Source: a virus (Duplodnaviria; Heunggongvirae; Uroviricota; Caudoviricetes). Taken from it: DNA of 7,764 nt. This document shows, piece by piece, positions 1-7,764 of the stretch (positions within the stretch are counted from its first letter, which is position 1; the number at the start of each line of letters is the position of its first letter). Under the pieces are notes generated by a model. The model did not search any database and had not been told where the DNA came from. It worked only from the letters and a program-made list of their open reading frames with translations. The translations under genes were made by a program, and so were the position numbers. The stretch is taken from the IMG/VR virus record IMGVR_UViG_2724679540_000005. The stretch is one strand, 5' to 3'.

Positions 1-506
1 CTCCTACAGCACCAAATCAGGTCTGGGTGGCGGACCTGACGTATGTTGCCACACAGGAGGGATGGTTGTACCTCGCTGGCATCAAAGATGTTTATACGTG
101 CGAAATTGTCGGCTACGCCATGGGAGAGCGCATGACAAAAGAGCTGACAGGTAAAGCCCTGTTTATGGCGCTCAGGAGCCAGCGCCCACCTGCCGGGCTA
201 ATCCACCACTCTGATCGAGGTTCACAGTACTGCGCATACGATTACCGGGTCATACAGGAGCAGTTTGGTCTGAAAACATCAATGTCGCGTAAAGGTAACT
301 GTTACGACAACGCTCCGATGGAAAGCTTCTGGGGAACGCTGAAAAATGAGAGCCTGAGCCACTATCGTTTTAATAACCGGGATGAAGCCATCTCAGTAAT
401 ACGGGAATACATTGAGATTTTCTACAATCGTCAGCGTCGTCACTCTCGTCTGGGGAATATCTCCCCGGCAGCCTTCAGGGAAAAATATCATCAGATGGCT
501 GCTTAA
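1..506 (+). CDS. IS3-family transposase OrfB (DDE integrase core), 5'-truncated by the window edge
   Basis: The ORF track's GTG at 27 is not the real start: the frame is open to the window edge and reads PTAPNQVWVADLTYV. Motifs ADLTYV, HHSDRGSQY and NAPMESFWGTLK match the D-D-E catalytic core of IS3-family OrfB. Stop is TAA at 504-506. Confidence 0.9.
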   Translation, partial: PTAPNQVWVADLTYVATQEGWLYLAGIKDVYTCEIVGYAMGERMTKELTGKALFMALRSQRPPAGLIHHSDRGSQYCAYDYRVIQEQFGLKTSMSRKGNCYDNAPMESFWGTLKNESLSHYRFNNRDEAISVIREYIEIFYNRQRRHSRLGNISPAAFREKYHQMAA

Positions 507-549
507 AAAAAGAACAAATGGTAGTGTCCGCTATTGCCAGTACACCTCA
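1..549 (+). mobile_element. IS3-family insertion sequence, partial copy (3' portion, cut by window edge), ending in the terminal ...CCTCA at 549
   Basis: Positions 1-549 are the exact reverse complement of 7216-7764 (checked at both termini and at the inner junction). The element ends with the 5'-TG...CA-3' termini typical of IS3-family inverted repeats. It encodes a DDE transposase fragment. Confidence 0.85.
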
Positions 550-795
550 CTGACATGCTAAAGCAAAAAATAGATGAATAAGTTGAGTTGTGCATATGTA
601 GCCTGACCGTCACAAAGTATATGGTGTCTGTACCAGTAAGATGATGGCCGGACTCTTTAAAAAAGAGCTGACCTGCACAATACAGGATGGACTTAGCAAT
701 GGCTGCTCCTGGCACAAAGCGGACAGTGATCACCGTTCTTACGACTACTTTCTGACTTCCTTCGTGACTTGCCCTAAGCATGTTGTAGTGCGATA

Positions 796-826
796 CTTGT
801 AATGACATTTGTAATTACAAGAGGTG
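796..826 (+). promoter_or_regulatory. relBE operator/promoter region (relO-like TTGTAAT repeats in a palindrome) plus relB ribosome-binding site
   Basis: CTTGTAATGACATTTGTAATTACAAG (796-821) has 8-bp inverted outer arms and two TTGTAAT direct repeats. GAGGTG at 821-826 sits 6 nt before the relB ATG at 833. This matches the autoregulated relBE operator architecture as recalled. Confidence 0.6.
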
Positions 827-832
827 TAAGAC

Positions 833-1072
833 ATGGGTAGCATTAACCTGCGTATTGACGATGAACTTAAAGCGCGTTCTTACGCCGCGCTTGAAAAAAT
901 GGGTGTAACTCCTTCTGAAGCGCTTCGTCTCATGCTCGAGTATATCGCTGACAATGAACGCTTGCCGTTCAAACAGACACTCCTGAGTGATGAAGATGCT
1001 GAACTTGTGGAGATAGTGAAAGAACGGCTTCGTAATCCTAAGCCAGTACGTGTGACGCTGGATGAACTCTGA
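833..1072 (+). CDS. relB: RelB antitoxin (RHH family), 79 aa
   Basis: Protein MGSINLRIDDELKARSYA...PKPVRVTLDEL is essentially E. coli RelB as recalled. Its TGA stop overlaps the relE ATG (TGATG), indicating translational coupling. Confidence 0.95.
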   Translation: MGSINLRIDDELKARSYAALEKMGVTPSEALRLMLEYIADNERLPFKQTLLSDEDAELVEIVKERLRNPKPVRVTLDEL

Positions 1073-1359
1073 TGGCGTATTTTCTGGATTTTGACGAGCG
1101 GGCACTAAAGGAATGGCGAAAGCTGGGCTCGACGGTACGTGAACAGTTGAAAAAGAAGCTGGTTGAAGTACTTGAGTCACCCCGGATTGAAGCAAACAAG
1201 CTCCGTGGTATGCCTGATTGTTACAAGATTAAGCTCCGGTCTTCAGGCTATCGCCTTGTATACCAGGTTATAGACGAGAAAGTTGTCGTTTTCGTGATTT
1301 CTGTTGGGAAAAGAGAACGCTCGGAAGTATATAGCGAGGCGGTCAAACGCATTCTCTGA
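1072..1359 (+). CDS. relE: RelE mRNA-interferase toxin, 95 aa
   Basis: Protein MAYFLDFDERALKEWRKLGSTVREQLKKKL...VISVGKRERSEVYSEAVKRIL matches E. coli RelE as recalled. It is coupled to relB. Confidence 0.95.
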   Translation: MAYFLDFDERALKEWRKLGSTVREQLKKKLVEVLESPRIEANKLRGMPDCYKIKLRSSGYRLVYQVIDEKVVVFVISVGKRERSEVYSEAVKRIL

Positions 1360-1430
1360 ACCAAAGCATGACATCTCTGTTTCGCACCGAAGGTGACACT
1401 TCTGCTTTGCGTTGACAGGAGAAGCAGGCT

Positions 1431-1586
1431 ATGAAGCAGCAAAAGGCGATGTTAATCGCCCTGATCGTCATCTGTTTAACCGTCATAGTGACGGCACTGG
1501 TAACGAGGAAAGACCTCTGCGAGGTACGAATCCGAACCGGCCAGACGGAGGTCGCTGTCTTCACAGCTTACGAACCTGAGGAGTAA
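1431..1586 (+). CDS. hokD: Hok-family small membrane toxin (HokD/RelF), 51 aa
   Basis: Hand-translated ORF MKQQKAMLIALIVICLTVIVTALVTRKDLCEVRIRTGQTEVAVFTAYEPEE, below the ORF-track length cutoff. It has the Hok signature (N-terminal TM helix, conserved C-terminal CEVRIRTGQTEVAVFTAYE) and sits downstream of relE as in the Qin prophage relBEF operon. Confidence 0.9.
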   Translation: MKQQKAMLIALIVICLTVIVTALVTRKDLCEVRIRTGQTEVAVFTAYEPEE

Positions 1587-1654
1587 GAGACCCGGCGAGT
1601 GAGAAATCCCTCGCCACCTCTGATGTGGCAGGCATCCTCAACGCACCCGCACTT

Positions 1655-1683
1655 AACCCGCTTCGGCGGGTTTTTGTTTTTAT
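1655..1683 (+). terminator. Rho-independent terminator closing the relBE-hokD operon
   Basis: GC stem AACCCGC-TTCG-GCGGGTT followed by TTTTTGTTTTTATTTT. Confidence 0.7.
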
Positions 1684-1803
1684 TTTCAACGCATTTGAAG
1701 TTCTGGATGGTGCCGGAATAGAATCAAAAATACTTAAGTAGCGCGCAGGGATAAAAGGGATGGACCCCGAACAGGGGAGTGCTACTTATCTGGAAGGATT
1801 CTG

Positions 1804-2054
1804 ATGATGAACATCGAAGAACTGCGTAAAATTTTTTGTGAAGATGGCCTCTATGCTGTGTGCGTTGAAAATGGAAATATTGTTAGTCATTACCGCATTG
1901 TGTGTTTGCAAAAAATGGGGCTGCGTTAATTAATTTTGTGGATGCCCGAGTGACGGACGGATTTATCTTGCGCGACGGTGAGTTTGTCACTTCATTACAG
2001 GCATTGAAAGAGACCGGAATAAAAGCTGGCTTTTCTGCTTTTTCAGAAGAATAA
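1804..2054 (+). pseudogene. rem: rem-like small prophage gene, split by an apparent 1-nt deletion in a homopolymeric A-tract
   Basis: ORF 1804-1929 (MMNIEELRKIFCEDGLYAVCVENGNIVSHYRIVCLQKMGLR*) ends prematurely. The 0-frame stays open from 1887 to TAA at 2052-2054 (...KNGAALINFVDARVTDGFILRDGEFVTSLQALKETGIKAGFSAFSEE). Adding one A to the A6 run at 1910-1915 restores a single 83-aa protein, the recalled length of Qin Rem. AGGA ribosome-binding site lies upstream of the ATG. Confidence 0.7.
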
Positions 2055-2120
2055 ACTCATCTACAATCTTGCGCGGGGCTGAACTCCCGCTGAGTAACAC
2101 CGTGCCACCGGAGAAAACCG

Positions 2121-2399
2121 ATGGCACGCAACGCAAAATATTACAATCATGATAATTCGACCGTTCTTGCCCACACGCACGAGCGGTATTCTCACGCATT
2201 TAAGTCAGACTGGTACCAGCATCCCTCATGCACTGAAGAACAGGCCGAATGGCTCATTCAGTGTTACCGCAGGCGCGGATGCGAGGTTAAAAAAGCCCTT
2301 AGCCTCGACTACCGTCACTGGATAATCTCCGTCAGGCTCCCTTACTCCGAACAGCCACCGCGTCCGTCCCGCACATTCCAGCAACGGATCTGGAGGTAA
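2121..2399 (+). CDS. Hypothetical small prophage protein, 92 aa, Cys/His/Trp-rich
   Basis: ORF with GGAG ribosome-binding site about 9 nt upstream of the ATG. Its TAA stop lies 1 nt before the downstream gene start, suggesting coupling. No family recognised. Confidence 0.5.
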   Translation: MARNAKYYNHDNSTVLAHTHERYSHAFKSDWYQHPSCTEEQAEWLIQCYRRRGCEVKKALSLDYRHWIISVRLPYSEQPPRPSRTFQQRIWR

Positions 2400-2400
2400 C

Positions 2401-3450
2401 GTGCGGGTATTACTTCGACCTGTTCTGGTTCCGGAACTCGGGCTGGTGGTCCTTAAGCCCGGTCGTGAATCCATGCCGGTATTCCACAATACCCGGTTAC
2501 TGGTGGAGCCGGAACCGAAAAGCATGCGTAATCTGCCGTCCGGGGTCGTTCCTGCCGTTCGCCAGCCGCTGGTGGAAGACAAAACATTGCTGCCGTTTTT
2601 CAGTAACGCACAGGTGATTCGTGCTGCTGGTGGTGCTGGTGCATTGTCTGACTGGCTGTTGCGCCATATTAAATCCTGCCAGTGGCCACACGGCGATTAT
2701 CATCACAGCGAAACCGTCATTCACCGTTATGGTACCGGCGCAATGGTGTTGTGCTGGCACTGCGACAACCAGTTGCGTGACCAGACATCCGAATCACTCG
2801 AGCAACTTGCTCATCAAAACCTGTCAGCATGGATGATTGACGTCATCGGTCACGCAATAAGCGGTACGCAGGAGCGTGAATTATCTCTAGCTGAATTATC
2901 CTGGTGGGCGGTCCGCAATCAGGTGGCGGACGCGCTACCGGAAGCGGTATTACGTCGTTCGCTGGGGTTGCGTGCGGAAAAAATCCGCTCAATGTACCGT
3001 GAAAGCGACATCGTACCGGGAGAGCAGACCGCCACCAGCATACTGAAACAGCGCACAAAAAATCTTGCGCCGCTGCCTCACGCCCACCAGCAACAGAACC
3101 CACAACAGGAAAAGACGGTGGTCAGCATTGCCGTTGATCCTGAGTCTCCGGAATCTTTCATGAAACGACCTAAACGTCGCAGCTGGGTTAACGAGAAATA
3201 CAAACGCTGGGTGAAGACACAGCCGTGTGCGTGTTGTGGTAAGCCAGCCGACGATCCCCATCACCTGATTGGTCATGGTCAGGGCGGAATGGGGACAAAA
3301 TCTCACGATATTTTCACGCTACCGCTGTGTCGGGAGCATCACAACGAGCTTCATGCGGATCCTCTGGCGTTCGAAGAAAAGCATGGTTCTCAGGTTGATT
3401 TAATTTTTCGTTTTCTTGATCACGCCTTTGCAACTGGCGTGCTTGGGTAA
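2401..3450 (+). CDS. ydfU: YdfU-like prophage protein (DUF968 family), 349 aa, with a C-terminal Cys/His-rich HNH-like motif
   Basis: GTG start at 2401 preceded by a perfect GGAGG (2392-2396). Length equals recalled Qin YdfU. C-terminus reads CACCGKPADDPHHLIGHGQGG...CREHHNELH. Position between rem and rusA/Q fits Qin-like gene order. Confidence 0.75.
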   Translation: MRVLLRPVLVPELGLVVLKPGRESMPVFHNTRLLVEPEPKSMRNLPSGVVPAVRQPLVEDKTLLPFFSNAQVIRAAGGAGALSDWLLRHIKSCQWPHGDYHHSETVIHRYGTGAMVLCWHCDNQLRDQTSESLEQLAHQNLSAWMIDVIGHAISGTQERELSLAELSWWAVRNQVADALPEAVLRRSLGLRAEKIRSMYRESDIVPGEQTATSILKQRTKNLAPLPHAHQQQNPQQEKTVVSIAVDPESPESFMKRPKRRSWVNEKYKRWVKTQPCACCGKPADDPHHLIGHGQGGMGTKSHDIFTLPLCREHHNELHADPLAFEEKHGSQVDLIFRFLDHAFATGVLG

Positions 3451-3462
3451 AAGAGGTGACTG

Positions 3463-3819
3463 ATGCTCATAGATTTGGTTTTACCTTACCCGCCGACGGT
3501 GAACACTTACTGGCGACGCCGTGGCAGCACATATTTTATCTCGGAGGAGGGAAAGCGTTATCGCCGGGCTGTGGCGCTTATTGTTCGCCAGCAGCGGCTG
3601 AAATTAAGCCTGTCCGGAAGGCTGGCGATAAAGGTGATTGCAGAGCCACCGGATAAGCGTCGTCGCGACCTGGACAATATCCTGAAAGCACCGCTGGATG
3701 CGCTGACGCATGCGGGAGTGTTAATGGACGATGAGCAGTTTGATGAAATCAATATCGTTCGTGGTCAGCCAGTATCTGGTGGACGTCTGGGGGTGAAGAT
3801 TTACCCCATAATGCATTAA
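3463..3819 (+). CDS. rusA: RusA-family Holliday-junction resolvase, 118 aa
   Basis: Protein has PPTVNTYWRRRG and RRRDLDN motifs and a length typical of RusA. AAGAGGTGA ribosome-binding site upstream. It lies immediately upstream of Q, the canonical lambdoid position. Confidence 0.85.
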   Translation: MLIDLVLPYPPTVNTYWRRRGSTYFISEEGKRYRRAVALIVRQQRLKLSLSGRLAIKVIAEPPDKRRRDLDNILKAPLDALTHAGVLMDDEQFDEINIVRGQPVSGGRLGVKIYPIMH

Positions 3820-3833
3820 GAGCAGGTCAAAAA

Positions 3834-4655
3834 ATGAAACTGGAAGATTTACCGAAATACTACTCCCCAAAATCCCCTGGCCTGACCGATGCATCGGCCT
3901 CAACGTCAAAAGATGCGCTGAGTATCACTGATGTGATGGCCGCGCAGGGCATGACACAGAATCGGGCTGAGATGGGTTTTTCTGCGTTCCTGGGGAAAAT
4001 GGGCATCAGTATGAATGACAGGGCGCGGGCAACAGAATTACTGGCAGATTATGCACTCAGTCGGTGCGATCGTGTGGCGGCGTTGAGAAAACTTCCGGCA
4101 GAAATAAAACCGGTAGTGATGCGCATTATGGCTTCGTACGCTTTTGAGGATTATGCCCGCAGCGCAGCGAGTAAAAAGCAGTGCCCTTGTTGCTATGGGG
4201 AAAAATTTATTGAAAGCATAGTTTTTACAAACAAGATCCAGTATCCGGATGGTAAGCCGCCGGTATGGGCAAAGTGCACGAAAGGTGTGTATCCGTCTTA
4301 CTGGGAAGAATGGAAAAAAGTCAGGGAGGTGGTAAAAGTTGCCTGTCCGGAGTGTGGCGGAAAGGGTGAGGTTTCCACCGCCTGTAAGGATTGCCGTGGG
4401 CGTGGTGTCGCCATTCATCGTGAAGAGTCGGTAAAACGTGGTATGCCTGTTATCAGAGACTGCCAGCGTTGTGGTGGTCGTGGCTATGAAAGACTACCAT
4501 CAACGGAGGCATTTAATGCTATATGCGAGGTGACAAACCAGATAACACGCGCGTCATGGGAAAAAACAGTTAAGAAATTTTATGATGCGCTGGTGACCCG
4601 GTTTGATATTGAAGAAGCATGGGCTGAGCGGCAGTTAAAAAAGGTAACTAGGTAA
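3834..4655 (+). CDS. Late-gene antiterminator Q (Q21/Q82-like), 273 aa, with four DnaJ-type CxxCxGxG zinc-finger repeats
   Basis: N-terminus MKLEDLPKYYSPKSP...TDVMAAQGM resembles prophage Q proteins as recalled. Repeats CPCCYGEK, CPECGGKG, CKDCRGRG, CQRCGGRG. The gene is followed directly by a late promoter, a terminator, tRNAs and lysis genes. Confidence 0.8.
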   Translation: MKLEDLPKYYSPKSPGLTDASASTSKDALSITDVMAAQGMTQNRAEMGFSAFLGKMGISMNDRARATELLADYALSRCDRVAALRKLPAEIKPVVMRIMASYAFEDYARSAASKKQCPCCYGEKFIESIVFTNKIQYPDGKPPVWAKCTKGVYPSYWEEWKKVREVVKVACPECGGKGEVSTACKDCRGRGVAIHREESVKRGMPVIRDCQRCGGRGYERLPSTEAFNAICEVTNQITRASWEKTVKKFYDALVTRFDIEEAWAERQLKKVTR

Positions 4656-4660
4656 CAAGG

Positions 4661-4700
4661 TTGATTTTTCCGGAATCTGTGGTAAATTCGTCATAATGAT
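4661..4700 (+). promoter_or_regulatory. PR'-like late promoter (with presumed Q-utilisation region)
   Basis: TTGATT (4661-4666), 16-nt spacer, TAAATT (4683-4688), immediately downstream of the Q stop. The position matches lambdoid PR'. Confidence 0.5.
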
Positions 4701-4737
4701 GGGCGTTTTATGCCTGACGTTAGAAGAGTTTCTACAA

Positions 4738-4761
4738 CCCGCCGCTGAGCGGGTTTTTTAT
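4738..4761 (+). terminator. tR'-like rho-independent terminator (end of the short 6S-type late leader transcript)
   Basis: CCCGC-CGCTGA-GCGGG stem-loop followed by TTTTTTATT, about 50-70 nt downstream of the putative PR'. Confidence 0.65.
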
Positions 4762-4798
4762 TGCGAAATTAATTACGGACCGTTATTATTCTGCTCCC

Positions 4799-4874
4799 GG
4801 CCCTTTAGCTCAGTGGTGAGAGCGAGCGACTCATAATCGCCAGGTCGCTGGTTCAAATCCAGCAAGGGCCACCA
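4799..4874 (+). tRNA. tRNA with CAU anticodon, ileX/ileZ-like (tRNA-Ile2, lysidine-dependent; automated tools would likely call tRNA-Met)
   Basis: 76 nt, GGCCCTT/AAGGGCC acceptor stem, anticodon loop CTCATAA, T-loop GGTTCAAATCC, 3' CCA encoded. Close to E. coli ileX as recalled. Confidence 0.9.
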
Positions 4875-4975
4875 TCACAAACCGCCATTAGCTTATCAGG
4901 AAGAGCAGACGACACGATAACAGGGTTGTTGGTGCGGGGGGCGGGTCCCCGATGGCGGTCCATTATCGGTATTCA

Positions 4976-5052
4976 GCGTTGTTAGCTCAGCCGGACAGAG
5001 CAATTGCCTTCTAAGCAATCGGTCACTGGTTCGAATCCAGTACAGCGCGCCA
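4976..5052 (+). tRNA. tRNA-Arg (anticodon UCU, argU/argN-like; reads rare AGA/AGG codons)
   Basis: 77 nt, acceptor GCGTTGT/ACAGCGC (one G-U pair), anticodon stem ATTGC/GCAAT with loop CTTCTAA, T-arm ACTGG-TTCGAAT-CCAGT, 3' GCCA. Confidence 0.9.
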
Positions 5053-5162
5053 TATTCATTCTTCCAGATTCCTTCCGGCAGAGCCTTATACTGAAATATA
5101 CCTGGCTCAGGATATTGTTGAAAATATTATATATTTGTCAAAAATAAAAGTTCTGTTAAGTA

Positions 5163-5516
5163 TTGATTGAGTATTTGTTATACGGTCTAATGGTTTTTTC
5201 AGCATTAAGTATTTATCATTCATATGGTGTGGGTAGAGTGAATATTGATGAGGCGTCGGGGTGTTTCATCCTTAGGCAGCGTATTGATATAGTCAATGCA
5301 GCACGAGCAAAGGCCTTCAGCCGTTTGACAGTTTTGTTCTGTACTCCTGATCGTCTTTCGGGAAGAGACGTTATTATTCTGAATAGTGATGCTATACAGA
5401 GGGTTTGCGATGAGTTCATGGTTGCTAATTCAGAATTATTTGCTCTTGTTCAGGAGTACAACAGAATAGCCAGGACCTGTGGTATGGATGAACTTCGGAT
5501 TACTCATCTGGGGTAG
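5163..5516 (+). CDS. Hypothetical protein, low-GC orphan ORF (117 aa from TTG at 5163; 108 aa if ATG 5190 is used)
   Basis: Open frame of 354 nt in an AT-rich segment. No convincing ribosome-binding site. No recognisable family. Could be a gene fragment. Confidence 0.35.
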   Translation: MIEYLLYGLMVFSALSIYHSYGVGRVNIDEASGCFILRQRIDIVNAARAKAFSRLTVLFCTPDRLSGRDVIILNSDAIQRVCDEFMVANSELFALVQEYNRIARTCGMDELRITHLG

Positions 5517-5839
5517 ATACATATCTGGATTATCACCTGTTACGGTAAAAAGTGATTGCTTACTGTTTTTGTGAATGGCATTGCAGCAGCCGGATAATGT
5601 CAGTGCCGGCTGACGGTGTGCTGGTGGCGGGTGTGGTGGTTGTTGCTTTCCCGTTGCTGAAAAAGAAAACGCCAGACTGTTAGCCGGGTATCAGTTAGCG
5701 GGAGAAATTTTTAAATACTTCACAATTCAGGCGGTTGACTGTTGTCTGGTTTGCGGGGAGTTTGTTAAAAGAAACTGGCATGGTGAATCCCCCTGTGCGG
5801 AGGGGCAATCAGCGAGTAGGTATATGGGATAATCGCGGA

Positions 5840-5944
5840 TTCAGGTGCTGGTACTGAATTCACCGGGAGGCACCCGGCACCATGCAATGGCACATAGCGC
5901 CACTCTCCAGCCCCTCTCCGGAGGGGCTGTTTATATTGATTTTG
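5840..5944 (+). ncRNA. Candidate small RNA: three consecutive hairpins ending in an intrinsic terminator
   Basis: Possible -10 GATAAT at 5828-5833. Hairpins ATTCAG/CTGAAT (5839-5859) and CCGGG/CCCGG (5863-5877). Terminator stem CAGCCCCTC-TCCG-GAGGGGCTG (5908-5929) followed by TTTATATTGATTTT. No ORF of 60 aa or more covers this region on either strand. Confidence 0.3.
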
Positions 5945-5963
5945 TCAGATGTGAGTAAACTCC

Positions 5964-6299
5964 TTATGGACTTTGTTGTTTTAGTCCATAAGGACATATT
6001 TGCAGAGTGCAACGGTTATTAAAGCATTCATTCAATACGTTATCTGTATTTGTAGGGCATTCCTGGCTGTTTTTGATTAAATTCCAGAATGTTTTATTGA
6101 ATGGTACTACGTTGTAAATGGTTACAGGTAGCACTTTGTTATTGAGCATGATGCCTGTGTGAGTCAGTGTAAATATACTTTCAGGAGGTAAGAAAGCATC
6201 CGATTGATACCAGATTATTAATTTTATTTTACTCCATATGACTGAAAAAGATATTCCGCATGATGGCTGGATAACTGTATCAATCACAATCCACTTCAT
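5964..6299 (-). CDS. Hypothetical protein, low-GC orphan ORF, 111 aa, Cys/Asn/Ile-rich
   Basis: ATG preceded by AAGGAAA ribosome-binding site (reverse complement of 6304-6311) with about 5-nt spacing. AT-rich promoter-like region upstream (6300-6540). No recognisable family. The last 10 codons lie inside a perfect 11-bp inverted repeat. Confidence 0.4.
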
Positions 6300-6558
6300 T
6301 TAGTTTCCTTGTTTATGCCTTGCTGGTGATGTTCTGAAAAGTATAAATGATATTTTTGAATTAAACCATAGAGCAGAATTATTTTTCTGATGTTGTTTAT
6401 TGTTTATTTAAATGCAGGGTGGTTTATATCTCGTCTTGTAGTTTATCCATGCATATCTGCTTGATAATCAGGTTTTTATTTAAGGTATGGTTTTGTGTTT
6501 TTTCTGTATTACATGTCAGGTATTTTAAAGAATTATTTTTCAGATGGTGGAAAGAACC

Positions 6559-6747
6559 ATGGCATTTAAACACTATGATGTTGTCAGGGCGGCGCCGCCG
6601 TCAGATCTTGCGGAAAAGCTGACACATAAACTGAAAGAGGGCTGGCAGCCGTTTGGTAGTCCGGTGGCCATAACCCCTTATACCCTGATGCAGGCGATTG
6701 CAGCAGAAGGTGATGTGGTGGTCAGTGGTGCAACTGAGCCGGAGTGA
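6559..6747 (+). CDS. Small phage protein resembling the DUF1737 family (62 aa from ATG 6559)
   Basis: GGTGGAAAG ribosome-binding site 5 nt before ATG 6559; the track's ATG 6544 has none. Sequence MAFKHYDVVRAAPPSDLAEKLTHKLKEGWQPFGSPVAI...LMQAI fits the recalled DUF1737 pattern. Such genes commonly sit next to lambdoid lysis genes. Confidence 0.5.
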   Translation: MAFKHYDVVRAAPPSDLAEKLTHKLKEGWQPFGSPVAITPYTLMQAIAAEGDVVVSGATEPE

Positions 6748-6989
6748 TACTACGTCATCGTACTGGCCCGGCATTCCAGGCCATAAAAGACAGTCTGGCA
6801 GTGGGACTAAATGCACTGACGCTGACGGATATTACCAAAAATGCAACGTATGGCGTTGAGATAGAAAGTCTGGTGCTGGAGATAAATGCACCGGCATCAT
6901 CATAAAAAGTGAGCCAGTCAAATGGAAGGTATCGTTAAACTCACCGGTAGTGTCAGTGGGTCGTCTGAGACGCTTGCATGAGTTATCAG

Positions 6990-7023
6990 AGCCATCAGTA
7001 GTTAACTGGTGGCTTTTTTATTG
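6990..7023 (+). terminator. Rho-independent terminator just upstream of the holin gene
   Basis: Stem AGCCATCAG / CTGGTGGCT (9 bp, one G-U pair), loop TAGTTAA, followed by TTTTTTATTGTTG. Confidence 0.55.
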
Positions 7024-7054
7024 TTGTCAGCTTCCGGATAACGGGAGACGGGGT

Positions 7055-7234
7055 ATGGACCAGATGGAAAAAATCACAACAGGTGTGTCATACACCACGT
7101 CAGCGGTGGGAACGGGCTACTGGTTCCTGCAGTTGCTGGACAGGTTTTCCCCGTCTCAGTGGGCGGCAATAGGCGTGCTGGGGAGTCTGCTGTTTGGGCT
7201 GCTGACATATCTGACTGAGGTGTACTGGCAATAG
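7055..7234 (+). pseudogene. S21-type holin/pinholin (EssD/EssQ family), truncated after about 53 codons by the IS insertion at 7215/7216
   Basis: GGGAGACGGGG ribosome-binding site then ATG 7055. [53 protein letters not shown] matches phage 21 S / EssQ as recalled, including a Met1/Met4 dual-start arrangement. The frame runs into IS sequence and stops at 7232-7234 (TEVYWQ*), so the cytoplasmic C-terminal tail is missing. Confidence 0.75.
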
Positions 7235-7764
7235 CGGACACTACCATTTGTTCTTTTTTTAAGCAGCCATCTGATGATATTTTTCCCTGAAGGCTGCCGG
7301 GGAGATATTCCCCAGACGAGAGTGACGACGCTGACGATTGTAGAAAATCTCAATGTATTCCCGTATTACTGAGATGGCTTCATCCCGGTTATTAAAACGA
7401 TAGTGGCTCAGGCTCTCATTTTTCAGCGTTCCCCAGAAGCTTTCCATCGGAGCGTTGTCGTAACAGTTACCTTTACGCGACATTGATGTTTTCAGACCAA
7501 ACTGCTCCTGTATGACCCGGTAATCGTATGCGCAGTACTGTGAACCTCGATCAGAGTGGTGGATTAGCCCGGCAGGTGGGCGCTGGCTCCTGAGCGCCAT
7601 AAACAGGGCTTTACCTGTCAGCTCTTTTGTCATGCGCTCTCCCATGGCGTAGCCGACAATTTCGCACGTATAAACATCTTTGATGCCAGCGAGGTACAAC
7701 CATCCCTCCTGTGTGGCAACATACGTCAGGTCCGCCACCCAGACCTGATTTGGTGCTGTAGGAG
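7216..7764 (-). mobile_element. IS3-family insertion sequence, second partial copy, inverted relative to the copy at 1-549
   Basis: Exact reverse complement of 1-549. The terminus TGAGGTG... begins at 7216 and interrupts the holin ORF. Confidence 0.85.
7259..7764 (-). CDS. IS3-family transposase OrfB (DDE core), 5'-truncated by the window edge
   Basis: Translation identical to the left-end copy (159-aa track ORF). Frame is open to the window edge. Confidence 0.9.
   Translation of the reverse strand, partial: PTAPNQVWVADLTYVATQEGWLYLAGIKDVYTCEIVGYAMGERMTKELTGKALFMALRSQRPPAGLIHHSDRGSQYCAYDYRVIQEQFGLKTSMSRKGNCYDNAPMESFWGTLKNESLSHYRFNNRDEAISVIREYIEIFYNRQRRHSRLGNISPAAFREKYHQMAA

Follow-up and report, generated by a model that had tools for sequence, protein, structure and literature searches.

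Inverted IS600 copies bracket an apparent Qin-like prophage remnant that occurs in both orientations in Shigella flexneri

An IMG/VR record assigned to the Caudoviricetes, 7,764 nt long and analyzed here in its entirety (the window), ends on both sides in the same sequence placed in opposite orientations. Do these ends mark a pair of insertion sequences (IS) across which the enclosed 6.7 kb can be inverted, a composite transposon that can move it, a regulatory switch, or an artefact of assembly? A sequence-only reading of the window had proposed inversion, mobilization as a composite unit, and repeat collapse.

Comparing the window directly with its own reverse complement, we found that positions 1-549 and 7216-7764 are perfect reverse complements with 0 mismatches, as had been proposed, and that base 550 is the first mismatch. 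A repeat search stretches the arms to 556 nt at 99% identity, which reflects chance matches at four of the seven following bases; the arm limits are 1-549 and 7216-7764, and a perfect inverted repeat of 549 bp cannot have arisen by chance. The earlier assignment to the IS3 family holds and can be narrowed to IS600. The arms match the Pfam profiles rve, rve_3, and rve_2 (DDE transposase of IS3 type) and the NCBIfam equivalog transpos_IS3 (201.6 bits against a cutoff of 160, profile positions 221-369 of 369), and they are identical at 549 of 549 positions to RefSeq elements annotated "IS3-like element IS600 family transposase". Within the 1,264-bp IS600 copies of related loci, they correspond to positions 716-1264; there the element carries either a 100-aa gene (orfA, HTH_Tnp_1) and a 272-aa gene (orfB, rve) or a single fused 385-aa call. 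IS600 ends in imperfect inverted repeats with TG...CA termini, IRL TGAGGTAGCCTGAG... and IRR (reverse complement) TGAGGTGTACTGGC..., of which IRR alone is present in the window. The arms share with the named element its sequence (100%), TG...CA termini, and DDE transposase, but the window keeps only the last 549 bp of each copy, the 5' 715 bp lying outside. A widespread truncated IS600 remnant starting at position 716 was considered as the reason for the window ends but found no support, the inspected E. coli copy being full-length. Since both transposase fragments read toward the interior and the element ends lie at 549 (...ACCTCA) and 7216 (TGAGGT...), IRR, the transposase-distal end, faces inward on both sides, in agreement with the earlier reading.

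Judged by gene order and sequence identity, the 6,666 bp between the arms are a defective remnant of a Qin-like lambdoid prophage, comprising its early-right and late-regulatory part from a truncated ydfV to a truncated holin gene (Table 1). The order and strand of ydfV-relB-relE-hokD-rem-(hypothetical)-ydfU-Q-...-holin are those of K-12 Qin (ydfV-relBE-hokD-rem-ydfU-quuQ...essQ), with which the window shares the relBE/hokD module, the DUF968 gene, the Q gene, and the position of the holin. Positions 548-1500 are 99.9% identical to K-12, as is relBE (833-1359), and from base 1417 rightward the window most closely matches other E. coli Qin-like prophages, at 98.5%. Where K-12 Qin has the cspF/cspB region, the window and these other prophages have rusA, two tRNAs, iraM, DUF1737, and a P21-type holin. 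In contrast to K-12 Qin, the window is cut by IS600 at both ends and has no lysis, tail, or immunity regions. Gene, tRNA, and profile searches agree that the interior holds the toxin-antitoxin module, Q, tRNAs, and accessory ("moron") locus described earlier. A 1-bp deletion close to 1909, particular to the lineage of the window, splits rem. Using uninterrupted E. coli genes as reference, the IS600 insertion point is AGCAACA/CTGACATGC in ydfV (K-12) and ATATCTGAC/TAACCTG in the intact holin gene, the slash marking the point. A 5-bp direct repeat, CTGAC (550-554 and 7211-7215), was rejected as a mark of transposition or excision, both pentamers being native to K-12 ydfV and the E. coli holin gene; having the same IS end on both sides is moreover a geometry unfit for a target duplication.

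Table 1. Positions of IS600 arms, genes, and RNAs in the window
Feature	Position	Strand	Remark
Left IS600 arm	1-549	+	IS600 positions 716-1264; IRR terminus ...GTACACCTCA ends at 549
orfB (transposase) C-terminal 159 aa, left arm	27-506	+	Reads toward interior
ydfV' ORF	503-808	-	Last ~15 native YdfV codons replaced via read-through into IS600 end
relB	833-1072	+	Type II toxin-antitoxin pair with relE
relE	1072-1359	+	Type II toxin-antitoxin pair with relB
hokD	1431-1586	+	Type I toxin, Hok/Gef family
rem	1804-2054	+	Split into 41-aa and 50-aa ORFs
ydfU-like DUF968 protein	2401-3450	+	
rusA Holliday-junction resolvase	3463-3819	+	
Q-type antitermination protein	3834-4655	+	PF03589
tRNA, anticodon CAT	4799-4874	+	Met by ARAGORN; E. 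coli homologue in RefSeq is tRNA-Ile
tRNA-Arg (TCT)	4976-5052	+	
Small DUF3927 protein	5552-5683	+	
STnc100 sRNA	5749-5938	+	Rfam RF02076, 132 bits against gathering score 47
iraM-like anti-adapter protein	5964-6299	-	"Moron" gene of the earlier reading
DUF1737 protein	6544-6747	+	
Class II holin (P21 S type)	7055-7234	+	Truncated after ~54 codons, fused to IS600 end
Right IS600 arm	7216-7764	-	IS600 positions 716-1264, inverted; IRR at 7216 points inward
Transposase C-terminal 159 aa, right arm	7738-7259	-	Reads toward interior

Searching for the two junctions between IS600 and the interior, we found both together in the closed, ~4.6-Mb chromosomes CP054892, CP026098 (S. flexneri serotype 3a), CP058589 (2b), CP026792 (4b), and CP004056; strain names for closed S. 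flexneri chromosomes are from PMC9455713 and PMC5429569. Serotype 3a strains include FDAARGOS_713 and FDAARGOS_74. The window interior differs from the closed serotype 3a chromosomes by 1-2 SNPs in 6,666 bp, and the window is a piece of an S. flexneri chromosome of a serotype 3a-like lineage. Neither the two junctions together nor the holin::IS600 junction alone occurs in any of 5,426 complete E. coli genomes. The right junction was found in two IMG/VR viral contigs distinct from the window (L001 and L002), and the left junction is absent from the viral and metagenome contigs searched. CP178302 (labelled E. coli ECMA0423, 4.44 Mb), the one match in the genome contigs scanned, was set aside, since with 93% identity and 76 gap openings it looks like a noisy assembly.

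Mapping the surroundings of the bracketed segment, we distinguished three arrangements. The order in arrangement A is ydfI-ydfJ'-IS600(full)-ydfV'...holin'-IS600(341-1264)-IS1-ydeP; in arrangement B it is ydeP-IS1-IS600(341-1264)-ydfV'...holin'-IS600(full)-ydfJ'-ydfI; and in arrangement C (L004, L013, and L014) both IS600 copies are full-length at 1,264 bp with intact outer ends. An IS1 insertion interrupts one copy in both A and B, so that its outer 340 bp including IRL are gone and the break lies at 341 (316 in L008). Among 25 contigs read at this locus, 15 have arrangement A, 7 have B, 2 have C, and 1 is unassigned (957 bp, too short); two further arrangement C genomes, L013 and L014, come from a separate search beyond these 25. 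A and B differ by an exact flip of the IS600-bracketed segment. Each outer 30-mer of A is the exact reverse complement of the opposite-side 30-mer of B, BLAST alignment of the two shows flanks of 3.6 kb, 1.7 kb, and 1.6 kb inverted around an 8.5-kb center that is collinear at 99.8%, and the breakpoints lie inside the IS600 repeats, which in closed genomes form an inverted pair sharing at least 924 bp at 99% identity or more. The proposal that recombination across the IS pair can invert the enclosed 6.7 kb is thus borne out by closed genomes, which hold both isomers with their flanks swapped and reverse-complemented. In interior SNPs, the arrangement A genome L008 falls outside a clade holding both A and B genomes, which suggests at least two inversion events under parsimony, an estimate from 13 sequences that 4 informative sites support and 1 site contradicts, and one that gene conversion with other lambdoid prophages could distort.

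Could the inverted ends instead be a product of assembly, with only one IS600 or none truly adjoining the segment and the symmetry produced by a collapsed repeat or by chimeric joining of unrelated loci? The window does have the symmetric form of a contig at which short-read assembly stopped in a collapsed repeat (6,666 + 2 x 549), a draft contig (L016) has a similar shape (6,666 + 2 x 61 bp), and the arms are perfectly identical, whereas in each of the three nearest closed genomes 2-3 sites within the terminal 549 bp distinguish the two IS600 copies (846 and 850 in CP054892, for example). Against this, many independently closed chromosomes have both junctions 6.67 kb apart with IS600 beyond each, one IS end cannot have two different neighbors without two copies, and the interior aligns collinearly with E. 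coli Qin-like prophages. In the closed serotype 3a chromosomes, IS600 is present at each junction as the full 1,264-bp element, so that two copies truly exist and the structure is no artefact of assembly; we consider an artefactual origin of the structure very improbable. The earlier caveat about repeat collapse thus survives in part: collapse of the IS sequence itself is likely, given the 2-3 site differences and the shape of the contig, but the possibility of only one IS copy is refuted by the closed chromosomes. Given these differences between copies in the three closest closed genomes, the arms probably owe their perfect identity to a short-read consensus over many IS600 copies, and the window is most likely an entire contig assembled from short reads. 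Of the structure as a whole, only the identity of the arms at base level may be artefactual.

A real IS600 pair might also cooperate through its outer IRL ends to mobilize the prophage fragment as one unit, and arrangement C, with both outer ends intact, and the occurrence of the IS600-segment-IS600 unit in three or four flanking contexts would fit this. Like transposons of the Tn10/Tn5 type, the locus has a passenger segment between two inverted copies of one IS; unlike them, it shows no flanking duplication and no sign of unit movement, and one copy is truncated in most genomes. The outer flanks of the unit are ATT and CTT in C and GGG and IS1 in A and B, and none of the three arrangements has a 3-bp target-site duplication, whether outside the unit, at any IS600 copy, or in the swapped form expected from inversion between two simple insertions. 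The IS1-truncated copy of A and B has no IRL, and the unit is always in the ydeP/ydfJ neighborhood. Moreover, the flanks switch independently, one side per change: B and C share the ydeP-side flank and differ in the holin-side flank alone, A is the exact flip of B, and the unit with both flanks new was not seen among A, B, and C. This flank pattern and the exact flip are signatures of recombination between IS copies and not of whole-unit transposition. IS3-family elements transpose through a circle formed from the two ends of one element, so that composite action is uncommon. The earlier suggestion of composite mobilization therefore finds no support here, and we rate it as slightly less probable still than an assembly artefact. 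Searches of viral contigs for the reciprocal junctions, in which the other half of ydfV or of the holin gene would lie beside IS600 IRL, as expected had each copy started out as a simple insertion with a 3-bp duplication, gave 0 matches for either. The least credible reading is that of a programmed switch, in which a site-specific recombinase would flip the segment to regulate genes in the manner of Pin/Gin/Hin or Fim. Both orientations do exist in nature, possibly through repeated events, and K-12 Qin encodes the invertase PinQ elsewhere in the element. However, the window lacks the pinQ-carrying region of Qin, and when its main interior ORFs were scanned against Pfam and NCBIfam, no recombinase or invertase turned up, the IS600 transposase being the sole DDE enzyme in these ORFs and the arms. 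Gene calls for the homologous interior in related closed genomes include neither. The repeats are IS copies of 0.9-1.26 kb instead of short recombinase sites, and with breakpoints inside the IS, no promoter-gene connection changes except that of the IS600 sequence itself.

Taken together, we regard it as highly probable that the locus is an IS600-bracketed S. flexneri remnant of a Qin-like prophage, the 6.7 kb of which is flipped by homologous recombination between the IS copies, with both products fixed in lineages. Two IS600 insertions, one in ydfV and one in the holin gene, would have cut off the two ends of the remnant, and the remaining prophage would have been lost or relocated through later IS-mediated deletions or rearrangements, which would also explain why neither IS600 has a target-site duplication. 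The absence of duplications is no argument against IS600 identity and is expected if the copies joined in deletions or rearrangements. This order of historical events is our reconstruction. The near-identical inverted IS600 sequence of at least 924 bp would then provide the substrate for ordinary homologous recombination, presumably by the host (RecA-type) pathway, and a crossover within the pair would flip the enclosed segment, each product becoming fixed in different S. flexneri lineages. As the window ends inside the IS copies, its own outer flanks, orientation, and IS600 completeness are presumably those of the near-identical closed genomes.

Less likely by far, the IS600 pair may flip the segment repeatedly, perhaps still in present S. 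flexneri populations, so that isolates or even cultures would be mixtures of isomers and orientation could affect expression; we give this little credence, if more than any of the rivals weighed above. If true, read-through from different neighbors could affect relBE, hokD, Q, iraM, and STnc100, and the locus would be a crude, recombination-driven form of structural phase variation and not a neutral scar.

IS-driven inversion of this kind is ordinary and well documented in Shigella. Inversions between S. flexneri genomes have been ascribed to IS elements, and of the six inversions that separate strains 301 and 8401, one was attributed to IS600 (PMC1550401). As in those cases, the locus described here combines inverted IS homology, breakpoints within the IS, an orientation that varies by strain, and the involvement of IS600; it differs in that the segment is small (6.7 kb) and has apparently flipped more than once. 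For the biology of IS elements or prophages, the 6.7-kb IS600-bracketed segment brings nothing new. Its form, however, is easily misread. On a 7.8-kb contig, phage genes flanked by inverted terminal repeats of 549 bp could pass for an entire small virus genome with ITRs or suggest a composite transposon; the window is neither. It is a chromosomal prophage scar on a contig whose two ends probably lie in a collapsed IS600 repeat. As closed genomes hold both isomers, the locus offers a clean and small example of inversion by an IS pair, and it could be used as a structural marker for S. flexneri lineages or to test the calling of structural variants from long reads.

When the window was compared with its own reverse complement, no mismatch occurred over the first 549 bases and divergence started at base 550. 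A repeat search gives 556 nt at 99%, but only because four of the seven bases past 549 match by chance; the arms themselves span 1-549 and 7216-7764. Each arm is 100% identical over its 549 bp to E. coli elements annotated as "IS3-like element IS600 family transposase," aligns with positions 716-1264 of the 1,264-bp IS600 taken from related loci, and encodes the C-terminal 159 residues of the DDE transposase (Pfam rve, rve_3, and rve_2), a fragment covering positions 221-369 of the 369-position NCBIfam profile for the IS3 transposase equivalog. The fragments in both arms point towards the interior, which together with the IS termini (...GTACACCTCA, ending at 549, and TGAGGTGTAC..., beginning at 7216) places IRR, the transposase-distal end, facing the interior on both sides. 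Thus, the perfect 549-bp inverted ends and inward-facing IRR described in the sequence-only reading are both upheld.

Relative to uninterrupted sequence, the insertion points lie between AGCAACA and CTGACATGC in ydfV and between ATATCTGAC and TAACCTG in the holin gene. The pentamer CTGAC forms a direct repeat at the two interior edges (550-554 and 7211-7215), but both copies are native in uninterrupted ydfV and holin, and we rejected it as a duplication and regard it as coincidence. The ydfV'-IS600 fusion ORF takes its last ~15 codons from the IS end and has 101 aa, equal to native K-12 YdfV, so that gene callers list an intact gene (573 blocks of the collection).

Features of the segment between and across the IS600 junctions
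Feature	Position	Strand	Remark
ydfV'	503-808	-	extends into IS end
relB	833-1072	+	
relE	1072-1359	+	
hokD	1431-1586	+	
rem	1804-2054	+	frameshifted
DUF968 protein	2401-3450	+	ydfU-like
rusA	3463-3819	+	
Q antiterminator	3834-4655	+	
tRNA, anticodon CAT	4799-4874	+	
tRNA-Arg (TCT)	4976-5052	+	
DUF3927 gene	5552-5683	+	small
STnc100 sRNA	5749-5938	+	Rfam, full-length, 132 bits vs gathering score 47
iraM-like anti-adapter gene	5964-6299	-	NCBIfam 162 bits
DUF1737 gene	6544-6747	+	
P21-type holin	7055-7234	+	cut after ~54 codons

The interior has the same gene order as the defective prophage Qin of E. coli K-12, which is 99.9% identical to window 548-1500, whereas 1417-7216 matches best (98.5%) to the Qin-like prophages found in other E. 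coli, which have rusA, the tRNA pair, and iraM. A mosaic boundary lies at ~1417: the sequence leftwards, including relBE, is K-12 Qin-like (99.9%), and the IMG/VR contig L002 and the best whole-interior E. coli matches share only 1417-7216, with other DNA to the left. Q is followed by the tRNA(CAT) and tRNA-Arg(TCT) pair and then by an accessory locus with the iraM-like gene as cargo, in which the STnc100 match sits between the DUF3927 and iraM-like genes. Stx phages carry stx in this layout, as cargo after Q and the tRNAs, where the window has the anti-adapter gene instead. The CAT tRNA is called Met by ARAGORN, and its homologue in E. coli 1EC213 is tRNA-Ile in RefSeq. A 1-bp deletion at ~1909 relative to genomes of arrangements A and B (described below), common to all serotype 3a-like sequences, splits rem into ORFs of 41 and 50 aa.

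Using two junction-spanning ORFs as exact-match probes, we found that many closed ~4.6-Mb chromosomes hold both junctions 6.67 kb apart with IS600 beyond each, as expected from the proposal that an IS pair brackets the segment. Among these chromosomes, published sources identify as S. flexneri those of M2901 (2b, CP058589), 61-4982 (4b, CP026792), and the serotype 3a strains FDAARGOS_74 (CP026098) and FDAARGOS_713 (CP054892) (PMC9455713), as well as 2003036 (CP004056; PMC5429569). The window interior differs from serotype 3a genomes at 1-2 of 6,666 bases and from the others at 19-24, and the 3a genomes have full-length IS600 at both sides; a single IS copy is thus refuted. Among 5,426 complete E. 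coli genomes, none had the pair of junctions, and the holin::IS600 junction did not occur in any of them. Of the species-representative genomes, only CP178302.1 (labelled E. coli ECMA0423, 4.44 Mb) has the ydfV::IS600 junction; its 93% alignment to the window contains 76 gap openings, a pattern suggesting that long reads from a Shigella-like strain were assembled without correction and deposited under E. coli.

The perfect identity of the arms is a separate matter. In closed genomes, the two IS600 copies are not quite identical over the terminal 549 bp: in the serotype 3a loci L013 and L014 they differ at two positions, 846 and 850 in both cases, and in a third, L004, at three. The common variant at those sites is present in both window arms. 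The window measures 6,666 + 2 x 549 and the draft contig L016 measures 6,666 + 2 x 61; related contigs indicate that a 5-10-kb contig is a common assembly outcome for this region. The window would then be a whole short-read contig whose ends extend through collapsed IS600 sequence as far as a shared branch point, and the identity of its arms would reflect a consensus rather than a measured value. We looked for a cause of the break at IS600 position 716 and found none. Gene conversion may have made the identity real, but assembly consensus is the probable source. The artefact suspected earlier therefore probably applies to the arm identity but not to the two-copy structure, which is real.

After placing all loci in window orientation, we found two arrangements distinguished solely by their flanking sequence. 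Arrangement A (L003, L008, L010, and L011) reads ydfI-ydfJ'-IS600(1-1264)-ydfV' on the left and holin'-IS600(341-1264)-IS1-ydeQ'-ydeP on the right, whereas arrangement B (L005, L006, and L007) reads ydeP-ydeQ'-IS1-IS600(341-1264)-ydfV' and holin'-IS600(1-1264)-ydfJ'-ydfI. Reverse-complementing the 30 bases just outside either IS in A yields exactly the 30 bases found on the opposite side in B. Pairwise BLAST of L011 and L006 gives a collinear central 8.5 kb (99.8%) with flanks of 3.6 kb and 1.7 + 1.6 kb inverted and exchanged. In both arrangements, the ydeP flank keeps the IS1-truncated outer part of IS600 and ydfJ' the complete one, as would be expected if the crossover fell in the 924 bp of IS600 common to both copies. 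The inversion predicted from the inverted IS copies thus occurs as natural isomers.

Among 25 contigs, 15 have arrangement A, 7 B, and 2 C, and one of 957 bp is too short to assign; two further genomes, L013 and L014, also have C. Arrangement C (serotype 3a, including L004) has the ydeP-side flank in common with B, and past the holin-side IS600 it has a further IS and a prophage unlike that of the other arrangements. Arrangement B is probably the older state, since ydfJ there lies to the late-gene side of Qin, as it does in K-12. The interior tree from 40 variable sites, a small data set with four sites in support and one in conflict, is (C, (L008, (B group, A group))); because L008 has arrangement A yet branches outside the B and A groups, parsimony provisionally gives at least two inversion events. 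L008, which branches apart in its interior SNP pattern, also has its IS1/IS600 junction (17640-17664 in window orientation) at IS600 position 316; the remaining A and B genomes all have it at 341. This difference suggests a separate IS1 event or a local change. The draft contig L015 (AMWM01000069.1), one SNP from the window, carries, outside its left IS600, 24 bp (1-24) of a fourth, distinct flank and stops at its right end (8879) at IS600 position 340, the IS1 insertion site in other genomes; this end may reflect branching of the assembly graph or an additional arrangement.

Homologous recombination between the long inverted IS600 repeats would flip the segment, and we infer this ordinary process as the simplest account of the inversion. 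A programmed switch is unlikely because the repeats are whole IS copies. Searching the main interior ORFs with Pfam and NCBIfam revealed no site-specific recombinase, and gene calls across the homologous interior in related genomes include none either. Movement of the segment and its IS600 pair as a composite transposon, also proposed earlier, found no support: no duplication flanks the unit, A and B each have one IS600 copy without its outer end, the flanks alter one side at a time, and the unit is always in the same chromosomal neighbourhood. None of the IS600 copies in A, B, or C has a surviving 3-bp duplication, nor do these arrangements show the pattern that an inversion between a pair of simple insertions would leave; the copies therefore underwent further deletions or exchanges, in keeping with the loss of the lysis, tail, and immunity regions of Qin.

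IS elements make up ~6% of the S. flexneri chromosome, and inversions between strains 301 and 8401 have been ascribed to IS629, IS1, IS4, ISSfl2, and IS600 (PMC1550401). Nothing about the window locus is categorically new: it is another case of IS-driven inversion in S. flexneri, and its flip is possibly one of the same 301/8401 events.

Follow-up and report, generated by a model that had tools for sequence, protein, structure and literature searches.

iraL, the small RNA STnc100 and two small late-strand genes in the Q-to-holin interval of a prophage remnant

IraL, a member of the IraM/IraL/RssC family, is an anti-adaptor of RssB, and by the accepted mechanism its binding to RssB blocks the delivery of RpoS to ClpXP. 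It has been characterized experimentally as a protein that stabilizes RpoS in the logarithmic phase (PMC4045071). Hryckowian et al. (2014, mBio, PMC4045071) reported for IraL of Escherichia coli CFT073, a protein identical to the one described below, binding to RssB and a longer half-life of RpoS, and deletion mutants (delta-iraL) of CFT073 and Shigella sonnei have lower log-phase RpoS levels (PMC4045071). The related IraM touches both domains of RssB, whereas IraL touches the N-terminal one only (PMC4045071); IraM is induced by Mg2+ starvation (PMC10844676). In Stx2 phages the small RNA STnc100 is located 75 nt downstream of stx2AB, and it was detected by RT-PCR in STEC (PMC12370729).

The window, which here means the whole analyzed stretch of 7,764 nt, contains between positions 5060 and 6540 an interval in which two convergent ORFs can be read: one of 117 aa with a TTG start on the plus strand (5163-5516, ORF1 in the following) and one of 111 aa with an ATG start on the minus strand (5964-6299). 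Both are present where a preliminary description of this DNA had placed them. The low GC content given there for the insert is also correct (0.394 versus 0.481 for the whole window), as are the GC-richer center (0.494 for 5517-5963, above the rest of the interval) and the gene order, with Q, a terminator-like hairpin (4736-4755) and tRNA genes upstream and a holin remnant from 7055 downstream. The interval is a patchwork of prophage accessory elements already catalogued, not an orphan system, and its chief known elements are iraL, the gene of a characterized stress-response regulator, and the small RNA STnc100.

The preferred explanation, to which a probability of roughly 0.9 is assigned as a whole, is that the 1.5-kb interval would combine, as a mosaic, four accessory elements that move separately and were each catalogued before (Table 1). 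Their site would be the 'moron' region in the late operon of a lambdoid prophage that has degraded, is of the CFT073 potB type (E. coli) and has IS copies at both ends. On the late (plus) strand, 3' of Q, PR'/tR' and the tRNA genes, a 92-aa helical-hairpin protein would be encoded first, followed by a 43-aa DUF3927 membrane protein and by STnc100 with its own terminator, while on the minus strand, from STnc100 to a gutted nanS-p esterase gene, iraL would form a cassette that is rich in AT and carries a sigma-70 promoter of its own. For ORF1, DUF3927 and STnc100, three of the four parts, this would be an explanation of identity and not of mechanism.

Table 1. Coordinates of the features in the window
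Feature	Position	Strand	Basis or remark
Q antiterminator gene	3834-4655		Pfam Antiterm, E 6e-55
Candidate late promoter PR' (TTGATT, 16 nt, TG-n-TAAATT)	4661..4688	+	directly 3' of the Q stop codon; read from sequence
tR'-like intrinsic terminator, 7-bp GC-rich stem (hairpin 4736-4755), then T-run	4736..4763	+	terminator scan
tRNA, CAT anticodon	4799..4874	+	Met by ARAGORN; identical CFT073 gene is tRNA-Ile in PGAP
Degenerate tRNA-Arg(TCG) gene copy, intact in CFT073	4882..4958	+	coordinates transferred from the CFT073 gene
tRNA-Arg (TCT)	4976..5052	+	
ORF1, conserved core, 92 aa, GTG start	5238..5516	+	PHROG 2873, family without assigned function
DUF3927 small membrane-protein gene, 43 aa, 'TciB-like' PHROG 1470	5552..5683	+	Pfam PF13064
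STnc100 sRNA gene, full length	5749..5938	+	Rfam RF02076
iraL, RssB anti-adaptor of the IraM family, 111 aa	5964..6299	-	NCBIfam NF007393; CFT073 identity
iraL 5' UTR, promoter and upstream regulatory region	6300..6432	-	TSS 6332; -10 TATACT 6340-6345; 6432 is -100 from the TSS
nanS-p-type (DUF1737 + SASA) esterase gene remnant, catalytic middle deleted	6544..6905	+	Pfam DUF1737; phrog_143
Class II holin gene, 3' end truncated by the right-hand IS copy	7055..7215	+	collinear with the CFT073 holin (L006 14558-14773)

From 4757 to 7224 the window is collinear with the potB prophage of CFT073 at 98.1% identity. The tRNA(CAT) genes of the two show no difference; the inter-tRNA interval 4875-4975 shows 21 differences in 101 nt, and a tRNA-Arg(TCG) is called there by ARAGORN in CFT073 and not in the window. 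The candidate late promoter may represent PR', as its sequence and position suggest; it scores 8 of 12, under the threshold of 9 of the promoter scan, and is consequently absent from the scan output. Of the nanS-p-type gene two pieces are left, which correspond to the two ends of phrog_143: 6544-6747 matches aa 1-55 of the esterase with 91% identity and 6744-6905 matches aa 602-649 with 38% identity (E 4e-10). The inverted repeat of the right-hand IS begins at 7216, and with its holin gene interrupted the prophage is defective, a remnant of about 6.7 kb flanked by two IS3-family copies in inverted orientation.

The minus-strand ORF is identical to CFT073 iraL in 111 of 111 amino acids and 336 of 336 nucleotides. 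With NCBIfam NF007393 (IraM) it reaches 162 bits, above the cut-off of 121, residues 1-110 aligning to profile positions 1-113, and it matches IraM in PDB 8twd with E 9e-32 and 51 of 78 identical residues over the crystallized N-terminal part. The C-terminal tail of the window protein is cysteine-rich, as is that of IraM. The earlier statement that neither ORF could be assigned to a family is wrong for this one and half true for ORF1, whose family, PHROG 2873, has no assigned function. Nucleotide identities are bimodal, with iraL-type copies at 95% or above and K-12 iraM-type copies at about 71%, in agreement with the non-overlapping iraL and iraM classes of PMC4045071, and these values place the ORF in the iraL class and not in the iraM class.

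The published 5' RACE sequence of iraL, ACATCACCAGCAAGGCATAAACAAGGAAACCA (PMC4045071), matches the minus strand of the window at 31 of 32 positions, and a TATACT motif is found 7 nt 5' of the start site at 6332 (-). Between 6300 and 6380 three differences from CFT073 occur, namely SNPs at 6302 and 6333 and, within the presumed spacer, a 1-nt indel (6361); no convincing -35 element of iraL was identified. The RACE-mapped sigma-70 start site is conserved in the window. Since iraL has its own sigma-70 promoter with a mapped start site and runs against the direction of late transcription, it is not Q-dependent cargo, as had been proposed for the whole insert. Given that the protein is 100% identical and the start site conserved, IraL would raise log-phase RpoS also in the host of the window, from a repressed or defective prophage; in this loose sense, as an RpoS stabilizer, the proposed 'fitness factor' is an apt term for iraL. 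The genes iraL and STnc100 are convergent and 25 nt apart, with no U-tract terminator on the minus strand; for this reason read-through from iraL and the late transcription driven by Q could be mutually antagonistic and link RpoS stabilization to the state of the prophage, a weaker possibility than the new ORF1 family discussed below.

The spacer between the two ORFs had been taken as non-coding, yet it contains a DUF3927 coding sequence and a full-length STnc100 gene. The DUF3927 protein matches PF13064 with 90.7 bits (gathering threshold 25, E 5.6e-26, profile positions 7-53 of 53) and phrog_1470 with E 2.6e-11, and its CDS is annotated by PGAP in CFT073 and MS6198; a literature search on DUF3927 or tciB delivered nothing relevant. 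STnc100 matches RF02076 with 132.4 bits (gathering score 47, E 8.5e-30, model positions 1-206), is without differences from the CFT073 copy, and according to the terminator scan its 3' end is an intrinsic terminator with a 9-bp stem of which 7 pairs are G-C (5908-5929), followed by TTTATATT. A sigma-70 scan for promoters of ORF1 or STnc100 gave 7 sites versus 5.2 +/- 2.1 in shuffled sequence, none of them convincing, and no convincing promoter was found 5' of 5749.

The backbone of the window has the order known from Stx phages: Q, terminator, tRNAs, slot, STnc100, nanS-p and holin. In the stx-negative Traversvirus phi296 the slot is empty, with tRNA-Met, two tRNA-Arg genes, about 60 nt, an STnc100-like sequence, NanS and the holin in sequence. 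Because of this empty slot, and of the distance of 75 nt from stx2AB to STnc100 in Stx2 phages, ORF1 and DUF3927 (window 5053-5700) are placed by sequence comparison in the exact stx position on the late strand. The earlier placement of the cargo in the stx position therefore applies to these two genes and not to iraL, which lies outside the slot, between STnc100 and the gutted nanS-p gene, and on the other strand; ORF1 and DUF3927 can fairly be called a horizontally acquired moron. Strand and position suggest that RNA polymerase modified by Q would transcribe both upon induction.

ORF1 matches PHROG 2873 with E 2.2e-69, residues 10-117 covering the whole profile of 108 positions (1-108). In the lineage of the window the frame is open 5' to ATG 5190 and TTG 5163. 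An N-terminal extension over 5163-5237 was rejected as coding; it contains stops in one of two homologous loci (L005) and has no homology in the other (L004). Three-way homology rises sharply just 5' of GTG 5238 and ends at the stop codon, and GTG 5238 is the best-supported start, in place of the TTG 5163 assumed before.

It is very unlikely that ORF1 (5163-5516), instead of being a gene, is open by chance within an AT-rich intergenic stretch. Such a frame would agree with the non-ATG start, with the absence of a strong Shine-Dalgarno sequence before TTG 5163 or GTG 5238, with the single tblastn match in 50,697 phage records (mEp460_ev081), and with the missing PGAP annotation in every close copy among those listed for the 1183 E. 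coli genomes with the ORF1 part. It does not agree with the homologues of 67-72% nucleotide identity, in which the 279-nt frame is free of indels and starts and stops at the same positions, nor with the sharp limits of homology at the GTG and the stop codon. Against the homologues in L004 and L005, dN/dS is 0.26 at a dS of about 1, third positions have changed about twice as often as first and second positions, and the alternative frames of the window copy contain 2-13 stops each. The homologue in ETEC1738 (WP_001017777.1) is annotated by PGAP as a hypothetical protein, and distant members with 33-41% identity are intact ORFs of 91-95 aa. This pattern of conservation indicates that ORF1 is a real gene.

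Searches with Pfam and NCBIfam gave no match for ORF1, and nine members of its family delivered only scattered single Pfam matches with E > 0.01. The family HMM found 22 matches among 1.84 billion representative proteins, all of them small ORFs of the same family, with no tie to any named family, and viral contigs searched with single distant members gave no match. AlphaFold2 predicts an antiparallel helical hairpin (mean pLDDT 85), a fold that would by itself indicate no function. A distant relationship to the nucleoid-associated DNA-binding proteins GapR/UPF0335 is highly improbable: among PDB chains the family profile matches four of GapR (residues 1-47, E 0.023 at best), and the length of about 90 aa and the helical character are similar, but the hhalign probability is 26% with an approximate C-terminal third of the GapR query sequence, none of the nine family members has a match to the Pfam GapR family, and GapR is absent from the top structural matches of the fold searches. 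Membership was rejected, as the PDB profile match was upheld by neither hhalign nor the fold searches.

Tentatively, ORF1 (5238-5516) is proposed to represent an uncharacterized family of helical hairpins of about 92 aa with a new role in lysogen benefit or in the late phase, possibly inhibiting a host or phage factor by protein binding. Members of the family are under purifying selection and occur in the Q-to-holin interval of lambdoid prophages of Escherichia and Citrobacter, often beside DUF3927. The family is rare in sequenced free phages, yet present in roughly a quarter of the complete E. coli genomes.

It is rather unlikely that ORF1 and DUF3927 together form a late-operon module, co-selected in the Q-holin interval for instance for lysis timing, superinfection exclusion or envelope modification. 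The two are neighbors on one strand in the window, in CFT073 and in mEp460, and a Citrobacter-type prophage carries between Q and the holin an ORF1 homologue of 39% identity, followed by a TerB-like gene, the DUF3927 gene and the holin. However, no DUF3927 gene lies 3' of the ETEC1738 homologue, DUF3927 occurs without ORF1 in phages JLK-2012 and vB_EcoS-640R1, and as both genes are common in the same hotspot their co-occurrence could be merely positional.

The reading of both convergent ORFs and the spacer as one undescribed, Q-dependent cargo system, such as a toxin or an anti-phage defense, draws on the stx slot, the low GC content and the lack of an assigned function for ORF1. It is extremely improbable, since the minus-strand ORF is iraL, characterized in 2014 (PMC4045071) and transcribed from its own promoter against the late direction, the spacer carries an sRNA curated in Rfam and a gene with a Pfam DUF, and the parts occur independently. 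Toxin and defense functions found no support, PADLOC-DB 2.0 giving no family at E <= 0.1 for ORF1, IraL and DUF3927. Of 5426 complete E. coli genomes, 863 contain the whole interval at a coverage of at least 80%, while the ORF1 part was found in 1183 genomes and the iraL part in 1433. Phage mEp460 has ORF1, DUF3927 and STnc100 and lacks iraL, whereas vB_EcoS-640R1 has iraL and lacks ORF1. ORF1 and iraL thus form no unit, each being found without the other in many genomes and phages.

The locus is an ordinary and already known one, iraL and STnc100 having been described before. A heavily degraded, IS-bounded prophage stump nevertheless retains intact iraL with its promoter, in line with the enrichment that has been reported for this gene in Shigella and UPEC and with the view that regulatory cargo is what prophage remnants are kept for. 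The cargo of the stx slot (ORF1 and DUF3927) can now be told apart from the backbone (STnc100 and nanS-p), and ORF1 emerges as a real, selected small gene whose PGAP annotation is missing in the copies listed, with more than 1000 E. coli genomes carrying it.

Among the known systems, the IraL system of CFT073 is shared in protein, coding DNA, mRNA 5' end and -10 element, and in a context of Q, tRNAs, DUF3927, iraL, DUF1737 remnant and holin. It differs by the two SNPs and the 1-nt indel within 81 nt 5' of the start codon, by IS200C between Q and the tRNAs and by the intact tRNA-Arg(TCG) in CFT073; the prophage of the window, unlike that of CFT073, has shrunk to about 6.7 kb between the inverted IS3-family copies. 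IraM of K-12 (PDB 8twd, in complex with RssB) belongs to the same family and to the other class, with about 71% nucleotide identity, and is unlike window IraL in genomic context and regulation. ORF1 resembles PHROG 2873 and WP_001017777.1 over the whole profile, a comparison that gives family membership and not function. With the STnc100/PasD sRNAs of lambdoid and Stx prophages the window has in common the full-length 132-bit match, the terminal intrinsic terminator and the position between the tRNA/stx slot and nanS-p, but it holds a single copy where related prophages hold two to five in tandem. The stxAB moron of Stx-converting phages shares backbone, insertion point and late strand with ORF1 and DUF3927, whereas the cargo of the window is unrelated to Shiga toxin, its nanS-p gene is reduced to the two ends, and iraL is present as an additional opposite-strand cassette between STnc100 and nanS-p.

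The preliminary description had reported two convergent ORFs in the interval 5060-6540, between the tRNAs and the holin, and both are present: 5163-5516 on the plus strand (117 aa, TTG start) and 5964-6299 on the minus strand (111 aa, ATG start). The GC content is low as described (0.394, versus 0.481 for the whole window), with a GC-richer centre (0.494 for 5517-5963), and the flanking order of Q, terminator-like hairpin, tRNAs and holin remnant is also present. The observation is partly confirmed: the position is correct, the orphan status and the Q-dependence are not.

Features of the interval and its surroundings
Feature	Coordinates	Strand	Remarks
Q antiterminator	3834-4655		Pfam Antiterm, E 6e-55
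Terminator-like hairpin	4736-4755		terminator scan
tRNA(CAT)	4799-4874		intact
Decayed tRNA-Arg(TCG) copy	4882-4958		intact counterpart in CFT073 and Stx-type phages
tRNA-Arg(TCT)	4976-5052		intact
ORF1	5238-5516	+	92 aa, GTG start
DUF3927 gene	5552-5683	+	43 aa
STnc100	5749-5938	+	Rfam
iraL	5964-6299	-	111 aa
nanS-p remnant	6544-6747 and 6744-6905		esterase ends
Holin remnant	downstream of interval		class II; truncated by right-hand IS copy

The minus-strand ORF matches NCBIfam NF007393 'anti-adapter protein IraM' with 162 bits (cut-off 121) and the crystallised K-12 IraM (PDB 8twd) with E 9e-32 (51 of 78 residues identical). Its protein is identical in 111 of 111 residues to that of a gene in the prophage adjoining potB in E. 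coli CFT073 (L006:13466-13801), with zero nucleotide differences in the coding sequence. The CFT073 gene was named iraL by Hryckowian et al. 2014 (PMC4045071), who reported that IraL raises the level and half-life of RpoS in log phase in CFT073 and the RpoS level in Shigella sonnei, and that iraL is enriched among UPEC and Shigella isolates. The ORF belongs to a known family and is identical to its type example. In 5426 complete E. coli genomes the iraL/iraM nucleotide identities are bimodal, with 1419 records at 95% or above (iraL type) and 3329 at 60-80% (iraM type); the absence of overlap between the two classes was also found in PMC4045071.

[quoted passage not shown] CFT073 differs at three sites in the 81 nt preceding the start codon (6300-6380): SNPs at positions 6302 and 6333, and an indel of 1 nt at 6361. 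SNP 6333 is position -1, and 6361 is a 1-nt deletion in what is presumed to be the -10/-35 spacer; among E. coli genomes both length alleles are probably common, judging from matches of 1491 and 1492 nt. Since iraL is oriented against late transcription, with a promoter of its own, it is not the Q-dependent cargo that had been proposed.

The centre of the interval, previously taken for a hairpin-dense non-coding island, contains two genes. The DUF3927 protein (Pfam E 5.6e-26; PHROG 1470 'TciB-like') is annotated by PGAP in CFT073 and MS6198. STnc100, a known prophage sRNA, is a full-length Rfam match (132.4 bits, gathering score 47, model positions 1-206), closed by a strong intrinsic terminator (5908-5929). 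The hairpins correspond to the STnc100 structure, but the fold alone barely exceeds shuffled sequence in stability (z = -1.9), so the evidence that counts for STnc100 is the covariance-model match. In Stx2 phages STnc100 is reported to sit 75 nt downstream of stx2AB (PMC12370729), and the PasD sRNAs of EPEC are its relatives (bioRxiv 10.64898/2026.05.13.724894). The window has one copy, a related prophage (L003, 4165-4822) two, and E. coli 2014C-3338 (L005, 3667-6618) five full-length copies of 120-172 bits, four of them near-tandem between the ORF1 homologue and nanS-p. The iraL stop codon faces the STnc100 terminator across 25 nt (5939-5963). On the minus strand no U-tract follows the terminator hairpin, and transcription of iraL may therefore continue antisense into STnc100.

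PGAP has no annotation for ORF1, the plus-strand ORF, in any of the listed close copies (27, taken at even intervals from the 1183 complete E. coli genomes carrying it), so a chance frame had to be considered. E. coli ETEC1738 (L004:5026-5304, annotated as WP_001017777.1) and 2014C-3338 (L005:5071-5349) have divergent homologues that speak against this: they share 67-72% nucleotide identity with ORF1 across exactly 279 nt, with zero indels and a common GTG start and stop position. Pairwise dN/dS is 0.26-0.27 at dS 0.9-1.1, third-position changes are about twice those at positions 1 and 2, and the remaining five frames across ORF1 in the window contain 2-13 stops. ORF1 is thus a genuine gene under purifying selection, and its missing annotation looks like a systematic gap for a small GTG-start gene. 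It is shorter than first proposed: the homology shared by all three extends from shortly before the GTG at 5238 to the stop codon, and in the stretch up to 5163 L005 has stops and L004 is non-homologous, which sets the gene at 5238-5516 (92 aa).

ORF1 belongs to PHROG 2873 (E 2e-69), a catalogued phage orthologous group of unknown function; no Pfam, NCBIfam or PADLOC family was matched. A weak profile match to GapR/UPF0335 (E 0.023) was not borne out by hhalign (probability 26%). The modelled fold is a hairpin. Among 1.84 billion representative proteins a profile search returned only 22 relatives. One of these, 39% identical, lies between the Q gene and the holin of a prophage that Citrobacter braakii also carries; next to it, in this order, come a TerB-like gene and a DUF3927 gene. 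The position of ORF1 in the Q-holin interval is conserved across genera. The exact ORF1 protein occurs on 713 contigs, the longest of 4.9 kb, consistent with repeat-bounded draft assemblies, probably of Shigella source.

Over 4757-7224 the window and the CFT073 potB prophage are collinear (98.1% identity). Many E. coli genomes contain the 1491-nt interval at 99.5% identity and 100% coverage, and 863 of 5426 contain it at a coverage of at least 80%; the ORF1 part is found in 1183 and the iraL part in 1433. The two ORFs and their spacer do not travel as a unit: phage mEp460_ev081 carries ORF1, DUF3927 and STnc100, then a TolA-like gene in place of iraL, and vB_EcoS-640R1 carries iraL and two STnc100 copies without ORF1. 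The stx-negative Traversvirus phi296 presents the empty backbone of three tRNAs, about 60 nt, an STnc100-like sequence, NanS and holin. It follows that ORF1 and DUF3927 (~5053-5700) occupy the stx slot, and that iraL with its AT-rich upstream region (~5939-6557, GC 0.28-0.35) is a separate opposite-strand cassette between STnc100 and nanS-p.

Two exact 549-bp copies of an IS3-family element in inverted orientation (1-549 and 7216-7764) bracket the prophage fragment and carry the 3' part of the transposase gene (NF033516, 201.6 bits). Truncation of the holin leaves the prophage unable to lyse. The nanS-p remnant, a DUF1737 ORF and the following small ORF, comprises the N- and C-terminal ends (esterase residues 1-55, 91% identity, and 602-649) of a NanS-p-type sialate O-acetylesterase gene with about 545 catalytic-middle codons deleted; CFT073 and MS6198 have this remnant too. 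Around the decayed tRNA (4875-4975) 21 differences in 101 nt, indels included, are found, and ARAGORN calls no tRNA. The Q protein (273 aa) contains a DnaJ-type CXXCXGXG zinc-finger segment (residues 171-218; PF00684, 28.4 bits, slightly short of the 32.7 gathering score), which lies on the N-terminal side of the Antiterm domain and overlaps it. An intact toxin-antitoxin pair, with RelB/DinJ as antitoxin and RelE/StbE as toxin (NF008412, 133 bits; TIGR02385, 54.7 bits), is situated close to the inner edge of the left IS and adjoins a Hok-family type I toxin gene, hokD in CFT073 according to PGAP (833-1359 and 1431-1586).

In CFT073 a sigma-70 promoter of its own drives production of the identical IraL in growing cells, and the protein binds the receiver domain of RssB (PMC4045071). 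As an anti-adaptor it would prevent RssB from delivering RpoS to ClpXP, with accumulation of RpoS in log phase as the result; the same action is presumed in the host of the window, and this benefit may have kept iraL in an otherwise decayed prophage. PR'/tR' is followed on the late strand by ORF1, DUF3927 and STnc100, and Q-modified polymerase would read through all three, pass the STnc100 terminator as well and run antisense across iraL. For promoters of their own, a scan yielded no excess of sites over shuffled sequence.

The interval holds no new kind of system: iraL is known, and STnc100, DUF3927 and PHROG 2873 are all catalogued, the first two as members of curated families without assigned function. 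Added here is ORF1 as a selected gene with a predicted hairpin fold and a position conserved across genera.

Follow-up and report, generated by a model that had tools for sequence, protein, structure and literature searches.

The stretch from 5840 to 5944 in the 7,764-nt viral DNA studied here (the window, meaning the whole stretch analysed) is the 3′ two-thirds of a longer RNA gene on the + strand. The region is very probably a stand-alone gene for an Hfq-binding small RNA (sRNA) of the STnc100 family, encoding a two-module RNA that would act in trans through its tail. It is an ordinary and already known sRNA gene, in that the family is in Rfam and the exact sequence was detected bound to Hfq in 2014.

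The family assignment is direct. Rfam family RF02076 (STnc100) matches the + strand at 5749-5938 with a score of 132.4 bits, relative to a gathering score of 47 (E = 8.5e-30), and the match spans model positions 1-206 of 206; a second Rfam family was not detected on the element, even at a permissive E-value. The seed of RF02076 comes from Salmonella. Moreover, window 5720-5928 is 100% identical to the EcOnc05 locus of prophage Sp4 in E. coli O157:H7 Sakai, an identity that takes in the promoter, core, linker, and terminator stem. EcOnc05 was described as an orphan Hfq-binding site on the + strand of the Sakai chromosome (1179806-1179914), which passed Hfq-CRAC in 5/5 data sets and whose RNA ran at ~222 nt on a Northern blot (Tree et al. 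2014). Its Hfq-CRAC peak projects onto window 5810-5918, and the published EcOnc05 Northern probe is the exact reverse complement of window 5808-5842. Likewise, the published EcOnc04, EcOnc06, and EcOnc27 probes match other STnc100-family variants recovered here. No target has been published for EcOnc05. The initial annotation had proposed an Hfq-type sRNA of a lambdoid prophage, transcribed from the + strand and ending near 5940, and this class claim is borne out by the full-length STnc100 match and by the identity with a Sakai RNA seen both by Hfq-CRAC and on Northern blots. The precedents it invoked fit less well: IpeX and DicF are RNAs unrelated to the STnc100 family, and the anti-sRNAs of Stx phages (AsxR, AgvB) are convergent partners of the family, not members of it.

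Based on its ORF list, domain searches, and a comparison with RefSeq, the window covers part of a lambdoid prophage (Table 1). The STnc100 element lies between the Q and holin genes, in a gene order identical to that of E. coli 042, and the sRNA gene sits at the 3′ edge of a moron insertion site that separates the Q/pR′ unit from the lysis genes. Of 5426 complete E. coli genomes, 2859 have a match to the 541 bp around the element (5560-6100). The whole window arrangement was found in no complete E. coli genome of the collection, the best being 75% covered (1417-7216). Both window ends consist of inverted IS copies of 556 nt (1-556 and 7209-7764) that are 99% complementary and carry rve integrase domains; the right copy extends into the holin ORF and thereby interrupts the lysis cassette. 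Near the left IS copy, an ORF for a ParE-family toxin (1072-1359) is abutted on its 5′ side by a 79-aa ORF (833-1072), and this pair (833-1359) is probably a toxin-antitoxin pair.

Table 1. Features of the prophage fragment and of the STnc100-family sRNA gene (window positions).
Feature	Position	Strand	Remarks or basis
DUF968 gene	2401-3450		
RusA gene	3463-3819		
Q-type antiterminator gene	3834-4655		PF03589
Likely pR′-tR′ unit, -35	4661-4666		TTGATT
Likely pR′-tR′ unit, extended -10	4683-4688 (-10)		TGgTAAATT
Likely pR′-tR′ unit, terminator	4736-4755		AACCCGC/GCGGGTT, then T run
tRNA(cat)	4799-4874		ARAGORN: tRNA-Met, anticodon CAT; RefSeq, same gene: tRNA-Ile
tRNA-Arg(tct)	4976-5052		
Unannotated ORF	5163-5516		
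DUF3927 ORF	5552-5683	+	Small, hydrophobic, 43 aa, C-terminal end ...VLVAGVVVVAFPLLKKKTPDC; RefSeq, same DNA in E. coli 042
CACAAT box, candidate alternative -10	5721-5726	+	Conserved only in the subclass carrying CTCACAATTCAG
TTGACT, neighbour overlapping the -35-like hexamer	5735-5740	+	Read from sequence
-35-like hexamer TTGTCT	5742-5747	+	Read from sequence
Extended -10, TGtTAAAAG	5763-5771	+	7 nt 5′ of G5778
Structured core, ~108 nt	5778-5885	+	Minimum-free-energy fold, covariance model R1
P1	5778-5785/5878-5885	+	Closes junction holding P2, P3, P4, P5
P2	5790-5794/5801-5805	+	
Pseudoknot 5′ strand, AUCAGC	5808-5813	+	Just 3′ of P2; 2-nt overlap with P3
P3	5812-5815/5833-5836	+	Weak, variable
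P4	5837-5844/5854-5861	+	
Pseudoknot 3′ strand, GCUGGU	5847-5852	+	P4 loop
P5	5863-5867/5873-5877	+	
Linker with candidate seed AAUGGCACAUAGCGCCACUCUC	5886-5907	+	Fold
Small 4-bp hairpin in linker	5888-5891/5899-5902	+	Fold
Intrinsic terminator	5908-5929 (5908-5916/5921-5929)	+	9-bp stem, 7 G-C pairs, loop UCCG; terminator scan, fold
U-rich tail UUUAUAUUGAUUUU	5930-5943	+	Interrupted
iraM-like gene	5964-6299	-	Convergent to sRNA; ORF list, RefSeq 042, Sakai comparison
P21-type holin gene	6950-7234		

Directly after Q, the segment 4661-4762 is likely a pR′-tR′ unit that would yield an RNA of ~65 nt, comparable to StxS or lambda 6S, immediately 5′ of two tRNA genes. Its initial transcribed sequence, AATGATGGGCG, resembles the lambda pR′ pause element, AACGATGGGTT. 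At the position corresponding to the first of these tRNA genes, Sakai Sp4 also has a CAT-anticodon gene, annotated ileZ1 (tRNA-Ile). Further 3′, the DUF3927 ORF lies directly 5′ of the window sRNA and also precedes PasD1, PasD2, EcOnc04, and EcOnc06; it does not precede EcOnc05 (Sp4) or EcOnc27 (Sp5). Naive ORF clustering of the family flanks was noisy and confirmed only DUF1737 on the 3′ side and a methylase and Q on the 5′ side.

This part of lambdoid prophages has been described as a niche for convergent sRNA gene pairs, located 3′ of pR′ between the morons and a conserved ORF preceding the lysis genes (Tree et al. 2014). In the window, the convergent sRNA partner is replaced by iraM, the iraM-like gene filling the slot held by an AsxR/AgvB-type anti-sRNA in other prophages. 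AsxR and AgvB occupy the same genomic niche and form convergent pairs with STnc100-family genes, but they are RNAs of 51-60 nt from the opposite strand, unrelated in sequence, that serve as sponges for FnrS and GcvB. The Sp4 locus, like the window element, has the morons on one side and the lysis cassette on the other, and differs in both flanks: the window has an interrupted U-tail and the iraM-like gene on the 3′ side, where Sakai has the convergent sRNAs EcOnc08/21, and DUF3927 on the 5′ side, where Sakai has the tRNA gene argO. A perfect 11-bp hairpin at 5962-5993 (CCTTATGGACT / AGTCCATAAGG, loop TTGTTGTTTT) overlaps the final codons and stop of iraM; no T run follows its stem on either strand. 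Because no T run follows the terminator hairpin of the sRNA on the minus strand, transcription from iraM may continue into the sRNA gene in the antisense direction.

Several relatives of the element have been studied in pathogenic strains. Northern blots have validated PasD1 and PasD2 of EPEC E2348/69, and the Hfq RIL-seq chimeras of the two RNAs involve their 3′ ends (Pearl Mizrahi et al. 2021; Zhu, Shabalina and Storz 2026 preprint), and a common ancestor of PasD and STnc100 has already been concluded (Zhu, Shabalina and Storz 2026 preprint). Consistent with this, PasD1/2 align with the window and score 50.7 bits with the core covariance model R1 described below; with Rfam RF02076, the PasD loci fall below the gathering score. 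They share with the window the promoter geometry, the 5′ start GCAUGGUGAAUCC, P1, P2, P4, the pseudoknot, and the DUF3927 neighbour, and differ in a degenerate P5, a shorter P2 loop, and another tail and seed (CCUUGUGAG), with the terminator located 60-65 nt past the core. The PasD1/2 RNAs were not depleted in an hfq deletion strain (RNA-seq log2 fold changes of +0.55 and -0.18), which suggests that Hfq dependence varies within the family. EcOnc27/sRNA103, whose core begins 104 nt after stx2B in an Stx2 phage, belongs to the same family with the same architecture, and is likewise Hfq-binding and Northern-detected; it differs in having its own P3, P4, pseudoknot, and tail sequences, and AsxR as its convergent partner. 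Finally, 11/11 STnc100 copies of EDL933 are transcribed. A scan of genome contigs with a 15-base pattern returned chance matches only, in unrelated phyla, and a BLAST search of a phage collection with a distant family variant returned no match.

The 5′ module of the RNA is a conserved core of five helices. A pattern scan of IMG/VR recovered at least 120 loci, with 47 distinct cores among the matches listed, and a covariance model of the core, R1, scores 109.5 bits at 5778-5887 of the window. Covariation analysis across homologous prophage loci, which the initial annotation had put forward as a check, was run, and compensatory changes support both the helices and a pseudoknot. Specifically, when 55 distinct sequences were aligned with the model as guide, 97% of cells paired, relative to 36-46% in slid-register controls, and two-sided changes occur in 20 of 26 pairs. 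By helix, these changes affect 7/8 pairs of P1, 4/5 of P2, and 8/8 of P4, values reached in 0 of 500 shuffles, although the alignment was itself fitted to the model; in an independent MAFFT alignment, two-sided changes were seen in 7/8 pairs of P4 and 2/8 of P1. Relative to shuffled controls, the fold has a z-score of -3.06 for 5840-5944 and -2.66 for 5778-5943.

The pseudoknot joins the segment just 3′ of P2 to the loop of P4, and appears across variants in about a dozen different complementary versions, for example AAUGAUC/GAUCAUU (PasD), ACUGGAUA/UAUCCAGU, and CCAGUC/GACUGG. Since the MAFFT register is poor at this site (40% of cells paired), the pseudoknot was scored instead by a register-free test, in which a pairing of at least 6 bp was present in 90% of 31 distinct junction/loop combinations, as opposed to 8.6% with shuffled loops. 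It is mentioned neither in the Rfam structure line nor in the 2026 PasD/STnc100 preprint. Other parts of the core hardly vary at all: P2, P5, and several junction bases are near-invariant, and the invariant bases include GGUGAAUCC, the GCGG of the P2 loop, and CCGGGAGGCACCCGG. Candidate contacts of the P2 loop with P5, and of the P2-loop GCGG with a YGCR before P4, involve only invariant bases, so that covariation is uninformative on them.

Around this core, which is kept nearly unchanged, tails, terminators, and neighbouring genes have been exchanged. Tandem arrays of two to four diverged STnc100-type cores were also observed in IMG/VR, 5′ of DUF1737-holin genes (L127, 2324-3350; L200, 5848-6817; L129, 3150-3743; L137; L223); most array copies have a promoter-like sequence of their own on the 5′ side, and some have no terminator ahead of the next copy. 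PasA and PasD copies are described as dispersed, not tandem (2026 preprint).

The 3′ module comprises a linker, an intrinsic terminator, and a U-rich end. Across the family, the tail consists of a linker of 20-60 nt followed by an intrinsic terminator and a U run, and falls into ~25 unrelated sequence classes among the matches listed, which have been recombined with different cores. The predicted seed of PasD and its RIL-seq chimeras fall in the part of the RNA that corresponds to the linker, and by analogy the linker at 5886-5907 is the candidate seed of the window RNA. In the 5000-6600 interval, three terminator-like sites were found, relative to 1.1 expected from shuffles. The terminator stem of the element is followed by TTTATATTGATTTT / UUUAUAUU and equals that of Sakai EcOnc05 up to 5928. 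Homology with Sakai Sp4 stops between 5928 and 5930, just past the stem, where Sakai continues with UUUCUUAUGG, a convergent terminator, and the sRNAs EcOnc08/21 (L245, 2428 onward), while the window continues into the iraM-like gene on the minus strand. A terminator hairpin with a U-rich 3′ end is the usual Hfq-binding module of sRNAs. In the window, the U run is interrupted and thus weaker than in other family variants, and as this tail also differs from that of the validated Sakai copy, termination and Hfq binding of the window copy may be weaker.

The initial annotation had also noted consecutive hairpins that end in a 9-bp GC stem with a U-rich tail. These hairpins are present on the + strand, but the first of them is non-native when 5840-5944 is folded alone, and the full RNA gives P4 and P5 instead. 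Nor do the proposed bounds of 5840-5944 hold, as 5840 cuts the 5′ strand of P4 and the unit begins at 5778 or further 5′, at least 60 bases upstream.

As for the promoter, the -35-like hexamer TTGTCT and the extended -10 TGtTAAAAG are separated by an 18-nt spacer. This geometry, a -35 followed after 17-18 nt by TAAAA(A/G), recurs in PasD1/2, EcOnc04/06, and the IMG/VR variants despite differing upstream regions, and the 5′ end of PasD1, as estimated by RNA-seq (NC_011601, position 1060260), aligns with G5778. The RNA would accordingly begin at G5778 and be ~160 nt long. The CACAAT box could alternatively drive a start near 5733, giving an RNA of ~206 nt, which would come into line with the ~222 nt seen on Northern blots for the identical EcOnc05. 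This longer form keeps the core fold. With a start near 5733, the leader GGGGAGU (5755-5761) can pair with ACUCUCC in the linker (5903-5909), a pairing that would close off the core and mask the candidate seed; a short outer helix is drawn at about this position in the Rfam structure line.

Published Northern sizes exceed the lengths predicted from P1 to different degrees. For EcOnc06 (159 nt predicted, ~177 nt observed) and EcOnc04 (194 and ~222 nt), the excess is 11-14% and looks like a calibration offset. For EcOnc05 of Sakai (157 and ~222 nt) and EcOnc27 (173 and 235/247 nt), it is ~40%, and the sizes fit a start ~45 nt further 5′. Whether at G5778 or near 5733, the RNA start is far 5′ of 5840, and the transcript of ~100 nt that had initially been predicted gives way to one of ~160-206 nt.

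Taken as a whole, these features suggest how the gene may work. In the lysogen, its own sigma-70 promoter (TTGTCT, 18-nt spacer, TGtTAAAAG) would drive transcription, presumably constitutive, from about G5778 or possibly from near 5733. Judging from the sequence, the transcript would stop at the intrinsic terminator at 5908-5929, yielding an RNA of ~160-206 nt in which the pseudoknotted five-helix 5′ core (5778-5885) is joined to a variable 3′ tail of single-stranded linker, terminator hairpin, and U-rich end. Hfq would bind this RNA, as has been demonstrated for the identical O157 Sakai sequence, and the linker would serve as the seed for trans pairing to mRNAs with the help of Hfq, as the PasD RIL-seq data and the exchange of tails between variants suggest. 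The terminator may also insulate the lysis genes from upstream moron transcription, with Q-modified polymerase reading through on induction.

The core is aptamer-like, with covarying helices, a pseudoknot, invariant junction and loop bases, and a P2 and P5 of almost invariant sequence; the part that varies is the terminator-bearing tail, and the element is always 5′ of the DUF1737-holin cassette. These properties would suit a cis-acting RNA of the late operon, either a riboswitch-like leader or a processive antiterminator of the HK022 put or Bacillus EAR type, for which the tail and terminator would serve as the expression platform of the lysis genes. Such a role is nevertheless improbable. 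Homologues accumulate as discrete, terminated sRNAs and not as read-through transcripts, in the window iraM comes next, in convergent orientation, with the first + strand ORF only at ~6544, ~600 nt away; copies also occur in tandem arrays of two to four, most with their own promoter-like sequence, and a constitutive promoter with antiterminated transcription into the lysis genes would kill the lysogen. A riboswitch or cis leader was therefore rejected, there being a convergent next gene, no same-strand gene immediately 3′, and copies in arrays. The put RNA is likewise a structured phage RNA immediately past a promoter, but it folds into a V shape of two stems over 73 nt (PMC9378689) and acts in cis on RNA polymerase, and it has no homology to the element; a search of the 40.7-kb HK022 genome with the core model gave no match up to an E-value of 10. 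With architectures that differ, no HK022 match, and family RNAs that terminate efficiently, a put-like antiterminator was rejected as well. Less probable still is that the element is a short constitutive pR′-to-tR′ transcript made without Q, a counterpart of lambda 6S RNA or StxS, even though it lies 3′ of a Q-type antiterminator gene and pairs a promoter with a strong terminator. As is presumed for the STnc100-family RNAs, StxS and lambda 6S are short prophage RNAs of the lysogen whose terminator is overridden by Q-modified polymerase, and StxS also binds Hfq; however, they start at pR′ right after Q and have no sequence or structural similarity to the STnc100 element. A much better pR′-tR′ unit exists in the window directly after Q, and the element lies 1.1 kb further 3′, past two tRNA genes and two ORFs. 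In Sp5 the family member comes after stx2AB and StxS before it, and the family accompanies different Q proteins and also occurs in arrays. Identity as a pR′-tR′ leader was thus rejected for the element, the candidate unit being 4661-4762.

The initial annotation had named a GATAAT as a possible -10, from which an RNA of ~100 nt would start at ~5840. The hexamer is indeed present at 5828-5833, the Hfq-CRAC peak of EcOnc05 is 3′-biased, and processed 3′ fragments are common among sRNAs. However, no -35 accompanies GATAAT and the promoter scan does not list it; the hexamer belongs to the variable P3 loop, many variants lack it, and a start at 5840 would delete P1 and P2 along with the pseudoknot, three elements that are under selection. 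With published sizes of 177-247 nt, a primary RNA of this kind is very improbable. A small protein encoded by the region is the least probable reading of all. ORFs do occur on both strands, namely a 42-aa ORF at 5765-5893 on the minus strand, which RefSeq lists in E. coli 042 as a partial pseudogene, and a 46-aa ORF at 5882-6022 on the + strand; the RefSeq partial "hypothetical protein" overlies the element, and ribosome footprints have been seen on some EDL933 STnc100 copies. Substitutions, however, keep base pairs and not codons, the + strand ORF crosses a terminator and tails that are wholly different between variants, and the AUG sits in P1 and is replaced in some variants. The small-ORF readings were consequently rejected, as pairing and not codons is preserved. 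The statement that no ORF of 60 aa or more covers the region is correct, with only ORFs of 40-50 aa overlapping it. In RefSeq, the sRNA is unannotated in both copies inspected (E. coli 042 and Sakai Sp4). The partial pseudogene of E. coli 042 lies opposite the sRNA core (L001, 6209-6334, equivalent to window 5768-5893, minus strand) and is probably an annotation artefact.

An STnc100-family sRNA that acts in trans through its tail thus remains the preferred reading, and the role of the core within it is a separate matter. A plain seed-pairing model leaves such strong conservation of the core unexplained. As a best guess, the core is a folding or stability domain or a protein-binding domain. 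A more radical reading, tentative but with a real if minority chance of being right, is that the core is an autonomous functional RNA domain that recognises a particular protein or ligand of host or phage, or shields the 5′ end of the RNA, and that the tails merely ride along.

The observation of an sRNA at 5840-5944 adds nothing new in itself, as relatives have already been studied in EPEC and EHEC. It has some value for annotation, given that RefSeq misses the sRNA in 042 and Sp4 and lists a partial pseudo-ORF over it in 042. It is also of medical interest in that one member of the STnc100 family lies directly 3′ of stx2. One study (PMC12711010) reports a SNP at +90 and a T deletion at +103 after stx2B as defining features that predict haemolytic uraemic syndrome. 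Mapped on Sakai Sp5 (L248, 630-652; 82-104 nt past stx2B), these features fall in the TGtTAAAAA -10 region and in the stretch before the P1 start of EcOnc27, outside the body of the RNA. Finally, the conservation of the family sits in a pseudoknotted 5′ domain and not in any seed, which is unusual among base-pairing sRNAs and unexplained in published work.

Follow-up and report, generated by a model that had tools for sequence, protein, structure and literature searches.

A phage-21-type pinholin gene fragment ended by IS600 in a Qin-like prophage remnant of Shigella flexneri

Results

Prophage genes between two inverted IS600 copies

We analysed a stretch of 7,764 nucleotides, hereafter the window, from IMG/VR virus record IMGVR_UViG_2724679540_000005. 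It begins and ends inside copies of IS600, and the 6.67-kb island between them, truncated at both ends, has as its last gene the short holin open reading frame (ORF) that is the subject of this work. The features are:

1-549, plus strand: left IS600 copy, inverted relative to the right copy, IRR end at 549 (549-bp inverted repeat)
27-506, plus strand: ORF with an rve integrase core in the left IS600
503-808, minus strand: ydfV', identical to K-12 YdfV to residue 87, then 14 IS600-encoded codons (sequence comparison; junction 549/550)
833-1072, plus strand: relB, protein identical to K-12
1072-1359, plus strand: relE, protein identical to K-12
1431-1586, plus strand: hokD, protein identical to K-12
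1804-2054, plus strand: rem, frameshifted relative to K-12 Rem of 83 aa (sequence comparison)
Between rem and ydfU in the island listing: 92-aa ORF
2401-3450, plus strand: ydfU-like DUF968 gene (Pfam)
3463-3819, plus strand: RusA gene (Pfam)
3834-4655, plus strand: Q antiterminator gene, 273 aa (Pfam)
4799-5052, plus strand: two tRNA genes, one with a CAU anticodon and tRNA-Arg (UCU) (ARAGORN; annotation of E. coli CP062853.1)
5163-6905: moron region with a 117-aa ORF, a DUF3927 ORF, an IraM-like gene, DUF1737 and a 53-aa ORF
5964-6299, minus strand: IraM-like anti-adapter gene (NCBIfam NF007393, E=5e-48; also matches the PmrD Pfam family)
6544-6747: DUF1737
6988-7016, plus strand: terminator-like hairpin directly 5' of the holin gene (consensus scan only)
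7043-7047, plus strand: Shine-Dalgarno-like GGGAG, 7 nt 5' of the ATG at 7055 (read from the sequence)
7055-7234, plus strand: holin-fragment ORF of 59 codons, ATG at 7055, TAG at 7232-7234
7055-7216, plus strand: first 54 of the 71 codons of a pinholin gene (class II, phage 21 type, essQ/S21 family; PF04971 and DNA identity)
7217-7234, plus strand: IS600-derived tail EVYWQ and TAG, in frame with the holin fragment (translation; inside the IS600 IRR)
7216-7764, minus strand: right IS600 copy, 549 bp from the IRR end, running past the window end (99-100% identity to annotated IS600)
7259-7738, minus strand: 3' part of orfB in the right IS600 (rve domain)

The island is what is left of a cryptic, Qin-like lambdoid prophage of Shigella flexneri. 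It shares the order ydfV-relB-relE-hokD-rem-ydfU-Q-holin with Qin of E. coli K-12 (locus L013 in our comparison), with ~93% DNA identity from ydfV to ydfU; the homology begins at position 548, at the left IS600 junction. RelB, RelE and HokD are identical in the two, and the holins belong to one family, TMD2 and the tail being almost identical and the intact relative ~79% identical overall. The island differs from Qin in that its RusA gene, 273-aa Q gene, tRNAs and IraM-like gene replace the cspF/cspB region, and in that its left end is cut in ydfV by the second IS600. The right ends differ as well: K-12 has a full 71-aa holin followed by ydfR, rrrQ and rzpQ, whereas the island holin stops at codon 54 and the lysis genes have gone from its vicinity. 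ORF and Pfam analysis revealed no integrase, repressor, replication, packaging, head or tail genes between the IS600 copies, and endolysin and Rz/Rz1 genes are absent from the window. What is kept in the island, as an earlier note on this DNA had pointed out, are relBE-hokD, the two tRNAs and the moron genes.

The truncation of ydfV is hidden, because the fused ORF has 101 aa, by coincidence the length of intact YdfV. The frameshift in rem puts the residues after the N-terminal ~36 into a different frame. ARAGORN calls the tRNA at 4799-4874 a tRNA-Met (CAU); its homologue in E. coli relatives is annotated as tRNA-Ile, which makes a lysidine-modified Ile2-type phage tRNA its probable identity. 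The CAU tRNA and tRNA-Arg (UCU) form a pair downstream of Q, like that in Stx-phage moron regions, and the IraM-like moron gene sits between Q and the holin gene on the opposite strand.

The holin gene is cut after codon 54

The holin ORF matches PF04971 (Phage_holin_2_1, 'Bacteriophage P21 holin S') at E=2.1e-23 and 82.5 bits, where the gathering cut-off is 26 bits, over profile positions 1-54 of 64. In addition, the S genes of Stx-converting and lambdoid phages are ~90% identical over its 59 aa (tblastn). The S21-type identity proposed for the gene in the earlier note is thus borne out. Intact E. coli holins of this type have 71 aa and in E. coli CP062853.1 (L001) are followed by ydfR, the lysozyme gene rrrQ and an Rz-type lysis gene; up to position 7216 the DNA of the fragment is 99.7% identical to such intact 71-codon genes. 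In a megablast of positions 6900-7300 against 5,426 complete E. coli genomes, more than 3,400 shared the holin region and all alignments ended at query position 317 (window position 7216), the holin/IS600 junction being spanned by none of these RefSeq complete genomes.

Position 7216 is therefore where holin homology ends and IS600 begins, the very terminus at which the gene had previously been described as cut; its T serves both as the last base of holin codon 54 (ACT) and as the first of the IS terminus TGAGG. The earlier count of about 53 retained residues needs a small correction, to 54 (residue 51 in S21-68 numbering), and the frame continues into the IS for five sense codons and a stop, not for six codons before it. 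Missing from the truncated ORF is the 3' remainder of the intact gene, AACCTGTATTTCAAAAT....

The fragment carries both starts (Met1 and Met4), TMD1 and most of TMD2, and its translation signals (the Shine-Dalgarno-like GGGAG and both start codons) are intact. The dual-start motif is present, the product beginning with MDQM; its extension, MDQ, brings no extra basic residue, likewise in the intact relatives, whereas K-12 essQ has MKS. The terminator-like hairpin upstream is found in intact relatives too, in a region 99.7% conserved in E. coli. Hydropathy suggests that TMD1 and the hydrophobic core of TMD2 (W36-L53) are retained, while the last turn or interface of TMD2 changes from NLYF to EVYW. 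The cut thus falls at the cytoplasmic end of TMD2, ahead of the interfacial NLYF-K. It is near the end of the second transmembrane helix, as had been noted, but it is not clearly past it, the limits of TMD2 being taken from hydropathy and a FuN-screen preprint (bioRxiv 10.1101/2021.04.20.440580). The whole basic C-terminal cytoplasmic domain, with its K56 membrane anchor, is absent from the 59-aa product: 17 residues, six of them basic and three acidic, have been replaced by EVYWQ, with none basic and one acidic, which changes the net charge of the tail from +3 to -1.

The 59-aa protein is identical to RefSeq WP_040234639.1, 'class II holin family protein [Shigella flexneri]', an entry that PGAP labels as an ordinary holin with no truncation flag. 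The sole difference between the window and intact E. coli relatives from 6900 to 7216 is a G-to-T change at 7145, which produces V31F in the loop between TMD1 and TMD2; locus L002 (see below), with the same truncation, keeps V at residue 31.

The junction is inherited in Shigella genomes

IS copies are classic sites of misassembly, and the window ends inside an IS on both sides, so that the junction might be taken for an assembly or chimera artefact at a repeated IS. However, two closed genomes encode the truncated holin, as do draft assemblies and many independent Logan read sets after assembly, and the identical junction is also present in a third closed genome, of a different lineage (L002), and in two IMG/VR contigs. 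This recurrence across independent genomes and assemblies indicates that the junction is inherited within the lineage, and we give the artefact practically no credence.

Two relatives match the whole window at 99.95-99.96%. These are CP054892.1 (L003) and CP026098.1 (L004), the complete genomes of the S. flexneri 3a strains FDAARGOS_713 and FDAARGOS_74, respectively (PMC9455713). The same holin/IS600 junction, at 99.66% identity, is found in CP178302.1 (L002; 'E. coli' ECMA0423), which carries ipaH, sigA, pic and the O13 antigen (PMC12488370) and is therefore either enteroinvasive E. coli (EIEC) or S. flexneri-like.

Both IS600 copies lack a target-site duplication

The right-hand sequence, 7216-7764, is 99-100% identical to copies annotated as 'IS3-like element IS600 family transposase', and it forms with 1-549 an inverted repeat of 549 bp with 99.6-100% identity; the IRR ends of both copies face inward, into the 6.67-kb segment. 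Full copies in the near-identical L003 have termini TGAGGT...ACCTCA and run from TGAGGTAGCC... (IRL) to ...GTACACCTCA (IRR). The sequence, the TG...CA termini, the full length of 1264 bp and the DDE (rve) transposase all support the identification as IS600, of the IS3 family. A longer IS600 terminus was considered and rejected, the left copy having a different flank from 550 onward. Several of the top plasmid IS600 matches do run 3-7 nt past the IS end, because ranking by coverage favours chance extensions.

In the simplest account of the locus, IS600 inserted into an otherwise complete lysis cassette, leaving the rest of S and R/Rz just past the right IS, and thereby made the prophage cryptic. 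The clean IS terminus inside the coding sequence is what such an insertion would produce, and an insertion was likely the first step. However, no 3-bp target-site duplication is present at either IS600 copy (in L003 the flanks are ATT and CTG on the two sides of the left copy, GAC and CTT on those of the right), and these flanks fit neither a direct 3-bp duplication nor the pairing left by a single inversion. The left side of the island is, moreover, cut too.

Two other readings of the flanks were rejected. The copies do not bound a composite transposon: the outer flanks, ATT and CTT, differ, and there is no sign that the unit transposed. The CTGAC at both inner IS ends is not a duplication either, since it belongs to ydfV and to the holin gene themselves, and its orientation with respect to the IS end is opposite in the two. 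The outer flanks in L003 (2211-2231 and 11427-11450) have a gapped similarity of ~21 nt, TGCTACCGGTCGTTGGAAATT versus TGCTACCCGGTTGCTTAGAATAAG, where one flank belongs to ydeS and the other to the beginning of a ydaU-family gene; the resemblance may be accidental or may reflect a target preference of IS600.

What lies beyond the IS600 copies in the relatives

Since the window ends inside the right IS600, the DNA right of 7764 in the source genome is taken from the 99.95%-identical relatives. To the right of the right IS600, L003 and L004 have the ydaU-family replication gene of another lambdoid prophage, present from nt ~14 and interrupted by IS2, and then genes for a ydaV-like ATPase, DUF977, DUF4014, DUF551, a hok homologue, DUF1367, YbcO and a DUF1133/Q-like (nin-like) protein. 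The left IS600 adjoins ydeS'/ydeR, inverted, with a ydeS breakpoint at L013 position 7932. L002 has an IS1 that breaks the holin-side IS600 after ~930 bp (L002 3657-4425) and whose far end joins ydeQ at L013 position 9030, from where ydeP and safA follow collinearly with K-12. In K-12 coordinates this arrangement amounts to ~52 kb missing, from essQ codon 55 to the yde fimbrial genes, and by its sequence the IS600-IS1-ydeQ joint bears the signature of an IS1 adjacent deletion.

The earlier note had the IS separating S from downstream endolysin genes and looked to the region past the right IS copy for the holin remainder and R/Rz. In the relatives nothing of the kind is seen there. When the holin remainder, YdfR, RrrQ and Rz of L001 were used as queries (blastn and tblastn), no match was obtained in the loci of L002, L003 and L004, and in the two 3a genomes the 10 kb to each side contain neither the holin 3' end nor ydfR, rrrQ or Rz. 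The reciprocal junction, of the IS600 IRL end with the holin 3' remainder, was not found in IMG/VR or JGI metagenome contigs, a weak negative as Shigella chromosomes are scarce there. The lack of a target-site duplication, together with the DNA seen beyond the junctions in the relatives, shows that IS600 here is a boundary of recombination or deletion and not of simple insertion; both copies are recombinant junctions. As a full explanation, the simple insertion into a complete cassette is very improbable.

To the left of the left IS600 in the 3a strains, a 516-bp ydeR/ydeS unit is repeated in tandem, three times in FDAARGOS_713 (L003 441-2231) and twice in FDAARGOS_74 (L004 957-2231); the unit exceeds the TRF period limit of 500 and was confirmed by a separate repeat search. 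In addition, a second hok locus (L003 17699-17961), 97% identical in DNA to the hokD region (window 1417-1678), lies ~7.5 kb past the right IS600 in the neighbouring prophage segment.

The 59-residue product is predicted to be inactive

The island product resembles the pinholin S21-68 and antiholin S21-71 of phage 21 and S of Stx phages in its PF04971 match, its length class (71/68 aa in the intact form), the YWFLQ and SPSQW motifs and a GxxxSxxxG-type TMD2. S21-68 numbering transfers directly, as the proteins are of equal length, K3, I4 and K56 occupy the same positions, and the YWFLQ- and LD--SPSQ motifs match. Unlike phage 21 S, the island product is without residues 52-68 of this numbering, including K56 and the cationic tail, and its gene is not beside a SAR endolysin gene.

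A FuN screen of S21-68, which concerns the phage 21 protein and not the Shigella allele, has found the C-terminus to be dispensable for pore formation down to K56, a residue that anchors the helix at the cytoplasmic face and for which only Arg substitutes; His or Glu at this position much reduces function, and hydrophobic residues leave very limited function (bioRxiv 10.1101/2021.04.20.440580). The engineered S21-56 of that study is, like the Shigella product, a C-terminal truncation of a protein of this family that ends at residue 56. It works, however, having kept N52-L53-Y54-F55-K56, whereas the Shigella product, equivalent to S21-56 with N52E, L53V, F55W and K56Q, reads E-V-Y-W-Q there: the Lys anchor has become Gln and no basic residue follows TMD2. 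Because the K56 anchor and the cationic tail are lost (six basic residues reduced to none), we infer that the product is inactive or a poor pore former, which on this comparison is the probable outcome, and the earlier note's view of the lysis cassette as likely disabled agrees with this. Since no endolysin or spanin gene lies downstream, the holin fragment cannot in any case cause lysis.

The truncated peptide might nevertheless be active, its TMD1 and TMD2 acting as a Q-dependent depolarising toxin or pinholin-like peptide selected beside relBE and hokD. The intact translation signals and TMD cores would allow this, S21 TMD2 alone makes transient pores (bioRxiv 10.1101/2021.04.20.440580), so that some membrane activity may persist, the S21 C-terminus is largely dispensable as far as K56, and the allele is common to divergent S. 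flexneri lineages. However, the truncation goes five residues past the tolerated limit, taking K56 with it, and a non-basic residue at 56, as well as a tail charge of -1 instead of +3, speaks for impaired function; the sharing among lineages is explained by common descent. The variants seen among truncated alleles are, furthermore, two nonsynonymous changes, V31F in the window and A37V, in TMD2, in P0002, with no synonymous one, a pattern that weakly fits relaxed constraint. On balance, we regard an active peptide as unlikely. Its more specific form, in which the 59-aa fragment would have been kept in S. flexneri as a small Q-dependent toxin dissipating the PMF beside relBE/hokD, with the IS600-made C-terminus altering its triggering, has very little to recommend it.

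Discussion

The above results make it highly probable that the ORF is a pseudogene fragment, namely the first 54 of 71 codons of a phage-21/essQ-type pinholin gene, ended by the IRR of IS600 in a Qin-like S. flexneri prophage. From the arrangement of the relatives we infer the following history. IS600 would have inserted after holin codon 54 in an S. flexneri ancestor, and IS600 insertions in ydfV and ydeS may likewise have taken place. Later recombination between IS copies, or adjacent deletion (involving IS600 and IS1), would have deleted the holin 3' end and ydfR-rrrQ-Rz or moved them elsewhere, possibly to a site beside another IS600, and would explain why no target-site duplication is left. 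In L002, an additional IS1 adjacent deletion would have followed. The island of the 3a lineage, for its part, seems to have flipped between the inverted IS600 copies, so that it is inverted relative to the yde region. The outcome would be the island seen now, ydfV'-relBE-hokD-rem'-ydfU-rusA-Q-tRNAs-morons-holin', bracketed by inverted IS600. Several orders of rearrangement fit, because the yde breakpoints of the relatives differ (ydeS 7932 in L003 and L004, ydeQ 9030 in L002).

It had been proposed that loss of the holin blocks lysis and so locks the prophage as a cryptic element. This view does not hold for a 6.67-kb fragment that has neither integrase nor repressor, replication or morphogenesis genes, and the same deficiency argues against a simple insertion as the event that made it cryptic. 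Qin of K-12 makes the point independently: it is cryptic, with partial integrase, exonuclease and tail genes, yet its essQ-ydfR-rrrQ-rzpQ genes are intact. As K-12 Qin is cryptic despite an intact lysis cassette, loss of the holin cannot be taken as the established cause of crypticity in the island. The remnant had already decayed and carries several lesions, of which the truncation of the holin gene is one, a symptom of decay rather than its cause.

IS600 is one of five IS types (IS1, IS2, IS4, IS600 and IS911) that have expanded in all Shigella and drive pseudogenisation; insertions, along with deletions and inversions between copies, have inactivated hundreds of genes, and many of the insertions are common to S. 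flexneri lineages through their ancestor (Hawkey et al. 2020, PMC7373316). The truncation described here is of the same kind, one more instance, in a prophage gene. Such IS-mediated pseudogenisation is routine in Shigella; events of this kind are known, and the present one already stands, unflagged, in public annotation. The finding has little import beyond annotation, and raises no outstanding question of phage lysis or of Shigella evolution. For annotation, however, WP_040234639.1 is the product of an IS600-truncated pseudogene and the RefSeq entry should be flagged as such. The locus also provides a worked example of how inverted IS600 copies and IS1 carve a Qin-like S. flexneri prophage down to an island of toxin-antitoxin, tRNA and moron genes.
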